Source: Candidatus Nealsonbacteria bacterium
GTDB taxonomy: Bacteria; Patescibacteriota; Minisyncoccia; Minisyncoccales; UBA6532
Assembly (NCBI GenBank): GCA_016186485.1
Contig: JACPLN010000003.1
Coordinates: 23,305 to 87,304 of the forward strand
Reading direction: 5' to 3'
Length of the DNA: 64,000 nt
Shown: one piece after another, positions 1-64,000 of the stretch
Position numbering within the stretch: the first letter of the stretch is position 1
Layout: every line of letters begins with the position of its first letter
Notes under the pieces: model-generated
Seen by the model: only the letters and a program-made list of their open reading frames with translations
What the model was told of the DNA's origin: nothing
Databases searched by the model: none
Program-made: the position numbers and the translations under genes

Positions 1-654
1 GCCGAGTCGGTAAACACATTTTTTTATCAGGTTGGTGGCGGATACGAAGATTTCAAGGGGTTAGGAGCAAGGTTGATAAAAGAATGGCTGGCGGCTTTCG
101 GCTGGGGAGCAATAACGGGGATTGATCTCCCCCAGGAAGGAAAAGGAATTCTGCCAGACATAGAAAATAACTGGCGGCTCGGAGACACATACCATCTTTC
201 CATTGGCCAGGGTCCATTTGCAATTACCCCTCTTCAGGTAGCGACAGCCTACCAGGCAATTGCAAACAAGGGAAAGGTTTTCCGCCCCAAAATCGTAAAA
301 GAAATCGTTGACCAAAAAAATAACCCGGTTGAAGAAGTGGCTAGCGAGGTATTAAGAGAGGTGGCGGCCCAAAAAGGAAATATTGAAGTAATCCGCCAGG
401 GAATGAGGCAGGCGGTTGAAAATCCTGCCGGCTCTTCTTTTATTTTAAGTTCTTTGCCGGTAAAAGCCGCAGCCAAAACAGGCACTGCCCAAACCGGAAA
501 GGAAAACTATTTTCATAACTGGGTGACCGTTTTCGCTCCCTATGACAACCCTCAAATTGTTTTGACAATTGTTATTGAAGACGTGCAGGGCGAACAGGTT
601 GCCGCCCTACCGGCGGCTAAAAACGTTCTAAATTGGTATTTTTCTAAATATTAA
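1..654 (+). CDS. Penicillin-binding protein (transpeptidase domain), C-terminal fragment; the 5' end lies outside the window
   Basis: The frame is open from nt 1. It carries the KTG(T) transpeptidase motif (KTGTAQ) and a PBP2/FtsI-like C-terminus. Confidence 0.8.
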   Translation, partial: AESVNTFFYQVGGGYEDFKGLGARLIKEWLAAFGWGAITGIDLPQEGKGILPDIENNWRLGDTYHLSIGQGPFAITPLQVATAYQAIANKGKVFRPKIVKEIVDQKNNPVEEVASEVLREVAAQKGNIEVIRQGMRQAVENPAGSSFILSSLPVKAAAKTGTAQTGKENYFHNWVTVFAPYDNPQIVLTIVIEDVQGEQVAALPAAKNVLNWYFSKY

Positions 655-730
655 ACCGGTTTAATTGGTCTTGACGAATTAATAAAAAAGGGGTAGGATA
701 CGGACAGCATCTTTCAAAAGAAAGAGGGAT

Positions 731-2581
731 TTGAATTTGTGGAAAACAATAAAAAGAATATTTTTGGGCAAACCGCTTGCCACAGAAGACATTGATCAAG
801 AGAAATTAAATAATTCTAATGCGCTCGCAATTTTTGGGTCCGATGCCCTTTCTTCTACAGCTTACGCAACCGAAGAGATACTGCTTGCCCTCGCCCTTAT
901 AGGTACTGCTGCGTTATCGGTTGCTATTCCCATTGCCCTGGCAATATCTTTGCTAGTGCTTATTGTCGCGTTTTCTTACCGGCAGATTGTGCGTGCTTAT
1001 CCTCAAGGAGGAGGAGTATACAGTGTTTCTAAAACAAATCTTGGAGAATTCGCCGGGCTTCTGGGAGCTTCCAGCCTAATAATTGATTATATCTTGACGG
1101 TTGCAGTATCGGTTGCCGCCGGAGTGGCAGCAATTACCTCTGCATTTCCCGAAATATTCCCATACCGCATTTTCTTGGCTATTGTTGTGGTTTTCTTTCT
1201 GATGTGGATGAATTTGAGAGGGGTGAAGTCTTCCGGAAGGGTTTTTTCATTCCCGACCTACCTTTTCATCTTAGCGATGTTTATGCTGATTGGCGTTGGG
1301 TTTTTCCGCGCTTTTTCCGGAACCTTACCCAAGATCCATTCTACCGGAAATCTAATTGAAGAGCCGGTTGCGATTCTTGGCTGGCTGCTTCTTTTAAGAG
1401 CATTTTCTTCTGGATGCGCAGCTATTACCGGCATTGAGGCGGTTTCCAACGGGATTCGCGCTTTCAAGCCGCCGGAGTCTTCCAATGCGGCAAAAGTTCT
1501 TTTGCGGCTTGCGATCTTTCTGACAACGATATTCTTGGGAATAACCATGCTTTCATATTTGGGAGGAATACTAGCGGTTGAAAAAGAAACTGTTTTGTCC
1601 CAAATTGCCAGGGCAGTATTTGGGGAAACCCCATTTTACCTCTTAATTCAGATTTCAACGTTTCTAATACTGTTTTTAGCCGCCAATACCCCTTTTGCTG
1701 ATTTTCCAAGAGTAGCGGCTTTGCAGGCAATAGATGGTTACTGGCCAAAACAATTCTTTACCATGGGATCAAGATTGGTGTTTTCCAACGGTATCATAAT
1801 GCTCGCAGTAGTTTCAAGCATTCTCCTTTTTATTTTCCAAGCAAGCGTTCACACTCTTATTCCTCTTTATGCAGTGGGTGTTTTTCTGGGATTTTCTCTT
1901 TCTCAGCTTGGCATGATCTTCCACTGGAAAAATAAAGGTGCAAGAAAGAATGCCAAAAGTTTACTGATTAACGCCATTGGTTTTGCGGCAACTTTTACTG
2001 TTTTTGGAGTAGTTTTCTTCTCTAAGTTCAATTACGGCGCCTGGATTCTTATTCCTGTATTCGTAGCACTGATGATAACTATGGGGAAAATAAAAAGCCA
2101 TTATAACATGGTTGAAAGAGAAACGGTTGCAGAAAAAGCTCCCTTGTCAGGATTTCGCCGAGAAAAACTGATGATGGTAGCCCTTGTTTCGGAGTTCAAT
2201 CGGCTTGCCATAGATGCCGGACGATCAGTAATGGGTATCCAGCCAGGAAGAATGAAAGCGCTTCACATAGCGTCTTCGGACGAGGAGGGAGATAATGTCA
2301 GGAAAAGATGGGAAAAAGAATTCAGAGATATTCCTATTGATGTTATCGTAGATAATTTCCGCGACCCAATTCCTCTTATCTTAAAGTATGTAAGCGAGGC
2401 AGAGCAGGATTGGAAAAAGTCCGGAGGAGAAAAGCTTGGTATAACAATTGCAATGATTGTTCCTAAAAATCGTTTAGCAGATTTTCTGCACAACCATACC
2501 GCTAATAAGATCGTTGAGGCGATAAAGGCGGATCCGAACAACGATGCTCAGATATCGGAGATTCACATCAAAGTTCCTTAG
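731..2581 (+). CDS. APC-superfamily amino-acid permease-like membrane transporter with a C-terminal soluble domain
   Basis: TTG start with an AAGAGGGA ribosome-binding site. The N-terminus reads 'ALAIFGSDALSSTAYATEEIL' as in APC-family permeases. There are about 12 predicted hydrophobic helices and a roughly 170-aa hydrophilic tail. Confidence 0.65.
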   Translation: MNLWKTIKRIFLGKPLATEDIDQEKLNNSNALAIFGSDALSSTAYATEEILLALALIGTAALSVAIPIALAISLLVLIVAFSYRQIVRAYPQGGGVYSVSKTNLGEFAGLLGASSLIIDYILTVAVSVAAGVAAITSAFPEIFPYRIFLAIVVVFFLMWMNLRGVKSSGRVFSFPTYLFILAMFMLIGVGFFRAFSGTLPKIHSTGNLIEEPVAILGWLLLLRAFSSGCAAITGIEAVSNGIRAFKPPESSNAAKVLLRLAIFLTTIFLGITMLSYLGGILAVEKETVLSQIARAVFGETPFYLLIQISTFLILFLAANTPFADFPRVAALQAIDGYWPKQFFTMGSRLVFSNGIIMLAVVSSILLFIFQASVHTLIPLYAVGVFLGFSLSQLGMIFHWKNKGARKNAKSLLINAIGFAATFTVFGVVFFSKFNYGAWILIPVFVALMITMGKIKSHYNMVERETVAEKAPLSGFRREKLMMVALVSEFNRLAIDAGRSVMGIQPGRMKALHIASSDEEGDNVRKRWEKEFRDIPIDVIVDNFRDPIPLILKYVSEAEQDWKKSGGEKLGITIAMIVPKNRLADFLHNHTANKIVEAIKADPNNDAQISEIHIKVP

Positions 2582-2588
2582 TTCTTTT

Positions 2589-2621
2589 GGCCCCGCAATA
2601 AATAAAGGGGCCTTTTATTTT
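2589..2621 (+). terminator. Rho-independent terminator (GGCCCC-12nt-GGGGCC followed by a T-run) after the permease gene
   Basis: Perfect 6-bp GC stem followed by TTTTATTTT. Confidence 0.7.
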
Positions 2622-2648
2622 GCATAAATTAGTTGGGAATAACGGGGG

Positions 2649-2677
2649 TTGACACAATTTCTTGCCTTGTCTATTAT
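2649..2677 (+). promoter_or_regulatory. Sigma70-like promoter for greA (TTGACA-17nt-TATTAT)
   Basis: Consensus -35 hexamer, 17-nt spacer and a near-consensus -10, about 28 nt upstream of the greA ATG. Confidence 0.55.
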
Positions 2678-2704
2678 AACCTAATTCCCAATAAGATAAT
2701 CGCT

Positions 2705-3166
2705 ATGAAAAAGTATTTAACCAAAGAAAACCTGGAAAAACTTAAAAAAGACCTCCAGTATTTAAAAGAGGTCAAAAGAAAAGAAATGGCCGAGAGATTG
2801 GAAAAGTCTCTCTCTTTTGGCGATCTCTCGGAAAATTTTGAATACCAGGAAGCTAAAGAAGCGCAGGCTTTTTTGGAGGGCCAAATTGCAGAACTGGAAG
2901 AATTAATAAACTCCGCGGTTATAGTGGAAAAGGGCGATAGGGCTTCTGGTTTTGTGCAGATCGGTTCAACCATTCTCACAAGTTCCGGAGGGTTAAAGAA
3001 AGACAGGTTTATAATCGTGGGAGCAAAAGAGGCGAATCCTTTGGAAGGGAAAATATCCGTTGACTCTCCTCTGGGAAAGGCTTTTCTGGATAAACCGGAG
3101 GGGGCGGTCATTGAAACTGTAACTCCGATAGGAAAAGCAAAGTACAAGATAGTAAAAATAGAGTAG
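2705..3166 (+). CDS. greA: Transcription elongation factor GreA
   Basis: N-terminal coiled coil 'LTKENLEKLKKDLQYLKEVKR...' and a C-terminal FKBP-like GreA domain. The start is taken at the internal ATG of the track ORF. Confidence 0.9.
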   Translation: MKKYLTKENLEKLKKDLQYLKEVKRKEMAERLEKSLSFGDLSENFEYQEAKEAQAFLEGQIAELEELINSAVIVEKGDRASGFVQIGSTILTSSGGLKKDRFIIVGAKEANPLEGKISVDSPLGKAFLDKPEGAVIETVTPIGKAKYKIVKIE

Positions 3167-3217
3167 GAGTTGATAAAATATACAGCCGTGGAAAGCCCTA
3201 TATCCGCGGTTTTTCAA

Positions 3218-3246
3218 TTGACCGCAGTTTTCGTTAGAATTACAAT
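3218..3246 (+). promoter_or_regulatory. Sigma70-like promoter for lysS (TTGACC-17nt-TACAAT)
   Basis: Hexamers with 17-nt spacing sit 7 nt upstream of the lysS ATG region. Confidence 0.45.
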
Positions 3247-3252
3247 AAAATA

Positions 3253-4695
3253 ATGGCATTGTCTCAAATAAGAAAACAGCGGCTTGAAAAACTAGAAGCG
3301 CTAAAAAGGAGCGGGGCAGACGCTTACCCGAGAAACGTTAAAAGGACTCATGTGATAAGCGAGGCTCTTTTGGGTTTTAGCGGTTTGTCAAACAGTAAGG
3401 AAAAAGTTGTTTTGGTTGGCCGCATAATATCGGTAAGAGAACACGGGGGAGCCACCTTTTTGCATTTTAAAGACGGCGAAGGCAAAATCCAGGCTTACCT
3501 TAAGAAAGACAGACTCGGTCAAAAAGAATACAAGTTTTTCTTGGACAATTTTGATATAGGAGATATTGTTGAGATTCAAGGAATTTTGTTTGAAACAAAG
3601 AGAGGCGAAAAAACAATAGAAGCCTCTGATTTCAGAATGCTTGCCAAAGATATTCTGCCTCTTCCTGAAAAGTGGCATGGGCTTCAAGACGTGGAAGAGA
3701 GATTCAGGAAAAGGTATCTTGACTTGATTATGAATGAAGAAATAAGAAGCAAATTTAAACTAAGGAGCAGGATCATAAGAAAGATTAGGGAAATTTTGGA
3801 TCATAAAGAATTTATTGAAGTGGAAACTCCGATTTTACAGCCGATTCCCGGCGGCGCTTTCGCCAAACCCTTTAAAACGCATTTAAACGCTTTAAAAATG
3901 GACTTATATCTTAGGGTAGCCCCCGAGCTTTATTTGAAAAGGCTTTTAGTCGGCGGTTTTGAGAAAATCTATGAAATAGGCAGGTGTTTCAGAAATGAAG
4001 GAATGGATAAGCACCATAACCCCGATTTTACGATGATGGAGCTGTACTGGGCCTATAAAAGCAGGGATGGCCTAATGGAATTTGTTGAAAGTTTTTTCAA
4101 GGAATTAGCAAAAGAGATAAATGGTTCCCAGTCTTTTAAGTATCAGGGAAAAACAATAGATCTTTCAAAACCATTCGCTAGAATAAAATTCAGGGACCTT
4201 TTAAAAGAGCATTGCAATATTGATATAGAAAAGACGAACAAAAGCGGATTAAAAAAGAAGCTTAATGAGCTTGGGATAAAACCAGATCCAAAATGGCCGG
4301 AACATGAATACTTTGACGCCTTGTATAAAAAAGCATGCCTTCCGAATTTGGTCCAGCCCATTTTTATGACCGATCATCCGATAGAAATGAATCTTTTGTC
4401 CAGGGCAAAAGAGGATAATAAGAAATACGCAGACCGTTTTCAGTTAATAATCGGGGGAATAGAGCTTGTTAACGGATTCTCCGAATTAAATGATCCAATT
4501 GAACAAAAGAAGCGTTTTGAAAGCTCTAATATTTCTCCGGAAAGAAAGGATAAGGATTTTATAGATGCCCTGGAATATGGAATGCCGCCCACGGCAGGTT
4601 TGGGGCTCGGGATAGACAGATTAATTGTTCTTTTAACAGATTCTCACAGTCTTAGAGAGGTTATTCTTTTCCCGACAATGCGGCCTATAAAATGA
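3253..4695 (+). CDS. lysS: Lysyl-tRNA synthetase (class II)
   Basis: Class II motifs and the 'GGFEKIYEIGRCFRNEGMDKHHNPDFTMMELYWAY' block. Confidence 0.95.
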   Translation: MALSQIRKQRLEKLEALKRSGADAYPRNVKRTHVISEALLGFSGLSNSKEKVVLVGRIISVREHGGATFLHFKDGEGKIQAYLKKDRLGQKEYKFFLDNFDIGDIVEIQGILFETKRGEKTIEASDFRMLAKDILPLPEKWHGLQDVEERFRKRYLDLIMNEEIRSKFKLRSRIIRKIREILDHKEFIEVETPILQPIPGGAFAKPFKTHLNALKMDLYLRVAPELYLKRLLVGGFEKIYEIGRCFRNEGMDKHHNPDFTMMELYWAYKSRDGLMEFVESFFKELAKEINGSQSFKYQGKTIDLSKPFARIKFRDLLKEHCNIDIEKTNKSGLKKKLNELGIKPDPKWPEHEYFDALYKKACLPNLVQPIFMTDHPIEMNLLSRAKEDNKKYADRFQLIIGGIELVNGFSELNDPIEQKKRFESSNISPERKDKDFIDALEYGMPPTAGLGLGIDRLIVLLTDSHSLREVILFPTMRPIK

Positions 4696-5300
4696 AACTA
4701 TTGATTGCCACTCACAATAAAGGCAAGCTTTTGGAATACCAGCTGATATTTAAAGAGTTTTTGCCCGAACTCGCGGTTTTGGCGCTTTCTGATCTTAATA
4801 TTAAAGAAAAGGCGCCGGAAGATGGCGCTACTTTTGAGGAAAACGCAGTTCAAAAGGCGAAGTTTTATTCCGGATTAGCTAATTTGCCAACTCTGGCTGA
4901 CGATGGAGGACTGGAAATAGATTATTTAAACGGAGAACCAGGGGTAAAATCAAGAAGATGGCCGGGGTATGAGGCTTCTGACGAAGAACTGGTGAAAATG
5001 GCTCTTGAAAAGCTAAAAGGAATCCCGTTTGAAAAAAGAGGAGCCAGGCTTAGGGCGGTGGCTGCCTTTGCATTGCCAAAAGAAAAAGTTTTTACGTTTG
5101 AAGGAATTCTAAACGGTTTTATAACCGAAAAACCAATTAATATTATTCCCGGCTATCCGTTTAGGGCAATATTTTATCTTCCTGACATCAAAAAGGTTCT
5201 CGGAGAGCTGACCATGGAAGAAGAGGCTGTTCTTGCCCACCGCAGAAAAGCCGTGGAAGCAGCCATACCGATAATTAAAAAGCACTTGACAAATTTTTAA
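4692..5300 (+). CDS. rdgB: Non-canonical purine NTP pyrophosphatase (RdgB/HAM1 family)
   Basis: N-terminus 'LLIATHNKGKLLEYQ' and a HAM1 fold-like sequence. The start overlaps the lysS stop by 4 nt. Confidence 0.8.
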   Translation: MKLLIATHNKGKLLEYQLIFKEFLPELAVLALSDLNIKEKAPEDGATFEENAVQKAKFYSGLANLPTLADDGGLEIDYLNGEPGVKSRRWPGYEASDEELVKMALEKLKGIPFEKRGARLRAVAAFALPKEKVFTFEGILNGFITEKPINIIPGYPFRAIFYLPDIKKVLGELTMEEEAVLAHRRKAVEAAIPIIKKHLTNF

Positions 5301-5314
5301 ATCGGGTGTATAAT
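5286..5314 (+). promoter_or_regulatory. Strong sigma70-like promoter (TTGACA-17nt-TATAAT) driving the serS leader
   Basis: Both hexamers are consensus, with a TG immediately 5' of the -10. Confidence 0.6.
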
Positions 5315-5320
5315 AAAGGC

Positions 5321-5586
5321 AGAATAAAAATGAATGGCGAATACCGTCCGGACGAAGAAGAACGAAGCCTTCATATCGGTTACGGCCAGCATGCGGATCC
5401 TGTAACTCTTCGTGAGTCAGGATTCCTGGGAAACCGTTAGGTAGGCTCGCCCGAGAGAAGGTTCTTGGGAGGGGTTTCTAGAACCCATAAGTTCACCCTC
5501 CCTTGTAACCAACGGGATTCAAGTTCTTTCAAGGCACTCTTTATGAGTGTCTTTAACGTTTTATTTTAAGATGTTAATATTAAGAT
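5321..5586 (+). promoter_or_regulatory. Structured, GC-rich 5' leader RNA of serS (candidate T-box/attenuator-type riboswitch)
   Basis: It is about 265 nt between a consensus promoter and the serS ATG and clearly more GC-rich than its flanks. A strong hairpin GGGAGGG...CCCTCCC lies at about 5469-5512. A CACTC/GAGTG hairpin plus U-rich tract lies at about 5534-5568, directly before the start codon. Confidence 0.4.
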
Positions 5587-6846
5587 ATGCTGGACATTAA
5601 ATTTATCCGCCAAAATCCAGAAAAGGTAAAAGAGGGGATTGCTAAAAAGCAGGCCAGTGTTGATATTGACCGGCTTTTGGAGGTTGATCAAAAAAGGCGG
5701 GAAACAATCATGGCTTTGGAAGACATGTTTAGTAAAAAAAACAGGGCTTCAAAAGAAATTTCTCAAAACCAGGATGAAAGAGAAAAACAAAGGCTTATTT
5801 TGGAAATGAGAGAACTTGATACAAACAGCGATAGATTAAAGGAAGCCTTTGAATCTCTTGATAAAGAATTTGAGTTTTTGATGAAACAAATCCCTAATTT
5901 GCCGGAAGACGATGTGCCCATTGGTAAAGACGAAAAAGACAATAAGGTCATAAAAGAGTGGGGCAAAAAACCGGAGTTTAAGTTTGTGCCCAGAGATTAT
6001 CTGGAAATTTCTGAGAAGCTGGATATTATTGACGTCAAAAGAGCGGCAAAGGTTGCGGGCACAAGATTTGGGTATATAAAAGGAGAGGCGGCGCAGCTTG
6101 AGTTTGCTTTGGTTAATTTTGCAATGGATATTTTGTTAAAAGAAGGTTTTGTGCCTGTTGTTCCTCCGGTAATGATAAAAGATAAAATGATGGAGGCTAT
6201 GGGTTATGCCTCTTCAGAAAAGGATAAAGCAGAGCGTTATCTTCTTAAAGAAGATAATTTATATCTTATTGGGACGGCAGAGCAGGCCTTGGGTCCTCTT
6301 CATGCCGATGAGATTTTAGAGAATTTGCCCAGGCGCTACGCCGGATTTTCATCTTGTTTCAGGAGAGAAGCCGGGGCCTACGGCAAGGACACTAAAGGAA
6401 TTTTGCGGGTTCACCAATTTGATAAGGTGGAAATGCTAAGCTTTTGCGAACCCCAGCAATCAAAAAAAGAGCTTGATTTTTTGCTGGAGATGGCAGAAAG
6501 GCTAATGCAGCTACTTAAGATTCCATATCGCGTGGTGCGCTTGTGCGGCGGCGACCTGGCAAGGCCGTCTGCCGCAACTTACGATATTGAAGCTTGGTTG
6601 CCGGGGCAAAACCAGTATAGGGAAACCCATTCTGTTTCTACAACCACAGATTTTCAGGCAAGGCGCCTAAATATACGCCATCGTGGAAAACAAGGCCTTG
6701 AATTTGTGCACATTCTTAACGGTACCGCTTTTGCAATAGGCCGTATGCTAATTGCCATTATTGAAAACTACCAGAAAAAAGATGGCAGTGTATTGATACC
6801 AAAAGTCCTCCAAAAATATCTTAAGTTTAAAGCAATCAAAAGATAG
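5587..6846 (+). CDS. serS: Seryl-tRNA synthetase
   Basis: N-terminus 'MLDIKFIRQNPEKV' and class II aaRS core motifs. Confidence 0.95.
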   Translation: MLDIKFIRQNPEKVKEGIAKKQASVDIDRLLEVDQKRRETIMALEDMFSKKNRASKEISQNQDEREKQRLILEMRELDTNSDRLKEAFESLDKEFEFLMKQIPNLPEDDVPIGKDEKDNKVIKEWGKKPEFKFVPRDYLEISEKLDIIDVKRAAKVAGTRFGYIKGEAAQLEFALVNFAMDILLKEGFVPVVPPVMIKDKMMEAMGYASSEKDKAERYLLKEDNLYLIGTAEQALGPLHADEILENLPRRYAGFSSCFRREAGAYGKDTKGILRVHQFDKVEMLSFCEPQQSKKELDFLLEMAERLMQLLKIPYRVVRLCGGDLARPSAATYDIEAWLPGQNQYRETHSVSTTTDFQARRLNIRHRGKQGLEFVHILNGTAFAIGRMLIAIIENYQKKDGSVLIPKVLQKYLKFKAIKR

Positions 6847-6997
6847 TAATAAAAAAATAATGGTTGCCTTTTGAATAAGCAACCTTACAGTATTATAGAG
6901 AGAGGGAAGGGGTCTTTGATTAGTTGTTGGACTCAATGCCTTATTGTGCTTTAGTACCCCCACCTTCTCTTTGTTGGTATTTTTATATTATCATACC

Positions 6998-7717
6998 ATG
7001 AAACATTGTCAAGTGTTAATTCTTCACGGTTGGGGTTCTTCGTCTCAAAAATGGCAGGAGGTTAAAGAGATTTTGGAAAAAGAAGGAATTAGTATTTTTG
7101 TTCCGGATCTTCCCGGTTTTGGAGAAAACCCTATGCCAAAAGAATCCTGGTCGGTTGACGACTACGTTGAATGGGTTAGAAACTTTGCCGATAAAAATAT
7201 TGTCGGTACATTTTTTATCCTAGGGCATTCTTTTGGGGGAAGGGTGGCAATTAAATTTGCCGTTAGATACCCGGAAAAGTTAGACGGTCTTATTTTAGCC
7301 GGAGTCCCTGCTTTAAAAACCAAAGCAAACCCGAAAGAGTTTACAGCAAAAGTTTTAGCAAAACTATCCCGTAAATTCTTCTTTTTACCGCTGCTACCTT
7401 GGTATCCCTTACTAAGAAGGTTATTTTATAAATATATTTTGAGAAAAACAGACTATCTTTATCTTGGGGGAGTAATGAAAGAAACGTTTATAAAAGTAAT
7501 TGAAGAAGATTTATCCATCTATTTGCCTCAGATAAGGACTAAAACCCTTATTTTGTGGGGAGATAAAGACGATTTTGTGCCATTTTCCATAGCCCATTTA
7601 ATTAAAGAAAAAATATTAAACTCTGAATTGACAGTTTTCCCCAACGTAAAACACGGTCCTCATAGGGAAATCCCTGAAGAATTAGCAAAAACCATACTTA
7701 AATGGTTAGTCAAATAA
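6998..7717 (+). CDS. Alpha/beta-fold hydrolase
   Basis: GHSFGG nucleophile elbow with 'VLILHGWGSS'. The start is taken at the internal Met (MKHCQV). Confidence 0.7.
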   Translation: MKHCQVLILHGWGSSSQKWQEVKEILEKEGISIFVPDLPGFGENPMPKESWSVDDYVEWVRNFADKNIVGTFFILGHSFGGRVAIKFAVRYPEKLDGLILAGVPALKTKANPKEFTAKVLAKLSRKFFFLPLLPWYPLLRRLFYKYILRKTDYLYLGGVMKETFIKVIEEDLSIYLPQIRTKTLILWGDKDDFVPFSIAHLIKEKILNSELTVFPNVKHGPHREIPEELAKTILKWLVK

Positions 7718-9021
7718 TCTTAATTGCTCTTTTTCTTTTCTGGCTGAAATGTTTTCTTTTTTGGCTGTGGCTTTGGCAGTTAAAAGAATATCACATTGGC
7801 CGTTTTCTGGCTCATTTTGAAACCCAGAAAGTTAAAAAATTTATTTCTAGTTTCTGGCGGATAAAATACCCTAAGTTTACTAAGAAGATAACCATTGTGT
7901 TGTTTGCGGGCCAGTTGCTCGCAGTTTTATGGATGTTTTTTTTACCAGGTTTTCTTTTGGTTATCCTTTCTCCAATTTTTTCTTCTATACTCGTATTATT
8001 TTTTCAGATCCCTACCGTTGTTTGGCGACGCATACTTATAAACAAGGCTAAGGAGAAAAGAGAAAGATTTCCAGACCTAATAGTTATTGGCATAACCGGG
8101 TCTTATGGAAAAACATCCACTAAAGAGATTTTGGCCCATATTTTAAGCAAGAAATTCAATGTTTTAAAAACAAAAGAGCACCAGAATTCCGAAGTAGGCG
8201 TTTCCCAATGCATTTTGCGGGAGCTAGGGCCAGAGCACCAAATCTTTGTAGTGGAAATGGGGGCTTACAATATGGGAGGAATAAAACTGCTTTGCGACAT
8301 TGTAAAGCCGCGGATTGGCATTTTGACCGGTATTAACGAACAGCATATGGCAACTTTCGGGTCGCAGGAGAGCATTATAAAGACAAAATATGAGTTAATT
8401 GAGAGTTTGCCCAAAGATGGGATAGCTTTTTTTAACGGAAAAAATAAATATTGCCGAGAACTCTATCAAAAAACCCTTCGAGCAGGCTCCTCGCAAGCCT
8501 TTCTTTATGGGGAAAACGTAAAAATGCCTGGTCTTGAGAACGTTGAAGGAGCTAAGGCGGTTGCTAGGGAGCTGGGAATGGCAGATGAAGAAGTTTCGCA
8601 GGCCAGCAAAGATTTTGAGAATAAATTACCGGGCGTTGAGATAAAAAGAGGAATCAATGGATTAAATATTCTTGACGCCAGCTATTCAGCAAACCCCAAC
8701 AGCGTCATGGCCCATCTAGATTATTTGCAAACCTTGTCGGGAAAGAAAATAATCATTATGCCTTGTTTAATTGAACTAGGAAGAGCGGCAAAAGAAGTTC
8801 ACAAAAGAATAGGAGAAATGGTTGCTCGGGTTTGCGACCTAGCAATAATTACCACCAATGATTATTTTAAAGAATTAAAAGGGGAAAGCGACAAAATAAT
8901 ATTAATAGAAAGCCCAAAAGAAATTCTTAAGAAGATTAAGGAGGTTTCCCATCCTGGCGACCCTGTCCTTTTGGAAGGAAGAATTTCTGTTCGGTTGTAC
9001 AAGATATTGTTATCTATATAA
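7702..9021 (+). CDS. murF: Mur ligase (MurF-like UDP-MurNAc-tripeptide--D-Ala-D-Ala ligase) with an unusual N-terminal multi-helix hydrophobic segment
   Basis: P-loop 'GITGSYGKTSTKE' and Mur ligase middle and C-terminal domains. The first ~120 aa are strongly hydrophobic. Confidence 0.7.
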   Translation: MVSQIILIALFLFWLKCFLFWLWLWQLKEYHIGRFLAHFETQKVKKFISSFWRIKYPKFTKKITIVLFAGQLLAVLWMFFLPGFLLVILSPIFSSILVLFFQIPTVVWRRILINKAKEKRERFPDLIVIGITGSYGKTSTKEILAHILSKKFNVLKTKEHQNSEVGVSQCILRELGPEHQIFVVEMGAYNMGGIKLLCDIVKPRIGILTGINEQHMATFGSQESIIKTKYELIESLPKDGIAFFNGKNKYCRELYQKTLRAGSSQAFLYGENVKMPGLENVEGAKAVARELGMADEEVSQASKDFENKLPGVEIKRGINGLNILDASYSANPNSVMAHLDYLQTLSGKKIIIMPCLIELGRAAKEVHKRIGEMVARVCDLAIITTNDYFKELKGESDKIILIESPKEILKKIKEVSHPGDPVLLEGRISVRLYKILLSI

Positions 9022-9045
9022 TATATTTACAACGATCGATCCTTA

Positions 9046-9090
9046 GAACAATAAAAAGAGTACCGCATTCCGAAGAACTTGGTACTTTTT
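9046..9090. terminator. Bidirectional terminator hairpin between murF (+) and a small ORF (-)
   Basis: AAAAAGAGTACC-16nt-GGTACTTTTTAT. Confidence 0.4.
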
Positions 9091-9289
9091 ATCTCCTCGC
9101 CCAATGGTATAGTTCAAACGCGACCGCTATAAGAACCGACGTTATAAGAAACCCGACAAGGGAAGATATATCGTTAATGGGTCGATCAACCCAATATGGG
9201 ACAGCATACACCATCACCATCATCGCCAAGAAGTAAGCAGAGAGGAATTTTATTTCTTTCCGCCAATCCATCATCATCACTATAAACAC
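9089..9289 (-). CDS. Small hydrophobic protein (hypothetical)
   Basis: 66-aa ORF with two predicted TM helices. There is no other support. Confidence 0.3.
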   Translation of the reverse strand: MFIVMMMDWRKEIKFLSAYFLAMMVMVYAVPYWVDRPINDISSLVGFLITSVLIAVAFELYHWARR

Positions 9290-9295
9290 ATTAGC

Positions 9296-10318
9296 ATGTC
9301 ATCAAATTTTTGTCAAGTAAGAGAATTAAGTGATAAAAACGTTTGGGAGAAATTTCTTTTTAATTGCAGAGAAAAGACTTTTTTGCAATCTTGGAATTGG
9401 GGCGAGTTTAATAAAGCTAGAGGAGAAAAAATATGGAGATTAGGGATATATGACGGAGAGACTCTTATCGGGGTTGCATTAGTGATAAAGGTTCGGGCAA
9501 AGAGGGGAACGTTCTTATTCGTACCCCATGGCCCGATTCAAGATTCTAAATCTAAAATTCTAAATGTTCTTGTTCAAAAATTAAAGGTAATTGCCGGGGA
9601 AGAAAACTGTAGCTTTGTAAGAGTTAGCCCAATAGCGGAAAGAAGCATTGAAAACGCGGGGGGTTTTAAGAAGTTGGGGTTTGGGTATGCCCCAATACAT
9701 ATGCATCCTGAAGCGACCTGGGAATTAGATATAGTTAAGTCGGAAGAAGAAATTTTAGCCGGAATGAGAAAAACAACCAGATATTTAATACGGCAGGCAG
9801 AAAAGAGCCCAGATATTAAAATTGAACGAAGCACCAATACAGAAGATTTAGATAGATTCCAGAAGCTTTATGAGGATACGATTGAGCGTCATCATTTTAT
9901 TGGTTTCCCGCAAGATTACCTAAAGAATGAATTTTTAGCTTTTTCCCCAGATAATCAAATAAGCCTATTCTTGGGTAAATATAAAGGAGAACTGTTTTCC
10001 TCTGCCATAGTTATTTTCTGGCAGGGCACAGCTTTTTATCATCACGGCGCTTCCTTGTCCTCAAAGATCCCGGTATCTTATCTTTTGCAGTGGGAGATAA
10101 TAAAAGAGGCGAAAAGGCGAGGCTGCAAGGTTTATAATTTTTGGGGAATTGCGCCCGATGATAAGAAAGATCATCCTTGGCGAGGATTAACCTTATTTAA
10201 AACGGGCTTTGGCGGCTATAAAAAAGAATATCTAAAGACCCAGGATCTGCCCATTTATTTAAGCTATTGGCTAATTTATATTTTTGAGAAAATTAGAAAA
10301 TTAAAGAGAGGACTATAA
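9296..10318 (+). CDS. FemAB-family peptidoglycan peptide-bridge aminoacyltransferase
   Basis: 'FLQSWNWGEF' and a FemX/FemAB-like two-GNAT-domain architecture. Confidence 0.8.
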   Translation: MSSNFCQVRELSDKNVWEKFLFNCREKTFLQSWNWGEFNKARGEKIWRLGIYDGETLIGVALVIKVRAKRGTFLFVPHGPIQDSKSKILNVLVQKLKVIAGEENCSFVRVSPIAERSIENAGGFKKLGFGYAPIHMHPEATWELDIVKSEEEILAGMRKTTRYLIRQAEKSPDIKIERSTNTEDLDRFQKLYEDTIERHHFIGFPQDYLKNEFLAFSPDNQISLFLGKYKGELFSSAIVIFWQGTAFYHHGASLSSKIPVSYLLQWEIIKEAKRRGCKVYNFWGIAPDDKKDHPWRGLTLFKTGFGGYKKEYLKTQDLPIYLSYWLIYIFEKIRKLKRGL

Positions 10319-10319
10319 T

Positions 10320-11126
10320 ATGCCTAAAAATCAAGTTCTTAGAAGGCCGCATAGGTTTAAAAGAAAAAAACCGATATTGCGCAATCGCTGGTTTTTGATC
10401 GCGCTTTCCTTTATTGTTGCAGCGGTCTTATTTATTTATTTCTTTTCTTTTTCCGGACTATTTCAAATAAAAAAAATAGTTGTCAGCGGAGAAAATAACG
10501 TTTCGGAGGAAGAAATTGGATTTACGATAAGAGAAAGTATTGGCAAAAGAATCCTATTTTGGGAAACAAACAGCATTTTCTGGATCAGCCCGAAATACAT
10601 AGAAAGGGCTATTTTGGACAAATTTCCCCAAATCGCAGATGTTAAGATTAAAAGGGTTTTCCCGGACGGATTGATTTTTACAATAGAAGAACGTCAGGCT
10701 TTAGCGCTGTACAGCCGGAACGGAAACGACTTTTTCCTTGTTGATAAAACAGGGATTGTTTACGAAGAGGTTTTCGCGGCTAAAAATAGCTTGTTTGTAA
10801 TATTGGATAAAGCAAATAAAGAGGCAGTAGCGGCTGGAAAAGAAGCAATGGCAGCAGAACTATTCTTGAAGATTTGGCAACTGAAAGAAAAGATTGAAAA
10901 CCTCGGATTGCTGTTAAAGGGGGTGGAGGTTTTGAGCGAAGAAAGAATTGCGTTTAAAACATCTGAAGATTGGGAAGTATACCTTGACCGGAAAGAAAAC
11001 CTGGATTGGCAGATAGAAAAACTAAAATTGGTTTTAGAAAAACAAATTCCCGCAAAGACCCTGCAGGAATTAGAATATATTGATTTGCGATTCGGGGATA
11101 AGGCTTATTACAGATATAGGGATTGA
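10320..11126 (+). CDS. ftsQ: Cell-division protein FtsQ/DivIB-like (POTRA domain)
   Basis: Basic N-terminus, a single TM helix and 'IKKIVVSGENNVSEEEI' POTRA-like beta-strand pattern. It sits in a dcw-type context. Confidence 0.6.
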   Translation: MPKNQVLRRPHRFKRKKPILRNRWFLIALSFIVAAVLFIYFFSFSGLFQIKKIVVSGENNVSEEEIGFTIRESIGKRILFWETNSIFWISPKYIERAILDKFPQIADVKIKRVFPDGLIFTIEERQALALYSRNGNDFFLVDKTGIVYEEVFAAKNSLFVILDKANKEAVAAGKEAMAAELFLKIWQLKEKIENLGLLLKGVEVLSEERIAFKTSEDWEVYLDRKENLDWQIEKLKLVLEKQIPAKTLQELEYIDLRFGDKAYYRYRD

Positions 11127-11569
11127 CTTCCCAGAGTTAAAAGAATTACAGCCAAGATGCCGAAATAAACATAAGAAGAGGGGACCGGGCCCATCCATCG
11201 TCTGTGCCAATGGATGTGTTCTTTCTTGAAGCGCTTAAAGCCGTAATGAGGGTTTATAAGAAACCAAGAAAAGTCCTCAAGGATTAAAAATTCAAAAATA
11301 AGACCCGCTATCAATACCTCTTTTAAGAACGTCCAATCGGTAAAGATAAAAACAAAATGAAAAGCAAGAATCAGGAAAAGGTTCATGCCAATATGATATC
11401 CCGTGATTGGCGTTCCCCCAAATATCTTTTTTACAATCCAACCGTCTTCTTTCCGCCAGCAAGGAAGTTTGGCCGCATGTCCGTGCTGGCCTTCAATTTG
11501 TACTTCCCAGTAGGCAAAAACAACAGCTAGGACTGCGGTGTAAATTATTCCCGAAATCGCGTTGAGCAT
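11108..11569 (-). CDS. Membrane protein (hypothetical)
   Basis: 153 aa, multi-TM, His-rich C-terminus. Confidence 0.4.
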   Translation of the reverse strand: MLNAISGIIYTAVLAVVFAYWEVQIEGQHGHAAKLPCWRKEDGWIVKKIFGGTPITGYHIGMNLFLILAFHFVFIFTDWTFLKEVLIAGLIFEFLILEDFSWFLINPHYGFKRFKKEHIHWHRRWMGPVPSSYVYFGILAVILLTLGSQSLYL

Positions 11570-11589
11570 AGTACTGTTAATATAATAAC

Positions 11590-13296
11590 TTATTCTTGGA
11601 TATAGTAAATAATTATTGAATTGCCGGCCTTTGCAACGGGGTCATGGTTTTTTAACCAAGATTGATAATAAGAAGAGTTCTGGAACTGGGTTATTGATAT
11701 CGCTATCCAGCCCTTCGGTGTTTCTTCCAGATCTTTTGGATCCAGTTTCTTGTATTTGGCGCCAAGATAGTATTCCGGGTCTTCTCCGCCAAAATAATCC
11801 AAGCGCATCTCTTTGATATTATTTTCCTCAACGAATTTTACCAGCTTTTTAAAATCCTGGCCCCAATCGTAATTTGAATCTACGGCAATTTTATAGCCGT
11901 TTTTCGTTCCCCCGGCTAGCTCGTTGTAATACGGGATATAATCAGGAAAAGCTTTAACAGAAGAAAAAGAGTACCAGCCAAACAGAGAAACAACAAGCAA
12001 CAAAAATGCGGGTTTCAAAGAAAAAGAAATTTTAGAATACAGTTTTTTTATCCCAAAAATGGCAAGCATGTAGACAAACGGCAACGTTGGCAGCAAATGC
12101 CTTATGCCTATATTTAGGTTTCCAGAAAGAGCAACCAGCCAATAAATCACAATAAACAGAAAAAGAGCAAAAATATCAAAATTATCTTTCAGCCAGTCTT
12201 TTAGTTTTGCTTTCCATAAAAACCCAATTATTGCCAATACGGAAAGGAAGTGCAGGGCCAAGGGTATCTTTAAAAGATAGATTATCGGAAAATAGTAGTG
12301 CCAGCCGGACGAGGAAATATTTCCCAAAAAGTAAACTGTATTCCCAAAGCCAACTCTTTGAACGGCCATTAACGCACCTTTTAAGTATTGGCCTAGCGGC
12401 CTTAAAATTGGTTTATCCGCCATCCATACGGTTAAATTTTTAACTGGCGTTAAAGGATTTGGAGCAAGGTGAAACTTCGTGTCAGAAAGCTGTTTTTCGG
12501 GAGGGTAATTAGCGGTATGAAAAGAGTAAACCGGCCAAATAACAAAAATCGTTCCTATTAATACTGCTGTTATTCCCAGGAATAAGTGCCGGCGGAGTTT
12601 TTTAGAAAAAACAATCGGATACAAAACGGTTATGGTGGCAAAAAACGGTATTAATAAAACAAGAGAAAACTTTAACAGCATTGCTATTCCAAACGATAGT
12701 CCGGCAAGAACAATATTTATTTTTTTCTGGCTTTTTAATAGTTTTAGCCAAAAATAGGTAGACAAAACAGCTCCTAGGCTAGCTCCGACATCCGTGGTTA
12801 CCAGCCTGCCCATGGCAATAAAAGTGGGGGAGAATGAAAAAAGAAATAAAACAGCAAGGCTCATCCAATTCCCGCCAAGCTCCTTTGCCCATTTAAACAA
12901 CATCCATCCCAGGAGCATCAAGACAAAAAGCATCGGCAGTCTTGCAAAGAATATAATTTTTTGGGGGTTGTTTCCGGAGCGAAAAATGAAATCTCTGCCA
13001 AAATTAAACTGAACCCACCATTGGGGATTTTCTTTTTGGACCCAGTTTTGGTTTTCCGAAGGAAAGTTTAGGTTTAAAAAAAGAAGGGGAAGGGCAGCTA
13101 AATCTTTAATCAATGGAGGGTGCTCCGGGTTTAGTCTGTAATCTTTTTGGGTTAAATAAGAATAGCCGGCTCCAATATGCGCCAATTCATCAAAAGTCAG
13201 GGAATCTTCTTTCATGCTTAAAAAAGCCGCGCTAAACATTATCACCAGTAAAATCAGAGCTAAAATATTAGTTGCTCGGTTAGAGATGAAAAGCAT
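11590..13296 (-). CDS. GT39/GT83-family (PMT/ArnT-like) polyprenyl-phosphate-dependent glycosyltransferase
   Basis: N-terminal 'FDELAHIGAGYSY...PEHPPL' motif region and multiple TM helices. Confidence 0.7.
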   Translation of the reverse strand: MLFISNRATNILALILLVIMFSAAFLSMKEDSLTFDELAHIGAGYSYLTQKDYRLNPEHPPLIKDLAALPLLFLNLNFPSENQNWVQKENPQWWVQFNFGRDFIFRSGNNPQKIIFFARLPMLFVLMLLGWMLFKWAKELGGNWMSLAVLFLFSFSPTFIAMGRLVTTDVGASLGAVLSTYFWLKLLKSQKKINIVLAGLSFGIAMLLKFSLVLLIPFFATITVLYPIVFSKKLRRHLFLGITAVLIGTIFVIWPVYSFHTANYPPEKQLSDTKFHLAPNPLTPVKNLTVWMADKPILRPLGQYLKGALMAVQRVGFGNTVYFLGNISSSGWHYYFPIIYLLKIPLALHFLSVLAIIGFLWKAKLKDWLKDNFDIFALFLFIVIYWLVALSGNLNIGIRHLLPTLPFVYMLAIFGIKKLYSKISFSLKPAFLLLVVSLFGWYSFSSVKAFPDYIPYYNELAGGTKNGYKIAVDSNYDWGQDFKKLVKFVEENNIKEMRLDYFGGEDPEYYLGAKYKKLDPKDLEETPKGWIAISITQFQNSSYYQSWLKNHDPVAKAGNSIIIYYIQE

Positions 13297-13343
13297 AAAA
13301 TTATTGCTTCATTTTAACATAATTTCGTGATATCCTGTATTAA

Positions 13344-14585
13344 ATGAGGCTTCAAGGGTTTAAAAATAAAAAGATATTGATTTTGGGATTCGGGGTTGAG
13401 GGGAAAGATGCCTTTGGGTTTTTAAAAAAGGTTTTTCCAAAGCAAAGGATAGCAATTTCAGATAAAAAAAGGCGAGGGCAATACCTTAAGTGTCTGAAAA
13501 ATTATGATATAGTTATAAAATCTCCCGGAATTTCTCCGAAAGAGTTGGCAAAAGGCCTTTCAGAAGCAAAAAACCGCCCAATAATTACTTCGGTTACAGA
13601 CATTTTTTTTAACAACTGCAAGAGCAAAATCATAGGTATTACGGGAACCAAGGGAAAAAGCACAACCTCTTCCTTGATTTACCACATTTTAAAAAAGGCG
13701 GGAAAGAAAGTTTATTTAGTGGGAAATATCGGCAAACCTCCCTTAAAATTATTGCTTTCATCTAAACCAGAAGACATTTTTGTATATGAGCTTTCAAGCC
13801 ATCAGCTCTTGGGCCTGAAAAAGAGTCCGCAGATCGCCGTTCTTTTGAATATTTACAGAGAACATCTGGATTATTATCGTAGTTTCAATGAATATATAAA
13901 TGCAAAAGCGAACATAACAAAATACCAAAGTAAAAACGATTACCTTGTTTTTAACGAAAAAGACCCCATTGTTTCAGAGATGGCAAAGAAGACGAATGCA
14001 AAAAAAGTTCCTTTTCGGGGAGAATTCTACCAGGGCGATATAGCGGCGGCAAAAGCTGTTTGCAAAATTCTAAAAATTCCTTATTTAAAAATAGAATCTG
14101 CCGTAAAAAGCTTTAAATTTTTGCCCCATCGTCTGGAGTTAGTCGGCAGGTTTAAAGGGATCACTTTTTATAACGATTCTTTAGCAACTATACCGGAGGC
14201 CGCAATTATGGCGATGAAATCTTTGGGCGGGGGCGTAGAAACATTAATTTTAGGCGGATTTGAGAGGTTTTATGATTTTAGCGATTTAGCCAAAGAAATT
14301 TTAAACAGAGAAATTAAAACGATTATTTTTTTTCCGACTACCGGATTCAGGATTTGGCAGGAGCTGGTAAAATTAGGAAGGAAAAAGAAAACAATCCTGC
14401 CAAAGCGCTTTTTCGTAAAAGATATGAAGGAAGCGGTAAGAATTGCTTACGGGAATACTTCCAGAAACAAAATTTGTCTTATGTCTCCGGCCTCGCCAAG
14501 CTTTTCTATTTTTAAAGATTATAAAGAAAGAGGAGACCTGTTTAAAAAGTACGTAAAGCAACTTGGTAAAAATGGCAAAAATTAG
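13344..14585 (+). CDS. murD: UDP-N-acetylmuramoylalanine--D-glutamate ligase
   Basis: 'IIGITGTKGKSTTSSLIYHIL' P-loop and MurD domain order. Confidence 0.85.
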   Translation: MRLQGFKNKKILILGFGVEGKDAFGFLKKVFPKQRIAISDKKRRGQYLKCLKNYDIVIKSPGISPKELAKGLSEAKNRPIITSVTDIFFNNCKSKIIGITGTKGKSTTSSLIYHILKKAGKKVYLVGNIGKPPLKLLLSSKPEDIFVYELSSHQLLGLKKSPQIAVLLNIYREHLDYYRSFNEYINAKANITKYQSKNDYLVFNEKDPIVSEMAKKTNAKKVPFRGEFYQGDIAAAKAVCKILKIPYLKIESAVKSFKFLPHRLELVGRFKGITFYNDSLATIPEAAIMAMKSLGGGVETLILGGFERFYDFSDLAKEILNREIKTIIFFPTTGFRIWQELVKLGRKKKTILPKRFFVKDMKEAVRIAYGNTSRNKICLMSPASPSFSIFKDYKERGDLFKKYVKQLGKNGKN

Positions 14586-15660
14586 TTCGCATCAAAACTT
14601 TGATTATATTTTGTTCTGGGTTTGCGCGATACTGGTTGTTTTGGGCATAATTGCCCTAACCAGCGTGTCTGTTGACAGCTCTTTGGAAATTTTCGGCATT
14701 CCTTACTATTTTATTTCCCACCAGCTTATTTACGGATTGGCGCCCGGAATTCTGCTCGCTTTTTTATTATCAAGGCTTAAGATAGAAAAGCTTTACAAAT
14801 GGGCTATAATTTTTCTTTTAATAAGCATTTTATTTTTAGGTTTAGTATTTGTTCCGCAATTGGGGATTTCTGTCGGCGGGGCAACCAGATGGCTGAAATT
14901 CGGGCCAGTATCTTTTCAGCCTTCAGAGCTGTTTAAAATATCTTTCTTTATTTATCTTGCAGCCCTGCTTTCAAAGGATACTTTTTCAAACCGGCTGTTT
15001 ATCTTCCTGCTTATTATTGGAGCAGCAGGCATTTTTTTGGTCTTGCAGCCGAATGTAGGCACGTTGGGCATAATATTTTTGGTTGCCAGCGTTACATATT
15101 TTTTATCCAATGCGCCGGTTTTGCATACGCTACTTATTTTTTTGCTCGGTTTTTCGTCGGTAGCTGTTTTAACAAAGATAGCTCCTTACAGGTTCAATAG
15201 ATTTTTGGTATTTTTAAATCCGGAGGTAGATCCAATTGGAATAGGATACCAAATAAAGCAGGCTTTAATTGCGGTTGGATCCGGGGGAATTACCGGCCTT
15301 GGTTTTGGGATGAGCGTTCAAAAGCTTGGTTTTCTCCCGGAACCCATGACCGATGCCATTTTTGCCGTTTTTGCGGAAGAAACCGGTTTTATAGGAAGCC
15401 TGATATTAATTATTCTATTTTCTTTATTTTTATGGCGCGGTTTTTACATTGCAAGGATGGTCCAGGATAAATTTCAAAAGCTTCTTTGCCTATCAATTAC
15501 TTTCTGGATAGTTTTGCAGGCTTTTATCAATATAGGCGCAATGATTGGAATCCTTCCTCTTACGGGAATTCCGTTGCCATTTATGAGTTATGGCGGTTCG
15601 GCGATAATAGCTGAATTAGCCGGAGTGGGTATACTTTTAAATATTTCAAGAAACATATGA
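14563..15660 (+). CDS. ftsW: SEDS-family peptidoglycan glycosyltransferase FtsW/RodA
   Basis: 10-TM SEDS pattern. It lies between murD and murG. Confidence 0.85.
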   Translation: MVKMAKISSHQNFDYILFWVCAILVVLGIIALTSVSVDSSLEIFGIPYYFISHQLIYGLAPGILLAFLLSRLKIEKLYKWAIIFLLISILFLGLVFVPQLGISVGGATRWLKFGPVSFQPSELFKISFFIYLAALLSKDTFSNRLFIFLLIIGAAGIFLVLQPNVGTLGIIFLVASVTYFLSNAPVLHTLLIFLLGFSSVAVLTKIAPYRFNRFLVFLNPEVDPIGIGYQIKQALIAVGSGGITGLGFGMSVQKLGFLPEPMTDAIFAVFAEETGFIGSLILIILFSLFLWRGFYIARMVQDKFQKLLCLSITFWIVLQAFINIGAMIGILPLTGIPLPFMSYGGSAIIAELAGVGILLNISRNI

Positions 15661-16775
15661 AAATACTTTTTACTGGCGGGGGAAGCGGAGGCCATATTGT
15701 GCCCATAATTGCCATAGTCAGGGAAATAAGAAGAATTGCTCCAAAAGAGCTGCTGTTAACTTTTTATTACATAGGCCCCAAAGACCCTTTTGGAGATATG
15801 CTGATTAGCCAAGAGGGAATAGAAATAAAGAATATTTTAGCCGGGAAAATAAGGAGGTATTTTACCTGGCGAAGCTTGCTGGAAAACGTCGCAGATTTAT
15901 TTAAAATCCCAATAGGCATTCTCCAGTCGTTTTTTTACGTTTTTGTTTTTGCCCCGGATTTAATTTTAAGCAAAGGAGGATACGGTTCTTTCCCGGCAGT
16001 TTTTGCGGGTTGGATATTGCAAGTCCCAATATTTTTGCACGAGTCGGATGTTTCCCCGGGTTTAGCCAGCAAAGTCCAAAGCCCTTTTGCCTTTAAAATT
16101 TTCACTTCTTTTCCAAAGACAGAATATTTTTCTCTAAAGAAGGTGATTTATGCCGGAAATCCGATTCGCAGGGAGATTTTGGAAGGATCAAAGGAAGAAG
16201 CCAGGAAAATTTTTAATCTGACCCTTGAAAAACCGGTTATCCTTATTACCGGCGGTTCCCAGGGAGCTCAGAAAATAAACGATACAATCCTTGATATTCT
16301 GCCGGGTCTTTTGGATAATTTTGAATTAATCCATGTTTGCGGAGAAAACAACCTAAAGCAAATAGGCGCAGAAGCAAAGGCGGTGATAACAAAAGAAGCC
16401 GAAAAATATTATCATCTTTACCCTTTCTTAAAGGAAATAGAAATAAAGCATGCTTATTTGGCCGCAGACCTTATTATCAGCAGGGCCGGCTCTGGTTCCA
16501 TTTTTGAAATTGCCGCTGTGGGCAAACCAAGCATTTTAGTGCCGCTGTCGGGATCAGCCCAGAATCATCAAATAAAGAATGCCTATGCCTACGGCCAGGA
16601 GGGAACAACAATAGTAATGGAAGAAGAGAATTTAACCCCTCATTTTTTCCTGGAGAAGCTTAAGTATTTGTTTTCCCACCATGAAGAATTGGAAAAAATG
16701 TCTATTGCAGCTAAAAGCTTTGCAAAACCCGAAGCCGCAAGGTTAATAGCGCAATACCTATTGACAAACTATTAA
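15657..16775 (+). CDS. murG: Undecaprenyldiphospho-muramoylpentapeptide beta-N-acetylglucosaminyltransferase
   Basis: 'ILFTGGGSGGHIVP' N-terminus and a GT28 architecture. Confidence 0.9.
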   Translation: MKILFTGGGSGGHIVPIIAIVREIRRIAPKELLLTFYYIGPKDPFGDMLISQEGIEIKNILAGKIRRYFTWRSLLENVADLFKIPIGILQSFFYVFVFAPDLILSKGGYGSFPAVFAGWILQVPIFLHESDVSPGLASKVQSPFAFKIFTSFPKTEYFSLKKVIYAGNPIRREILEGSKEEARKIFNLTLEKPVILITGGSQGAQKINDTILDILPGLLDNFELIHVCGENNLKQIGAEAKAVITKEAEKYYHLYPFLKEIEIKHAYLAADLIISRAGSGSIFEIAAVGKPSILVPLSGSAQNHQIKNAYAYGQEGTTIVMEEENLTPHFFLEKLKYLFSHHEELEKMSIAAKSFAKPEAARLIAQYLLTNY

Positions 16776-16804
16776 TATAATGATATAATGTTGAAAGAGA
16801 AAGG

Positions 16805-17089
16805 ATGATAACGTCTTTAACGGACACCCAGACAACCATCGCCCAGGCGCTTGCAAAACTGGTAAGGGCGGATCCAGAAAAAATCACTATTCAGGGGGCC
16901 ATCTTTTACTATCAAGGAGAGCCGCTTGCCGAAAGCGACCCGACAATAGGACTCATTGCTATCAGAAAAAAACATCCTATAGTAAATATGGCTCTGGAGA
17001 ACAAGGCAAGGTATAATATACTACTGAATATGTCGGATCTGTACCGCTGGGCGAAAAAAACACAGGTGCGGCCAAGCCATCAAACTTAG
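16805..17089 (+). CDS. Hypothetical protein
   Basis: ORF only. Confidence 0.35.
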   Translation: MITSLTDTQTTIAQALAKLVRADPEKITIQGAIFYYQGEPLAESDPTIGLIAIRKKHPIVNMALENKARYNILLNMSDLYRWAKKTQVRPSHQT

Positions 17090-17161
17090 TTAAAAAGTTT
17101 GTTAGCTGCCGCCACTTTTTTATTTATTGACTATATTGCCGAGGATGTTTAACCTAAACAG

Positions 17162-17479
17162 ATGGGAATGCACCTTAAATTAATTGAGAGGGATGATTTT
17201 TATCTTATTGTCTTTGATATTCCTCAAGAGGGATTTCCAAAAGCTCTTTTTGAAAAGATGCTGCAGAAGGCAATTGCAAAAACTTCAGGCAAAAAACCAA
17301 TTCTTCTGAATGGCTGCGGTCCGAACTGGGCAGTAAACCGCGTTGTTGAAGCAAGCGCAGATGTGTCGCCGGCATTGGCAATCCTTGACGCTGATAAGGA
17401 GGGGTATGTGGTTTTCTTGACTCGTCGCCCCAATTATTACCAGTTTGGCAAGCTAATCTCTAGTTTTCCCGCGTTGTAG
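17162..17479 (+). CDS. Hypothetical protein
   Basis: ORF only. Confidence 0.35.
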   Translation: MGMHLKLIERDDFYLIVFDIPQEGFPKALFEKMLQKAIAKTSGKKPILLNGCGPNWAVNRVVEASADVSPALAILDADKEGYVVFLTRRPNYYQFGKLISSFPAL

Positions 17480-17485
17480 CAAAGC

Positions 17486-17513
17486 TTGACAAAATTTTGT
17501 CTTTTGCTAGAAT
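17486..17513 (+). promoter_or_regulatory. Sigma70-like promoter (TTGACA-16nt-TAGAAT) for the LemA-like gene
   Basis: Hexamers lie about 45 nt upstream of the ATG. Confidence 0.45.
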
Positions 17514-17556
17514 GCACTCGGTTCTTAGAAAACCAAATAGGTGAAAGTGAAAAAAA

Positions 17557-18144
17557 ATGGGTAAAGGACTAATAATAGGGGTGGTAGGCATCTTGGCGGT
17601 CCTCGTTATCGCCGGGATACTTTGGGGAAGCTATGTCAACCTGGTAGGAAAAGAAGAAACCGTTATAAAGCGAGACTCTAATCTGGACGTAGCCTATCAG
17701 AGAAGTCTTGATGAGATTGACGGCAAAATCGCCACAATGAAAATTGAGCCAGTATACTACAACATGGTTTATTTGCCATACGCACAGGCTAGAGAAGGTT
17801 ACCTTCAGGCGAATAAAACCGGAGACACAACGCAACTTGACAAGGGTATTTCTGAGGTAAAGAGCGCCATTAATGTCATCAATGTAGTGGCAAGGACAGA
17901 ATCTGTTCCTCCGGTTGTTTTGAAAGCGGTGCAGGCTTTAAGCGATTCAATCACTAACATAGAAGGCATCAAAAATCAGGAGAGAAGGCTTTATAATGAT
18001 GCTGTTCAAGACTATAGACAGACAGTAAGAACAACGCCTTGGGCAGGACCTCTTGGTTTTAGCGTAGATAAATACAAGCCATTTGAGGCCCAACCAGGAG
18101 CCGAAAGACCTGATTACAAAGGACGGATTGAAGGGGGCAAATAA
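17557..18144 (+). CDS. LemA-family membrane protein
   Basis: N-terminal TM helix followed by 'YVNLVGKEETV', matching the LemA signature (YNxLVxxEExV). Confidence 0.7.
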   Translation: MGKGLIIGVVGILAVLVIAGILWGSYVNLVGKEETVIKRDSNLDVAYQRSLDEIDGKIATMKIEPVYYNMVYLPYAQAREGYLQANKTGDTTQLDKGISEVKSAINVINVVARTESVPPVVLKAVQALSDSITNIEGIKNQERRLYNDAVQDYRQTVRTTPWAGPLGFSVDKYKPFEAQPGAERPDYKGRIEGGK

Positions 18145-18190
18145 TTAGGGGGCAAATACTCCCTAATTTTTACAAAAGGAGATGATATAA

Positions 18191-20035
18191 TTGTACAGAT
18201 ACCAAGAAAATAGACGAAGGAGAGAGAAGAAATCTATTCCGGCCATAATAATTGGACTTCTTCTTCTGGCGGGCGCCCTATACTTCACCGTACCGGCTAG
18301 TGTGGCAAAGATTTCTGAACCGAAAGGAGTACCACTTATTGTCGGTACAAGCACGCCCTTTGAGCCATTTGAAGCGAAAAAAGGAAACGAGATTATGGGA
18401 GTAGATATTGATATTGCAAAAGAAGTCGCCAAAAAGCTAGGACGAAGCCTGGTGGTAAAAGATATGGAATTTGACGTTCTCTTGCATGCCTTGAACCAGA
18501 GCCAGGTGCATATGGTTGCTTCGGGACTTACCATTACAGAAGAAAGGGACAAAAAAGAGGGAGTGGACTTCTCAATTCCATATTACGAAATTGACCAAGG
18601 AGTCTTAACTAGTAATAACGCCTTCTTATGCCAAAACACCTGTGAGCCAAAAGACTTCGTGGGTATGAAAGTTGGTTTTCAGCAAGGAACAACGAGCCAG
18701 GACTGGATTCTTGATAACCTAGTGAATAAAACCGAAGTAGCTCGTTTTGAAGCTTTTGGCGATCTTAAAGATGCTATACAGATGCTAAGAGAGGGTTCTC
18801 TGGATGTCATTATAATTGACTATCCGGTTGCCAAACTTTTGGCAATCCAAGAATTGAGGGTAGCTGGAAAAATTGAGACTCATGAGCAATACGGTATTGC
18901 CGTAAAAGAAGGGGATCCGGAAAAGCTTCTTCTAACGATCAACGCAGTACTGAAAGAGATGAAAGGAAAAGGGGAGATAAATAAACTGGTGGAAAAGTAT
19001 CAACCAAAGCCAGAACCGGAAAGCAAAGATAAAAAGGGTGCCCAAGCAATACAGCCATTTGGTATTCCTAAAGCTTTCGCTGACCACAAAAAGTATCCAG
19101 ACAGAGGGAAATACATCTATGACGCAGGAGAGAGATTATCAATAAATGAGAAAGCGGATCTCGCTGCTAGGTTATGGAACCTAGACGTAAGGACCGACCA
19201 TGAAGTGCTCGTTGTTTTACCCAAAGAAAAACCAGAGAGCGAGTTAGACCTTATTGATTCCTTCAGAAAGTTAGGCGTAGGGAAAGACATGCACAATGGA
19301 ATAGCATTATTTATTTTACCCGATAATGCCTGGTTTGTAGGAATTGGCATGGGCAATCAATACTTTTCTATTCACGAAGCGCGCGATTTCGGCGAGGTAA
19401 ACGGTTCTCTTAACGATATTGGAAGCGTTGGATTGGCCAAAAGCCTTCAAAAGTTCGTAACCTCTGTAGATAAAGATATTAAAGCAAGTGTTGACCTAGA
19501 AACGCAAGAAAGCTGGGGAGTAGGAGCCCTTGAATGGGGACCAGTTGTAACCGGTTGGATTTCTATTGGTGCTCTAGGAATATTCTTGTTTAAACAAAGA
19601 GATGGTTATCAGAACACAGATTTAATAGGACCTATAATATGCTTTTTGTTCCTTATTGGTTTCTTTGGAGCAGCCGCGGCTTCAGCCAGCGGAGAGTTTG
19701 ACAGCTACACAAATTATGGCTATGTTACCTCCACGAAATTAAGCTCCAAGCTCCACACCCATACCCATGTTGTCTCAACTGGAAAAACCACTAGAGTATA
19801 CTATACCTATCACACGCATTACTACAACGATGTTAGGCTGTTAAGCTACGAAAAGAAACAATACAGCCATACGTTCTTTTCAGAAGATTCAAAGTCAGCA
19901 TGGGAACATAAGATAGGAGAGGTGGATTCGCTAGAGATTAACTTAAAGAACGACGTTCTGGTAGGAGTCGGGGTTGTTCAGGACCCTGGCGGACACAAAG
20001 AAGAAGTAATTAATACTCTTTGGGGAAAAAGATAA
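18191..20035 (+). CDS. Membrane-anchored fusion protein: SBP_bac_3 amino-acid-binding domain plus TPM/YgcG-like domain plus 2 TM helices plus a His/Tyr/Thr-rich C-terminal domain
   Basis: PBPb block 'GVDIDIAKEVAKKLG...MVASGLTITEERDK'. TPM-like block 'GIALFILPDNAWFVGIGMGNQ'. Two predicted TM helices follow the TPM block. Confidence 0.65.
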   Translation: MYRYQENRRRREKKSIPAIIIGLLLLAGALYFTVPASVAKISEPKGVPLIVGTSTPFEPFEAKKGNEIMGVDIDIAKEVAKKLGRSLVVKDMEFDVLLHALNQSQVHMVASGLTITEERDKKEGVDFSIPYYEIDQGVLTSNNAFLCQNTCEPKDFVGMKVGFQQGTTSQDWILDNLVNKTEVARFEAFGDLKDAIQMLREGSLDVIIIDYPVAKLLAIQELRVAGKIETHEQYGIAVKEGDPEKLLLTINAVLKEMKGKGEINKLVEKYQPKPEPESKDKKGAQAIQPFGIPKAFADHKKYPDRGKYIYDAGERLSINEKADLAARLWNLDVRTDHEVLVVLPKEKPESELDLIDSFRKLGVGKDMHNGIALFILPDNAWFVGIGMGNQYFSIHEARDFGEVNGSLNDIGSVGLAKSLQKFVTSVDKDIKASVDLETQESWGVGALEWGPVVTGWISIGALGIFLFKQRDGYQNTDLIGPIICFLFLIGFFGAAAASASGEFDSYTNYGYVTSTKLSSKLHTHTHVVSTGKTTRVYYTYHTHYYNDVRLLSYEKKQYSHTFFSEDSKSAWEHKIGEVDSLEINLKNDVLVGVGVVQDPGGHKEEVINTLWGKR

Positions 20036-20046
20036 GTAAAAAGAAG

Positions 20047-20073
20047 GGACTATCATAGATAGTCCGTTTTTTA
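20047..20073 (+). terminator. Rho-independent terminator (GGACTATC-ata-GATAGTCC followed by a T-run)
   Basis: Perfect 8-bp stem and a U-tract. Confidence 0.75.
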
Positions 20074-20105
20074 TTGCTTATATGCTAGGATAAAAATAGG
20101 GGATT

Positions 20106-21557
20106 ATGTCAACAAAAACCCAAAATCCGGTAAGGGTAAGAATTGCGCCTTCTCCAACGGGACCATTGCATATTGGTACTGCTCGTACCGCCCTATTTAA
20201 TTATCTTTTTGCCAAAAAAGCAGGGGGCAGTTTCCTTTTAAGGATTGAAGACACTGATTTAGAAAGATCGGATAAAAAGTTTGAAAAAGATATTATAAAT
20301 AATTTAAAGTGGCTGGGCATTAAATGGGATGAAAAAACATATTACCAAAGCAAGCGTTTAAGTATTTACGCCAAATATCTGGAAAGGTTGTTAAAAGATG
20401 GCAAAGCCTATTACTGCTTTTGCTCTGAGGAGGAGCTAGAGGCCAAAAGGCAATATTTTATGGGTATTGGAAAAGCCCCGATATATTCTGGCAAATGCGG
20501 AGAACTTTCAGAAAAGGAAGTTAAAGAAAAACTTGGCAGGAAAGAAAATTCTATTATTCGCTTTAGGGCGCCGGAAAAAATAGTTAAGTTCAAAGATTTA
20601 ATAAGGGGAGCTTTGGAGTTTGACTCTGCTTTAATTGGAGATTTCTCAATAGCCAAAGGCCTTTCCAGCCCTTTGTACAATTTTGCCGTAGTTATAGACG
20701 ATTTTGAAATGGGAATTTCCCACGTTATCAGAGGAGAAGATCATATTTCCAACACCCCAAAACAAATTCTTTTGCAGGAAGCCTTTGGATTTCATCAGCC
20801 GGAATACGCTCATTTGCCCCTTATTTTAGGCCCAGACAGATCCAAACTTAGCAAGAGGCATGGGGTAACGTCAATCGCTGATTATAAAAAAGCCGGCTAT
20901 CTTTCAGACGCACTAATTAACTTTATGGCTTTTTTAGGGTGGAATCCGGGAGATCAAAGGGAGATTTTCTCTTTAAATGATTTGGAGAAAGAATTCTCTT
21001 TAGAAAAAGTTCAGAAAGCCGGGGCCGTATTTAATATAAGCCGTTTGGATTATTTAAACGGATACTATATCCGTAAAAAACCGTTAAAAGAGCTGGTTAA
21101 GCTTTCTGCCGGCTATTTAAAAAGCGCCGGGCTGGTTAAGTCAAAATATGATGCCAAATATCTTGCTAAAGTTATCGGTTTATACCAGGGGCGCCTAAAA
21201 AAGCTTTCAGAACTGCCGGATTTAGTTGATTTTGCATTCAAAGACGGGTTAGAATACGGTAAAGAGCTCTTAAAATGGAAAAATATGACAGATCAGGAAG
21301 TAATAGTCTCTCTTGACATTTTACAAGAAATATTGTCTAAAATATCCCCCAAAAAATTTACTAAGGAAAACCTGGAAGAAATTTTATTGCCAGTGGCCCA
21401 AGAACAGGGGAGTGGCGACAGGGGAAAATTGCTTTGGCCACTAAGAGCGGCTTTGACCGGGAAAGAATCTTCGGCAGGGCCATTTGAAATAGCTGAAGTT
21501 CTGGGTAAAATCAGGACTTTAAAAAGAATAAAAGAGGCCGGGGAACTGATGAAATAA
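20106..21557 (+). CDS. gltX: Glutamyl-tRNA synthetase
   Basis: 'RIAPSPTGPLHIGTARTALFNYLFAKK' (HIGH) and KLSKR (KMSKS). Confidence 0.95.
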   Translation: MSTKTQNPVRVRIAPSPTGPLHIGTARTALFNYLFAKKAGGSFLLRIEDTDLERSDKKFEKDIINNLKWLGIKWDEKTYYQSKRLSIYAKYLERLLKDGKAYYCFCSEEELEAKRQYFMGIGKAPIYSGKCGELSEKEVKEKLGRKENSIIRFRAPEKIVKFKDLIRGALEFDSALIGDFSIAKGLSSPLYNFAVVIDDFEMGISHVIRGEDHISNTPKQILLQEAFGFHQPEYAHLPLILGPDRSKLSKRHGVTSIADYKKAGYLSDALINFMAFLGWNPGDQREIFSLNDLEKEFSLEKVQKAGAVFNISRLDYLNGYYIRKKPLKELVKLSAGYLKSAGLVKSKYDAKYLAKVIGLYQGRLKKLSELPDLVDFAFKDGLEYGKELLKWKNMTDQEVIVSLDILQEILSKISPKKFTKENLEEILLPVAQEQGSGDRGKLLWPLRAALTGKESSAGPFEIAEVLGKIRTLKRIKEAGELMK

Positions 21558-21561
21558 AAAA

Positions 21562-21584
21562 ATCGCTTCTTATTAGAAGCGATC
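21562..21584 (-). terminator. Hairpin terminator (ATCGCTTCT-tatt-AGAAGCGAT) with a U-tract on the minus strand
   Basis: 9-bp perfect stem. The U-run is on the minus strand, so it serves the 21584-22030 gene. Confidence 0.6.
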
Positions 21585-22030
21585 TAGGGCAAAATTGTGC
21601 CTTTCAGCCTTTTGCAATATTTCTGCAATATCTCGTTTTCTCTCCGTAATTCAGCGTTATTTTTCTCCAATAAAATGTAGTTTTGCAGGAATTTGTAGAG
21701 TCGTGATAACGCCGCAATGGCTGGGTATGTGGAAAGCAAAATGATCAGAAAGATTATTTGTATCCAGGGATGGCTGGCCAAAAGAAAGAAAACTGCCGCA
21801 AAGTAAATCGCTCCCACGGGTCTCGGAATTTTCTTATTTTCATGAAAGATTATGCGTCCGCCAAGAAACAGCGTTGATCCAATTAAGGCGACGAAGAAAA
21901 AGGATGCCGCGCCCATTGTAAATCCGCTAAGTTCGCTGCGAATTGGTTCTAATACCCAGAAGAAATAAACCAAAAGCAGGAATGCCGCTAACGGAGAAAA
22001 AGCATAATATATTTTTTCTTCTTTTTTCAA
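21584..22030 (-). CDS. Membrane protein with a C-terminal coiled coil (hypothetical)
   Basis: ORF with 4 TM helices and a coiled-coil tail. Confidence 0.45.
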   Translation of the reverse strand: MKKEEKIYYAFSPLAAFLLLVYFFWVLEPIRSELSGFTMGAASFFFVALIGSTLFLGGRIIFHENKKIPRPVGAIYFAAVFFLLASHPWIQIIFLIILLSTYPAIAALSRLYKFLQNYILLEKNNAELRRENEILQKYCKRLKGTILP

Positions 22031-22479
22031 TGTTCAATCCGCCTATAAAAAAAGCATACAAAATAATAATAACTTTGTCAATAGCAAGCATGTTTTTGTT
22101 TAGTTTCGGAGTTTCTGCCCAAACTCCTTATTTTGACGTAAAACAGCCGGAAACTATTGATGAAGCGAGGAAAGTGGGCGGGGAATTCGCCAAAGAAGCT
22201 CAAAAACAGCTGCCTTCTACGATAAACAAGATCTTTAGGGGAGAAGTGCTGCCCTTGTGGCAAAAAGTCTGGAACATGACTAGCGGCTTGTTTAAACAAT
22301 ATTTTGAGCCCCAGCTTGATTATTGGTGGTTTAAATTAAAAGGTGTTTTATCTATTGAAGTTGAAAAGAGAAAGCCGGTTATTAAAGAAGAGTTTGAAAA
22401 AGAAAAAGAAGAAGTTAGACAAGAACTGCCGGGATTAACAAAAGATCTTTGGGAAAGACTTGGAGAGTTAATAAAATAG
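22030..22479 (+). CDS. Secreted protein (hypothetical), signal peptide 'SIASMFLFSFGVSAQ'
   Basis: Start moved to the internal Met to avoid overlap. Signal-peptide-like N-terminus. Confidence 0.4.
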   Translation: MFNPPIKKAYKIIITLSIASMFLFSFGVSAQTPYFDVKQPETIDEARKVGGEFAKEAQKQLPSTINKIFRGEVLPLWQKVWNMTSGLFKQYFEPQLDYWWFKLKGVLSIEVEKRKPVIKEEFEKEKEEVRQELPGLTKDLWERLGELIK

Positions 22480-22480
22480 C

Positions 22481-22972
22481 ATGCCTGCCTTTGTTTCTAA
22501 AAATATATATAAAGTAGTGGCAAAATTCGCTCCTGTGGTAAGCAATGATATTCTTTTGAGGCATGGGGGCAAGTATTTGCTGTTGAAAAGGACGGGTGTT
22601 CCTTGCAAGGGATTGTGGTGGACGCCAGGCAGAAGACTGCGGAAAAACGAACGCATTACAGACGCGGTTCATAATGTGATGAAAGAGGAGGTGGGGATAA
22701 AGAAGATCAAAATAAAAAAGTTCTTAGGGGTTTTTGAAGTATTTGCCAAACCCGGTAAATTCGGCCAAAAAGACATTCATTATGTTTCTTTCAGCTTTTT
22801 AGCAGAACCCGTTGGGAAATTTAAAGTAAAGATGGATTTTCAGCATTCAGAGTACGATTTTTTTAAAAAAGCGCCCAAAGATAGTCATCCTTTCGTAAAA
22901 AAGATATTTTCTTTAGCTAAAAATAAAGATTTTAGAGTTGCCCTACCGATTTTATGCAGAGTTTCGGGTTAG
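22481..22972 (+). CDS. NUDIX hydrolase
   Basis: Nudix-box-like 'GRRLRKNERITDAVHNVMKEEVGI'. Confidence 0.55.
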   Translation: MPAFVSKNIYKVVAKFAPVVSNDILLRHGGKYLLLKRTGVPCKGLWWTPGRRLRKNERITDAVHNVMKEEVGIKKIKIKKFLGVFEVFAKPGKFGQKDIHYVSFSFLAEPVGKFKVKMDFQHSEYDFFKKAPKDSHPFVKKIFSLAKNKDFRVALPILCRVSG

Positions 22973-22980
22973 GGGAGCGT

Positions 22981-23010
22981 TTGACACCGCTTTTCGCGGT
23001 GTTATCATAA
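22981..23010 (+). promoter_or_regulatory. Promoter-like TTGACA...TATCAT containing the perfect palindrome ACACCGC-TTTT-GCGGTGT
   Basis: Lies immediately upstream of the recombinase gene. The inverted repeat sits in the promoter spacer and is a possible operator. Confidence 0.35.
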
Positions 23011-23052
23011 ATATAGAATAGTCGCACAATGTAGGTAAAGCGACATATAAAT

Positions 23053-24009
23053 ATGAATGAATCTAATAACCCTATAATTAAACATATTCCCGACTTTTTG
23101 GATTATTGCGAGGTTGAAAAAGGCTTGGCAGATAAAACTCAGGAAAACTATAAAAGGTACTTGGAAAAGTTCGTATTCTGGTTAAAGACAACCAAAAAAG
23201 CGGATTTAAAGCCACACGAACTTACCCCGGACGATATTTGGGCTTATCGCTTATATTTAAGCCGATTTCGGGTAAAATCGGGTCAATCCCTTAAAAAAGT
23301 CACCCAAAACTACTATTTAATTGCTTTAAGGGCTTTTCTGAGCTATTTTACCGCTAAAGACATACTTTGCCTTCCTGCGGATAAAATAACCCTTCCAAAA
23401 GACATTAAACGCGAGAAAAGCCTTAAGTTCCTTACCCTTGAACAAATAGAGAGGCTGCTTTTGGCTCCTGATACCAAAAACCTGTCCGGGTTGCGAGACA
23501 GGGCAATCGTAGAATCCCTTTTCTCTACCGGTTTAAGAATAGCTGAACTGGTGGCTCTAAATAGAGAACAGTTTGCCAACCTGAAAGAAAAAAAGGATTT
23601 AGAACTTGGGGTGATTGGCAAGGGCGGTTACCCGAGAACCGTCTACTTTTCAGAAAGAGCAATTTCCTGGGTTAAAAAGTACTTGGAAACCCGTAAAGAC
23701 AAGGAAAAGGCTCTGTTTGTTCACTACAGGGCCAGAAAAGGCGCGGAAGCCCGACTGACGGCTCGTTCCATAGAGAGAATCGTCAAAAAGTATGCAATTT
23801 TGTCCGGCATCCCAATTTTTACTACCCCTCATACCCTCCGCCACAGTATGGCTACCGACCTTTTAACACAAGGGGTTGATTTAAGAACTATTCAAGAATT
23901 TTTAGGGCATAAAAATATTGTTACAACCCAAGTCTATACTCATGTAACAAACAAACGTCTGCGCGATATCCACCGCCAATTCCACAGCGGCAAAAATCTT
24001 AAAGTATAA
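23053..24009 (+). CDS. Tyrosine site-specific recombinase (XerC/XerD/integrase family)
   Basis: C-terminal catalytic block 'HTLRHSMATDLLTQGVDLRTIQEFLGHKNIVTTQVYTHV' (R..HxxR..Y). Confidence 0.9.
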   Translation: MNESNNPIIKHIPDFLDYCEVEKGLADKTQENYKRYLEKFVFWLKTTKKADLKPHELTPDDIWAYRLYLSRFRVKSGQSLKKVTQNYYLIALRAFLSYFTAKDILCLPADKITLPKDIKREKSLKFLTLEQIERLLLAPDTKNLSGLRDRAIVESLFSTGLRIAELVALNREQFANLKEKKDLELGVIGKGGYPRTVYFSERAISWVKKYLETRKDKEKALFVHYRARKGAEARLTARSIERIVKKYAILSGIPIFTTPHTLRHSMATDLLTQGVDLRTIQEFLGHKNIVTTQVYTHVTNKRLRDIHRQFHSGKNLKV

Positions 24010-24020
24010 AAAAGGGTCTT

Positions 24021-24050
24021 GGTTAACATCTTCGTATTAAGATGTTTCCA
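24021..24050. other. dif-like recombinase core-site candidate: AACATCTT-CGTATT-AAGATGTT (8-6-8 inverted repeat)
   Basis: Perfect 8-bp arms around a 6-bp centre, 12 nt past the recombinase stop, with no U-tract. Confidence 0.3.
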
Positions 24051-24055
24051 AAACC

Positions 24056-24409
24056 TTAGGCTATACGGATTGCCTGTTCCTGATCTTGTGTTTCTGTTGG
24101 GGTTGTGGGCAGCTCAGGAAACCTCTTCTTCATACTATCCTCTAAGCTGGCCTCGAGAGAGATCGGTAGACCCTTTATTTCTTCCTTTTTCGATCTTACT
24201 ATTTCGGCTAATTTCTTTAGGTTAGGTTCTTGGGAATTCGTAAGCTGTATCTCTAGGTCCCTCAGAATTCCTACTGCCCTTATCAAGTCATCAACGCACT
24301 TGATTTCTGTGGGCATTTTGCCTGTTTCGAAATCTATCCCTCCCAGAAATATTCCGTCCACCCGTAACACTCCGTTCACATCTACTGCATTCCGCTTAAC
24401 TATTTCCAT
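24056..24409 (-). CDS. Hypothetical protein (117 aa)
   Basis: Only convincing ORF in the 24.0-24.5 kb gap. Composition is protein-like. Confidence 0.3.
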   Translation of the reverse strand: MEIVKRNAVDVNGVLRVDGIFLGGIDFETGKMPTEIKCVDDLIRAVGILRDLEIQLTNSQEPNLKKLAEIVRSKKEEIKGLPISLEASLEDSMKKRFPELPTTPTETQDQEQAIRIA

Positions 24410-24489
24410 TGCATCTACATTATACCATAATTACTATAGTTTTGTCAAGTATTGTTGGACTAACTTTATTGTGTTAAATTAATAGAATC

Positions 24490-25236
24490 ATGGAAACGAT
24501 ACTAAAGGTAAATAATCTGACAAAAAAATACGACGGCTTTACGGCCGTCAGTAATGTTTCTTTTGAGGTTAAAGAGGGCGAAATCGTGGGGTTGCTGGGG
24601 CCCAACGGAGCCGGCAAGACCACCACTATTCACATGCTTTTGTCTTTGCTGGAGCCGACTTCAGGAAAAATTGAGATTTTCGGAAAAGATTTATTTAAAA
24701 ACAGAGAAAATATTCTTTCTCGGGTAAATTTTGTCGCTCCGTACTCTCCCCTGCCGTACAATCTTACCCCTTATGAAAACCTAACCGTCTTTTCTTTCCT
24801 CTACGCCGTAAAGAACCGTAAAAATCGGGTTGAAAGTTTGCTTGAAGAGTTTCAGCTTCAAAAATTTAGAAACAGCAGAACTGGAAGTCTTTCTGCCGGA
24901 GAGCAAACCCGGCTTAGCATAGCTAAGGCGTTTATAAATGACCCGCGGCTGCTTTTGCTTGACGAACCAACCGTGCACTTGGACCCTTTGATCGCCAGAG
25001 AAATACGCGAAAAAATTTATTATAAAATGAGAGTAATTAAAGGAGGGGTTCTTTGGACTTCCCATAATATGAAGGAGATTGAGACAATGTGCGATAAAAT
25101 AATCTTTCTCTTTAACGGAAAAATATTCGCCGAGGACTCTCCGGAAAATCTTAAGAGAAGTTTTGGCAAAGAGGATCTTGAAGAAGTATTTATTCATCTG
25201 TCCAAAGAGGCAGAAAAACAAACTTATGACGATTAA
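24490..25236 (+). CDS. ABC transporter ATP-binding protein
   Basis: Walker A 'GPNGAGKTTT', signature 'LSAGEQTRL', Walker B 'LLLDEPT'. Confidence 0.9.
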   Translation: METILKVNNLTKKYDGFTAVSNVSFEVKEGEIVGLLGPNGAGKTTTIHMLLSLLEPTSGKIEIFGKDLFKNRENILSRVNFVAPYSPLPYNLTPYENLTVFSFLYAVKNRKNRVESLLEEFQLQKFRNSRTGSLSAGEQTRLSIAKAFINDPRLLLLDEPTVHLDPLIAREIREKIYYKMRVIKGGVLWTSHNMKEIETMCDKIIFLFNGKIFAEDSPENLKRSFGKEDLEEVFIHLSKEAEKQTYDD

Positions 25237-26032
25237 TTACCTGCACATATTCGGAATACTGCTAAAACATTTATTCTTGTTAAGAAAAAGCTGGCACCGC
25301 ATATTCAATATGTTCTTTTGGATTACGGTGGAGCTTTTCGGCTGGGGGTTTATTACTCTTTGGCTGAAAAGCATTGCCGGAGCTGACAAAAAAATTGATT
25401 TTATTTTGCTGCTGCTTTCGGCTCTCATATTCTGGCATATTTTTATGCGCGTCCAAAACGCTTTTTCCGTTTCCTTTCTGGAAGACATATGGGCGCGCAA
25501 TATGATAAATTTATTTGCCTCGCCCCTAAGATTCAGCGAGTTTGTCGTGGCCCTCGTTTTTTACAGCTTAGTATCTGCCGGCTTCGGCCTGCTCTATGTC
25601 AGCGCCTTGGCTTTTGTTCTTTACGCTCTTGATATTTGGCAGCTGGGCTTTTACATTATTCCCCTTTTCTTGAATATTCTTCTATTCGGCTGGTCGCTGG
25701 GCCTGCTTACGGTCAGCCTGATAATCCGCTACGGTCCATCAATTGAGGTTTTGGCCTGGGCCTTGCCTTATTTGTTCTTCCCCATCTCTGCCGTTTATTA
25801 CCCTTTAAGCGTATTTCCTGAACTTTTGCAAAAAATCGCCTTTTTCGTACCAACAATGCACCTTTTTGAAGGCATGCGCAGAGTCCTATTAGAGGGCGTT
25901 TTCCCCAAAGAGAGCGTTGCCTGGGCCAGCGTTTTAAACTTATTTTATTTTTCCATAAGCGCCCTCGTCTTTTATCTATCAATTAAAGTAGCAATAAAAA
26001 AGGGCCTGATTGCCCGTTTGGTTACCGACTAA
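25226..26032 (+). CDS. ABC-2-type transporter permease
   Basis: 6-TM protein immediately downstream of, and overlapping, the ATPase gene. Confidence 0.7.
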   Translation: MTINYLHIFGILLKHLFLLRKSWHRIFNMFFWITVELFGWGFITLWLKSIAGADKKIDFILLLLSALIFWHIFMRVQNAFSVSFLEDIWARNMINLFASPLRFSEFVVALVFYSLVSAGFGLLYVSALAFVLYALDIWQLGFYIIPLFLNILLFGWSLGLLTVSLIIRYGPSIEVLAWALPYLFFPISAVYYPLSVFPELLQKIAFFVPTMHLFEGMRRVLLEGVFPKESVAWASVLNLFYFSISALVFYLSIKVAIKKGLIARLVTD

Positions 26033-26035
26033 TAA

Positions 26036-26524
26036 TTAGATTCTATCCAGTATTATCTTAAACCAAGGAGTGTATTTTTGGGGATTTTTTTTCATATCCT
26101 TTTTCAATTCCGGAAGACTTATCCACTTCCAGTCATCCACCTCTTTTTTGTTTGGATTCGCCCTGCCTTCAAACTTTCCCATAAAAACATGGTCAAATTC
26201 GTGTTCAATTAAATTTCCCAACTTAGCTTTGTACTTAAAAGTAAAAACCTCTTTAAGCGGGCAACTTATCCCCATTTCTTCTTTCAGCCTTTTTTCCGCT
26301 TGTTTTTTTAAGTTGTAGCTTAATCTTGGATGGGAACAGCAGGTGTTGGTCCAAAGGCCCGGAGAATGGTATTTTGACAATGCTCTTCTTTGAAGCATGG
26401 TTTCTCCTTTAGAGTTGAAAACCAGGATTGAAAAAGCGCGGTGAAGCCTGCCTTTCTGGTGAGCCCTTATTTTTTCTTCCTTTCCTATTCTTTTATCGTT
26501 TCTATCAACAAGAATTACATCCAT
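26036..26524 (-). CDS. idi: Isopentenyl-diphosphate delta-isomerase (type 1, Nudix fold)
   Basis: 'LHRAFSILVFNSKGETMLQRRALSKYHSPGLWTNTCCSHP'. The start is taken at MDVILV. Confidence 0.8.
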   Translation of the reverse strand: MDVILVDRNDKRIGKEEKIRAHQKGRLHRAFSILVFNSKGETMLQRRALSKYHSPGLWTNTCCSHPRLSYNLKKQAEKRLKEEMGISCPLKEVFTFKYKAKLGNLIEHEFDHVFMGKFEGRANPNKKEVDDWKWISLPELKKDMKKNPQKYTPWFKIILDRI

Positions 26525-26529
26525 AGCTT

Positions 26530-27222
26530 TTATTTTCCGAACCTCCTTTTGCGGCTTAAAAACCATTCTAGGGCTTCGTCCAGACCTTTTTCTTTGAAGT
26601 CCGGCCAATAGGTTGAAGTGAAGTAAAGCTCTGAATAAGCAGACTGCCAGGTTAAGAAATTGGAAAGGCGCTGTTCCCCGCCCGTCCTGATTATAAGATC
26701 GGGGTCGGGCAATCCGGCTGTCCAAAGATTGTCAGATACAAGATCTTGAGTTATTTTTCCGGGAGGAATTTTACTTTTGACTATTTTTTTGACAGCTTCA
26801 ACTATTTCTATTCTGCCGCCGTAAGACAGAGCAAAGTTTATTATCCCCCATTGATTGCGTTTTGTCAGGAGCTCCGCTTTTTTAACCGTTTTTTTAAGGG
26901 ATTCCGGCAGTTTTTCTCTTTGGCCAATAACCTTTATTTTAAAACCTTCTTTGTGTATTTTAGCCATATCTTCGCTTAGGGCCCTTTCAATTAAAGACAT
27001 GAGGAACTTAACCTCTTTTTCGGGGCGCCCCCAATTTTCTGTTGAAAAAGTATATATTGTTATTATTTTTATTCCCTTGTCTTTGCAGGCCCTGACTATT
27101 TCCCTAAATCTTTTCCTGCCTTCTAGGTGCCCTGCAAAATCGGGCAAGTGTTTTTCCCTTGCCCATCTTCGGTTGCCGTCAATAATAAAACCAATATGTT
27201 GTGGTGTGGCAATATTGGTCAT
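26530..27222 (-). CDS. uppS: Undecaprenyl-diphosphate synthase (cis-isoprenyl transferase)
   Basis: 'HIGFIIDGNRRWA' and '...RTGGEQRLSNFLTWQSAYSELYF'. Confidence 0.9.
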   Translation of the reverse strand: MTNIATPQHIGFIIDGNRRWAREKHLPDFAGHLEGRKRFREIVRACKDKGIKIITIYTFSTENWGRPEKEVKFLMSLIERALSEDMAKIHKEGFKIKVIGQREKLPESLKKTVKKAELLTKRNQWGIINFALSYGGRIEIVEAVKKIVKSKIPPGKITQDLVSDNLWTAGLPDPDLIIRTGGEQRLSNFLTWQSAYSELYFTSTYWPDFKEKGLDEALEWFLSRKRRFGK

Positions 27223-27235
27223 TTTTATAAATATA

Positions 27236-28165
27236 TCATATTAAATAATCGCTTTCAATAAGGGTTTTGCCGGGTAAAACAAAGGGGGCTTTAAATCCTA
27301 AAAAATAAGCTAAATTGGTAGCTAATTTACCGAGAAATATCTTTGGAAGAAAGAATTTTCTTGCCTCTTTCCTGTAAGCGATAAAATCAGGGAAGTTATT
27401 AATTAAAATTTCCGCAGCGCTTAAATTCCAAATAACTCCTCCCCCGCTCCACGGTTTGGTAAATCCGGCAGCGTCTCCGCAGAGAGTAACCTTCTCGTTT
27501 TTGGGGATTATTAATCCCTGCGGTATTAACCAAGCCAGCAGCCTGCCTTGTTTTACTCCTTTATTTTTTAAAAAGTTTTCAAAGATTTCTCTTGATATTT
27601 TCGGATTTGCCATAACGCCGTATTCTGTTTCGTTTCCCCTTGGTATTTTCCATATAAATCCCCTATTTTTTTGGGGCCAAGCTTCAACAAAATTATCTCC
27701 GTTGTGATTTTCCGTAAAGATTTGTAATCCGGAATAGAATTTGGGTTCTGATAGCCCCAAGCTTTTTCTTACGAAAGATTGGGCGCCATCGCAGCCGATA
27801 ACCCTGTCAAAGGACGATGGAATTTCGCTTATCGGATGGCGAATAAAAATATCTGCTCCGGCCGATATTGCAAGATCGGCTGTTAACATATCTAGTTTGG
27901 CATGGCTCATTACAAAAAAGGGCTTTTGAAATCTTATCTTCACGGTCTTTTTGGGAAAATGTATTAAGGCGTAATCTATCCTGTTTTGCACTAATTTTTT
28001 GCTTTCCGGAACAAATTTAAAAATCCTTTCGGAAAAAAGGCCGGAACAAACTTCCTTTCCTATACAGCTTTTTTTTTCAAAAACACTGACTTTGTGCCCG
28101 TTTTCTGAAAGCTTCCAGGCAATATACAGGCCGCAAATTCCGGCTCCAATAATGGCTAGCTTCAT
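27236..28165 (-). CDS. FAD-dependent oxidoreductase, geranylgeranyl-reductase-like
   Basis: 'AIIGAGICGLYIAW' dinucleotide-binding motif and 'GCDGAQS'. Confidence 0.6.
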   Translation of the reverse strand: MKLAIIGAGICGLYIAWKLSENGHKVSVFEKKSCIGKEVCSGLFSERIFKFVPESKKLVQNRIDYALIHFPKKTVKIRFQKPFFVMSHAKLDMLTADLAISAGADIFIRHPISEIPSSFDRVIGCDGAQSFVRKSLGLSEPKFYSGLQIFTENHNGDNFVEAWPQKNRGFIWKIPRGNETEYGVMANPKISREIFENFLKNKGVKQGRLLAWLIPQGLIIPKNEKVTLCGDAAGFTKPWSGGGVIWNLSAAEILINNFPDFIAYRKEARKFFLPKIFLGKLATNLAYFLGFKAPFVLPGKTLIESDYLI

Positions 28166-28209
28166 CTTGAAAAGTTTTTTTAAACCTGTTAGTATAATAA
28201 TACAATATT

Positions 28210-28527
28210 ATGGCAAAAACTAAAGCCTCAGGCGCAACAAGATTGGGCAGGGATTCCCAGCCAAAATATTTGGGGATCAAGCTTTATGAAGGCGAGATTG
28301 CAAAACCCGGCCAAATTTTGGTTAGGCAAAGAGGAACAAAATTCTTAGCTGGCCAGAACGTTAAACGCGGAGGAGACGACACTTTGTACGCAATGAAAGC
28401 CGGTTTGGTTAAATTTAAAACTTTTAGGAAAAGATCTTTTGACAATTCTCAAAGAATAGCAAAAACCGTAAACATAGAACTATTAGAGGCGAAAGAAGAC
28501 GGAAAACGAACAAGAAAGAGGAAATGA
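28210..28527 (+). CDS. rpmA: 50S ribosomal protein L27 with a ~25-aa basic C-terminal extension
   Basis: 'GATRLGRDSQPKYLGIK...GQILVRQRGTKF..G.NV..G.D.TL'. Confidence 0.9.
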   Translation: MAKTKASGATRLGRDSQPKYLGIKLYEGEIAKPGQILVRQRGTKFLAGQNVKRGGDDTLYAMKAGLVKFKTFRKRSFDNSQRIAKTVNIELLEAKEDGKRTRKRK

Positions 28528-28603
28528 AGAAAAGGTAAGGGCTAAATTCTTAAACAGGCTGGAGGAACTTGAAAAAGAAAACTGGGAATTAATAGGCTGG
28601 TAT

Positions 28604-28993
28604 ATGCTGGGATTAAACGATACTCATTGGATGCCAATCCCGGAGAAGCTTTCTGAGTCGGAAACGTTCCAAACAGCTAAAAAAGAAATTAAAGAACGGA
28701 TAATGCCTTTCAAAAAATGGAAGGCCTCTGGTCAAACGGGCTATCTTGGGGAATGTCTTTCGCAAGAAAAATCCGACAATATAGAATCTCTGCATTTTGT
28801 AATTTATCTTCTTAAAGAAAATATTGTTTGCTGCCTTTCTTTCGGAGAGCATAAATTCCCGGATAATGAATTATTCCAATCGGTTTTTGGCAACGCCGGC
28901 TATACGATAACTTTCCAGCCATTGCAAGACTATTTCTTTCTGCTGGCAAAAGAAATATCAGAACTAAAGAAAAATGTAAAAAGAGACAAGTAG
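28604..28993 (+). CDS. Hypothetical protein
   Basis: ORF only. No alternative start lies upstream in frame. Confidence 0.4.
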   Translation: MLGLNDTHWMPIPEKLSESETFQTAKKEIKERIMPFKKWKASGQTGYLGECLSQEKSDNIESLHFVIYLLKENIVCCLSFGEHKFPDNELFQSVFGNAGYTITFQPLQDYFFLLAKEISELKKNVKRDK

Positions 28994-29004
28994 CGTCTCT
29001 TTTA

Positions 29005-30645
29005 TTATTTATTTTTCAAACATGCTTTTACGAATTCTTTGAATAAAGGATGGGGGTTTAACGGCCTTGATTTAAGTTCCGGATGGAACTGCGTTCCGAC
29101 GAAGAAAGGATGGCCCCCCAATTCTATTATTTCTACAAGGTTTCTTTCCGGGTTTTCCCCTGCCATTATCATGTCTTTGCTCTCTAAAACCTCCTTAAAC
29201 GCGTTATTTAGCTCGTAGCGGTGTCTATGGCGTTCAGATATGGTTTTGGCGCCATATGCCTCAAAAGTAGCCGTTTTAGGCTTAATTTTGCACCCATACT
29301 CTCCCAGCCTCATTGTGCCGCCGTATCTTTTCTCTCTTAAAAGAACTTTTTGATCCGGCATAACATCAATAACGTTTTCTTTGCAATTTGGCAGGAATTC
29401 GGTTGAATTAGCATTATTTAGCTTGCAGATATTTCTGGCAAACTCAATAACCGCCAATTGCATTCCAAGGCACAGTCCCAAGTATGGAATTTTGTTTTTC
29501 CTGCAAAACCCGATTGCTTTTATTTTTCCTTCCACTCCCCTGCTTCCAAATCCGCCGGGAACAATAATGCCGTCGTAGTTTTTGAGTTTAATTAATTCTT
29601 TAGGGTTTTCTTCATATTTTTCAGAATCAAGCCAAAAAATCTCCGGCCTTCTTTTGTAAAACCAGGCGGCGTGCTTTATTGCTTCAATCACCGAGATGTA
29701 AGAATCCATTAAGGTAAACTTTCCTGTTTTAAAGTATTTGCCAACTACCCCGATTTTTACCGGCTTAGCCGATGTTTTTATTGTCCTTAATAGCTTTAGC
29801 AGGTCCTTTAAATTAGAATTTTTAGGTTTCATTCCCGCTTTTTTCAGTATTTTATTTCCAAGGTTTTCTTTTTCAAATATAATTGGGATTTCGTAAATTG
29901 GATCCGCATCCGGAGCTGAAATAACGTTTTCTTCAAGGACATTACAGAAAATAGATATTTTTTTCTTTCTCGGCTTATCTAGGGGTTTATCGCCCCTTGC
30001 CAATATAAAGTCTGGCTGAATCCCCGCCATATTTAAAGACCTTACTGCGTATTGGGTGGGTTTAGTTTTCATTTCTCCAACCATTCTGGGAATTGGCAAA
30101 TAGCTTACTAAAACAAAAATTATGTCTTTCGGCTTTTTAATTTTCATCATTCTGGCAGCTTCAAGAAAAAGAAGGTTTTGATATTCCCCTACCGTTCCGC
30201 CAATTTCTATCAAAACAAAATCCGCTTTGCTTCTTCTGGAAGCTTTTTCTATTCTGGATATAACTTCGTTTGGGATATCTGGCACCACCTCAACGCATTT
30301 TCCCCCGTATCCCAAGTTTCTTTCTTTATTAATAACAGTTTGGTAAACCCTTCCGGTGGTAATATAGTTATCGCTGCCCAGGTCAACGTTTAGAAACCTT
30401 TCGTAGTTCCCGATATCTTGGTCGCATTCGGTTCCATCGTTGGTTACAAAAACTTCCCCATGTTCAATGGGGTTCATCGTGCCCGCGTCCACATTTATAT
30501 AAGGATCTATTTTAATGGCGGTGACCTTAAAACCTTTGCTTTGAAGTATTTTTCCTATTGACGAGCAAGCAATGCCTTTTCCGATGCTGGACATAACCCC
30601 TCCCGCCACGAAGATATATTTTGCCACTTTATCGCTTTTCTTCAA
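29005..30645 (-). CDS. pyrG: CTP synthase
   Basis: 'YIFVAGGVMSSIGKGI' and a glutamine amidotransferase C-domain 'GLCLGMQ'. Confidence 0.95.
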   Translation of the reverse strand: MKKSDKVAKYIFVAGGVMSSIGKGIACSSIGKILQSKGFKVTAIKIDPYINVDAGTMNPIEHGEVFVTNDGTECDQDIGNYERFLNVDLGSDNYITTGRVYQTVINKERNLGYGGKCVEVVPDIPNEVISRIEKASRRSKADFVLIEIGGTVGEYQNLLFLEAARMMKIKKPKDIIFVLVSYLPIPRMVGEMKTKPTQYAVRSLNMAGIQPDFILARGDKPLDKPRKKKISIFCNVLEENVISAPDADPIYEIPIIFEKENLGNKILKKAGMKPKNSNLKDLLKLLRTIKTSAKPVKIGVVGKYFKTGKFTLMDSYISVIEAIKHAAWFYKRRPEIFWLDSEKYEENPKELIKLKNYDGIIVPGGFGSRGVEGKIKAIGFCRKNKIPYLGLCLGMQLAVIEFARNICKLNNANSTEFLPNCKENVIDVMPDQKVLLREKRYGGTMRLGEYGCKIKPKTATFEAYGAKTISERHRHRYELNNAFKEVLESKDMIMAGENPERNLVEIIELGGHPFFVGTQFHPELKSRPLNPHPLFKEFVKACLKNK

Positions 30646-31078
30646 TAATAATAACTTTTATTTCCGTTTCTAAATTATGTTCAAAATGGACTTTTACGGG
30701 GAATTCGCCCAGTTCCTTTATTGGATCTCGGAGCATTATTTGGTTCTTTTTAACTTCGTAACCGAGTTCTTTAAGCTTTTCGGAAATCTTTTGAGCGTTA
30801 ATTGATTCAAATAATTGCTTATCGTCCCCCGTTTTCACCGGAATCATTACCTCCAAACCATCCATATTGGAAGCTGCATCCTGATTTTTTTTAAGATCTT
30901 CCTCCTCCTTTTTAGAAATAATTTCTTTTTGCATTTCCAGCCATTTTAAGGCTTCTTCGCTTGCTTTTTTAGCTAAACCATTAGGAATTAAAAAGTTCCT
31001 GGCATGGCCGTCTGATACATCTTTTAGCTCAAATTTCTTTCCTAATTTTTCTACGTCTTGGAGAAGTATGACTTTCAT
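30629..31078 (-). CDS. rplI: 50S ribosomal protein L9
   Basis: 'MKVILLQDVEKLGKKFELKDVSDGHARNFLIP'. Confidence 0.9.
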   Translation of the reverse strand: MKVILLQDVEKLGKKFELKDVSDGHARNFLIPNGLAKKASEEALKWLEMQKEIISKKEEEDLKKNQDAASNMDGLEVMIPVKTGDDKQLFESINAQKISEKLKELGYEVKKNQIMLRDPIKELGEFPVKVHFEHNLETEIKVIIIEEKR

Positions 31079-31080
31079 AG

Positions 31081-32283
31081 TTATAATTCATTTAATAAAT
31101 TAATTGCTTTATCCAGCTGGGGATCTTTTTCGCTTTTAATATTATCTTCTGTTATTTCAATTTTAACATCTGGTTCCAAACCAAGGCCGGAAATAAGGTT
31201 TCCTTTTGGGGTCAGCCAGCGGGCTATGGTAACCTTGATTGACCCTTCTCTTAAATCTTCCAGTTGCTGAACAGATCCTTTTCCAAACGACTTTTCCCCT
31301 ATTAATTTTATACCACGATTATCTCTTAGGGCTCCAGCCAGAATTTCAGAAGCGGAAGCCGATCCCTCGTTAATCAGGACCGCCACGGGGTAGTTTACAA
31401 ACGGCCCGCTTCCATTAGATTTATATTCATTTTTTTCTTTATTTTGTCCGAAGTCTTCTATGGCCACTATTTCTCCTTTCTTTAGAAACCAGCTTGATAT
31501 GTCTTGGGCAATCTCAAGGAATCCTCCCGGGTTGTTGCGAATATCAAGAATAATTTTCTTTGCATTGCTATTTAATATTTTAATAGCTGCCTTGGAAAAC
31601 TCAACTCTTGCCGTTTCTGAAAAATGGTAGATTTTAATATAAGCTATATCGTTATCTTTAATTTCAAATTTTATTGAAGGAATTTGGATAACGTCTCTTA
31701 TTATTTCAAAGTCTTTTGTTTTTTGCCATCCCTTTCTGGCTATAGTAAGAATAACCGCGGTTCCTTTTTGGCCTCTTATCAGCCTCACTGCTTCTTCAAC
31801 AGTCATATCTTGGGTTGAACTTCCGTTGACCATAATGATTTTATCTCCCGCCATAATGCCCGCTATAAATGCAGGGGTTTCTTCCAGGGGAGAAATTACT
31901 GTAATCTGGCCGTCTCTCATTCCTATTTCCATTCCTACTCCCTGGAATTCACCAGACATGTCTTCTTTAAATATCTTGCTTTCTTGAGGAGGCAAAAAAA
32001 CGGTATAGGGATCTTTCAAAGATTTTAACATGCCGGAGATAGCCCCGTAAAGCATTTGTTTTGGGTCCAAATTATCCCTTTCAACGTATTTATTTTGTAA
32101 GATCGCCCAAGCTTCCCAAAACAAAGAGAAGTCTACTCCTTGCGGCTGGCCAAGTTCAGAGTTTTGAACGCCGAAAATAATTTCCGTTCTCGCCTTTGAT
32201 TTTCCAAAGTAAAATCCGGAACCGAAAGCGCTCGCCCCCAGAAATAAAATAAAAACAAAGATTATTACAACCTTTTTATTCAT
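31081..32283 (-). CDS. S41-family C-terminal processing peptidase (PDZ domain)
   Basis: PDZ 'GVGMEIGMRDGQITVISPLEETPAFIAGIMAGDKII' and an S41 catalytic-region pattern. Confidence 0.85.
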   Translation of the reverse strand: MNKKVVIIFVFILFLGASAFGSGFYFGKSKARTEIIFGVQNSELGQPQGVDFSLFWEAWAILQNKYVERDNLDPKQMLYGAISGMLKSLKDPYTVFLPPQESKIFKEDMSGEFQGVGMEIGMRDGQITVISPLEETPAFIAGIMAGDKIIMVNGSSTQDMTVEEAVRLIRGQKGTAVILTIARKGWQKTKDFEIIRDVIQIPSIKFEIKDNDIAYIKIYHFSETARVEFSKAAIKILNSNAKKIILDIRNNPGGFLEIAQDISSWFLKKGEIVAIEDFGQNKEKNEYKSNGSGPFVNYPVAVLINEGSASASEILAGALRDNRGIKLIGEKSFGKGSVQQLEDLREGSIKVTIARWLTPKGNLISGLGLEPDVKIEITEDNIKSEKDPQLDKAINLLNEL

Positions 32284-32395
32284 TTGGTTTATTGCTTCTA
32301 TTATAACAGCTTTGTGAATTACATCAAGAATTTGTACAAATAAAAATTCTTATTTGACAAGAATAAAATTAGTTATATTATATAACTGGTATCCA

Positions 32396-32836
32396 ATGTG
32401 CGAGGTGGTTCAGGTAAAAACCGATTTTATAATAATCCGCGGCGAGATACCGGTAGAAATCTTTAGACTATTGCAAAATCCGCAATGGGAAGAGGCCCCG
32501 CCTCTATATAAAAACCGGTGCGGAACGCATAAAGGAAAGATATTCAGGCGTATAAGCTTCTGGGGATATAATCTTAGCGATGAATCAGATGAAATCTGCG
32601 GAACACAATACAGAATTATCATCAAAGATATCTTTACCAATTGGGGAATTGCTCTAAGAGGATACGCGCCATTCGTTTGTTTTCCGCAAGAAACAGAAAA
32701 AAATAACAAGGTTCCTGTTTTCTTGGGAGGATTTCACCCCCTGTCTATGGGTAATAATTTTGAAGCCCAAACAGTTATCTGTGAAATTATCATAGAAATT
32801 CTTAACTCGGCATCCGAAGCTCTGGTTGAAGCTTAA
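32396..32836 (+). CDS. Hypothetical protein (start taken at the first ATG). A promoter TTGACA-17-ATTATA lies about 14 nt upstream, so the mRNA is near-leaderless
   Basis: ORF. The -35 is embedded in the inverted repeat ATTCTT-N9-AAGAAT. Confidence 0.35.
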   Translation: MCEVVQVKTDFIIIRGEIPVEIFRLLQNPQWEEAPPLYKNRCGTHKGKIFRRISFWGYNLSDESDEICGTQYRIIIKDIFTNWGIALRGYAPFVCFPQETEKNNKVPVFLGGFHPLSMGNNFEAQTVICEIIIEILNSASEALVEA

Positions 32837-32839
32837 ACA

Positions 32840-32867
32840 AAAAGGCCTTAGCTAGAGCCTTTTTTTA
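32840..32867 (+). terminator. Terminator AAAAAGGC-10nt-GCCTTTTT followed by a T-run
   Basis: Hairpin plus U-tract directly after the stop of the 32396-32836 ORF. Confidence 0.6.
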
Positions 32868-32881
32868 TGCACTGCTCTTTA

Positions 32882-32918
32882 AAAAAAAGAATGGGCATCC
32901 TTTTGCGAGAAGTGCCCA
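32882..32918 (-). terminator. Terminator (GGGCA-loop-TGCCC followed by U8) for the GC-rich HD gene
   Basis: The hairpin followed by TTTTTTTT is on the minus strand, immediately 3' of the HD-gene stop. Confidence 0.5.
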
Positions 32919-32920
32919 TG

Positions 32921-33556
32921 TTATGCCCGAAGGCGAGCAAGCGATCTGGCGATGTTTCGCCGAGCTTGCGTTTCGTACTTGTTGCGGAAGAGCTGTGTAG
33001 AGTAGATTGCCGATCGGTCGAGAAACGATTTCAGTATCGCTGACCGTCCGGCGACAAATGCATCTTCGGCGACCCACTCGTACTCCCTGCGAACCTGTCG
33101 CTCGTATTCATCGAACTTGTCCTCGGACTGACCGAGAATCGAGAGGTCGATGTCCACGAGAAGCTGAACATCAGGATCAGTGGGAACCGAAGTGTGCTTC
33201 GTTGCCGTGATGAGATTTACCACCGATAGTCCGAGATCGTCGGGCAACGAAGCATTTCTCACCATTTCTACCGCGAGCACCGCACTCCGCTCTTCGCTGT
33301 CTTTGGCCTTGGTATCGTAGATTGTGTCGTGATACCAGAGAGCCAATTCCACGGTGTCGGGATTGGTTACGAGGTTTCGGACTTGCTCGAATTCGTCAAG
33401 ACAGTGCCCGATGTGCTCAAGCGTGTGGTACGCTCGGTGCGGTTCAGAGTATCGCGCAACAAGGTCGTTGTAGACCTTACTTGCGTCTCCTCGCGCACCA
33501 AGGCGTTTCCACAAAGCCGTCCAGCGTTGTTCTTGTGTCATCGTCATCCTCTTCAT
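32921..33556 (-). CDS. HD-superfamily metal-dependent phosphohydrolase (small COG4339-like HD protein), compositionally foreign
   Basis: 'YHTLEHIGHCLDEF...LALWYHDTIYD' His/Asp motif spacing. GC is about 55% against a visibly AT-rich background. Confidence 0.7.
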   Translation of the reverse strand: MKRMTMTQEQRWTALWKRLGARGDASKVYNDLVARYSEPHRAYHTLEHIGHCLDEFEQVRNLVTNPDTVELALWYHDTIYDTKAKDSEERSAVLAVEMVRNASLPDDLGLSVVNLITATKHTSVPTDPDVQLLVDIDLSILGQSEDKFDEYERQVRREYEWVAEDAFVAGRSAILKSFLDRSAIYSTQLFRNKYETQARRNIARSLARLRA

Positions 33557-33664
33557 TACCTAGATTTCACTCAAGGATAGGATAGCATATCAGACCATAA
33601 AAGCCAAGAGGCGACAAGTGTCGTTTCTTGGAGAGAATCTTATGAAAATTTTTCTTTTCCAACG

Positions 33665-33739
33665 TGGTACCCCCGGTGGGATTCGAACCCACAACTCTCA
33701 GCTTAAAAGGCTGATACTCTACCATTGAGTTACGGGGGC
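33665..33739 (-). tRNA. tRNA-Lys (anticodon UUU), CCA encoded
   Basis: Cloverleaf: acceptor GCCCCCG/CGGGGGU, D-arm ACUC-AAUGGUA-GAGU, anticodon loop CUUUUAA, T-arm GUGGG-UUCGAAU-CCCAC. Confidence 0.9.
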
Positions 33740-33748
33740 GTATTCTGA

Positions 33749-34822
33749 TTATATCCCTTCCTCTCTCAATTTTTCAAGCAGTTCTTTTTGTTTTTTGGTT
33801 ATTTTTTTCGGCGTTTTAACTATTAATCTTGCGTAAAGATTTCCCCTGCCGTATCCGGAAAAACGAGGAATCCCCTTGCCGGAAATTTTAAAAACTTCTC
33901 CTGATTCAATACCGGCCGGAATGTTAAGCAAAACGCTGCTTTTTTCTAGGTTTGGAATTTCAATTTTGTCTCCTAACGCCGCTTGGGAAAAAGAAACAGG
34001 AACATCAACATATATATCGTCTCCCTTTCTTTCAAAAAGAGGATGCTTCTTAACAAAAATTTTTACGAAAAGGTCTCCGGATTTTCCTCCTCTTTTGCCA
34101 GCATCGCCCTTGCCATCAATTTTTATCACTTGGTTTTCGTCAACGCCCGGGGGAATTAAAATCTCAATCTCTTCTTCTCCGGCTACCCTTCCTTCGCCTT
34201 TGCAGACATTGCATGGTTTTTCCGGCTTTGTCCCTTCTCCTTTGCATTCGGGACAAATTGCGTATCTGGCAAACGATCCAAGAAAAGTTCTTTTTATTTG
34301 CTGAACTTCCCCGGATCCTCTGCATGAAAAACATTCATTAATTTTACTGCCGGGTTCTCCGCCTGTCCCCCCGCATCTTGAACAAAATATCATTTTCTCT
34401 AAAGAAATATTTTTCTTCAAGCCATTCAAAGCCGCTTCCAATGGTATTTCAATCCCGACCTCAATATCTTTGCCTTGTTTTAAATCGCTTTTTGGATTAT
34501 TTCTGCCAAAACCGAAAAAGTCTCCGAATATTTCGCCAAAATCTGTCATTGATTCAAAGTCAAAACCAAATCCGCCTTCGGCGGAAAAGCCCTGATCAAA
34601 ACCTGACCCGTTTCCTTCAAAAGTTCTGCCGAATTTGTCGTACTGGGATTTCTTGCTGTCGTCTGAAAGAACCTGATACGCTTCGTTTATTTCCTTGAAC
34701 TTTTTTTCGTCCCCGCCTTTATGGGGATGGTGCTTATGGGCCAGTTTGTAATACGCTTTTTTTATTTCATCCTTGGAAGCGTCGCGGGAAACCCCTAAAA
34801 TTTGATAGTAATCTTTATCCAT
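33749..34822 (-). CDS. dnaJ: Chaperone DnaJ
   Basis: J-domain '[31 protein letters not shown]', G/F region and four CxxCxGxG zinc motifs. Confidence 0.95.
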
Positions 34823-34830
34823 TATGTTTT

Positions 34831-36666
34831 TTATTTATGCTCGTCGTCCTTTTTATGCATTTGGGTTCCGACCTTCTGGAGAGCCTGGGATAATTCCTGG
34901 GTTTTTTGCTTAAGGTCAGCCAAATTATCACTGTCTTTTATCTTTTTCAGCTCTTCAATTTTTTCTTCAATTTCCTTTTTCACATCCGAAGAAATTTTTT
35001 CCCCCATTTCTTTTAGGGTTTTTTCCGCGGTATAAATCAATCCTTCGGCTAGGTTTCTGGCTTCTATAATTTCTCTTTTTTTCGCGTCTTCTTCGGCGTG
35101 CAATTCAGCTTCCTTTTTCATTTTTTCTATTTCTTCTTTTGAAAGGCCGACCGACCCTTCAATCCTAATTGATTGAGATTTGGCCGTTGCCTTGTCTTTA
35201 GCGGTTACCGTTAAGATTCCGTTGGCGTCAATATCAAACGTGACTTCAACTTGGGGCATTCCTCTTGGCGAAGGCGGAATCCCGTCCAAAAAGAACCTTC
35301 CTACCGATCTGTTATCTTTTGCCATTGGCCTTTCTCCCTGCAGAACATTTATTTCCACCGAAGTTTGATTGTCTGCGGCGGTTGAGAAAACTTGAGTTTT
35401 TGAAACAGGAATAGTGGTATTCTTTGAAATCATTACCGTATTAACGTTCCCTAAGGTTTCAATTCCCAAAGAAAGCGGCAGAACGTCCAAAAGCAAGACG
35501 CTTTTAATTCCTTCTTCAGCCCCTTTGCCCCCCCTAACTATTTCAGCCTCAATCGCAGCCCCTAAGGCAACTACCTCCTCCGGATTAATGGATATGTTTG
35601 GTTCTTTGCCGAAAAAATCTTTCACCGCTTTCCTAACTGCAGGAATTAAAGTTGTTCCTCCCACCAAAACAATTTCTTCTATCTCGGATTTGGCCATCTT
35701 AATTTCTTCCAAAGTTTTCTTCACCCTCTCAATAGACCTGTCAACCAAATCACTTGTTAGGTTTTCAAACTGAGCCCTTGTCAGCTTCATTAATAAATGT
35801 TTGGGGCCAGAAGAATCCGAAGTAATAAAAGGAAGGTTTATTTCCGTTTCTAGGGCGGAAGATAGCTCAATTTTTGCTTTTTCTGCCGATTCTTTTAGTC
35901 TCTGCAGAGCCAGAGGATCTTTTGACAGATCAATTCCGCTGTCTTTTTTAAATTGTTCTACGACCCAATTGATTATTCTTTGGTCAAAGTCTCTTCCCCC
36001 CAAATGCGGCTCTCCGCCGGTAGCCATAACTTTAACGGTATCCGGGGTAATATCTAAAATTGAAACGTCAAAAGTCCCGCCCCCGAAATCATAAACCGCT
36101 ATCTGCTGGTTTGTTTTTTTCGTAAACCCGTAAGCCAAAGCCGCGGCAGTGGGCTCGTTGACCAGCAACAAAACGTTGAACCCGGCGATTTCACCGGCTG
36201 CTTTGGTTGCTTTTCTTTGAGAATCGTCAAAGTTTGCGGGGCAGGTAATGACAGCATCGGTTATTTTCTCTCCTAATTTTTCTTCGGCATCCAATTTTAT
36301 CTTTTGAAGAATCATTGAAGAAATTTCAATCGGGGTCAGCCATTTGTCTCCCATTTTCACCTCAACTTCGCCGTCTTTCCTTTCCCTCGTCTCATAAGAC
36401 AAAAGCTTTAATTCTTTCTGGACTTCACTGTCCTGAAACCTTCTTCCGATAAACCTTTTAACCGAATGGATAGTGTTTTTGGGATTGGTAATGGCCTGCC
36501 TTTCTGCCAAAATTCCAACCAATCTTTCTCCTGTTTTGGACAACGCCACAACGGAGGGCACCAAAACAGAACCCTCTAGGGCTTCAATGCACTTGGGCTC
36601 CCCGTCTATAATGGAAGCCATTTTTGAAATGGATGTTCCTAAATCTATTCCTAATACTTTTGACAT
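34831..36666 (-). CDS. dnaK: Chaperone DnaK (Hsp70)
   Basis: 'GIDLGTS', 'DLGGGTFD' and other Hsp70 signatures. Confidence 0.97.
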
Positions 36667-36682
36667 AATTTTGAAACTTTAA

Positions 36683-37141
36683 TTACTTATTTATTTTGAC
36701 CCTGGCAGGTCTTATAATCCTGCCATTAATTTTATAACCTTTTTGGATTTCTTCAAATATAACGCCCGATTCCTTGTCTTTGATCTCAATTTCTCCGACT
36801 ACTTCATGCAGATTAGGATCAAATCTTTCCCCCATTGTCTTCATTTCTTCTACCCCCCGGCTTTTTAGAAAGTTTTCCAGCTGGCTTTTTATCTGCAATA
36901 ATCCCTTAACGTTTTCATTATTTTTTTCGTCATCTGGTATATTTTTTTCCGCTATTTCTAAGTTGTCCAAAATTGGTAAAAGCTTTATTATTAACTCTTC
37001 TGCGCCGTAGTCAAAAAATTCTTTCGCCCTTTTCGCCTCCTCCTTTTTATAATTTAAAAAATTTGCTCTTTCTCTTTGCCAGCCAGCCAGGTATTCTTCT
37101 GCCTGTTTTTGGCATTCGTTTTTATCTGTTTTATCTGCCAT
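36683..37141 (-). CDS. grpE: Nucleotide exchange factor GrpE
   Basis: GrpE coiled coil plus beta-domain, positioned between hrcA and dnaK. Confidence 0.9.
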
Positions 37142-37808
37142 ACTTGTTAATTAAGCTAATATTTTTCCTATAATGCATGCGTTTTGGCCCCAAAATAGCT
37201 AAAACCAAGTCTTCCGGCGTTCTATACCTGGAAATAACAATACTTAGGTCGCCCTGGGCCAAAAACGGGTTTTCTTTCCCAATTTGTACCCTAAGCCCAA
37301 AAGGGATGTTAAAAAATAAATTCTCAAAATTCTCTTCTAGGCTTGCAACGGTTTCAATAAATTTTATTCCGTATTTTGGCTCTAAAAATTCTGGTTCTTG
37401 GAAAACGAATTCCAAGCCCTCTTTCCAAAAAACCCTTTCTTTCGCTAAAAATCCGAAAACAAAACCTGAAGCGTTTTGAGAAATGTCTTTTGTGATTTCC
37501 CGAAGAAGCGATAAAGGATTTTCTGCGCCTTGCCAATCTTTCTTTTCCCTATCTTCATAAAAATTCTTATCCAAAAGCCCGTCTACAAAAAATCTGTACC
37601 CCTTATCCGTTGGTATCCTGCCGGCTGAAGTATGAGGCTGGGTAATATATCCCATTTTAGTCAGCTTCTGCATTTCCAGCCTTACGGTGGCAGGAGATAC
37701 CCCCAAACCTAAAATTTGGTCAATTTCTTTTGAACCAACAGGTTCCGCAAAACTTATGTATTTTTCAACAATTCCGTTAAGAATATCTTTTTGTCTTTTT
37801 GTTAACAT
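37131..37808 (-). CDS. hrcA: Heat-inducible transcription repressor HrcA (short form)
   Basis: '[29 protein letters not shown]' winged-helix N-terminus. The start is taken at the second ATG, matching the HrcA consensus start. Confidence 0.85.
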
Positions 37809-37826
37809 CAATCCCATTCTATTTTA

Positions 37827-37853
37827 TTGTCACTCCCCTGTCAAGAGTGCTAA
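37827..37853 (-). promoter_or_regulatory. CIRCE operator (TTAGCACTC-N9-GAGTGACAA) overlapping a TTGACA-17-TAGAAT promoter
   Basis: The left arm matches the CIRCE consensus perfectly and the right arm matches 7/9. The N9 spacer contains TTGACA. The -10 hexamer ends 7 nt before the hrcA ATG. Confidence 0.8.
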
Positions 37854-39091
37854 TAGTTTAAATGTGCCAACAGAAAAGGTAGGGTCTTTTTTTCTTTTTT
37901 TGCCCTTTTCAGACTTAAATAAAAAGCGGTTAGGCTTTCTTTTATTGTGCCCACGCATTCAAAAGGCTTGAATCCTCTTTGGCCGATTAATTTTTCCATC
38001 ACCGGAATAAGTTTCTTGTCGTCAAAAAGGTTTTTGCCGAATATTTTTATTAGTTCTTTTTCTTTCAAAAAAGGATAAAGACAGGCAAAAACAAACAAAC
38101 ATTTCGGGCATTTTCCGCACCATTTTTTAATAGGTTTTTTTGTTCCGGAACCAGTTTTAAACGCTTCGTTGCAGCTCATAAAAGCATAAAAATACTTTGG
38201 GTGTTTGGAAAAAAGCTTGGCAATTTGGATCTCGTAAAGATGCCTTAAAAAGCTGAAGTATTCTATGTTTTTTACCAGATACTTTTTTGAATACTGCCCG
38301 AAAAGCTTTTCAAACTCAGAACCTTTTGACCATTGATGATTTATGGTTTTCCCCAAGTACTTCAGGTTTCCTTCGTCAGCGCTCTTTTCGTTTGAAAAAG
38401 CAAGGTATTTGTAATCAAAAATAGCGCCGAGCAATACGCTTAAAAAAGCCAGGTAGGCGGAAAACGGAGTATGGCCATTTAAATATCCTTTACGGTTTAG
38501 TTCAAGCAGTTTTTTATCTATTTTTCGCTCAACAATAATTGGCTGTTTGCATCCCGCGATTCTTATTATCTTTTTTGCAGCCGGCGTAGGGTTAAGAGAA
38601 AAACAATTTATTTGTTTTCCTTTCTTCTTTAAAGTTTCTAGGGTTACTACGGAATCTTTTCCTCCTCCGACAGCAACTAAAGTTTTTTGGCGATCTAAGG
38701 GGCCCCTATAAGCATGATTTTTTATACTACTTTCAATTTTAAATCCCGGCATTAGAAAACTAATTTTATTTTCATAGAAAAACTGTCCCATTCCTTTTAA
38801 AATAAGGTTTTGCCACCACTTAATTTGATAGCTATCCAAATAGCCGGCCCTAATAACGATTTCAGGAGAACAGGTTGCCTTCCAATAAGTTGGTATTTCA
38901 GCCAAACCAAGATTAAAAATTAGGTTATCTATGAAATTTTTGCCAATTGACAGCAATCTTTTCTTGTTTACCTTTCTGATCGTTATTTCAGGATAAAAAT
39001 TAATATTGGGTTCAATGGAAAAATGGAAGAAGATTTTTAAGTTATCCCTTTTAATTTCGTAAGAATAATCGTTATACACGAACTTATTCAT
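37850..39091 (-). CDS. PP-loop (SGGxDS-type) ATP pyrophosphatase-superfamily protein with a C-terminal CxxCxKC motif; specificity unknown
   Basis: 'LVAVGGGKDSVV' PP-loop and 'CGKCPKC'. There is a novel ~130-aa N-terminal region. Confidence 0.5.
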   Translation of the reverse strand: MNKFVYNDYSYEIKRDNLKIFFHFSIEPNINFYPEITIRKVNKKRLLSIGKNFIDNLIFNLGLAEIPTYWKATCSPEIVIRAGYLDSYQIKWWQNLILKGMGQFFYENKISFLMPGFKIESSIKNHAYRGPLDRQKTLVAVGGGKDSVVTLETLKKKGKQINCFSLNPTPAAKKIIRIAGCKQPIIVERKIDKKLLELNRKGYLNGHTPFSAYLAFLSVLLGAIFDYKYLAFSNEKSADEGNLKYLGKTINHQWSKGSEFEKLFGQYSKKYLVKNIEYFSFLRHLYEIQIAKLFSKHPKYFYAFMSCNEAFKTGSGTKKPIKKWCGKCPKCLFVFACLYPFLKEKELIKIFGKNLFDDKKLIPVMEKLIGQRGFKPFECVGTIKESLTAFYLSLKRAKKEKKTLPFLLAHLNY

Positions 39092-39100
39092 TGTTTCTGT

Positions 39101-40186
39101 CTATCCCAATAGCCTGATTGAAACTCCTATGACAGCGGCGATAATGCCAATAATCCAAAAACGCATTGTTATCTGATAATGCGGCCAGCCTTTAGCTTCC
39201 AGGTGCAAATGCAGAGGAGCCGCCATCAATATTTTCTTTTTCCTTATTTTTTTTGATAAAAGCTGGGTAATTACAGACCAAGATTCGGCAACCAATAGAA
39301 TTCCTATAATCGGGAGGACAACGACTGAGTCCGTCAAAAAAGCAATCACGGTTAAAGCAGATGTTAGTCCCATTATTCCGGTTTCCCCCATATAAAATTT
39401 TGCCGGTGGGATATTAAACCAGAGAAAAGCCAATAGGGTTCCAAAAATTATAGCGCTGAAAGCCGCAATGTCTACTTGCCCTAAAAATAGGGCGATAGCG
39501 GAAAATGCTCCGAAGATAAAAGCAAAAGCGCCCCCGGCCAAACCATCTAAACCATCAATTACTCCTCCGGAATAGGTTGCCATTGTAACCAAAACGAAAA
39601 AAGGAATATACAGCGATCCGATATATATATCTCCGTTTCCCGGAATATGAATTGTTGACCAGCCAAGCTTTTCAAAGAACCACCATCCTCCGGCCAACCC
39701 TATAAAAGCCATTAAGAGCAGTCTGTGCCTTAAGTTTAAGCCCCCTCCGTCGTGTTTTCCTTTCCCTAAAACCTGCAAAAAATCATCAGCCAGGCCAACC
39801 AAAGCAGCGGTTCCCAGGGCAAAAAGCGGCAGCCAGGTTTGAGAACGGCTTAAAAAGTTTAATTTTTGAAAAAACCAAATATCGCTTCTGGAAAAGATAT
39901 AAAAAAGCGAAGCAAGAATTAAAGGCGTTGCTAAGACCAAAATTCCTCCAAATCTAGGAATTTGAATCTCCCCCTGGGAATGAAATTTTTGAAAAACCGG
40001 TAAATTGCCACCCCCCAAAGCTTCTTTTCTGACCTCTTTTCTCCAAAGCTTGTATTTATAAAGAGATTTGATTAAAGGGTTCGCCAGTAAAAAAGCTAGG
40101 ATAAAAGCGCTAGCTCCAAGCGTCAGAACCTTAATAAGGCTTATGACAGTTTCCGGGGTAGCATAAAAAATATTACTACCAATCAT
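39101..40186 (-). CDS. mraY: Phospho-N-acetylmuramoyl-pentapeptide transferase (MraY/GT4 family)
   Basis: 'GLADDFLQVLGK' and 'VIDGLDGLAGG' motifs in a 10-TM protein. Confidence 0.8.
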   Translation of the reverse strand: MIGSNIFYATPETVISLIKVLTLGASAFILAFLLANPLIKSLYKYKLWRKEVRKEALGGGNLPVFQKFHSQGEIQIPRFGGILVLATPLILASLFYIFSRSDIWFFQKLNFLSRSQTWLPLFALGTAALVGLADDFLQVLGKGKHDGGGLNLRHRLLLMAFIGLAGGWWFFEKLGWSTIHIPGNGDIYIGSLYIPFFVLVTMATYSGGVIDGLDGLAGGAFAFIFGAFSAIALFLGQVDIAAFSAIIFGTLLAFLWFNIPPAKFYMGETGIMGLTSALTVIAFLTDSVVVLPIIGILLVAESWSVITQLLSKKIRKKKILMAAPLHLHLEAKGWPHYQITMRFWIIGIIAAVIGVSIRLLG

Positions 40187-41162
40187 ATGATTCTTGAACC
40201 CAGTTAACTAGTTTTTTCATTTCTTCAAATCGGTCTTGGGATCCCAAAATAACATTTATCAAATATCCTTTTCCTTTCGGAGCCTCTAATACTAAAATAA
40301 GGCAGCCTTTTGCGCTTGGAGTCCAGCCGGTTTTCCCCCCGATAATTCTATCCCGCCAGGGTTCTTGAGAATCAAGCAATTCATTTGTGCTGACGAGCTT
40401 GTGATGAAATACTCCTGTAGGAGAAAAAAGATCGTATTCTTTTTTTTGAAGAATTGTCCAGAAAATCGGATTCGCCAAAAGCTCCTTAACAAACCCGGAT
40501 AAGTCTTGGGCCGAAGAGTAATTAATAGGACCTTGTTCCTCGTCGGGATCCAAGCCTGTGAAATTAACAAAATAAGTGTTTTCCAAACCAAGAAATCTTG
40601 AAGCGGAATTCATTAATTCTAAAAAATGGTCTTTGTTAATATTTTCTGCCAGAACATAAGCGGCATCGTTAGAAGATTCCATTAAAAGCAAATAGAGAAG
40701 GTTTTCTACGGATAGCCTCTCCCCTATTTTTAATTGTCCGAAATCTTCTTCCTCTCTCACCGCCTCTTCCGAAACCCTTAATATCTGATCAAGATTATAA
40801 TTTTTTAGAGCAGTGTATGCAGTCATTAATTTTGTGAGAGAAGCTATGGCAAGTTTTCTTTCAGGGCTTTTTTGAAAAAGGATTTTATCCTGAAAAGCAG
40901 GATTACTGGGAAAAAATAATGAAATAGCGGACTTAGCCCCTATTTGAAGGCCTTCTCCTTGATTATTTTTAAACGGTTTTGATCCAAGCAGGTAATTATT
41001 AAGACTTACTTCCGCGGTCAAAGCAGATAAAAACCTGCTATTGCTTGCCATTTCATGCCAAAACAGAAAATTATTTAAATAATAGTTAAGAGCATTTGCC
41101 CCAAATCCAAGGGCAAAACTTGCTGCAAAACCTAGAAATAAAAATTTAACCCTGGATTTCAT
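40176..41162 (-). CDS. Serine-type D-Ala-D-Ala carboxypeptidase (PBP5/S11 family)
   Basis: SxxK 'ASLTK', SxN 'SSND' and KTG 'KTGWT'. Confidence 0.8.
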   Translation of the reverse strand: MKSRVKFLFLGFAASFALGFGANALNYYLNNFLFWHEMASNSRFLSALTAEVSLNNYLLGSKPFKNNQGEGLQIGAKSAISLFFPSNPAFQDKILFQKSPERKLAIASLTKLMTAYTALKNYNLDQILRVSEEAVREEEDFGQLKIGERLSVENLLYLLLMESSNDAAYVLAENINKDHFLELMNSASRFLGLENTYFVNFTGLDPDEEQGPINYSSAQDLSGFVKELLANPIFWTILQKKEYDLFSPTGVFHHKLVSTNELLDSQEPWRDRIIGGKTGWTPSAKGCLILVLEAPKGKGYLINVILGSQDRFEEMKKLVNWVQESYDW

Positions 41163-42562
41163 GATTTGCCCTTTTTCTTTTTAGATATTTTTATGCTTAG
41201 CTCTTTTAACTGTTCTTCCGTTACCAAAGACGGGGTATCCATCATGGGATCCCTGCTATCTCCTGTTTTTGGAAAAGCAATTACTTCTCTGATATTCGGC
41301 TCATTTTGCAAAATCATCATCAATCTATCAATTCCTGGGGCTATTCCGCCGTGGGGCGGAACGCCGTATTCAAATGCCTCTAAAAGGTGGCCGAATTTTC
41401 CCTTGGCGTCACTTTCATCCATGCCCAATAGCTTAAATACCTTCATTTGAAGAACAGGATCTGTAATTCTAATGCTGCCGCTAGCCAATTCGTATCCGTT
41501 GCAAACCCAGTCATACTGGGTGCTAACCATTTTTAATGGTTCCTTGTCTAGAAACGAAACGCTTTCTTTTTGGGGCTGAACAAACATATGATGAACGGGC
41601 TGGATTTCACCGGTTTGCTTATCTAATTCAAAGGAGGGAAAATTGACAATCCAGGCAAAAGCAATTTCGTCCGGATCGTTTTTATTTTCTCTGATATCGG
41701 GCTTATCCGTGCCGTATTTTTTAATAGAGTCCTGATAGTTGATTATCGGCCAGGGAACAATAGTTTTTTTATTAGGATAAAGTTTTTTCATCATTTCAGA
41801 TATTAGATTTTCTAAAAGCGACATAACGTCGTTTTGTTCTACAAAAGACATTTCAATATCTAATTGTGTATGCTCTGCCTGTCTGTCTCCCCTGGTATCC
41901 TCATCTCTGAGAGCTCTGGCAATCTGGAAATATCGCTCAATGCCAGCAACCATTAGAAGCTGCTTGTATTGCTGGGGGCTTTGGGGAAGAGCGTAAAATT
42001 TGCCTGGATACAATCTGGATGGAACCAAAAAGTCCCTAGCCCCTTCAGGAGTAGATTTTGTAAGAAGAGGAGTTTCTATTTCAATAAAACCTTCTTTTTG
42101 GAGGAATTCTCTCATAAAGGCAGTAACTCTTTGGCGGGCTATTAAGTTTTTTCTTAGCCTTCCTCTTCTTAAGTCCAAATAACGGTATTTTAACCTTTTT
42201 TCTTCTCCTATTTCGTATCCGTCTTCCTCAATTGAAAAGGGCAAAGTTTTTGCTTCTGACAAAATTTCTATCTTCTCTGCCTCAATCTCAACCTTCCCGG
42301 TTTCAAGCTTAGGATTTATCATTCCTTGGGGCCTTTCTTTAACCGTTCCCTCAAGGCAAATAACCCACTCTGGCCTTATTTTTTGCGCTTGAGAATAAGC
42401 TTTTTCATTCTGCGGAGTAACAACAATTTGCGATAAACCGCTAATATCCCTTAAATCAATAAAGATAATTTTCCCGTGGGACCTTATTGTTTGGGCCCAG
42501 CCCTGAAGTTTTACCGTTTTTCCCAGATATTTAGTTGTGTCTGCGTTAAACACTCTTTCCAT
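41159..42562 (-). CDS. aspS: Aspartyl-tRNA synthetase (compact, 467 aa)
   Basis: OB-fold N-domain and class II motifs 'FRDEDTRGDRQAEHTQLDIEMSF'. Confidence 0.9.
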   Translation of the reverse strand: MERVFNADTTKYLGKTVKLQGWAQTIRSHGKIIFIDLRDISGLSQIVVTPQNEKAYSQAQKIRPEWVICLEGTVKERPQGMINPKLETGKVEIEAEKIEILSEAKTLPFSIEEDGYEIGEEKRLKYRYLDLRRGRLRKNLIARQRVTAFMREFLQKEGFIEIETPLLTKSTPEGARDFLVPSRLYPGKFYALPQSPQQYKQLLMVAGIERYFQIARALRDEDTRGDRQAEHTQLDIEMSFVEQNDVMSLLENLISEMMKKLYPNKKTIVPWPIINYQDSIKKYGTDKPDIRENKNDPDEIAFAWIVNFPSFELDKQTGEIQPVHHMFVQPQKESVSFLDKEPLKMVSTQYDWVCNGYELASGSIRITDPVLQMKVFKLLGMDESDAKGKFGHLLEAFEYGVPPHGGIAPGIDRLMMILQNEPNIREVIAFPKTGDSRDPMMDTPSLVTEEQLKELSIKISKKKKGKS

Positions 42563-42587
42563 ATTAATAAATTATATAGGATTTTAT

Positions 42588-43028
42588 TTATTTTTCCAGC
42601 AGAATATAGTCTTTACCCTCATCGTAAAAATCAGGCAAGTCTGCCCTGTTTTTAAAACCAAGGGAATTAAATAATTTCTTTGATGAGAGATTGTGGTCTT
42701 CTACGGCTACCTGTATTTTTTTGATTTTCTTTTTTGGCTGGTTCAAAATCCTTTTTACAAGGGCCCTAGCGATCCCTTGCCTTCTAAACTTTGGGTGAAC
42801 AAAAATTGTGTCAATATATAGATTGCCCTGTTGGGTTTTGAAGGCAACTATGCCGCCGACTATTTTTCCTGCTACGGTTGCTTTTTCCGCCCACATAAAT
42901 TCTGAAGCCACATTCCAAAACCAATTAGCGTAATCGTGCCAGCTGGAGTCGTAGCAAGCGCATTCAAGCTTGGAAATGGCTATTGAATCTTCAAGCCTAG
43001 CTTTTTCTATTTTAAATTTATTCTTCAT
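42588..43028 (-). CDS. GNAT-family N-acetyltransferase
   Basis: 'RRQGIARALV' acetyl-CoA-binding motif. Confidence 0.7.
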   Translation of the reverse strand: MKNKFKIEKARLEDSIAISKLECACYDSSWHDYANWFWNVASEFMWAEKATVAGKIVGGIVAFKTQQGNLYIDTIFVHPKFRRQGIARALVKRILNQPKKKIKKIQVAVEDHNLSSKKLFNSLGFKNRADLPDFYDEGKDYILLEK

Positions 43029-44069
43029 GACATTTCTTTTTCTATTTCTAAAAGCCGATTATATTTTATTAATCTTTCTGGCCGGGTTGGAGCGCCGGCT
43101 TTAATAAAATCTGCGTCAATTCCCACGGCAAAATCAGCTATGAAGTCGTCCATAGTTTCACCTGACCTATGGGAAACCATTATTTTCCAGCCGTAAGATT
43201 TCGCTAACTTAGCAGCTTCTATCGCCTCGGTTACTGTTCCAACCTGATTGATTTTTATGATCACCCCGTTGCAGGCATTCCTCTTTTTCGCCAGCCTTAT
43301 TCTTTTGGGATTAGTCACCAACAAATCGTCCCCGATAATCAGCACTTTTTTAAGCTTTGAACCTAACATTTTCCACCCTTCCCAATCGTCTTGTGCGAAA
43401 GGGTCTTCAAGGCCGATAATAGGATATTTTTTCACGATACCCGAATAATAATTAACAAGACCTTCTTTGTTGAAGCGTTTCCCTGCAATGCCGTAAAATC
43501 CTTTTTTGTAAAACTGGGAAGCGGCGCAATCTAAAATGACCCTGATGTCGTTTTTCCCCCAGATCGCCTCTGAAATAAGACTTAGGGCTTCCTCTGAGGT
43601 TTTTACGGGAAGAGAAAGCCCTCCCTCGTCTCCCATTTTTACTACCCCAAACCTTTTTTCAGCTATTTTTGTTAATTTCTCGGAAATATCTTTGCCGGTT
43701 TGAAAATTATCTCTAAACCTCTTTTTTCGGGGAACTACCATAAACTCCTGGATGTCCAATTCATTATCTGCATGAGCCCCTCCGTTGATGATATTGAATG
43801 CCGGCAAGGGCAAAGTTAGTTAATTTATCTATTATTTTTTGTTTTACAGGATCTTTGCCCCAAAGATTCTTGGCAATAACCTCATTAACATTATGAATTG
43901 CTTTTGGGGCCTTTATGGCCACCGCCTCATATTTGCCCCTGGAAGCGCCCGATGGCGCGGAAGAATAAAACACACCATTTGTGGTGTGTAATTCAATTTC
44001 TATGGTAGGATTCCTCCTGGAATCAAAAATATTCCTTGCCGAAACTTTTTTTATTTTAGCATTAGACAT
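43025..44069 (-). pseudogene. eno: Enolase gene disrupted by an internal deletion (about 45 codons) plus a frameshift (two ORFs: 44069-43764 and 43813-43025)
   Basis: The N-ORF matches enolase residues about 1-85 ('SGASRGKYEAV...NVNEVIAKNLWGKDPVKQKIIDKL'). The C-ORF begins at the 'LPLPAFNIINGGAHADN' block (enolase residue about 140) in a different frame. The intervening ~46 conserved residues are absent. Confidence 0.65.
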
Positions 44070-44933
44070 CTAAATAAAAACTTCGGGAATTGCTTCAATC
44101 AAGTCTGTGGCCAAAAGCCCGTCTCTTTTTCTTTTAGCGGCAATTTCTCCTGCCTTTCCGTTAATAAAGGCCGCTGCCTGTCCGGCAGAAAACGGATCTA
44201 GTCCTCTTGCCATAAAAGCCCCGGCAATGCCGGCCAAAGTATCGCCAGTTCCGCCTTTTGTCATATAAACAGAACCAGTCTTGTTGGAGGCTATTTCTTT
44301 CCCGTTGGAAATAAAATCGGTATGCCCCTTAAGCAAAATTGTTGTGCCCAGCCTTTCCGCCTCTTCCTTAACCAATTTCTCTTTTTCTTCATCCGGTTTA
44401 CCGATTACCTCTTTTCCGGTTAGAACAAAAAATTCGTATCCATGAGGCGTAAAAATAAACGGTTTTCCTTTAAATACGTTAGAATTTTTTGCTACGGCAT
44501 GAATTGCGTCAGCGTCAACGACTGTAGGAATAGAAACTTTATTTAAAAACTCTAAAATTGTTTCTTGGGTTTCTTCAGATCTTCCTGTTCCTCCGCCAAT
44601 TACTATTGCCATGTTTCCTCTGGAAACGGCTTTTGCGCTCTCTGCCATAGAAAGCAAAATCGGCAAATGTTCCTTGTTTAGCCTTTCTCCTTTCAGCGGA
44701 TAAGCGGCTAAATTCGGAGAAAAAGAAGCAATAATGTCCGCCGCTCTTTTTGGAGCGATTACCCTTACCATATCTACGCCGGCTCTAAAAGCCGCAAAAG
44801 CAGTAAAAGCCGGGGAACCACTGTAGAACTCCGATCCTCCTATAACCAGTAAAAGCCCGAAATCGTACTTTTTTACATCCGGCCCCCTTTCTTTGTATAT
44901 ATCTTTTAAAATTTTGTTTGTTACTTCCATCAT
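44070..44933 (-). CDS. nnr: ADP-dependent NAD(P)H-hydrate dehydratase (YjeF C-terminal domain family)
   Basis: 'DFGLLLVIGGSEFYSGSPAFTAFAAFRAG' and 'GTGDTLAGIAGAFMARG'. Confidence 0.8.
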   Translation of the reverse strand: MMEVTNKILKDIYKERGPDVKKYDFGLLLVIGGSEFYSGSPAFTAFAAFRAGVDMVRVIAPKRAADIIASFSPNLAAYPLKGERLNKEHLPILLSMAESAKAVSRGNMAIVIGGGTGRSEETQETILEFLNKVSIPTVVDADAIHAVAKNSNVFKGKPFIFTPHGYEFFVLTGKEVIGKPDEEKEKLVKEEAERLGTTILLKGHTDFISNGKEIASNKTGSVYMTKGGTGDTLAGIAGAFMARGLDPFSAGQAAAFINGKAGEIAAKRKRDGLLATDLIEAIPEVFI

Positions 44934-44939
44934 ATTTTT

Positions 44940-45818
44940 TTATAATTCCCTTATAAATTTATTAATTTCCGGCCCAAACCTGGGATGATTTAGGGCAAGA
45001 TAAATATTTGATTTTAAATAAGAAGCTATATCTCCGCATTCCAGCCATTTTCCGTCAATTTCGTTCCCATAAATAGTTTTGCCGGCCCGCAACATCTGCG
45101 AAAACGCATCGGCTAGAATTATTTCCCCTTTTTTATTTGGAGACGTCTTTGCCAAAAATTCAAAAACTTCGGGGGTTAAGATGTATTTTCCGACAATAGC
45201 TATATCGGATGGGGCGCGATCCTGAGACGGTTTTTCAACAATTTCTTTAATTTTGAAAATTCGGTTAGCTATTTTTTCAGCTCCGATGATGCCATAAGAA
45301 CTGATTTTTTCCCCGCCAACTCTTTTTAGGGCAATCACCGGTTTTTGAGAAGCTCTAAAAACATCAATTAATTGCTTTAATGCCGGCGTTTGGGAAATAA
45401 CGATGTCGTCTGCGAACAAGACGGCGCAAGGTTCCTTGCCAGCAAGCCTTTTTGCCTTCAACACAGCATGACCGTCGCCCAAAGCATCTTTTTCTTCTAC
45501 CAAAGAGAATTCCGTTTTTTCAAATAATTGGTTGAATTTTTGAAGCCTTAATAAAGATTCGTCTCTCTTTCTTTCTTTCAGCGTCTTTTCCAATTTCTTT
45601 GCGGGTTTTTTAAAATAGTCAACAATAAATCTCTTTTCTTTTGGGGCTATAAAAATGATATGGTTAATCCCCGAAGCAATCGCTTCCTCAATCACATACT
45701 GAACCATTGGTTTTTCAACTAAAATCCAGAGTTCCTTTGGTACAGCCCTTGAAGCCGGTAAAAACCTGGAAGCCAAACCGGCGATTGGTATAAGAGCCTT
45801 TTTAATTATAGAATCCAT
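44940..45818 (-). CDS. galU: UTP--glucose-1-phosphate uridylyltransferase
   Basis: 'KALIPIAGLASRFLPASRAVPKELWILVEKPMVQYVIEEA'. Confidence 0.85.
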   Translation of the reverse strand: MDSIIKKALIPIAGLASRFLPASRAVPKELWILVEKPMVQYVIEEAIASGINHIIFIAPKEKRFIVDYFKKPAKKLEKTLKERKRDESLLRLQKFNQLFEKTEFSLVEEKDALGDGHAVLKAKRLAGKEPCAVLFADDIVISQTPALKQLIDVFRASQKPVIALKRVGGEKISSYGIIGAEKIANRIFKIKEIVEKPSQDRAPSDIAIVGKYILTPEVFEFLAKTSPNKKGEIILADAFSQMLRAGKTIYGNEIDGKWLECGDIASYLKSNIYLALNHPRFGPEINKFIREL

Positions 45819-47151
45819 CTTCCCGTTTTCTTCTTAAAAATGCGGGTATATCCCATTTCTTTTCTTCTTCCAGAATTTTTTCTTCAACTTCTTCGCTGTT
45901 TTTCTTGATATCCAAAGCCGTGCGCCTCGGCTTATCTTCTATTTTTACCTTTACAGGGCTTGGTTCTTCCGTTTTCTTTTCTTTTCTCGCGGGCCTAAAT
46001 GTTTTTTTGGATTTTGGCGATTTTCTTTTTATTCTAATTTTCTTTGGCTTTTCTTTCTTGTCCGCCGGCTTGTCCACAGATCCCTCCAGCATCTTCGGTT
46101 TTTGACGGTTTTCCGCCTTTAAAACGCTGCCCGCCATTAAAAGAACTACCTTTATTTTACCGTTATAATCCTTATCCTGGGAAATACCGAAAATTATCTT
46201 TGCCCTTCTGGAAAAATCAGTTATAGCCCTACTTATCTTTTCGGCCTCCTGCATTAAAAGGTCTTCGCCTGCAAAAATATTAAAAAGCACTTTTTCTCCC
46301 GAAAAATACTCGTTTCCATTACTGTTTGAAGTCTCTTTATTCCCACTGCTTAAAAAGCTGTAAAGCAAAAGCGGGTTATGGCAAATCTTTTTTGAAATGT
46401 CCTCTGCCCTGCTTTCTCCTTTAGATTCAATAGTGTTAAAAAATGCTAACCTTCCCCTGTCTTCAAGAATTGCTCTCAAATCAGCAAAGTCAATATTAAT
46501 TAAACCAGGCAGATAAATCATTTCAATTACCCCTTTTAAATTCTCAATCAAGATTTTATTTACGGCGGAAAATGCTGCTTGAAAAGGGGTTTTTTTGTCT
46601 ATAATATTAAAAATTCTTTCGTTGGGGATAACGCTGTAGATATTTAAATTCTGGGCAAGTTTTGACAGTGCCAATTTAGCGACATGGAGTTTTTTCTCGC
46701 CCTCAAATTTAAAAGGCAATGTAAAAATTCCGAAAATCGGAATATGCAAATCTCTTGCGATTTTGACAAATTCCGGAGCGGCCCCCGATCCCGTTCCTCC
46801 TCCAAGGCAAGAGATTAAAACAATAAGGTCTGCCCCATGAAAAATTTTAACAATCTTTTCCTTTTCCGATCTTGCGCATTTTTCCCCCAAATTCCTGTCC
46901 ATTCCGCATCCCAAACCACGAGTCAGGTCTTGGCCAAACTGAAAGCGTCTTACTCCTTTTGCAACAGACCTTAATGCCTGCGAATCTGTATTGGCTGCCG
47001 CAAAATTAGCTTTCTTTAATCCCTTGGAAAGCTCGGAAACTATTGAGTTTCCTCCTCCCCCAATGCCAACGATTAAAATTTTGGGCTGGCGGACTTTTAC
47101 CTCTAAATCTGCCTTTTTTGTGATCTTTATTTTCTTTTTCATAGTATGCAA
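45802..47151 (-). CDS. ftsZ: Cell-division GTPase FtsZ with a long Lys/Glu/Pro-rich C-terminal extension
   Basis: 'IVGIGGGGNSIV' and 'GGGTGSGAAP' tubulin signature. Confidence 0.95.
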   Translation of the reverse strand: MHTMKKKIKITKKADLEVKVRQPKILIVGIGGGGNSIVSELSKGLKKANFAAANTDSQALRSVAKGVRRFQFGQDLTRGLGCGMDRNLGEKCARSEKEKIVKIFHGADLIVLISCLGGGTGSGAAPEFVKIARDLHIPIFGIFTLPFKFEGEKKLHVAKLALSKLAQNLNIYSVIPNERIFNIIDKKTPFQAAFSAVNKILIENLKGVIEMIYLPGLINIDFADLRAILEDRGRLAFFNTIESKGESRAEDISKKICHNPLLLYSFLSSGNKETSNSNGNEYFSGEKVLFNIFAGEDLLMQEAEKISRAITDFSRRAKIIFGISQDKDYNGKIKVVLLMAGSVLKAENRQKPKMLEGSVDKPADKKEKPKKIRIKRKSPKSKKTFRPARKEKKTEEPSPVKVKIEDKPRRTALDIKKNSEEVEEKILEEEKKWDIPAFLRRKREDGFYN

Positions 47152-47275
47152 TTATAATATAACTCCGTTTTCTTATTATATCAAGTCGATGGCAATCCCG
47201 AATAAGAAGATGTTGAAAATTTCCCCGAATTTAGGTATAAAAACAAAGGTCGTTGAAAATGGGGCTGAATAGTCA

Positions 47276-48115
47276 TTGGAATGGAAAATAGGAAAGTTTC
47301 TGGTTAGGCTTGCAATAAAGGATTATTTCAGCTTGGATGCCGGGATACTCTTCTCCGGAATACCGAAAGAGAAATGGATTAATTGGTGCCGCTACCCTTT
47401 TTATTTGGACGAGCAAAACAGAGTGCGCATTTCTGTAAATTGCTTTTTAATCAAAAGCGATCAAGGAAAAAGCGTCCTTGTGGACACTTCATTCGGGAAT
47501 ACGAATCTGTGGAAAGAAAATACAGTCAAGGCTTTTGATATGAAAAACGGATTTAACCTTTTCAAAGAAGGTCTGCCTCATCCGGATTTCATCATCCCTA
47601 CCCACCTTCATTTTGACCATGCCGGCGGATTTGTTGAAAAAACGGAGGAAAATCTGGTCCCCGCCTTTCCTGGCTCTCGCTATCTTATACATAACGACGA
47701 AATAAGGCATGCGTTTTCGGTCCATCCGAAAACACGTTCAAGCTATTTAAGGGAAACGATTGAAGGGGTCCGCCTGATTTCGGAAAACAGGCTTTTAGCG
47801 GGAATTATTTCTGGCAGGTTTGAACTTCTGCCTGGCCTCACTATCATAAAAACAAGGGGACACACTCCGGGCCATGTCTCAATTAAGATTCAATCCGAAG
47901 GAAAAACGGCCTTTATTCCCGGGGCTCTTTTCCCGACAAGATTCCACAGCCTGACTGCTTGCGGAGTAGGAAACGATACCCATGCTTTGGAAGCAGCAAA
48001 TCACAAAATCAGATTTATGAGGCAAGCGGCAAAGAAAAACTGGCTCTTTTTAATGGAACACGATCACGCAATAGCGGGCTTCATAACTGCCTATGAAGGA
48101 ATAAGAATTCCATAA
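47276..48115 (+). CDS. MBL-fold metallo-hydrolase
   Basis: 'HLHFDHAGG' motif. Confidence 0.75.
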   Translation: MEWKIGKFLVRLAIKDYFSLDAGILFSGIPKEKWINWCRYPFYLDEQNRVRISVNCFLIKSDQGKSVLVDTSFGNTNLWKENTVKAFDMKNGFNLFKEGLPHPDFIIPTHLHFDHAGGFVEKTEENLVPAFPGSRYLIHNDEIRHAFSVHPKTRSSYLRETIEGVRLISENRLLAGIISGRFELLPGLTIIKTRGHTPGHVSIKIQSEGKTAFIPGALFPTRFHSLTACGVGNDTHALEAANHKIRFMRQAAKKNWLFLMEHDHAIAGFITAYEGIRIP

Positions 48116-48167
48116 TAAAACCCCTAGGCGATAAAAATCACCAGGGGGTTCTTTTTTTAACTTTTTA

Positions 48168-49397
48168 TTATAATCTATAGCGGCGGCGGTTTCGCCCGGG
48201 ATAGTTTACGGAACGGGGCGGATTGAACTGAAGACGAAGCCCGAGTTCTTTAGAAAAACGATCGGGTGGAGAAGACACAGGAATGGTTTTTCTGATAAGA
48301 CGTTCAATGCTTTGGACTTCATTCCGCTCGTTTGGGAGAGCAAAAGAAATAGCGTGCCCCCCTCTTCCAGCGCGCCCTGTTCGTCCAATGCGATGGACGT
48401 AATCCTCGGCTCTAGACGGCAAATCGTAATTAATAACGGTTTCAATCTCTTTTACATCAATACCTCTAGACGCTATATCTGTCGCGACAAGCACTCGGTA
48501 GCGGCCAAAGCGAAAACCATCCAGCGCTTCTCTTCGTTGAGCGAGCGATCTATTGGAATGGATTTCGGCAGCGCTCTCGCCAAAAGCGCGAAGATCTCTT
48601 GCAATACGTCTTGCGCCGAATTTTGTCCTGGTAAAAATCAGGGTAGGACCGCGATGCTCTTTCAACAAAACGCTCAAAAGCCGGAGCTTTGCGGCCTTCT
48701 CAACGATATATATTTCCTGAATCACATTTTCTATGGTTGTCCCCGACGGCGCTACTTCAACGTTTACGGGAAGTTTCATGTAGTCTCCGGCAATTTTCAT
48801 TACTTCGGGCGGAATGGTTGCCGAAAAAAGCATTGTCTGGCGATTTTTTGGCACCGCCTGGAGAATACGCTTTATTTGCGGCAAAAATCCCATATCAAGC
48901 ATCCTATCCGCTTCGTCAATTACAAGAACCGATACCCTGTCAAGCCGAATATTTTTTTGCTGCAAGTGGTCTAAAAGCCTTCCGGGGGTCGCAATAATAA
49001 GGTGCGGTTTTTTGAAAAGCGCTTGGACCTGCGGCCTAATTGGCGTTCCCCCGATAAGCACGGCGCTGCGGAGTCCAAGGCTATTTCCCAGCTTCCGCAG
49101 CATCTCGTCAACCTGAAGCGCCAGTTCTCTTGTCGGCAACACCACAAGCCCTTGTCCTTTTGTTTGGGCAAGCCTTTGTATCATCGGAACGCCAAAAGCA
49201 AGCGTTTTCCCAGTACCAGTCTGGGCAATTCCCACAATATCTTTCCCCTGAATTGCAATGGGAATCGCCTGAGTTTGAATGGGAGTCGGAGCCTTAAAGC
49301 GAAAACGGGCAAGTATTTCCAAAAGCGCCGGGGCAATGCCCAAGCCATAAAAACTGCCTGCTATATTTTCGTTAGTTCGTTCTTGTGATGAACTCAT
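48168..49397 (-). CDS. DEAD-box ATP-dependent RNA helicase, with GC content visibly above the window background
   Basis: Q-motif, 'AQTGTGKT', 'DEAD', 'SAT' and 'HRIGRTGRAG'. GC is about 50%. Confidence 0.9.
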   Translation of the reverse strand: MSSSQERTNENIAGSFYGLGIAPALLEILARFRFKAPTPIQTQAIPIAIQGKDIVGIAQTGTGKTLAFGVPMIQRLAQTKGQGLVVLPTRELALQVDEMLRKLGNSLGLRSAVLIGGTPIRPQVQALFKKPHLIIATPGRLLDHLQQKNIRLDRVSVLVIDEADRMLDMGFLPQIKRILQAVPKNRQTMLFSATIPPEVMKIAGDYMKLPVNVEVAPSGTTIENVIQEIYIVEKAAKLRLLSVLLKEHRGPTLIFTRTKFGARRIARDLRAFGESAAEIHSNRSLAQRREALDGFRFGRYRVLVATDIASRGIDVKEIETVINYDLPSRAEDYVHRIGRTGRAGRGGHAISFALPNERNEVQSIERLIRKTIPVSSPPDRFSKELGLRLQFNPPRSVNYPGRNRRRYRL

Positions 49398-49409
49398 ATA
49401 ATAATTTAA

Positions 49410-49664
49410 TTAACCGTGTCTTATTTTAAAAACCAGAACGGTTATAATAAGACAAAGAGAAATTAAATTTGCTATCATTATCGGTAAATTTTTTATCATC
49501 AAACCGTAAATCAGCCATAATAAAGACCCCGCTGTTATAATGGCATACATTGGCAAAGAAATATCCTTAGTGGTTTTTGTTTTAACGGTTTTTATTACCT
49601 GAGGGACAAAAGAAGAAGTTGTCAGTATTGCCGCCAGGAAACCTAATAAAGTTATCCAATTCAT
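49410..49664 (-). CDS. SemiSWEET (PQ-loop) family small sugar transporter
   Basis: 84 aa, 3 TM helices, 'FVPQVIK' PQ motif. Confidence 0.65.
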   Translation of the reverse strand: MNWITLLGFLAAILTTSSFVPQVIKTVKTKTTKDISLPMYAIITAGSLLWLIYGLMIKNLPIMIANLISLCLIITVLVFKIRHG

Positions 49665-49729
49665 ATATTTTAGTATACCTTAATTTTAAGAAATGAAAAA
49701 AGCGGGTTGAAGTTATCGCACCGCACTTA

Positions 49730-50197
49730 CTATGCTTGAACTTGTTTCTTGCTTAAAGGATCGTATCTCGTCAGCTGTTTACCAATCTCATACCATCCAC
49801 AATACTCGTTACAGTCTCTTGCAAACGGGGAATGATCGTGGACAAAAATCTTCTCCCCCCCTTTTTCTTTAAGAGGTACCCACCACGCTCCATAACCGTA
49901 AACAATCTCTCCGTTATCCAACCGTATCTTGGGATTGGTCACCTTCTCATAATCTTCCCTATGATACACCTTTCCGCTATTCGGAGATTTAAGACCTTCG
50001 CGAGGTATTGGACCGTGAGTAGCTTCAAATGCAATATCTCCTCTTTCTTCCTTAAGATATGTTCCGTATCCTATGACTTTCTTAAAAGTTTCGTCAGCAA
50101 AGACAGCGACTCGCGTTCCAGGCTTTATCTTTATCTTTGTCTTTTTCCCCTCTATCTCGCTATAATACTTTTTTCTCTTACCCATCCCAATAACCAC
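49730..50197 (-). CDS. Hypothetical protein
   Basis: ORF only. Confidence 0.4.
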   Translation of the reverse strand: MVIGMGKRKKYYSEIEGKKTKIKIKPGTRVAVFADETFKKVIGYGTYLKEERGDIAFEATHGPIPREGLKSPNSGKVYHREDYEKVTNPKIRLDNGEIVYGYGAWWVPLKEKGGEKIFVHDHSPFARDCNEYCGWYEIGKQLTRYDPLSKKQVQA

Positions 50198-50239
50198 TCT
50201 AACCTAATACTATTATAAAAGTAAACCGTGTCAATCTAG

Positions 50240-50310
50240 TTCCGGGGCTTGGATTCGAACCAAGATTCCATGCTCCAGAGGCATGTGGCCTACCTTTAGC
50301 CGATCCCGGA
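50240..50310 (-). tRNA. tRNA-Gln (anticodon CUG), U1-A72, no encoded CCA
   Basis: Cloverleaf with D-arm GGCU-AAAGGUA-GGCC, anticodon stem CAUGC/GCAUG with loop CUCUGGA, and T-arm CUUGG-UUCGAAU-CCAAG. Confidence 0.8.
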
Positions 50311-50340
50311 ATGATTTTTCTTGGCAACAACGTGTAAAAT

Positions 50341-51249
50341 TTACACCTTAAGGTAGCTTCTGATTGATATTAAGCTAGAAATTGAACCCAACAGAAACCC
50401 TGCACCAAACTGAATTAATAGAACCAAAGCAATATTATTGAAGAAGAATTGATGAATATTAAGCCCTGGCAATAAAACATTGAGTTTCGGTCCCATAAAA
50501 TAAAGGGTTACCCCAAACATAGCGACCGTTATAAAAGCGGCCAGGCCCCCGGATATTATCCCTTGGATTAAAAACGGACCTCTGATAAACCAGTTGGAAA
50601 CCCCGACTAGACGCATTATTTCAATCTCTTCTTTAGAACTGTAAATTGTATTCCTTATTTGGTTAAAAGCAAGGCCGACGGCCACCGCCGATAAAGCCAT
50701 AATTGTTATTATGACAATGGTGTTGATGCTCAAAACTATGGAGTTTAACCTTTCAATAACCGGCTTTCTCTGAAGAAAATCTATTTTTTCAACCAAGTTA
50801 TAAAATGCGCTTCTCTGTATTGATGAAGCCACTCTGGAATAAGAAGACGCATCAAATGTTTGGATATTAAGCGAGGCCAAAAATGGATTGGTTCCAATTT
50901 CTTCTAAAGATTCGGTAATGGCTTTATTTCCCTTGTGCCTTTCGGAAAACTTTAGGTAAGCGTCTTCTTTGGAAACAAAGTCCACTTTTTTAATTTCGGG
51001 CATCTTGGTTATAGAATTCTTAATGTCAAGGATTTCCGTTTCTGGGGTACCGTCTTTGAAATAAACGGCTATATCCACTCTTTCTTGAAGTTCGGTTGTT
51101 AAAAATCTCGTTGTTTCCTGAAAAAGAAATAAAAAGGTTATAAGAGAAATTGTAAGCACCAAAACAAAAACCGTGGCTATAGCCATGCCAACCTGCCTTT
51201 TTAAATTAAGCCATCCCCAATGAAACGCTCTTTTTAAAGAAGTAGTCAT
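50341..51249 (-). CDS. ftsX: Cell-division ABC-transporter permease FtsX
   Basis: 4-TM FtsX topology with a large periplasmic loop, adjacent to ftsE. Confidence 0.85.
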   Translation of the reverse strand: MTTSLKRAFHWGWLNLKRQVGMAIATVFVLVLTISLITFLFLFQETTRFLTTELQERVDIAVYFKDGTPETEILDIKNSITKMPEIKKVDFVSKEDAYLKFSERHKGNKAITESLEEIGTNPFLASLNIQTFDASSYSRVASSIQRSAFYNLVEKIDFLQRKPVIERLNSIVLSINTIVIITIMALSAVAVGLAFNQIRNTIYSSKEEIEIMRLVGVSNWFIRGPFLIQGIISGGLAAFITVAMFGVTLYFMGPKLNVLLPGLNIHQFFFNNIALVLLIQFGAGFLLGSISSLISIRSYLKV

Positions 51250-51279
51250 AGATAGTAAGTAGAAAATAGTAAATAGAAA

Positions 51280-51972
51280 TTAAATGATGAATTTACCCTC
51301 CTTTTCATCTCTAATAATTCTTCCTTCTTCCAAAGTAATCACCCTTTGGTTAAGATTATTTATGATTTCTCTGTTATGGGTCGCCAGAATCACGGTAGTT
51401 CCAATTTGATGGACTTTTTGCAAAAGCCGGATAATGTCTTGAGTGTGATAAGGATCAAGGTTGCCGGTCGGTTCGTCTGCCAAAAGCACCTCGGGACGGG
51501 AAACCAGAGCTCTGGCTAAAGCCAATCTTTGTTTTTCTCCGCCGGAAAGCTCGGCCGGGAAATTATTGTTTCTGTGAGACAGCTCTACTATATTTAAAAC
51601 CTCGGCTGCGTCTTTCTCTATTTGGTCGTCTCCAATTCCCAGCGCCTGAAGAACAAAAACAATATTCTCCAAAGCGGTTTTGGTTTGCAAAAGCTTGTAA
51701 TCCTGGAATACGGCTCCAATTCGCCTTCTTAATAACGGCAGATGCGAGCTTTTAATGGTTCTTACGTCCTCTCCGTTAAAAAAAACGTCTCCCAGATTGG
51801 GCTTTTCCTGACCCAAAATAATTTTCAGCAAAGTTGTTTTCCCCGCCCCCGATCTTCCAACCAAAGAAACAAACTCTCCTCTTTCAATATCAAAAGATAC
51901 GTTATCTATGGCCTTGATTGGACCCGAAAGCGAATTATATATTTTTGTAACGCCTTTAAAAGATATTATCAT
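51280..51972 (-). CDS. ftsE: Cell-division ATP-binding protein FtsE
   Basis: 'GRSGAGKTTLLKII', 'LSGGEKQRLALARAL' and 'LLADEPTGNLD'. Confidence 0.9.
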   Translation of the reverse strand: MIISFKGVTKIYNSLSGPIKAIDNVSFDIERGEFVSLVGRSGAGKTTLLKIILGQEKPNLGDVFFNGEDVRTIKSSHLPLLRRRIGAVFQDYKLLQTKTALENIVFVLQALGIGDDQIEKDAAEVLNIVELSHRNNNFPAELSGGEKQRLALARALVSRPEVLLADEPTGNLDPYHTQDIIRLLQKVHQIGTTVILATHNREIINNLNQRVITLEEGRIIRDEKEGKFII

Positions 51973-53028
51973 TATTTCTTTATTCCGGCCTCAATAAACT
52001 GATCTAATTCCCCGTCTAATATCTCTTCTGTTTTTGACGTTTCAATTCCCGTTCTTAAATCTTTCACTAGTTTATAAGGATGCAAAACATATGATCTTAT
52101 TTGGTTTCCCCATTCAATTGAAACTGGTTTTCCTTTGACGTCTTTTAATTCTTTAGCCTTTTCCATTTCTTTTAGCTGGTATAGCTTAGCGTAAAGCATT
52201 TTCATTGCCGTTTCTCTGTTTTGCCCCTGGAGGCGCTCTGACTGGCAAGAAACCACGATTTTGCTCGGTAAGTGAGTAATTCTAACCGCGCTTTCTCTTT
52301 TATTGACATACTGGCCTCCAGGTCCCGAAGCTCTGAATGTATCAACCTTTAAATCTTGGGGCTTAATTTCAATGTTTTCAAGTTCATTTTTGATTTCCGG
52401 CAAAACTTCAACCATGGCAAATGAAGTATGACGCAGCTTTTTTGCGGAAAAGGGAGACATCCTTACCAGCCTGTGGACCCCGGACTCTCTTTTCAAAAAT
52501 CCGAAAGCATAACCGCCGCTTATTTCCATTGTTGCGGATTTGACGCCGATTCTGCCTTCGGGGCCTCCGCCTTCGCCAAAACTCTGGTGCAAAACTTTAG
52601 TTTTCCAGCCCTTTTTCTGGCAATACCTTTCATACATCCTCAAAAGCATGGTTACCCAATCTTGGGCGTCCTGGCCGCCGGCCCCCGCGTTTATGGACAA
52701 AATGGCGTTTCCCTTATCGTATCTTCCAGAGAGAAAAACAAAAATCTCCTTGCTTCTTAATTTCTTTTCAAATTGGGTAACGTCAGCTTCGCTCTCCAGC
52801 AAAGAAAGATCATCGTTTAAATCTTCAAATTCCTTAAGTTCGTCTTGAAGTGTTTTTAGTTCCTGGGTCACCCTTGTCGCCCTATCTTTGTCTTTCCAAA
52901 ATTCCGGACTTTCAATCTCTTTCTCAAGCTCTTTTATCTTTTCTTTGTGATGCGCGACTTCAAAGATGGTCGGCTAGTTTTTGCAGCCGACCCATCAATT
53001 CTCCTAATTTTTCTGAAATTGGCTTCAT
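51972..53028 (-). CDS. prfB: Peptide chain release factor 2, expressed through a programmed +1 ribosomal frameshift (frame 0: 53028-52960; frame +1: 52961-51972)
   Basis: The upstream 22-codon ORF MKPISEKLGELMGRLQKLADHL ends at CTT-TGA. A +1 shift continues as EVAHHKEKIKELEK..., joining the 299-aa track ORF that contains 'ASGPGGQYVNKRESAVRITH' (GGQ). This parallels the E. coli RF2 autoregulatory site CUU UGA C. Confidence 0.9.
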
Positions 53029-53070
53029 TTTAAGTTATTTTACCAATAAACCAGCTAAAAGAAAAGGGCT

Positions 53071-53577
53071 CTAAAGATTTCTTAGAGCTCTTAATGGTTT
53101 TTCGTGATTTGAATGAACCGCTATTATCCTTTCCATCGGAACATCATCAAACATTTTTTGCCACAATATTTTTTGTTTTTTGTTAAATTCCGATTGAAGA
53201 ACCCAGTCTGAATCCCGATCTGATTCTTGGATAATAAAGCCTTTCTTTGCCAAGAATTTCCTTTCTATGGAAAGAAACCCTTTTTCATTAATAATGGCTA
53301 TCACTCCTGCCAGACCAGATTGGCCAAATAGTCTTTCCCAGGCTGCAAGCTTATTTTTATTTAGCTTGCTTTTTATAAGCTGTCCTCCGCTATCGGTCAG
53401 GTCCAAAAGAGTTAGGATGCAAACAGAAGGCATAAGATTAGCGAAAATAATGTGCCAAGCCCGATGATCTTTGCTCGACCACATAAAACAATCATCCGAT
53501 CTTCCTCCCCTGGAACGCGGAACAACATGATGCCTAGACCCGTGGTAAGACCTTTTGTTTGAACCCTTATTGCCCAA
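53071..53577 (-). CDS. HNH-endonuclease-domain protein (N-terminal HNH motif plus an unknown C-terminal domain)
   Basis: 'HHVVPRSRGGRSDD...DHRAWH' resembles the HNH betabeta-alpha-Me core. Confidence 0.55.
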   Translation of the reverse strand: MGNKGSNKRSYHGSRHHVVPRSRGGRSDDCFMWSSKDHRAWHIIFANLMPSVCILTLLDLTDSGGQLIKSKLNKNKLAAWERLFGQSGLAGVIAIINEKGFLSIERKFLAKKGFIIQESDRDSDWVLQSEFNKKQKILWQKMFDDVPMERIIAVHSNHEKPLRALRNL

Positions 53578-53646
53578 TCGCTATTTCACCCACGTCAAAA
53601 AACCCCTTTTTGTATTTTCCCTAAAATCAAAAAAAAGTCAAATTAG

Positions 53647-54309
53647 TTAGAGCAACTTGAAATTGTTTATCACCAGGCCGAACTTATACCCAAGATATTC
53701 TGCGGCCTTGCGGCAATAAACCATTCTCTCTGTGAAAATTTCAAAATACTCCATTACTGGAACAAAATTGGTGTCAATTTTAAGATTCAAGGTGATTATT
53801 TTCTTTTGCTTGTTAAAGCCGAGCTTTGTGGATTTAACGGCGAAATTTACTCTGTTATGAATATCCTCCTTTATTATTTTCATATCTTTTATTGTCACCC
53901 TTGACCTTCTAACGTCGGATTTATCTGCCAAGACCACTACCGCTGAAATAGGATCTGAAAACTCCATGTCAAATTTATCGTGATTGGCTATGGCCTGCAT
54001 TAAAAGAGCCATTTCCGCCGGGGAGAAATCTTTTGCAAAAGTCTGGTAGAAAATAAGGGCGCCAAAATAGTTGTGGTATCCCCTGCTCAAGAAATTAGCG
54101 AAGTCGTGGGCAAATCCGGCAATTGCCGACAATTCCTGCTCTTTTTCTGCAAGGCCTATTTCCATGGCTATTGTTCTTGCCCTATCCGACACTAAGCTGG
54201 CATGATCAAAACCATGATTGGTATATTTTAAATTATGCATCCTCGTTTCAGTCCGCTTTATGAACTCTGAAAGATAAGGATTAGATTTTAACTGATTTAG
54301 GGTTATCAT
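53647..54309 (-). CDS. HD-domain phosphohydrolase
   Basis: 'HGFDHASLV...IAGFAHDFANF...ANHD' His/Asp ladder. Confidence 0.6.
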   Translation of the reverse strand: MITLNQLKSNPYLSEFIKRTETRMHNLKYTNHGFDHASLVSDRARTIAMEIGLAEKEQELSAIAGFAHDFANFLSRGYHNYFGALIFYQTFAKDFSPAEMALLMQAIANHDKFDMEFSDPISAVVVLADKSDVRRSRVTIKDMKIIKEDIHNRVNFAVKSTKLGFNKQKKIITLNLKIDTNFVPVMEYFEIFTERMVYCRKAAEYLGYKFGLVINNFKLL

Positions 54310-54317
54310 ACTTAAAA

Positions 54318-55085
54318 TTACTCAATTTCATACTGAAGAGTTACGCTCACCTTTATTTCCTGGGAGCCGGGCTCAACAGCCGGAGCGCTTGAACCTCCTT
54401 TTGCGCTGAATTCATACAAAGGATAGGAATACGGAGTTATCCCTCCTTCCTGTATTGATAACAGTTTTCCCAAGCGGAACCCGCCGGCTTTAGCCGTTGC
54501 CTTTGCTTTTTCTTTTGCCAAAGCGATTGCTTCGGCCCTAGCCCGATTTTCAAGTTCTGTTCTATCTTCTATCGTAAAAGCGAGATTAGAAACGGCATTT
54601 GCTCCGCGATTTACCACTTCGGATATTATTTCTCCAACAATGGAAAAATCCCTAATTTTTACCTCTACTGCTTGGGTTACGGTATATCCTACTATGGTTG
54701 GCGGAAGGCAATCTCCCCCCGCTTCCGGACAGCTATAATATTTATAGCGAGGAGTAATCAGGTATGACTGGGTTTTGATGTCCTTGCTTTCAATGCTCTT
54801 TGACTTTAAAAATTCAATTGCCTGGTTCGCTTTCAATGTATTTTCTTCCTGAAGCGCTTTAAGGCCCAAGCCCCCCTCTGTCACTACGCTAAAACTGAAG
54901 GTGGCCAAATCAGGTATTGCCGCAACTTTTCCCTCTCCTGAAACAGAAAAGCTCCTGAAGGACGATGGTTCGGTTGAAGCGTCGTAGCTTCTTACAAAGC
55001 TGACGGCGGAATAAGAAAAAGATATTAGAGCTAAAATGACCGAAGCCCACAAGGCGTCTTTAATTTTGTTTTTAATGTTTTCCAT
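54318..55085 (-). CDS. SIMPL-domain (DUF541) secreted protein
   Basis: N-terminal TM/signal and C-terminal 'VEPGSQEIKVSVTLQYEIE', typical of SIMPL proteins. Confidence 0.7.
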   Translation of the reverse strand: MENIKNKIKDALWASVILALISFSYSAVSFVRSYDASTEPSSFRSFSVSGEGKVAAIPDLATFSFSVVTEGGLGLKALQEENTLKANQAIEFLKSKSIESKDIKTQSYLITPRYKYYSCPEAGGDCLPPTIVGYTVTQAVEVKIRDFSIVGEIISEVVNRGANAVSNLAFTIEDRTELENRARAEAIALAKEKAKATAKAGGFRLGKLLSIQEGGITPYSYPLYEFSAKGGSSAPAVEPGSQEIKVSVTLQYEIE

Positions 55086-55148
55086 GTTTTAATTTTACCA
55101 TAAAAATAAAAGCAATAAAAAGTGGCGCGAACCAGCACCACATTAAGT

Positions 55149-55637
55149 TTAGATTTTATTCAATTTCATTTCTTTCGGTATTTTTGAGGCTATAAGAATT
55201 AATAATCCCGCCCCAGCAAATGGATTATCCGAATCTCGACCAAGATAAATTGCCGCGTTTCTTTTCTTGAACGCATTGTACAGCTCGGCTAAGAATTCCC
55301 CGTACTCATTTGAAACAATTATACCGAAAGCGCCGTCGCACCAGGCTGCGGCAATCTCTTTTGTTTGCGAATCAAGTTCAGGGTTTCTCCACGCCAATTC
55401 TTCCCCATGCCCATAAATGCTGAATACAAAGCAAGAATGCGTTTTTCTTTTTTCAAAGAAAAACAGTTCTTTGTTAAATTTTGTTATTCTTCCTCCTTTG
55501 ATGCCCAATGCTGTTTTTGTTTTTTCTATTCCCCATTCGTGTTCTGCGCAAAAATCCCAGCCAAGATTTACCCCGATAATTCTTTCCCCGTTTCTTACAA
55601 GATACGGATTCCTCCCTCTCCTAATTCCCATTTCCAA
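55149..55637 (-). CDS. Hypothetical protein (island gene 1)
   Basis: The ORF has its own downstream hairpin-U terminator, GTGGTGC...GCGCCAC-TTTTT, at about 55113-55133. Confidence 0.4.
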   Translation of the reverse strand: MEMGIRRGRNPYLVRNGERIIGVNLGWDFCAEHEWGIEKTKTALGIKGGRITKFNKELFFFEKRKTHSCFVFSIYGHGEELAWRNPELDSQTKEIAAAWCDGAFGIIVSNEYGEFLAELYNAFKKRNAAIYLGRDSDNPFAGAGLLILIASKIPKEMKLNKI

Positions 55638-55743
55638 TCCTCTCCTCTATTAATGAGCTAAAACCATTATTGCAAGTATAAATAGTAAGTCAAGCAAATA
55701 AAAAAAGTGTCGGGTTTCCCCTGACACTAATTCTTACTACTTT

Positions 55744-56016
55744 TCATTTTTCTACCTCTGGAATATAGTAATATCCTTCGCTGTCTTTTTTGTAAAACCT
55801 CCCCTTTCTCGGGATTTCTATTTTGGTGTGATATTCAATGATTTTCCCATCTTCTTTTATTACTATCGTTTCTTTGTGTTTTCCGTGTCCGCAACAACAA
55901 GCTAAAGTTTTTATTCCGCTTTCATTCAAGATTTTGATAAAATTCTTCATGCATTTATCTATTCTTAGCTTCCTTCCGTTTAATTCAAATAATATTGACA
56001 TTCTTTGCTTACACAT
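55744..56016 (-). CDS. Hypothetical small Cys-rich protein ('LACCCGHGKH')
   Basis: 90-aa ORF with its own terminator at about 55690-55720. Confidence 0.35.
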   Translation of the reverse strand: MCKQRMSILFELNGRKLRIDKCMKNFIKILNESGIKTLACCCGHGKHKETIVIKEDGKIIEYHTKIEIPRKGRFYKKDSEGYYYIPEVEK

Positions 56017-56126
56017 TTTTAATCTACTAATAAAAGACTACTTCAAACAAATAGCCTGTCAACCCTCAGCTGGGCATGTTTACATTCCGGATTTGAGTTT
56101 TAGGAAAAAAAAATTGGTTGAAGTTT

Positions 56127-56681
56127 TCAGGCCCGTTGTTTAAGGTATTTCCACACCTCTAGCAACTTTCCTGAAACTGCAACCTCAACGAATTTCTTCC
56201 ATGGTATAAGGAAGGGATATGGTGGAGCGGAATCTTGTGTGAAACCAAGAGCTTTTAGAAGTTTGATTAACCCACTCGTTCCAGTATCGAAAATGACGGT
56301 CTTTGGCCTTGGCAGAACCCGACCAGCAAACATCTCTTCAACCTCGTTCTTTGTTAGAGGGGCTCTGTAATCATCACTCATTATACTATCGTATGCCTCT
56401 ATCGCAGCAATCCATGACTCCATACGTCTTAATTTTGTTTCGTAGGGTACCTCTCTTCCTCTTTTGGCACCGAGGAACATATGCATCCGCGCAACATAAG
56501 GATTATTAAAGATATCATGCCAGTCTAATAGAAAATCCTCATGCCAGTCTAAACCCTCATTTAGGTGTGTGGTTATTCCTCCGTAGACTGCCAGTGACCA
56601 TACTTTCAGATTCCATACCCTTCTCTTGCTCCTCCAGCTGAATTTTACTTCAGCCCCAATCGTCTTGATCTGATGATCCAT
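56127..56681 (-). CDS. Hypothetical protein (island gene 3)
   Basis: 184-aa ORF. The upstream region has a strong promoter TTGACA-17-TATCAT and a GGAGG ribosome-binding site. Confidence 0.45.
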   Translation of the reverse strand: MDHQIKTIGAEVKFSWRSKRRVWNLKVWSLAVYGGITTHLNEGLDWHEDFLLDWHDIFNNPYVARMHMFLGAKRGREVPYETKLRRMESWIAAIEAYDSIMSDDYRAPLTKNEVEEMFAGRVLPRPKTVIFDTGTSGLIKLLKALGFTQDSAPPYPFLIPWKKFVEVAVSGKLLEVWKYLKQRA

Positions 56682-56803
56682 TTCCCCTTATCTCGCCTCC
56701 GCTTAAATGATAACATAATATTTATATTTTGTCAATCACTAATCATTGAAAATAAATAAATTTTTAGTGCTCTAATTTATTGAAATAAAAAGGCGGATTG
56801 AGG

Positions 56804-57253
56804 TTATCGCACCGCTAAAAATCTGGAAATAGCATTGAATACATTTTCTTCATGCCATTCTTCTTCTCCGTATCGCAAACGAATCTCTATAAAGCAGATT
56901 CCTTTTGTGCTGTATTTTTTTTCCAACTCTTCAGTCCGCCAATTTTTTATCTGAAGCGGCAAAATCAGACCGTCATCAAAACTCAATATAATGTCTTTTC
57001 CTTCTTTATCTTCCTGACTTCCTTGCGTTATCCATTCAATATTTGTTATTATTCTCCTTCCCGGAAACTTTTTACCGATTGTTTTAAAGTGCTCTAAGAT
57101 TTGTACGGCTCTTTTTTCGGCGCTTCTGCCTCTTTCTGTTCGTTCCCTACCAACCTGTCTTTGTGTTTTGCGCACCATTTTTTGTTGGCCACGAATCCAC
57201 CAATTCCAATTAAAGTCCTTCCTGCCTCCCCCACGATGCCCATAACGACCCAT
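56804..57253 (-). CDS. Hypothetical protein with an Arg/Gly-rich N-terminus and a possible PD-(D/E)xK-like 'FDDG...LQIK' motif
   Basis: ORF with a promoter-like TTGACA-17-TATTTT upstream. The nuclease-motif assignment is weak. Confidence 0.4.
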   Translation of the reverse strand: MGRYGHRGGGRKDFNWNWWIRGQQKMVRKTQRQVGRERTERGRSAEKRAVQILEHFKTIGKKFPGRRIITNIEWITQGSQEDKEGKDIILSFDDGLILPLQIKNWRTEELEKKYSTKGICFIEIRLRYGEEEWHEENVFNAISRFLAVR

Positions 57254-57396
57254 TTTTTCCGTTTATAAAATAACAAATTTTAAAAGAATTGTCAAATAAG
57301 AAACGGTGCATTATCTCTATATCTTCCTTGATATCAAATTTTGCAGCGGGCGCTGGCCGACATTAAAACCTGTTTAAGAATAAAAAAGGCGGTTCG

Positions 57397-57762
57397 TCAA
57401 TCCATCCACAGGATTGAACCAATGTATCCAATCATGATTCCCATAATAACGAGTACTGCTTCTGCCCAATATGCGAAATTAAGATTAAATAACAGGTGAC
57501 CCATGACTACAAGCACTCCGATCATTATAAGCCAAATCAATCCCGGCAGTTGAAGCGTTGGCCCTGCTCCTCTTCTCATGTTTTCTAGGATGACAAGAAC
57601 AAAAATAAACACGATGCCTACTAATGGACCAAGCCAACCTTGATTCATATAGGTAAAGAGAGTCAGGATGGTTACTAATCCTAATATTGGTACGCCAAAG
57701 ATCCAGAAAGCAATAAGGTGATCATTCCCCATAATTTCTCTCCTCCAAAGAACTAAATTCAT
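57397..57762 (-). CDS. Small integral membrane protein (4 TM helices)
   Basis: ORF with a strong terminator hairpin overlapping its stop (GGTTCAATCC...GGATTGAcgAACC followed by U6). Confidence 0.45.
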   Translation of the reverse strand: MNLVLWRREIMGNDHLIAFWIFGVPILGLVTILTLFTYMNQGWLGPLVGIVFIFVLVILENMRRGAGPTLQLPGLIWLIMIGVLVVMGHLLFNLNFAYWAEAVLVIMGIMIGYIGSILWMD

Positions 57763-57894
57763 AGTAGATGCCTAAAGAGTTTTGTCAATAAATATTGTCT
57801 ACGTTCTATCCCGAAGCGCAACAGGAAACAAAAACCGCCCGGCGATGGGTGGTTTTTTGGGCGTCTCGGTCACCCGAAACGTGCCCTAGACAGG

Positions 57895-58155
57895 TTATCT
57901 ACCTTCAAGATAGTGCTTTAATTGTTTCTTAAGGTATCCGCGGCCGGAGCCACTCTTAAGAAATTTTTCTCTCCCCAAAGCATCATTTTTATCAAGATAT
58001 GCTTCAAAATAAATTGGTTTCCAGTCCTCTTTGCGACTTGTAGTTCTGGCTCCATCTCCGGCATTATGGCGCTTGAGGCGTTCAGTCAAATCTTCAGTCA
58101 TTCCGATATACCAAGATTTATCACTTTGGTTATCAAGAAGATAGACGTAATACAT
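57895..58155 (-). CDS. GIY-YIG nuclease-domain protein (stand-alone, 86 aa)
   Basis: 'YYVYLLDNQSDKSWYIGMTEDLTERLKRHN' is the canonical GIY...YIG...R..H.N block. Confidence 0.8.
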   Translation of the reverse strand: MYYVYLLDNQSDKSWYIGMTEDLTERLKRHNAGDGARTTSRKEDWKPIYFEAYLDKNDALGREKFLKSGSGRGYLKKQLKHYLEGR

Positions 58156-58185
58156 ATGAGTAGTTGGCGGTCGCGTAAAGGACCT

Positions 58186-58228
58186 GGCTCACTACGCTCG
58201 CCATGTCCCACGCGACTCACGTAAAATT
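58186..58228. repeat. Degenerate inverted copy of the 43-bp repeat unit
   Basis: The reverse complement aligns to the unit at both ends (GAATTTTACG... and ...GCGAnCnTAGTGAGC). Confidence 0.6.
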
Positions 58229-58265
58229 CTTATACAATTATTATATCAAAATTAAAATAATTTCA

Positions 58266-58410
58266 TTTTACGCGGCTTGCCACGTGATGAGCGAACATAG
58301 TGAGCGAATTTTACGCGGCTTGCCACGTGATGAGCGAACATAGTGAGCGAATTTTACGCGGCTTGCCACGTGATGAGCGAACATAGTGAGCGAATTTTAC
58401 GTGGCAGGGG
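58266..58410. repeat. Perfect 43-bp tandem direct repeat x3, plus a partial 4th copy
   Basis: The unit is TTTTACGCGGCTTGCCACGTGATGAGCGAACATAGTGAGCGAA. It is identical at 58266, 58309 and 58352. Each copy contains a CACGTG palindrome and an internal GAGCGAA...GAGCGAA sub-repeat about 11 bp apart. Confidence 0.9.
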
Positions 58411-58479
58411 CACCCTGAGTTGCACAGGGATCAATGGTTTTGGAGACCATTATTCTGCTATTAAACTATGCCCCCATAA

Positions 58480-58818
58480 TTATTCGTTCCAATCGCGCCT
58501 TTTGTCTTTTTTAGCGGTTTTATTGGAAAAACCTTTTGGATGTCTTTTTTTTAGCTTTTTTATATTCTCTTTCATTACATCTCCTAGGTTCCAGCCAAAA
58601 AAACTGCAAATCATAGCTATATACCACATCGTGTCCCCCAAATTCTCTCTTAATCCCTTTTTTTGGTCGTCTCCGTGAGAAAATGTCTTTTTAATGCAAC
58701 CCGCTACATCGCCGGCTTCTCCGGCAATACCCAAACCCCAAGTTAATATTTCTTTCTCTTTATTCTTGAATTTCTTTGCGGTCTTTTTGCAAAACTTTTG
58801 ATATTGACTTGGATTCAT
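58480..58818 (-). CDS. MazG-like nucleoside-triphosphate pyrophosphohydrolase-domain protein (small)
   Basis: 'WGLGIAGEAGDVAGCIKK...LGDTMWYIAMICSFFGWNLGDVMKENIKKL' is the MazG/EEnn helix pair pattern. Confidence 0.65.
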   Translation of the reverse strand: MNPSQYQKFCKKTAKKFKNKEKEILTWGLGIAGEAGDVAGCIKKTFSHGDDQKKGLRENLGDTMWYIAMICSFFGWNLGDVMKENIKKLKKRHPKGFSNKTAKKDKRRDWNE

Positions 58819-58832
58819 AATAAGCGTATAAT
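58804..58832 (+). promoter_or_regulatory. Sigma70-like promoter TTGACT-17nt-TATAAT
   Basis: Near-consensus hexamers about 15 nt upstream of a small + strand ORF. Confidence 0.5.
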
Positions 58833-58847
58833 TTAAAAGGTAAGAAA

Positions 58848-59009
58848 ATGGAATCAGGAAAGATAAGATATAGATGCGGGCACGAAAGCGAACTAATTAT
58901 TCTTGATGACAATCCGCTTTCTATTACGGCTTATGAGGAATGGAGAACATCAGTAGGATTTGATGGCGATAGAAGCAAATGCTTTAACTGTTTCTGTTCT
59001 CGTCCTTAG
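58848..59009 (+). CDS. Small Cys/His-rich (zinc-ribbon-like) protein, 53 aa, not in the ORF track
   Basis: ATG with an AAAGG ribosome-binding site. Sequence 'RCGHE...CFNCFCSRP'. It is bracketed by a consensus promoter and an intrinsic terminator. Confidence 0.4.
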   Translation: MESGKIRYRCGHESELIILDDNPLSITAYEEWRTSVGFDGDRSKCFNCFCSRP

Positions 59010-59046
59010 GGGTAAAAGAAAAAGCTTTTCTTTACCCCATTTTTAT
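59009..59046 (+). terminator. Rho-independent terminator (GGGGTAAA-aGAAAA-agc-TTTTC-TTTACCCC followed by a U-tract)
   Basis: Strong hairpin followed by ATTTTTATTT on the + strand only. Confidence 0.6.
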
Positions 59047-59088
59047 TTAACCGGGGTAATCACCCTCTCTGGTTCTAAATATGCGCGC

Positions 59089-59253
59089 CTAACGCTTGCT
59101 TTCTTTATGCAAGGTATGTTTCCGGCACCAGTTGCAAAACTTTTTCAATTCCAACCTACGTTCCACTTTGCCCTTGGACTTCTTAACAAAATAATTAACT
59201 CTTTTGCAGGATTCGCAAGCCAGTTTTAAAAACGGTTTTTTCTTTTTTGCCAT
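59089..59253 (-). CDS. rpmG: 50S ribosomal protein L33 (54 aa), missed by the ORF track
   Basis: Translation MAKKKKPFLKLACESCKRVNYFVKKSKGKVERRLELKKFCNWCRKHTLHKESKR. It has the C..C...C..C zinc ribbon and 'LELKKFC..CRKHTLHKE', the L33 signature. Confidence 0.85.
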   Translation of the reverse strand: MAKKKKPFLKLACESCKRVNYFVKKSKGKVERRLELKKFCNWCRKHTLHKESKR

Positions 59254-59294
59254 ATTCTTTTAATTTAAAAATTAAAAATGAAAATTTGATTCTG

Positions 59295-59367
59295 AGCCCA
59301 CGCGCAGATTTGCACTGCGGACCTCGTCTTTACCAAAGACGTGCTCTTCTGCCTGAGCTACGTGGGC
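59295..59367 (-). tRNA. tRNA-Thr (anticodon GGU) with a non-canonical T-loop UGCAAAU
   Basis: Acceptor GCCCACG/CGUGGGC, D-arm GCUC-AGGCAGAA-GAGC, anticodon stem CGUCU/AGACG with loop UUGGUAA, T-stem CGCAG/CUGCG. No CCA encoded. Confidence 0.75.
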
Positions 59368-59390
59368 ACATTGGTGGGCCAAGTCAGACT

Positions 59391-59477
59391 TGGTGGGCAG
59401 GGAGGGACTTGCACCCCCGAAGTCCTTACGGACGTCAGATTTACAGTCTGATGCGTTAGCTGCTCCGCCACCTGCCC
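59391..59477 (-). tRNA. tRNA-Tyr (anticodon GUA), long variable arm, T-loop UGCAAGU, CCA encoded
   Basis: Acceptor GGGCAGG/CCUGCCC, D-arm GCG-GAGCAGCUAA-CGC, anticodon stem UCAGA/UCUGA with loop CUGUAAA, variable stem GUCC/GGAC. Confidence 0.75.
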
Positions 59478-59503
59478 TCCCCTGTTTTTTACCATAAAAA
59501 TGA

Positions 59504-60172
59504 CTATCCTTCAATCTCTTTCCCGTGTTTTTTACGCCACTCTTCTATTTTTTTATGATTGCCAGACAGCAAGACTTTTGGAACTCGCCATCCTTTAAAC
59601 ATTTCTGGTCTGGTGTACTGGGGATACTCAATAAATCCTTTTTCTTTTGTAATCCTTTCTTTTAAAAACTGGGGTTTGCCAAGAACTCCGGGTATAAGCC
59701 TAGATACCGCTTCAATTACAACCATAGACGGCACTTCGCCTCCCATTAAAACATAATCCCCTATTGAAATTTCTTCATCTGCGACGTATTTTGCTACTCG
59801 TTCGTCAACTCCTTCGTACCTCCCGCAAATCATTATCAATCGGTCAAGCTTAGAAAAACGGTAGGCCGTTTTTTGGTTAAATTTTTTACCGCGGGGAGAA
59901 AATAAAATAACCCTGGTTTTGCGGTTTGCACTTTGCGCTTTGGACTTCAGGGCGGCAACCGCCTTATAAATCGGCTCAACTTTCATCAGCATTCCAATGC
60001 CTCCCCCAAATGGCTTGTCGTCCGCTGTTTTATGCCTGTCTTTGGCCCATCTTCTTAAGTTATGCGCCTTAACTGAAATCAGCCCTTTTTTGACAGCCCT
60101 GGCAATGATTGACTCTTTTAAATAGGAATCAAAGATTTCAGGAAAAATTGTAATAATATCAAACCTAACCAT
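59504..60172 (-). CDS. trmD: tRNA (guanine37-N1)-methyltransferase
   Basis: 'MVRFDIITIFPEIFDSYL...' SPOUT fold. Conserved neighbour of rpsP. Confidence 0.95.
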   Translation of the reverse strand: MVRFDIITIFPEIFDSYLKESIIARAVKKGLISVKAHNLRRWAKDRHKTADDKPFGGGIGMLMKVEPIYKAVAALKSKAQSANRKTRVILFSPRGKKFNQKTAYRFSKLDRLIMICGRYEGVDERVAKYVADEEISIGDYVLMGGEVPSMVVIEAVSRLIPGVLGKPQFLKERITKEKGFIEYPQYTRPEMFKGWRVPKVLLSGNHKKIEEWRKKHGKEIEG

Positions 60173-60256
60173 AAAGTTATAGTAAAATTATAACATTATT
60201 TTAAAAATGCAAAAGGGTTGGAAAACAAGCCTCCAACCCCTTAACTGGAATGAACT

Positions 60257-60739
60257 TTAGAACAGACCGAGATCTTTGTTGTCTTTCTTCTGGGAAAGCG
60301 TGTTCCTGGGATTAAATGCCAATTTATCATTGCTTTTCCTGATCAAGATCTTTGTATCCTTATCTTTAAGAATAACCCTTATCGCCTTTTTGCAGTCAAA
60401 CTCGGTAAAAATCCCCTTCCACTTCTCTTTCTTTCCTTCCGAGATTTTTTTTGCCAGCCACGTAAAGGAAACGTCCTTTCCGCCGGTTATCTCCGGAAGC
60501 TGGCAAAGAATATCTTTGAAAAATTCTATCTCATCTTTGAACTCTTCTTTGAATTCCGAAGAAGAGCCATTCATATTAAGCAAACACTGAAAAGCTTTCT
60601 CAAAATCACGAATCGTTCTGATTCTTGATAAATTCCTTAATTTCTGGATTTCATCTTTGAAAGCATCCTCGCCGCCCTCTGCGTTCTTTGAAAATTCAGC
60701 CACGATCTCCGCCGCTCTCTCTCTAATATCCGGATTCAT
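60257..60739 (-). CDS. Hypothetical protein occupying the position where rimM normally sits (between the KH-protein gene and trmD)
   Basis: 160-aa acidic protein with no PRC-barrel or RimM-like N-terminus recognisable. Confidence 0.4.
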   Translation of the reverse strand: MNPDIRERAAEIVAEFSKNAEGGEDAFKDEIQKLRNLSRIRTIRDFEKAFQCLLNMNGSSSEFKEEFKDEIEFFKDILCQLPEITGGKDVSFTWLAKKISEGKKEKWKGIFTEFDCKKAIRVILKDKDTKILIRKSNDKLAFNPRNTLSQKKDNKDLGLF

Positions 60740-60844
60740 TTTTTATCGCTCGGTTTCTCCAATTATAGCATAGCTGATATAAAAAATCAACCCGCTCCGA
60801 CTATAGTTCGGAGCGGGATGGAACGTCCAAGGATAAACGATATT

Positions 60845-61159
60845 TTAGAGTTTCAGATCTTCCAAATCCTTATCAGAAGATCTTTTTCCCTGAGGCCTGC
60901 CGCCTGCTGGCTCTTCAATCTTAAGATTCACTCTAGCGTGGTTCTTAAGACCGACGATTCTAACCAGCGTTCTGATTGATCTGGCAGTTGATCCTTCGCG
61001 ACCAACAACCTGACCCATATCTTCGGGGTGAACCTTCAATGAAAGAAGGACGCCCATTTCGTCAACCTTCCTGTCGATCTCTACATCGTCAGGATGATCA
61101 ACCAAGGCCTTTATCACAAACTCAAGGAAATCTTGGTCTGGAGTTGTTGCTTTAGCCAT
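60845..61159 (-). CDS. KH-domain RNA-binding protein (UPF0109/YlqC family) with a C-terminal extension
   Basis: 'VIKALVDHPDDVEI...MGQVVGREGSTARSIRTLVRIVG' KH fold. The start is taken at MAKATT. Confidence 0.75.
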   Translation of the reverse strand: MAKATTPDQDFLEFVIKALVDHPDDVEIDRKVDEMGVLLSLKVHPEDMGQVVGREGSTARSIRTLVRIVGLKNHARVNLKIEEPAGGRPQGKRSSDKDLEDLKL

Positions 61160-61338
61160 TTCTTTTATTCTTTCAATTAAATCTAGAAAACTGATATTCT
61201 TTCGACCTTTTTCTATTACTAATACCAATTATACTCTTCTTGCGAACTTTGTCAACCCCGGTAGTAGATTTTAGACTTACTTCGTAAAATGAAATTTGTC
61301 CAAAATTCACTACGGGGTCAACCCCGATAGCAGAAAGG

Positions 61339-61695
61339 TCAAGCCGCCTTTTTTGCCTCTTCCACTTTTGGCTTTTCTTCCGGCCCTTCCTGGCGAGGCT
61401 CGCCCCCTTCGGGGGCGGCCTGATTTTTTGCCTTTTTGTGGACTGCGATCTTTTGACCCTTAACTATCCCTTCTTTTACCAAAAGATTATGAACCGTATC
61501 AGAAGGTTTTGCTCCTTTAGAAATCCAGTATTCCGCCCTTTCTTTTTTAATTGAGTGCTGTTTGCTCAAAGCGTTATAAAATCCGATTTCTTCAACAAAA
61601 CGCCCGCCCCTCGGAGGGTTTTCTTTATCTGTTACAACAATCTTAAACGATGGCTGGTTCTTTTTACCTATGCGAAACAGTCGTATTACTAGCAT
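61339..61695 (-). CDS. rpsP: 30S ribosomal protein S16 with a C-terminal extension
   Basis: 'MLVIRLFRIGKKNQPSFKIVVTD'. Confidence 0.9.
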   Translation of the reverse strand: MLVIRLFRIGKKNQPSFKIVVTDKENPPRGGRFVEEIGFYNALSKQHSIKKERAEYWISKGAKPSDTVHNLLVKEGIVKGQKIAVHKKAKNQAAPEGGEPRQEGPEEKPKVEEAKKAA

Positions 61696-61702
61696 AATTT
61701 TA

Positions 61703-62392
61703 TTACCACCCTTTTATTTTTAGCGCGTTAGCCGCCGCTTCCTCTTCTCCTTCCTGCTTTGAAGATCCTTCGCCTTCCGCAATAAGTTCCTCTCCCAAAA
61801 ATACCCCTATCACAAAATGTTTTGCGTGATCCGGACCCCATTCTCTTTGCGCCTTATAAACCGGCGTTAGGGCAACTCTTTCCTGGGCTTCTTCCTGGAA
61901 ACGGGATTTCGCGTCTTTAAAAAGCTTTTCCTCTATTATTTTTGCCAGTTCAACAAGCAGATTTTCTTCTATAAATTTATAGCAAGACTTGTATCCAAGG
62001 TCAAGATACAAGCTCCCGATAAATGCTTCAAAGGTATTGGCTAATATGTATTGCCTTGCCTTGCCTTTTTCTTTTGCCTCTCCGTGAGACAGCAAAAGGA
62101 AATCATTAAAATCAAGGGAAGCGGCGGTTTGAGCCAATTTCTTAGCGTTAACCAAGGCCGCTCTCCAAGTGGTCAATTCTCCCTCGGGCTTTGCGGGATA
62201 GCGCTTGTAAAGATATTCTGTCACTACTAACTCTAAAACGGCGTCTCCCAGAAACTCCAGCCTTTCATTGTGCCGCAGATTAAGCTCGGGGTTTTCATTA
62301 AGGTAGGACCTGTGGACAAAAGCCTGGGTCAGCAAGTCCTTATTTTTAAATTCTAAACCTAGTTTTTCCTCCAATTTTGAAAAGTCTTTCAT
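61703..62392 (-). CDS. rnc: Ribonuclease III
   Basis: 'ERLEFLGDAVLELVV' catalytic signature and a C-terminal dsRBD. The start is taken at MKDFSKLEE. Confidence 0.9.
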   Translation of the reverse strand: MKDFSKLEEKLGLEFKNKDLLTQAFVHRSYLNENPELNLRHNERLEFLGDAVLELVVTEYLYKRYPAKPEGELTTWRAALVNAKKLAQTAASLDFNDFLLLSHGEAKEKGKARQYILANTFEAFIGSLYLDLGYKSCYKFIEENLLVELAKIIEEKLFKDAKSRFQEEAQERVALTPVYKAQREWGPDHAKHFVIGVFLGEELIAEGEGSSKQEGEEEAAANALKIKGW

Positions 62393-62393
62393 T

Positions 62394-62819
62394 TTATTTC
62401 TGCTCAATTTCTCTGTATACGGTGCCAAGTACGCCGTTGATAAACTTGCCTGAATTTTCCCCTCCGAAGTTCTTGGCCAGCTCTATTGCTTCATTAATGG
62501 CCACTTTCGGAGGCACCTCTTCTTTGCTCGCATAAAGCAGTTCATAAAGCCCGACCCTTAAAACATTTCTATCCACAATAGTAATTTGTTCAAGAGGCCA
62601 TTCGGGAGCCGCTTTCTCAATAACTTTATCTAGTTTGGGTAAATGATCAACAACTCCATTGACTAACTGCCAAATAAAATTGGGGTCTTCAAGCCCCGGA
62701 CCAAATTCTTGAATGTTCCTTTCAACGATCCTTTTAAGAGCTTCCGGTTTTTTGCCGTAAAAATCCCATTCATACAAAGATTGCATAGCTATAGATCTTG
62801 ATAAGTGTCTAGATGCCAT
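62394..62819 (-). CDS. nusB: Transcription antitermination factor NusB
   Basis: '[17 protein letters not shown]' NusB fold pattern. Confidence 0.85.
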
Positions 62820-63069
62820 GTTCTTTTTCTGTTTCTTTCTCTTTTACTGATATTTCTTTCTCTTTAGCCTTTCTTTCTTTCTTGGTCAATTTTTTCATAA
62901 CATCAATTACTTCTTTCCCTTTGTAATAGCCGCAGTTCTTGCAAACAGCGTGCGGAAGCGATGGTTTTCCGCACTTTTCACAAACGGCTAAAACCGACCT
63001 CTTTATAAAAAGGTGCATTCTGCCTTTATTCCTTCTTGATTTTGTATGATGGCTCCGAGGAACTCCCAT
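62809..63069 (-). CDS. rpmF: 50S ribosomal protein L32 with a Lys/Glu-rich C-terminal tail
   Basis: '[18 protein letters not shown]...CEKCG...[16 protein letters not shown]'. Confidence 0.8.
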
Positions 63070-63133
63070 AAACAAAACTTAACAAAAAAACATCATCCTG
63101 GCAACTATTGATAATTAAAGGGGGTTATTGTTA

Positions 63134-64000
63134 TTAAATTTTAGTTACTATTACTTTTCCGTCTGCTCCAGCGCCTCCATTTCCACCATTTCCGCCGTAA
63201 ATATAAAAACACCAGGGATAACCAGCCGCTCCTCCTCCGCCGCCGCTGCCAGAACCTCCGGAAGCGCCACTTTGACCAACGGTGCCTTCAGTGCCAGATT
63301 TAAATACGCCTCCTGCTCCGCCGAACAATCCCTTACCTTTCAACCCGCTAGTGCCTCCGGAAAAACTCGGACAAAAATTATTCCCGCCGCTTCCGCCAAG
63401 ACCTCCTAGCCCGCCCTTTGCCTCTATTGTCCCCAAAGAAAGCAAATCCTTATATATTAATTTTACGGTTCCGCCGCTGCCTCCTCCGCCTCCGCCGCCT
63501 CCTCCAGCAGAACTATTAGTATTTGACCCATTTGACCCATTTTGCCCATTAGCCTGGATAGCTCCAAGATTATTGAGTTTTTTGGCATAGATATCTACTA
63601 TGCCGCCGCCTGCGCCACCAATACCTGCGGGAGTCGGACTGCCATAATCATAATTTCCTCCATAACCTCCGTTACCCCCTTTTTGTGCCTTGAAAAAAGT
63701 ATCGGTAATGCTGCCTTGATTAGTAAGAATGCCCTTTAATTTTATCTTGTGTCCATTAACGTCTAAAACAGCGCCGCTGTTTACTGTAAGATTATTGTAT
63801 TCCATATCTCTTTCAAGAACGGTATTTGAAGAAATCACCGCATCGCCGTCGCCGCCGCTTCCAAAAGCAAGAAAATCAAGCATGCTGCCCAAACACCCAA
63901 ATTCATTGCTGCAGATATCGTTCGCGGTTTGAACCTTTCCCTTATCCACAATCAAACCGAATTCAGCTCCGCCGGTGTTCAATATCAGGCCGCCTGCTTT
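63134..64000 (-). CDS. Glycine-rich repeat protein (GGxGG / GGNGG tracts), C-terminal part; the N-terminus lies beyond the window
   Basis: The frame is open to the window edge. Long poly-Gly tracts alternate with short beta-like segments. Confidence 0.5.
   Translation of the reverse strand, partial: KAGGLILNTGGAEFGLIVDKGKVQTANDICSNEFGCLGSMLDFLAFGSGGDGDAVISSNTVLERDMEYNNLTVNSGAVLDVNGHKIKLKGILTNQGSITDTFFKAQKGGNGGYGGNYDYGSPTPAGIGGAGGGIVDIYAKKLNNLGAIQANGQNGSNGSNTNSSAGGGGGGGGGSGGTVKLIYKDLLSLGTIEAKGGLGGLGGSGGNNFCPSFSGGTSGLKGKGLFGGAGGVFKSGTEGTVGQSGASGGSGSGGGGGAAGYPWCFYIYGGNGGNGGAGADGKVIVTKI

Follow-up and report, generated by a model that had tools for sequence, protein, structure and literature searches.

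Several described systems resemble the locus reported here in part. The tycheposons of Prochlorococcus are elements that target tRNA genes and are mobilised by tyrosine integrases, and both the dif modules of Acinetobacter plasmids and the Xer-exploiting elements (IMEX) are recombinase-less modules that borrow the recombinase of their host. For the encoded protein, NadD-YqeK is a known pairing of a nucleotidyltransferase with an HD hydrolase. Patescibacteria have tiny genomes with few recognised mobile elements, and gene exchange among them is poorly understood; a literature search found nothing on tRNA-linked islands in this group.

We analysed a 64-kb stretch of a Candidatus Nealsonbacteria contig (64,000 nucleotides; "the window") in which a gene for an HD-fold phosphohydrolase follows a tRNA-Lys gene. 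Positions 32873-33664 are very probably a small mobile gene cassette, one that circulates among Patescibacteria, reached this genome by horizontal transfer and is now eroded in part. Insertion of such a cassette would have occurred repeatedly and close behind tRNA genes of the same orientation but of many different identities, the exact point being at or immediately beyond the 3' end of the tRNA. It would depend on a recombinase provided in trans or on recombination of DNA that has been taken up. The copy in the window, which occupies the variable gap between dnaJ/tRNA-Lys and ctpA, would then have lost most of its leader, its partner gene and its right end and retained the promoter, the HD gene and the terminator, with the HD gene presumably expressed from that predicted promoter.

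The HD gene lies on the minus strand, where its maximal open reading frame spans 32921..33556 (636 nt, 211 aa). The true start is likely the ATG at 33541, which has GAGGA in front of it and lies 124 nt past tRNA-Lys; the resulting gene (32921..33541, minus strand) encodes 206 aa plus the stop, in agreement with the deposited protein and with every homologue, and homologues and invariant residues mark the product as a predicted HD-fold metal-dependent phosphohydrolase. The original prediction had called this gene foreign in composition, and it is the top outlier of the window by each of three measures. Its GC content is 53.9% (window, 40.2%) and exceeds that of all 636-nt segments (z = 4.7); its GC3 is 0.613 as against 0.397 ± 0.048 for 64 ORFs (z = 5.6); and its codon-usage distance of 0.665 is the largest among those 64 ORFs (median 0.31). 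The claimed fall in GC at both gene ends was likewise seen, with values down to 38-43% inside ~200 nt on either flank, and the claimed position at the 3' flank of tRNA-Lys is correct, the tRNA gene being co-oriented and directly upstream.

Read in its direction of transcription, the cassette copy begins immediately after the tRNA. The tRNA-Lys(UUU) gene (33665..33739, minus strand; ARAGORN; Rfam tRNA model, 75.6 bits) is intact and has an encoded CCA end, and the cassette starts at the next base. All further cassette parts are on the same strand. The first is a left-end remnant of the cassette's long leader, CGTTGGAAAAG (33654..33664), identified by a junction, CCA followed by CGT(A/T)GG(G/A)AA, that is identical in loci L008, L021, L032, L026 and L001; a deletion between GAAAAG repeats has removed the rest of this leader, which is about 100 nt long. 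The start of the conserved core, AAAAATTTTCATAAGATTCTCTCC (33630..33653), is common to L025, L026, L030, L032 and L040. It is followed by a conserved hairpin, AAGAAACGACA CT TGTCGCCTC (33608..33629), directly upstream of the -35 box, whose pairing is kept by compensatory changes in a comparison of 17 loci: the stem is GCGGCA/TGCCGC in most copies, CGACA/TGTCG in the window and of other sequence in L003, L016 and L029. Judged from its conservation and position, this hairpin may serve as an insulator, a terminator or an operator.

The cassette's own predicted promoter (33579..33607, minus strand) is conserved in position and sequence in the 17 loci. In the window it consists of a -35 box TTGGCT (33602-33607), a 17-nt spacer and a -10 box TATCCT (33579-33584), which is a weakened form of TTGACT-17-TATCTT that scores 8/12 and falls under the threshold of the scanner. 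Next to it is a deletion scar (33559..33568, minus strand), where alignment and blastn break up the similarity to other copies into the segments 33559-33659 and 32873-33567. What full-length cassettes have at this point, a 5'-UTR hairpin and the 87-99-aa partner ORF, is absent from the window copy and was apparently deleted between AAATCT repeats. With the promoter weakened and the partner gene missing, the window copy may be decaying. An internal deletion is already found in the Vogelbacteria copy (L021).

At the other end, an intrinsic terminator (32881..32919, minus strand) travels with the HD gene. It comprises a hairpin (32891-32919) with a folding energy of -14.4 kcal/mol and a U-run of eight within 32881-32890, the whole lying directly past the stop codon. 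In 14 cassette copies, 97% of positions are paired, with 3 compensatory pairs, a result that 0/500 shuffles reach. A simple scanner missed this terminator because its loop is too long for the scanner's rule; the private terminator originally claimed for the gene is thus well founded. The right-hand limit of similarity to other copies follows at 32873..32880 (minus strand; blastn end points 32873-32884), and a right end of roughly 70 nt (..GACTGAAATTCGTTAGAATTTCAGTAATCCGAATCCGCCA), present elsewhere, is absent. Back-to-back with the cassette terminator, and weaker than it, stands the terminator-like hairpin of a convergent neighbour (32839..32864, plus strand; -9.3 kcal/mol, z = -0.6; inverted repeat I9). 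That neighbouring ORF (32354..32836, plus strand; 160 aa maximal, 146 aa deposited) has native-like GC, found only itself among 5.8 billion proteins, matched no family models and is missing from the syntenic relative L113; it is part of the variable gap between dnaJ/tRNA-Lys and ctpA and lies outside the cassette. An Rfam scan of the window and five cassette loci returned tRNAs only, with no known RNA family in the leader.

Full-length cassettes are 1.0-1.3 kb long and have a GC content of ~50-58% regardless of that of the host. Their order is a ~107-nt leader, a hairpin, the promoter (TTGACT-17-TATCTT), a 5'-UTR hairpin, a small partner gene, the gene for the HD-fold phosphohydrolase, the hairpin terminator and a ~70-nt right end, which finishes in a tRNA-3'-end-like sequence (..TCCGCCA). 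The partner gene mostly encodes an 87-99-aa protein without known function; elsewhere it is CoaD or a 65-71-aa ORF. DNA similarity among copies reaches past the ORF to take in promoter, leader and terminator. The original prediction of a single-gene insertion therefore needs revision: the insert derives by deletion from a promoter-to-terminator cassette of two genes, which recurs beside tRNA genes in many genomes. A larger island around the cassette was rejected, pairwise blastn of the loci never finding similarity beyond ~1.3 kb. We also rejected the idea that the leader is a trailer motif common to tRNA genes, since a profile search recovered it only alongside cassettes. In the cassette-free relative L113, tRNA-Lys is followed by a short leader-like stretch, AAGGAAAGTCAACCTCGCG, which the leader profile did not recover and which may be a scar or a chance resemblance.

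Copies of the HD gene elsewhere show 75-90% protein identity and 75-88% DNA identity. The hosts of close copies include Sungbacteria, Lloydbacteria, Azambacteria, Vogelbacteria, Liptonbacteria and Minisyncoccia, among others, and the gene neighbourhoods are unrelated and different in every lineage. Housekeeping proteins common to the window and these loci (UppS, SIMPL, MurD-like) are 29-45% identical, and the DnaJ of the window has no relative above 70% identity among 5.8 billion proteins. The dS to the nearest copies is 0.39-0.6, with a dN/dS of about 0.15 indicating purifying selection; a dS of about 0.4 means that the transfer was not very recent. In the complete Nealsonbacteria genome CP179888.1, dnaJ and tRNA-Lys are followed by about 300 nt and then ctpA-rplI-pyrG, with no cassette, and two further relatives have other genes in the gap between tRNA-Lys and ctpA. 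The original prediction, which was to be refuted by a gene of like composition at the same locus in related lineages, thus withstands that check: the HD gene is absent from this site in 3 relatives that retain grpE-dnaK-dnaJ-tRNA-Lys ... ctpA-rplI synteny. The time of acquisition is poorly bounded because the closest available relatives are distant (DnaJ 64-70%).

The similarity far above that of housekeeping genes, the differing contexts and the empty site bear out the claim of horizontal acquisition. The donors that had been suggested, high-GC Proteobacteria or Actinobacteria, are wrong: 120/120 best name-carrying matches are Patescibacteria (65-100% identity), and relatives of the HD protein on Proteobacterial plasmids and phages reach 26-44% identity only. 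The HD gene was acquired horizontally, probably from circulation within the Patescibacteria (CPR). The acquisition itself is an ordinary event; the behaviour of the cassette is moderately new.

Two explanations would dispense with such a transfer, and we regard both as very improbable. On the first, the HD gene would be old and vertically inherited, and selection acting on protein or mRNA would account for its high GC and conservation; this would fit the purifying selection noted above and the wide occurrence of the gene in Patescibacteria. However, a GC3 of 61% compared with 40% goes beyond protein constraint, and synonymous divergence is far below saturation between genomes with housekeeping proteins as dissimilar as those listed. 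The neighbourhoods that change with every lineage, the absence of the gene from the syntenic site in three relatives and the conservation of the non-coding flanks (promoter and terminator) together with the gene also speak against long residence. A fragment of a higher-GC organism misjoined into the contig, by assembly or binning, would likewise account for a foreign composition. Here, the interior of the cassette (32966-33630) is repeat-like in the metagenome, and four independent Logan contigs break inside it, at window positions 32966 and 33630; its exact internal sequence could therefore be a consensus of similar copies. Yet the same contigs, which stem from three sequencing runs and were reached through the neighbouring genes, span both cassette junctions, extending 46 nt into the 3' end of the HD gene and 35 nt past the tRNA CCA, and match the window exactly. 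Moreover, an 800-nt insert would require two chimeric joins, and the same arrangement of tRNA, cassette and host gene recurs in many other assemblies.

The association with tRNA genes is statistical as well as local. A co-oriented tRNA gene lies within 1 kb upstream in 11/27 cassettes as compared with 7/101 control ORFs from the same loci (Fisher p = 6.5e-5), and the tRNAs concerned are those for Lys, Arg, Leu (four anticodons), Ser, Ile, Ala (two anticodons) and Glu. In cassettes of the long-leader form there is no gap to the CCA end, and the junction (CCA followed by CGTAGGAAA) is identical in several copies. All five tRNAs that abut a long leader have an encoded CCA (5/5), as against 11/36 other tRNAs, and the tRNA-Lys genes of the syntenic relatives have none. 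Targeting is not absolute, since about half of the cassettes adjoin no tRNA gene and the left boundaries of these differ.

The window holds no integrase within about 9 kb of the cassette, and the 792-nt insert contains no such ORF; the nearest tyrosine recombinase is XerC/D-like (23053-24009) and lies ~9 kb off behind housekeeping genes. There is no integrase within ±6 kb of the other cassette copies. The flanks in the window have no convincing direct or att-like repeat, the longest matches being of 11 nt and at chance level; one candidate, TTTTCCAA(A/C)GT at 32200 and 33655, matches at 10/11 positions inside ctpA and was treated as chance. Thus, the reported lack of a nearby integrase or direct repeats holds for the window, whereas some other copies do have att-like repeats of tRNA 3' ends: L026 and L033 carry arrays of partial tRNA 3'-end repeats beside the cassette, and in L016 a TCCGCCA repeat, again a partial tRNA 3' end, flanks it on both sides. 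Because no recombinase, transposase or circular intermediate was found for the cassette, we infer its mobility from distribution alone.

A bolder proposal, which we put forward tentatively and think unlikely as it stands, is that the cassette is a new minimal, recombinase-less mobile element of ~1 kb that inserts exactly at the CCA of any tRNA gene and does so across class-level distances within Patescibacteria. It is favoured by the encoded CCA of the five tRNAs next to long leaders, set beside syntenic tRNA-Lys genes that have none, and by the fact that every abutted tRNA retains its own acceptor stem. Insertion of this kind might be the work of an enzyme acting in trans that has the tRNA gene end as its target. 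Alternatively, cDNA synthesis might switch templates from the cassette transcript to a mature tRNA with its CCA tail, and the product might be recombined into the tRNA gene.

The HD protein belongs to a large family. It matches proteins named "predicted HD superfamily phosphohydrolase" or "N-methyl-D-aspartate receptor NMDAR2C subunit", the latter a wrong database name for the same family, at E values of 1e-85 to 1e-131 with 96-100% coverage. This uncharacterised family, which we take to be COG4339, comprises 9,046 clusters at 50% identity (E <= 1e-10). Residues H39, H43, H71-D72, H116, D130 and D132 are invariant in 30 sequences and form the H...HD...D motif. Membership in the HD superfamily is assigned on this motif and the fold because the score against Pfam HD (PF01966), 16.4 bits (E = 0.011), is below the gathering cut-off of 22. 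The AF2 model (pLDDT 96.5) has ten helices in the all-helical HD fold. Its top Foldseek matches in the PDB are mainly HD-fold enzymes (probability about 1.0, E >= 0.016, TM 0.45-0.62), predominantly cyclic-nucleotide phosphodiesterases, with YpgQ, 2pq7 and the HD domain of a tRNA-processing enzyme also among them; phage HD hydrolases match it at a TM of up to 0.86. Sequence searches of the PDB returned chance-level matches only, NCBIfam has no model for the protein, and the PADLOC defence-system models matched neither it nor the neighbouring ORF. Our search of the literature found no characterised member of the family and nothing on an HD protein paired with PPAT.

Gene neighbourhood gives a lead on function. 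CoaD lies directly upstream of the HD gene, with overlapping stop and start, in 7/28 loci of the CPR clade. Where the HD gene is 40-55% identical, CoaD is upstream with the same overlap in 19/34 loci, and 9/19 of these are CoaD-CoaE fusions; the CoaD assignments score above the curated equivalog cut-off. Neither coaD nor coaE is present in the 64-kb window, where the HD copy has no upstream partner gene. Since the HD gene is translationally coupled to CoaD or to a CoaD-CoaE fusion, this organisation suggests CoA-related nucleotide chemistry for the wider family. We therefore predict a metal-dependent phosphohydrolase that would act on a CoA-related nucleotide or phosphopantetheine compound, the CoA link coming from gene neighbourhood only.

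Two further accounts would give the tRNA flank another meaning, and each of them appears improbable to us. In one, the link is functional: the ends of tRNA or RNA would be the substrate of the HD protein, which might repair 3' ends as a 2',3'-cyclic phosphodiesterase or phosphatase; co-expression would keep its gene beside tRNA genes, and its spread would be ordinary gene transfer. Consistent with this are a Foldseek match to the HD domain of a CCA-adding-type tRNA-processing enzyme (3wfq, E about 0.04), a homologue of 32% identity in Rhodococcus phage NiceHouse whose gene is flanked by those for a tRNA and an RNA ligase, and a distant homologue on the viral contig L105, 2 kb past an array of nine tRNAs. 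Nevertheless, the structural matches are those of a generic HD fold (TM 0.45-0.6, E >= 0.016), and we know of no tRNA repair genes organised beside tRNA genes of any identity. The cassette also has its own promoter, with a hairpin between tRNA and promoter in many copies, half of the cassettes have no nearby tRNA, and CoaD or CoaD-CoaE is a much more frequent partner. PPAT, the usual partner of the HD protein, could itself be read in favour of an RNA substrate, as it is reported to cap RNA with phosphopantetheine (PMC10761072).

In the other account, phages or plasmids of Patescibacteria deliver the cassette as cargo; its gene would be a "moron" or serve counter-defence, for instance by hydrolysing a signalling nucleotide, and the tRNA flank would just be the place where such elements integrate and then decay. 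The HD family is indeed common on mobile DNA: the protein matches PHROG 19425 (E = 2.5e-34), and relatives occur on jumbo phages and in 111 Pseudomonas megaplasmid records. By fold, the HD protein is closest to phage HD hydrolases among viral proteins, its PDB matches are mostly cyclic-nucleotide phosphodiesterases, and the partial tRNA 3'-end repeats beside the L026, L033 and L016 copies are typical of integrases. Set against this, IMG/VR (2.9 million viral contigs), INPHARED and PLSDB yielded no relative above 40% identity, no defence-system model matches the protein, none of roughly 27 cassettes is flanked by phage or plasmid genes, and similarity between copies never extends past about 1.3 kb.

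This cassette offers a concrete, traceable case of gene exchange in Patescibacteria, with defined ends and a preferred landing place. If targeting of the CCA end is a real mechanism, genes could be inserted without a recombinase encoded by the element. The coupling of the HD gene to CoaD or CoaD-CoaE points to a missing step in the salvage or turnover of CoA or phosphopantetheine, which would be relevant to host-dependent bacteria unable to make the cofactor from scratch. It is also a lead on the substrate of a large uncharacterised HD family (about 9,000 clusters at 50% identity).

Among known systems, tRNA-targeted islands such as tycheposons resemble the cassette in being foreign in composition and inserted at the 3' end of a tRNA gene; several of its copies lie in tRNA clusters, and some loci have partial tRNA 3'-end repeats. 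Unlike those islands, it has no integrase in or near any copy and is only about 1 kb long, and one cassette abuts tRNAs of at least four identities with their acceptor stems intact, so that any crossover must lie at or after N73-CCA. The attL/attR repeat of tyrosine-integrase islands is lacking from the window copy but is present or suggested in L016, L026 and L033. Like dif modules and IMEX, the cassette is small, self-contained and devoid of its own recombinase, and the window encodes a XerC/D-like recombinase; however, no dif-like inverted binding sites were identified at its ends, and its targets are the ends of tRNA genes. Integron gene cassettes share its one or two genes, size of about 1 kb, many contexts and structured 3' end, and in some loci further units follow the HD cassette head-to-tail. 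In contrast to them, it has a predicted promoter and a Rho-independent terminator of its own, and neither attC core/inverse-core sites (sought by eye only) nor an adjacent integron integrase or attI. An IS200/IS605-like (HUH) element was rejected: its one trait in common with the cassette is insertion 3' of a short fixed motif (CCA), and the end hairpins of the cassette are dissimilar, the left one is not conserved in L008, and no transposase occurs in the loci.

The protein has its own set of likenesses. With YpgQ (5dqw), 2pq7, 2pjq and the cyclic-nucleotide phosphodiesterases it shares an all-helical structure and H...HD...H...D metal ligands, whereas its sequence identity to every solved HD structure is only 9-16%. 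As yqeK goes with nadD, the HD gene of this family usually comes directly after a nucleotidyltransferase gene of the same superfamily, here coaD. Compared with the wider family, most of the Patescibacteria copies have swapped CoaD for a small ORF without known function, and together these copies form one tight group (at least 65% identity) that moves as a cassette.

Read along the minus strand, the gene for the HD-fold hydrolase (HD gene) follows grpE (36683-37141), dnaK (34831-36666), dnaJ (33749-34822) and a tRNA-Lys(UUU) gene (33665-33739), from which it is separated by a 123-nt non-coding stretch. The maximal ORF spans 32921-33556; translation most probably begins at the ATG in 33541, behind GAGGA, and the resulting 206 aa agree in length with the deposited protein and the homologues. 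Past the HD gene lie a convergent ORF (32354-32836, plus strand) and then the genes for a ctpA-like S41 peptidase (31081-32283), rplI and pyrG, named from translations and the Pfam labels of syntenic loci. The convergent ORF has native-looking GC, finds only its own sequence among 5.8 billion proteins, matches no family and is missing from the syntenic relative L113 (L numbers denote loci from other genomes or contigs); it may be a fast-evolving gene or no gene at all.

At 53.9% GC against 40.2% for the window, the HD gene ranks top of all 636-nt windows (z = 4.7), and GC drops to 38-43% on either side. Both its GC3 (0.613 versus 0.397 ± 0.048, z = 5.6) and its codon-usage distance (0.665 versus a median of 0.31) are the largest among 64 non-overlapping ORFs; GC is also raised, though less so, in some unassigned ORFs and in the gene for a DEAD-box helicase. 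These outlier values confirm the original prediction that the gene is compositionally foreign. An assembly artefact was ruled out, and both junctions are genuine, because contigs from Logan (independent assemblies of sequencing runs) cross them. Three contigs from three runs match exactly from pyrG/ctpA across the right junction and all end at 32966, 46 nt within the HD gene; a fourth runs from dnaJ across tRNA-Lys and ends at 33630, 35 nt within the insert. The contigs break within the insert because its interior is common to other genomes in those samples.

Four lines of evidence from sequence comparison point to real horizontal transfer of the HD gene. The 120 best matches of its protein among 5.8 billion proteins are 65-100% identical, and every named one is from Patescibacteria (Nealsonbacteria, which is the source genome, Sungbacteria, Lloydbacteria, Azambacteria, Liptonbacteria, Minisyncoccia and Paceibacterota); Vogelbacteria is a further host. 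DnaJ of the source genome has no relative above 70%, and housekeeping genes common to the window and HD-bearing loci are 29-45% identical versus 75-88% for HD, so that the predicted horizontal acquisition is borne out. The copies are 75-88% identical in DNA, with dS to the nearest of 0.39-0.6 and a median dN/dS of 0.15; they hold 48-58% GC while flanking GC ranges from 28% to 54%, and the gene neighbourhood differs in every lineage. The donors expected originally, high-GC Proteobacteria or Actinobacteria, were wrong, since relatives on proteobacterial plasmids and phages show just 26-44% identity.

The acquisition hypothesis turned on whether related lineages carry the gene at the same locus. 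It is missing from the site in syntenic relatives, and the prediction therefore withstood this comparison. The complete Nealsonbacteria genome CP179888.1 has grpE-dnaK-dnaJ, tRNA-Lys, ~300 nt and then ctpA-rplI-pyrG, without the HD gene or the convergent ORF, and two further syntenic relatives carry different genes in the gap between tRNA-Lys and ctpA. The content of this gap varies across L112, L113 and L114: it holds FGE-sulfatase, amidase and DinB genes in L114, it is empty in L113, and in L112 the tRNA is preceded by a GIY-YIG gene and followed by repeated GGGCAC(CC) fragments. A short stretch after tRNA-Lys in L113 (AAGGAAAGTCAACCTCGCG) resembles the start of the cassette leader and may be a scar or chance.

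Likeness between copies reaches past the ORF, never beyond ~1.3 kb, and defines a cassette. Full-length examples (L032, L021 and L008) consist of a leader of ~107 nt, a hairpin abutting the -35 box with pairing kept through compensatory changes, a putative promoter (TTGACT-17-TATCTT), a 5'-UTR hairpin, an 87-99-aa ORF matching no family, the HD gene 11-15 nt downstream of this small ORF, a terminator and ~70 more bases ending in AATCCGAATCCGCCA. In two alternative forms the small ORF is swapped for coaD or for a 65-71-aa ORF. In the window copy (32873-33664), a loss between GAAAAG repeats has cut the leader down to its first 11 nt, a second one between AAATCT repeats has removed the small ORF, and the right end is missing too. 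The hairpin, the HD gene and the terminator are kept, as is the promoter in a weakened form (TTGGCT-17-TATCCT). The insertion was originally described as a single gene; the window copy does have the HD gene alone, but the islet is a copy of a multi-part cassette. In the Vogelbacteria locus L021 (6001-6469), an internal deletion of ~146 nt probably makes the HD gene a pseudogene. Together with the losses in the window copy, this deletion indicates that cassette copies decay. A second conserved non-coding unit of ~150 nt lies past the CCGCCA end of the cassette (L008, ~6735-6890; also L025, L030, L032 and L040). It reads AAGAAAAACTTGAAATTGTCA ... GGTTCGGACTAA .. TGCAC(CA), starting like the cassette leader and ending like a tRNA 3' end.

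The terminator right after the HD stop codon is a 12-pair interrupted hairpin followed by a U-run of eight (-14.4 kcal/mol), which a simple scanner overlooked because of its loop-length rule. Fourteen distinct copies from other genomes keep 97% of positions paired, with compensatory double changes at three pairs, a level of covariation reached by 0 of 500 shuffles. Folding and covariation thus establish the private terminator; of the back-to-back pair that had been proposed, this half stands, while the hairpin of the neighbouring ORF is weak.

The position beside a tRNA is recurrent. A co-oriented tRNA gene lies no more than 1 kb upstream of 11 of the 27 distinct cassettes for which sufficient upstream sequence exists, versus 7 of 101 control ORFs from those loci (Fisher p = 6.5e-5), in line with the insertion originally noted right downstream of tRNA-Lys. 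The tRNAs are Lys(UUU), Arg(CCG), Leu(UAA, CAA, UAG), Ser(GGA), Ile(GAU), Ala(GGC, CGC) and Glu(CUC). The long-leader form has a base-exact common junction, (G/T)(C/A)ACCA followed directly by CGT(A/T)GG(G/A)AA, which adjoins complete genes for tRNA-Lys, tRNA-Arg and tRNA-Leu and, in L001 and L026, orphan GCACCA fragments; L016 has a variant of it after tRNA-Ser. The acceptor stem of each abutted tRNA still pairs with its own 5' strand, and any crossover therefore fell at or after the discriminator base. CCA is encoded in all five abutted tRNAs versus 11 of 36 other tRNAs in these loci (hypergeometric estimate, p ~0.006), and it is not encoded by the syntenic tRNA-Lys genes of three relatives. 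Cassettes in L044 and L047 are placed after the tRNA's own terminator, and those in L003, L030 and L031 have no tRNA nearby.

We found no recombinase alongside any copy in the loci examined. In the window, no integrase lies within ~9 kb of the HD gene and no convincing flanking repeat was found, as the original prediction had noted. The sole recombinase among ORFs scanned between 20 and 46 kb is XerC/XerD-like (23053-24009, plus strand; Phage_integrase and SAM-like N-terminal domains) and is probably the chromosome-dimer resolvase. Elsewhere, an 18-nt tRNA-Ala 3' end is duplicated right before the cassette (L033), three partial tRNA 3' ends are spaced by non-coding units of ~150-180 nt (L026) and a TCCGCCA motif flanks the cassette on both sides (L016), repeats that bear the signature of classical integrase activity. 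The most economical reading is a recombinase supplied in trans. Alternatively, the cassette may recombine into place once DNA has been taken up, or may be captured through RNA. Between tRNA gene and cassette, the arrays of ~150-180-nt units (L026, 3081-3480; L033, 1305-1460), each ending in a partial tRNA 3' end and having an inverted T-arm copy, look like miniature integrated elements or remnants. An HNH endonuclease ORF (156 aa; L032, 2911-3381) ends 7 nt before the cassette-bearing tRNA-Leu. Several cassette-bearing MAG contigs among L017-L020 are titled "uncultured Candidatus Saccharibacteria" or "Gammaproteobacteria"; the two latter may be binning errors because they are short (2.5 and 4.9 kb), and titles were not used for host range.

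The window has five tRNA genes (33665-33739, 50239-50310, 58402-58475, 59294-59367 and 59391-59477). Those for Lys, Trp and Tyr encode CCA, and only these have inserted or repeated sequence behind them; those for Gln and Thr do not encode CCA. Right after the CCA of tRNA-Trp (58402-58475) lie three tandem 43-nt repeats (58273-58401, minus strand; CGTAAAATTCGCTCACTATGTTCGCTCATCACGTGGCAAGCCG), each with the tRNA-end junction in inverted orientation (CACGTGGCA), and past them an 86-aa ORF with a GIY-YIG nuclease domain (57895-58155, minus strand; Pfam E = 1.3e-16). This flank begins CCA-CGTA, as does the HD cassette at its tRNA. The 23-nt tRNA-Tyr/tRNA-Thr spacer (59368-59390, minus strand) holds GCCCACCA, which duplicates part of the tRNA-Tyr 3' end.

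The HD protein matches Pfam HD only below threshold and has no NCBIfam match. The H...HD...H...D residues are invariant across 30 sequences. Its confident AlphaFold model (pLDDT 96.5, ten helices) finds mainly HD-fold enzymes in the PDB, yet distant ones (TM 0.45-0.62, 9-16% identity); uncharacterised phage HD hydrolases are closer. At 50% identity the family comprises 13,189 clusters with E <= 1e-3 and 9,046 with E <= 1e-10, and our literature search found no published characterisation.

Gene order is the most informative functional clue. Directly upstream, stop and start overlapping, 7 of the 28 Patescibacteria-clade loci have a gene for CoaD (pantetheine-phosphate adenylyltransferase; TIGR01510, 151-169 bits versus a cut-off of 103), and so do 19 of the 34 loci with a 40-55% identical HD gene. 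Nine of these 19 encode CoaD-CoaE fusions of 375-411 aa (metagenome loci L063, L070, L072, L080-L082, L090, L097 and L099), beside HD genes only 43-50% identical to that of the window; such a fusion is the bacterial two-domain layout covering the last two steps of CoA synthesis. This order ties the family to those steps, and we infer that the protein may be a phosphohydrolase whose substrate is a CoA-related nucleotide or phosphopantetheine conjugate. The window copy has no CoaD partner, and no coaD or coaE occurs across the 64 kb. PMC8721197 discusses mycoplasmas as reduced-genome parasites with only CoaD and CoaE that salvage the precursor. A weaker alternative is action at RNA or tRNA ends, suggested by a tRNA-processing enzyme whose HD domain weakly matches the fold and by Rhodococcus phage NiceHouse (L116; MT521992.1, 105545-107823). 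There a 32%-identical homologue annotated "hydrolase" follows a tRNA-Ile gene and directly precedes an RNA ligase gene, with metallophosphoesterase and AAA-ATPase genes upstream, a layout that resembles an RNA-repair gene set. Another homologue (L118; CAKLQH020000004.1, "Acinetobacter phage MD-2021a", from a phage collection) is surrounded by rpoH, thiG, thiS and rtcR and looks like part of a bacterial chromosome rather than a phage.

As a single event, the HD insertion is an ordinary genomic islet. Three points go beyond the ordinary. The islet is a copy of a compact, recombinase-less cassette common to deeply divergent Patescibacteria. This cassette significantly favours the 3' flank of tRNA genes, whatever their identity, and one of its forms joins the CCA end with base-exact precision. 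The enzyme family of its cargo is large and uncharacterised, and the gene order described above links it to CoA metabolism.

Follow-up and report, generated by a model that had tools for sequence, protein, structure and literature searches.

A probable flexible genomic islet at a tRNA-linked site in a Candidatus Nealsonbacteria chromosome

Results

Gene content and layout of the locus

The locus forms part of a Candidatus Nealsonbacteria (CPR/Patescibacteria) chromosome, analysed here as a single stretch of 64 kb (the window). Its features, anchors included, are listed below in descending order of position.

59089-59477, minus: upper anchor tRNA-Tyr/tRNA-Thr/rpmG, the end of a conserved rnc-rpsP-KH-trmD-tRNA-rpmG block
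59391-59477, minus: tRNA-Tyr (ARAGORN)
59294-59367, minus: tRNA-Thr (ARAGORN)
59089-59253, minus: rpmG (Pfam Ribosomal_L33, 1.1e-17)
58848-59009, plus: 53-aa Cys-containing ORF (ORF listing)
58480-58818, minus: MazG-like NTP pyrophosphohydrolase, 112 aa (Pfam MazG PF03819, 2.3e-09)
58402-58475, minus: tRNA-Trp (CCA), CCA end encoded (ARAGORN; Rfam, 55.9 bits)
58185-58405, minus: palindromic repeat structure (TRF, inverted arms, RNA fold)
57895-58155, minus: GIY-YIG nuclease-domain protein, 86 aa, UPF0213/YhbQ type (Pfam PF01541, 1.3e-16)
57397-57762, minus: membrane protein, ORF of 121 aa (ORF listing)
56804-57253, minus: 149-aa orphan, basic Arg/Gly-rich N-terminus, no recognisable family
56127-56681, minus: 184-aa protein from an unnamed family of about 180 aa (motifs LDWHD, ARMHMY, LPRP)
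55744-56016, minus: 90-aa Cys-rich protein with a CCCGHG motif (phrog_12958, 1.5e-9)
55149-55637, minus: 162-aa protein (160 aa from ATG), N-terminal two thirds of a very rare 248-267 aa family
53071-55085, minus: rest of the variable interval (SIMPL, HD and 168-aa genes), none at the site in relatives
54318-55085, minus: SIMPL (PF04402)
53647-54309, minus: HD-domain protein (faint precomputed match only)
53071-53577, minus: HNH-like protein, 168 aa
50239-52871, minus: lower anchor prfB-ftsE-ftsX-tRNA-Gln, shared with the related loci L110 and L133
51972-52871, minus: prfB
51280-51972, minus: ftsE
50341-51249, minus: ftsX
50239-50310, minus: tRNA-Gln

All eight ORFs of a first-pass annotation, which had described an 'island' of singly transcribed genes of phage or defence type, were found at the same coordinates and on the same strands, and the one-gene transcription-unit layout that it described is also borne out. 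The window contains one run of nine consecutive genes of at most 184 aa each, and this is found here; the median intergenic gap is 110 nt, compared with 25 nt in the rest of the window (Mann-Whitney p=0.0014). In addition, six of the 43 strong sigma-70-like sites in the 64 kb (at least 10 of 12 consensus positions matched) fall inside the interval, five of them intergenic, each upstream of an ORF and on the correct strand. Terminator-like hairpins were found by a scan 3' of the 162-aa (55122-55141), 90-aa (55706-55728) and GIY-YIG (57834-57846) genes, and a hairpin with a T-run (about 59011-59045, read by eye in the sequence) follows the plus-strand ORF; the private terminators proposed earlier for the 149-aa and membrane genes are not convincing (stems of about 4 bp by eye, none detected by the scan). 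Both promoters and terminators denote consensus matches only. The layout is statistically unusual for the window.

The in-frame coding score is above zero for seven of the eight ORFs (-0.7 for the 53-aa ORF), and the scores of the islet genes are inside the range of the other small genes in the window. The compositional and codon-usage deviation for which the first-pass annotation had advised looking is absent: relative to the rest of the window, neither the tetranucleotide composition of the islet (z of about 0.3) nor its codon pattern differs.

The conserved block from trmD to tRNA-Trp

Gene order was compared in 79 + 80 related loci. Among the 80 trmD loci, the KH gene is detected in 77, rpmG, adjoining trmD, in 62, rpsP in 51 and rnc in 47. 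Beyond the common rnc-rpsP-KH-trmD block, rpmG and tRNA-Trp are both present in 53 of 79 related genomes, with tRNA-Trp coming after rpmG in 53 related loci, and tRNA-Trp is the final conserved element and the synteny breakpoint. This tRNA gene, recognised by both ARAGORN and Rfam, had been overlooked even though it lies within the proposed island, which it splits in two. The island boundaries need to be redrawn, with the MazG-like gene and the 53-aa ORF inside the conserved tRNA-rpmG-tRNA block and the variable interval extending from tRNA-Trp to prfB.

The MazG-like protein, in which the motifs EAGD and LGDTMWY are readable, matches phrog_229 at 2.5e-28. At least 22 relatives have its gene in the slot from rpmG to tRNA-Trp, at 65-87% identity (the position is kept, at 65-86%, in L010, L018, L060, L061 and L051), and at least 17 of 163 metagenome relatives have rpmG upstream and tRNA-Trp downstream; identity to viral homologues tops out at about 45%. 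The stop codon precedes the 5' end of tRNA-Trp by 4 nt, and the two genes are for this reason almost certainly co-transcribed. On sequence comparison the gene is resident, lineage-conserved and outside the gene flux, with a product that is most likely a house-cleaning NTP pyrophosphohydrolase. Its inclusion in the island has to be withdrawn, since its place and sequence are conserved in many relatives.

The 53-aa ORF sits in a 270-nt spacer unique to this genome, the distance from rpmG to the MazG-like gene being merely tens of nt in close relatives, and no homologue was found in any fetched related locus. It is preceded by a promoter-like site (11/12, 58804-58832). Its protein-coding status is doubtful, and the region could be a small RNA. 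A further unique ORF, of 160 aa, is located between KH and trmD.

Comparison of the variable interval with relatives

For the genes between GIY-YIG and the 168-aa gene, these two included, tblastn and profile searches found no counterpart at the site in any relative, and none of the islet genes other than MazG occurs there in the 79 + 80 related loci. The earlier view of the locus as accessory, non-core content is thus upheld with the exception of MazG, the conserved position of which runs counter to it. The SIMPL, HD and 168-aa genes, previously taken for a housekeeping flank, are likewise not conserved at the site in any relative (0 of 159 related loci within 10 kb of trmD or MazG). The usual downstream genes in relatives are def, pcm, mltG, rplJ and rplL (read from cluster sequences), none of which is present in the whole 64-kb window.

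One related metagenome population (three contigs) has both anchors too, and the genes that it carries between them are unrelated to those described here. In L110 and L133, rpmG-MazG-tRNA-Trp is followed 5.4-6.8 kb further on by prfB (55% identity) and ftsE (54%), with ftsX read in L110 and tRNA-Gln detected in L133. These two contigs are 98% identical and differ by a 1.5-kb two-gene indel within the equivalent interval. Inserts of more than 300 nt separate rpmG from tRNA-Trp in 18 of 53 relatives and tRNA-Tyr from tRNA-Thr in 11 of 59. The gene next past tRNA-Trp falls into 14 different clusters and is unique in 15 additional loci, and in L104 a duplicated tRNA-Trp flanks an insert. The genes inserted in relatives include a HicA toxin with a neighbour read as HicB, an N6/N4 DNA methylase with a trypsin-like protease, DUF5674, a holin-family protein, a cluster read as LAGLIDADG-like, and GIY-YIG. 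These comparisons support the site as a recurrent insertion point in relatives. Even the nearest relatives are not close (trmD at most 75% identical, prfB 55%), and the differences in gene content could for that reason stem from long divergence instead of an active hot spot in this genome.

The GIY-YIG gene and the 43-bp repeat array

The 43-bp array, which had been described as abutting the island, is real and sits inside it, with 3.3 perfect units at 58265-58405 that begin in the CCA end of tRNA-Trp (TRF, 98% matches, score 275). Three exact copies of the unit are present, compared with 0 in shuffles. An AT-rich spacer of 36 nt separates the array from a degenerate inverted copy of the unit (about 58185-58229) directly upstream of the GIY-YIG start, and the predicted RNA fold has an energy of -86.3 kcal/mol (z = -5.0). 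Independent Logan contigs end within the array, and the unit was not found in viral contigs or in any fetched locus.

The GIY-YIG domain, like the MazG domain, was correctly recognised in the first-pass annotation, and the closest solved structure is that of a UPF0213 protein (PDB 1zg2, 2e-07). A homologue directly follows tRNA-Trp in L010 and others adjoin tRNA-Tyr, Thr or Asn; six of nine homologues lie within 300 nt of a tRNA gene, compared with a random mean of 1.7. There are also weak matches to homing-endonuclease PHROGs. The gene is probably selfish or ex-selfish and associated with tRNA flanks, and together with the palindromic, amplified repeat at the tRNA 3' end it most likely constitutes a selfish or ex-selfish element that favours such flanks.

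The remaining genes of the interval

The membrane protein, with about four hydrophobic helices (read by eye), has a weak match to phrog_29212 (0.0039) as its sole family match and no homologue in the relatives searched. Its true start is probably the second ATG at 57732, which has a GGAGGAG Shine-Dalgarno sequence, yields 111 aa, as in the Logan gene call, and fits the promoter-like site at 57788-57761. The 149-aa protein, with a promoter-like site at 57295-57267, is the only one of four proteins said to have no recognisable family for which this holds. Its secondary-structure order (alpha-beta-beta-beta-alpha-beta) and residues E46, D87 and Q101-x-K103 would fit a minimal PD-(D/E)xK nuclease, for which it is an unproven candidate; the motif proposed earlier was not confirmed.

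The other three proteins do have relatives. The 90-aa protein has a core of about 45 aa in common with small hypothetical proteins encoded by rV5-like and Campylobacter phages (tblastn, 115 phage records, E of about 3e-5, 42-47% identity over residues 15-62). In the single phage looked at for gene context, the matching gene is one of a string of small genes that all carry the annotation 'hypothetical protein'. The gene of the 90-aa protein may form one transcript with the 184-aa gene. For the 162-aa protein (promoter-like site at 55693-55666) the homologues number just two, P0003 (45% identity, 248 aa) and P0004 (31%, 267 aa). Each of them continues at its C-terminus for about 90 aa beyond the part present here, and the islet gene is probably a truncated remnant; the gene context of P0003 is unrelated to the islet. 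For the 184-aa protein, which is preceded by an extended promoter-like site (11/12, 56735-56707), a full HMMER scan returned 62 cluster representatives; the family is spread over CPR-like chromosomes amid normal genes. Its fold is weakly GNAT-like, and no viral relatives of it were found. Homologues of the 184-aa and 162-aa proteins occur in unrelated contexts without other islet genes; in L086 a 184-family gene is 2.3 kb from a SIMPL gene, which hints that at least this pair could be an old vertical neighbourhood.

This last observation bears on the proposal that the interval holds ordinary genes that are specific to the lineage and were passed on by vertical descent in a fast-evolving CPR genome, and that it looks like an island only through distance to the sampled relatives (closest trmD 74-75% identical) and rearrangement at tRNA-Trp. 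Native codon and tetranucleotide usage and the chromosomal spread of the 184-aa family are in keeping with it, as is the unique ORF between KH and trmD, a hint that orphan genes are dispersed across the genome. We consider this explanation rather unlikely, however, in view of the different inserts in the same gaps of dozens of relatives, the within-population indel in the equivalent interval, an organisation significantly unlike that of the rest of the window, and the presence of a truncated gene and of amplified repeats beside a GIY-YIG gene.

Alternatively, the interval may descend from an integrative element or prophage that inserted at the 3' end of tRNA-Trp and of which the integrase and most other genes have since disappeared. 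The 43-bp repeats would then be att-related leftovers, and the GIY-YIG, Cys-rich and HNH-like genes would be phage genes that survived. The location immediately 3' of a tRNA gene, with the array starting in its CCA end, would fit such a history, as would the phage homologues of the 90-aa protein, the PHROG matches of the GIY-YIG protein, the L104 duplication and a layout like that of phage morons. A remnant of this kind is nevertheless unlikely: no integrase, recombinase, structural or replication gene is found in 52.8-58.4 kb, there is neither a further copy of the tRNA-Trp 3' end nor a flanking direct repeat, the repeat unit is missing from viral contigs and all fetched loci, the 184-aa fold lacks viral relatives and the composition is native. 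The same observations speak against the first-pass label 'phage-derived' for the interval as a whole.

The companion label, 'defence cassette', would make the locus a new anti-phage or toxin-antitoxin system in which the GNAT-like 184-aa protein, the membrane protein and MazG act together with a nuclease, namely GIY-YIG, the 149-aa protein or both. The HicA and methylase genes of relatives show that cargo of the defence type does reach this site. No PADLOC model passes, though (the best, PDC-S14 at 2e-4, covers the generic GIY-YIG core only), the islet genes co-occur in no other locus searched, the 149-aa protein, being an orphan, can have no conserved partnership, each gene has a promoter-like site to itself instead of sharing one in an operon, and MazG is conserved independently of all the others. 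A defence system is accordingly judged very improbable.

Discussion

The interval is probably best understood as a flexible genomic islet at a tRNA-linked hot spot, and not as a single functional system. Its upper bound is rnc-rpsP-KH-trmD-tRNA-Tyr-tRNA-Thr-rpmG-(MazG)-tRNA-Trp and its lower bound prfB-ftsE-ftsX-tRNA-Gln; between tRNA-Trp (58402) and prfB (52871), unrelated small genes may have been gained singly by insertion, deletion and illegitimate recombination. The units, of putative function, are the GIY-YIG gene with its repeat, the membrane, 149-aa orphan and 184-aa genes, the phage-like 90-aa gene, the truncated 162-aa gene, and the SIMPL, HD and HNH-like genes. Such gene-by-gene accumulation would explain the individual promoter-like sites, the several private terminators and the wide spacers. 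A recent foreign origin is not demonstrated, because composition, codon pattern and coding scores are native; slow lineage-specific turnover would be expected to leave the same native composition. The locus would then be an ordinary flexible region, a tRNA-cluster site at which related CPR bacteria keep exchanging genes.

Comparison with known systems

The MazG-like protein resembles other members of its family, phage MazG (phrog_229) included, in its single MazG domain above the Pfam cut-off, but belongs to a CPR-resident clade with a fixed place between rpmG and tRNA-Trp (65-87% identity within CPR genomes, about 45% with viral copies), and differs from the two-domain, mazEF-linked MazG of E. 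coli. The GIY-YIG protein shares with free-standing homing endonucleases and UPF0213 proteins (YhbQ/BH0048) a catalytic domain that passes the Pfam threshold and a patchy distribution beside conserved tRNA genes, as predicted for a selfish gene. True homing endonucleases, in contrast, carry a DNA-binding domain that the 86-aa protein lacks; the 43-bp palindromic array is no known feature of either group. Compared with phage morons and early gene strings, the islet has similarly short genes that tend to have sigma-70-like promoters of their own, several also with their own terminators, and a 90-aa gene with phage homologues, but it lies outside any phage genome, has no phage genes for structure or replication, and consists mostly of genes without phage homologues.

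Genomic islands have been described before in Patescibacteria (PMC12455944). The islet resembles tRNA-linked islets and islands of this kind in its conserved anchors, its content varying between related genomes at one site, the tRNA at its boundary, a cargo in which small hypothetical genes occur with TA modules, methylases and nucleases, and an indel between near-identical genomes in the equivalent interval. It differs from them in having no integrase, att duplication or compositional signature, and in being very small (about 5.5 kb) and seemingly built up singly instead of from one acquired element.

Architecture of the small-gene interval

The window is part of a metagenome-assembled genome of Candidatus Nealsonbacteria (CPR/Patescibacteria). 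All eight ORFs that a first-pass annotation had listed at about 55-59 kb, and had read as a candidate phage-derived or defence cassette, are present, and the self matches of three island proteins carry the NCBI locus tags HYW70_01415 to HYW70_01430. The features are arranged as follows (window positions).

60172-59504, minus strand: trmD
Following trmD, minus strand: tRNA-Tyr, then tRNA-Thr, then rpmG (rpmG at 59253-59089)
58848-59009, plus strand: 53-aa ORF
58818-58480, minus strand: MazG-like gene, 112 aa
58475-58402, minus strand: tRNA-Trp(CCA) with encoded CCA end, absent from the first-pass list
58405-58265: tandem array of 3.3 copies of a 43-bp unit, beginning in the CCA end of tRNA-Trp
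58155-57895, minus strand: GIY-YIG gene, 86 aa
57762/57732-57397, minus strand: membrane protein
Next in minus-strand order: the 149-, 184-, 90- and 162-aa proteins
Below the 162-aa gene, minus strand: SIMPL, an HD protein, a 168-aa HNH-like protein, prfB-ftsE-ftsX and tRNA-Gln

The unusual organisation that first drew attention to this interval is both real and measurable. Nine consecutive genes, none longer than 184 aa, form the only such run in the 64-kb window, and the median intergenic gap is 110 nt, compared with 25 nt elsewhere in the window (p = 0.0014). Six of the window's 43 strong sigma-70-like matches fall in the interval, five of these being intergenic, each on the correct strand and just upstream of an ORF. 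A scan finds terminator-like hairpins at the 3' end of the 162-aa, 90-aa and GIY-YIG genes, and a 3' hairpin was read in the sequence for the plus-strand 53-aa ORF; the signals originally proposed for the 149-aa and membrane protein genes are weak. Coding potential was calculated with a 3-periodic Markov model trained on the long genes of the window, and the in-frame scores of seven ORFs of the interval are positive and well above those of every other frame. The 53-aa ORF is doubtful as a protein gene because its coding score is -0.7.

Synteny breakpoint and extent of the variable unit

A TrmD scan of one genome per GTDB species provided 80 loci, mostly from Nealsonbacteria and their kin, which share the backbone order rnc-rpsP-KH-trmD-tRNA-Tyr-tRNA-Thr-rpmG-tRNA-Trp. 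The numbers of loci with each gene detected are 77 for KH, 62 for rpmG (beside trmD), 51 for rpsP and 47 for rnc, and in 53 of the 80 rpmG is followed by tRNA-Trp. Searches with tblastn and with profile HMMs built from gene clusters that recur among the relatives found no counterpart of the GIY-YIG, membrane, 149-, 184-, 90- or 162-aa proteins within 10 kb in the 80 trmD loci. The same holds for the SIMPL, HD and 168-aa proteins, so that the lower flank, previously described as housekeeping, is itself variable. The relatives' usual genes downstream of tRNA-Trp (read as def, pcm, mltG, rplJ and rplL) are found nowhere in the window; together with the missing counterparts, this marks tRNA-Trp as the exact point at which the conserved block ends and synteny breaks.

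An additional ORF of 160 aa (60257-60739, minus strand) lies between the KH-domain gene and trmD and is absent at that position in relatives, where the KH gene is usually found directly upstream of trmD (~400 nt start to start). With it, the conserved block has taken up a second orphan gene.

The lower limit of the variable region is illustrated by one related population, recovered in a metagenome scan with the MazG-like protein (contigs L110, L111 and L133; MazG 79% identical). Both L110 and L133 contain rpmG-MazG-tRNA-Trp and, 5.4-6.8 kb further on, prfB (55%) and ftsE (54%), with ftsX read in L110 and tRNA-Gln detected in L133. Nothing between these anchors is related to the window, the intervening genes encoding proteins of 570, 167, 238, 321 and 213 aa and one read as MurI. 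The presence of both anchors around unrelated genes indicates that the true variable unit extends from tRNA-Trp to prfB, ~58.4 to 52.9 kb. The boundaries initially drawn do not coincide with this unit: they take in the MazG-like gene and the 53-aa ORF, which are part of the conserved block, and leave out SIMPL, HD and the 168-aa protein, which are variable. Matches to ftsE in other relatives were rejected as lower anchors, these being paralogues (35-41% identity) read as MacB-type ABC ATPases; L110 and L133 (54-55%) provide the only credible orthologous anchors. The two contigs are 98% identical, yet they differ by a 1.5-kb indel of two genes inside the anchor-to-anchor interval.

The indel (L110 12409-13969 versus L133 12533-12601) encodes two proteins, a membrane protein of 167 aa and one of 238 aa, and is located just downstream of tRNA-Trp, adjoining a tandemly repeated coding segment at ~11920-12400.

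Gene turnover in relatives

Of 53 related loci, 18 have more than 300 nt inserted between rpmG and tRNA-Trp, and 11 of 59 have such an insert between tRNA-Tyr and tRNA-Thr; the first gene 3' of tRNA-Trp falls into 14 different clusters and is unique in a further 15 loci. Some of the inserted genes occur together, namely a HicA toxin and a neighbour read as HicB, an N6/N4 DNA methylase and a trypsin-like protease, and DUF5674 and its partner; others include GIY-YIG genes, a membrane protein of the holin family and a 200-aa cluster read as LAGLIDADG-like (no Pfam match). In one related locus, L104, tRNA-Trp is duplicated around a 254-aa gene. The duplicated unit that flanks this gene (L104 10762-12576, also in L105) comprises a gene of ~115-135 aa and tRNA-Trp, an arrangement that looks like an insertion with duplication of the target region. 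In one Nealsonbacteria relative (L025), four tandem rpmG-like tblastn matches of 69-84% identity occur ~850-3100 nt downstream of the trmD start, and may represent an array of rpmG paralogues or fragments.

The pattern taken to identify an islet, conserved anchors enclosing content that is not homologous among relatives, is seen here: the upper anchor is conserved over the 80 trmD loci, both anchors surround unrelated genes in L110 and L133, inserts occupy the rpmG/tRNA-Trp gap of many relatives, and the within-population indel falls in the equivalent interval. We regard it as probable that the interval is a flexible genomic islet, with accessory content acquired piecemeal at a recombination hot spot beside the conserved tRNA/ribosomal-protein block.

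The MazG-like gene is part of the conserved block

The family assignment of the MazG-like protein agrees with the original proposal (PF03819, 37.8 bits against a cut-off of 22, 2.3e-09; phrog_229, 2.5e-28), with no NCBIfam equivalog at threshold. The gene is situated between rpmG and tRNA-Trp in five species representatives (65-86% identity) and in at least 17 metagenome contigs. Across CPR genomes (loci L092-L171) the protein retains 65-87% identity, above that of TrmD, with 163 metagenome relatives, and its viral homologues reach only ~45%. Rather than cargo of an island, as first suggested, the gene is resident, conserved lineage content, which is the very observation that the first-pass annotation had named as speaking against its own interpretation.

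The MazG-like gene and tRNA-Trp are almost certainly co-transcribed in the window, judging from their spacing, because the stop codon of the former is 4 nt from the first base of the latter. In the sub-lineage with MazG fixed between rpmG and tRNA-Trp, this distance is 4-30 nt. MazG was rejected as a gene linked to tRNAs in general, since a tRNA occurs within 200 nt in just 13 of the 56 loci that could be evaluated; the association is a feature of the rpmG/tRNA-Trp sub-lineage.

Defence, phage and toxin-antitoxin interpretations

Assignment to a known defence system was taken to need a significant match to a signature protein together with the other required components in the same locus. A PADLOC-DB v2 scan of ten proteins (SIMPL and rpmG left out) returned no significant model and no complete or partly complete system. 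The best scores (PDC-S14, 2.2e-4; HEase/UzuA, ~0.015) fall on the 30-40 aa GIY-YIG core, and those for Cas5e/Cas3 are >0.01. A known defence system is rejected on these grounds, and the proposed defence cassette also fails in that its genes do not travel together elsewhere.

A prophage or integrative element would account for phage-related content such as the 90-aa Cys-rich protein, whose ~45-residue core recurs in small hypothetical proteins from 115 records of rV5-like and Campylobacter phages. Between 52.8 and 59.1 kb there is no integrase-like ORF and no Pfam or PHROG integrase match, and no phage structural genes were found in the interval. The 20-nt 3' end of tRNA-Trp, with up to three mismatches, occurs once in the window, giving no att duplication, and no direct repeats bounding the interval were found. 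Neither the 43-bp unit nor the 184-aa protein has a viral match, and on all these grounds such an element is rejected as the main explanation and retained only as a minor rival. Atypical composition or codon usage is the classical signature of recent horizontal transfer, and the interval does not carry it: tetranucleotide distances in 4-kb windows are normal (z = -0.45 to 0.36), GC3 is 0.36 versus 0.40, and the coding score is 2.1 versus 3.1 +/- 4.0 for other small genes. The deviation in k-mer and codon usage that was to be checked is consequently not seen, and a phage origin has neither an integrase, structural gene, att repeat nor compositional anomaly to support it.

The interval also lacks the adjacent, co-transcribed, often overlapping and co-occurring gene pair of a type II toxin-antitoxin system. 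Its neighbouring genes are 63-246 nt apart, and no pair was found travelling together elsewhere in the fetched loci, with the exception of the 184-aa family and SIMPL genes of L086. In this locus (L086 70-3527), a 184-family gene (44% identical) is followed 2.3 kb downstream by SIMPL (37% identical), with order and orientation as in the window; the pair, the only such case, hints at an old linkage of two genes of the interval.

Uncharacterised proteins of the interval

The 184-aa protein retrieves only itself in a word-indexed search, and an exhaustive HMMER scan identifies 62 cluster representatives, of which 45 reach E<=1e-10. The family (~180 aa; conserved motifs LDWHD, ARMHMY and LPRP) is found in varied chromosomal settings in CPR-like genomes, the other genes of the interval not being nearby except for SIMPL in L086. 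The AlphaFold2 model based on the family alignment is confident (pLDDT 93.4, pTM 0.89). No member has a Pfam or PDB sequence match, and the protein has no viral structural relative, a single-protein viral scan also being empty. Membership of the GNAT superfamily was taken to require the GNAT fold, the acetyl-CoA-binding motif (Q/RxxGxG/A) and a profile or structure that matches significantly.

The 149-aa protein is an orphan in the word-indexed search, and a model built from its sequence alone is of poor quality (pLDDT 50.8). The alpha-beta-beta-beta-alpha-beta order of its elements and residues E46, D87 and Q101-x-K103 would be compatible with a PD-(D/E)xK nuclease, for which the criteria are this core, a D...(D/E)xK motif and a profile or structural match; a fold search yielded no nuclease matches.

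The 162-aa protein belongs to an extremely rare family (three clusters among 5.8 billion proteins) and looks truncated, because its only two homologues, rare proteins of 248-267 aa, align with it over no more than their N-terminal two thirds. The gene (55149-55637, minus strand) is without the conserved ~90-aa C-terminal domain of these two known homologues, the motifs of which are ALSPRWK, FWLNP and GW.T..DL..WT.NKG.

The GIY-YIG gene and the 43-bp repeat

The 86-aa protein has a GIY-YIG nuclease domain, as first annotated (PF01541, 61.1 bits against a cut-off of 22.6; 1.3e-16), and is of the UPF0213 subgroup, matching PDB 1zg2 (UPF0213 BH0048) at 2e-07. The stretch from tRNA-Trp to this gene contains three perfect copies of the 43-bp unit, then 36 nt of AT-rich spacer, then a copy that is inverted and degenerate (58185-58229), and the RNA of 58185-58405 folds as a long hairpin (-86 kcal/mol, z = -5.0). 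Support for the array being real comes from independent Logan assemblies of this organism, which are interrupted within it. The unit was found neither in the rest of the window nor in 171 fetched loci or viral contigs, and apart from tRNA the array has no Rfam match at E<=1. The repeat structure could be a terminator, an operator or the ends of an element.

Of nine GIY-YIG homologues in the fetched loci, six have a tRNA gene (Trp, Tyr, Thr or Asn) no more than 300 nt away; random placement gave 1.7 on average and never more than six in 2000 trials. This excess over chance is suggestive only, because the loci were selected around tRNA clusters and the sample is biased in that direction. The small UPF0213-type genes adjoining tRNAs in the fetched CPR loci are:

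L010, 11620-11865
L093, 1617-1844
L148, 15635-15868
L165, 4685-4915
L150, L023 and L026

Alignment of four GIY-YIG loci revealed no conserved flanking non-coding element, and no paper linking UPF0213 and GIY-YIG was found in the literature. It is a long shot that the GIY-YIG gene and the palindromic, tandemly amplifiable 43-bp repeat form an undescribed minimal mobile cassette homing to tRNA flanks (Trp, Tyr, Thr, Asn) in CPR, whose nicking or cleavage would make tRNA clusters recombination hot spots where orphans such as the 149- and 184-aa genes accumulate. If the association with tRNA genes does reflect homing, it would explain why tRNA sites are recombinogenic.

Significance

The observations that singled out this interval were largely right and their interpretation half right: accessory content at a tRNA-linked site stands, and a defence or prophage origin finds no support. 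With the tempting 'defence island' reading corrected, the flexible islet offers a worked example of how streamlined CPR genomes keep a hot spot of gene turnover within an otherwise rigid tRNA/ribosomal-protein block. By-products of the analysis that may be of use are a confident fold model for an unnamed ~180-aa CPR protein family and the rpmG-MazG-tRNA-Trp arrangement conserved over a CPR sub-lineage. Current understanding of defence systems and of CPR biology is unchanged by these results. Genomic islands are well documented in Patescibacteria (PMC12455944), and the islet adds to this already known kind of region.
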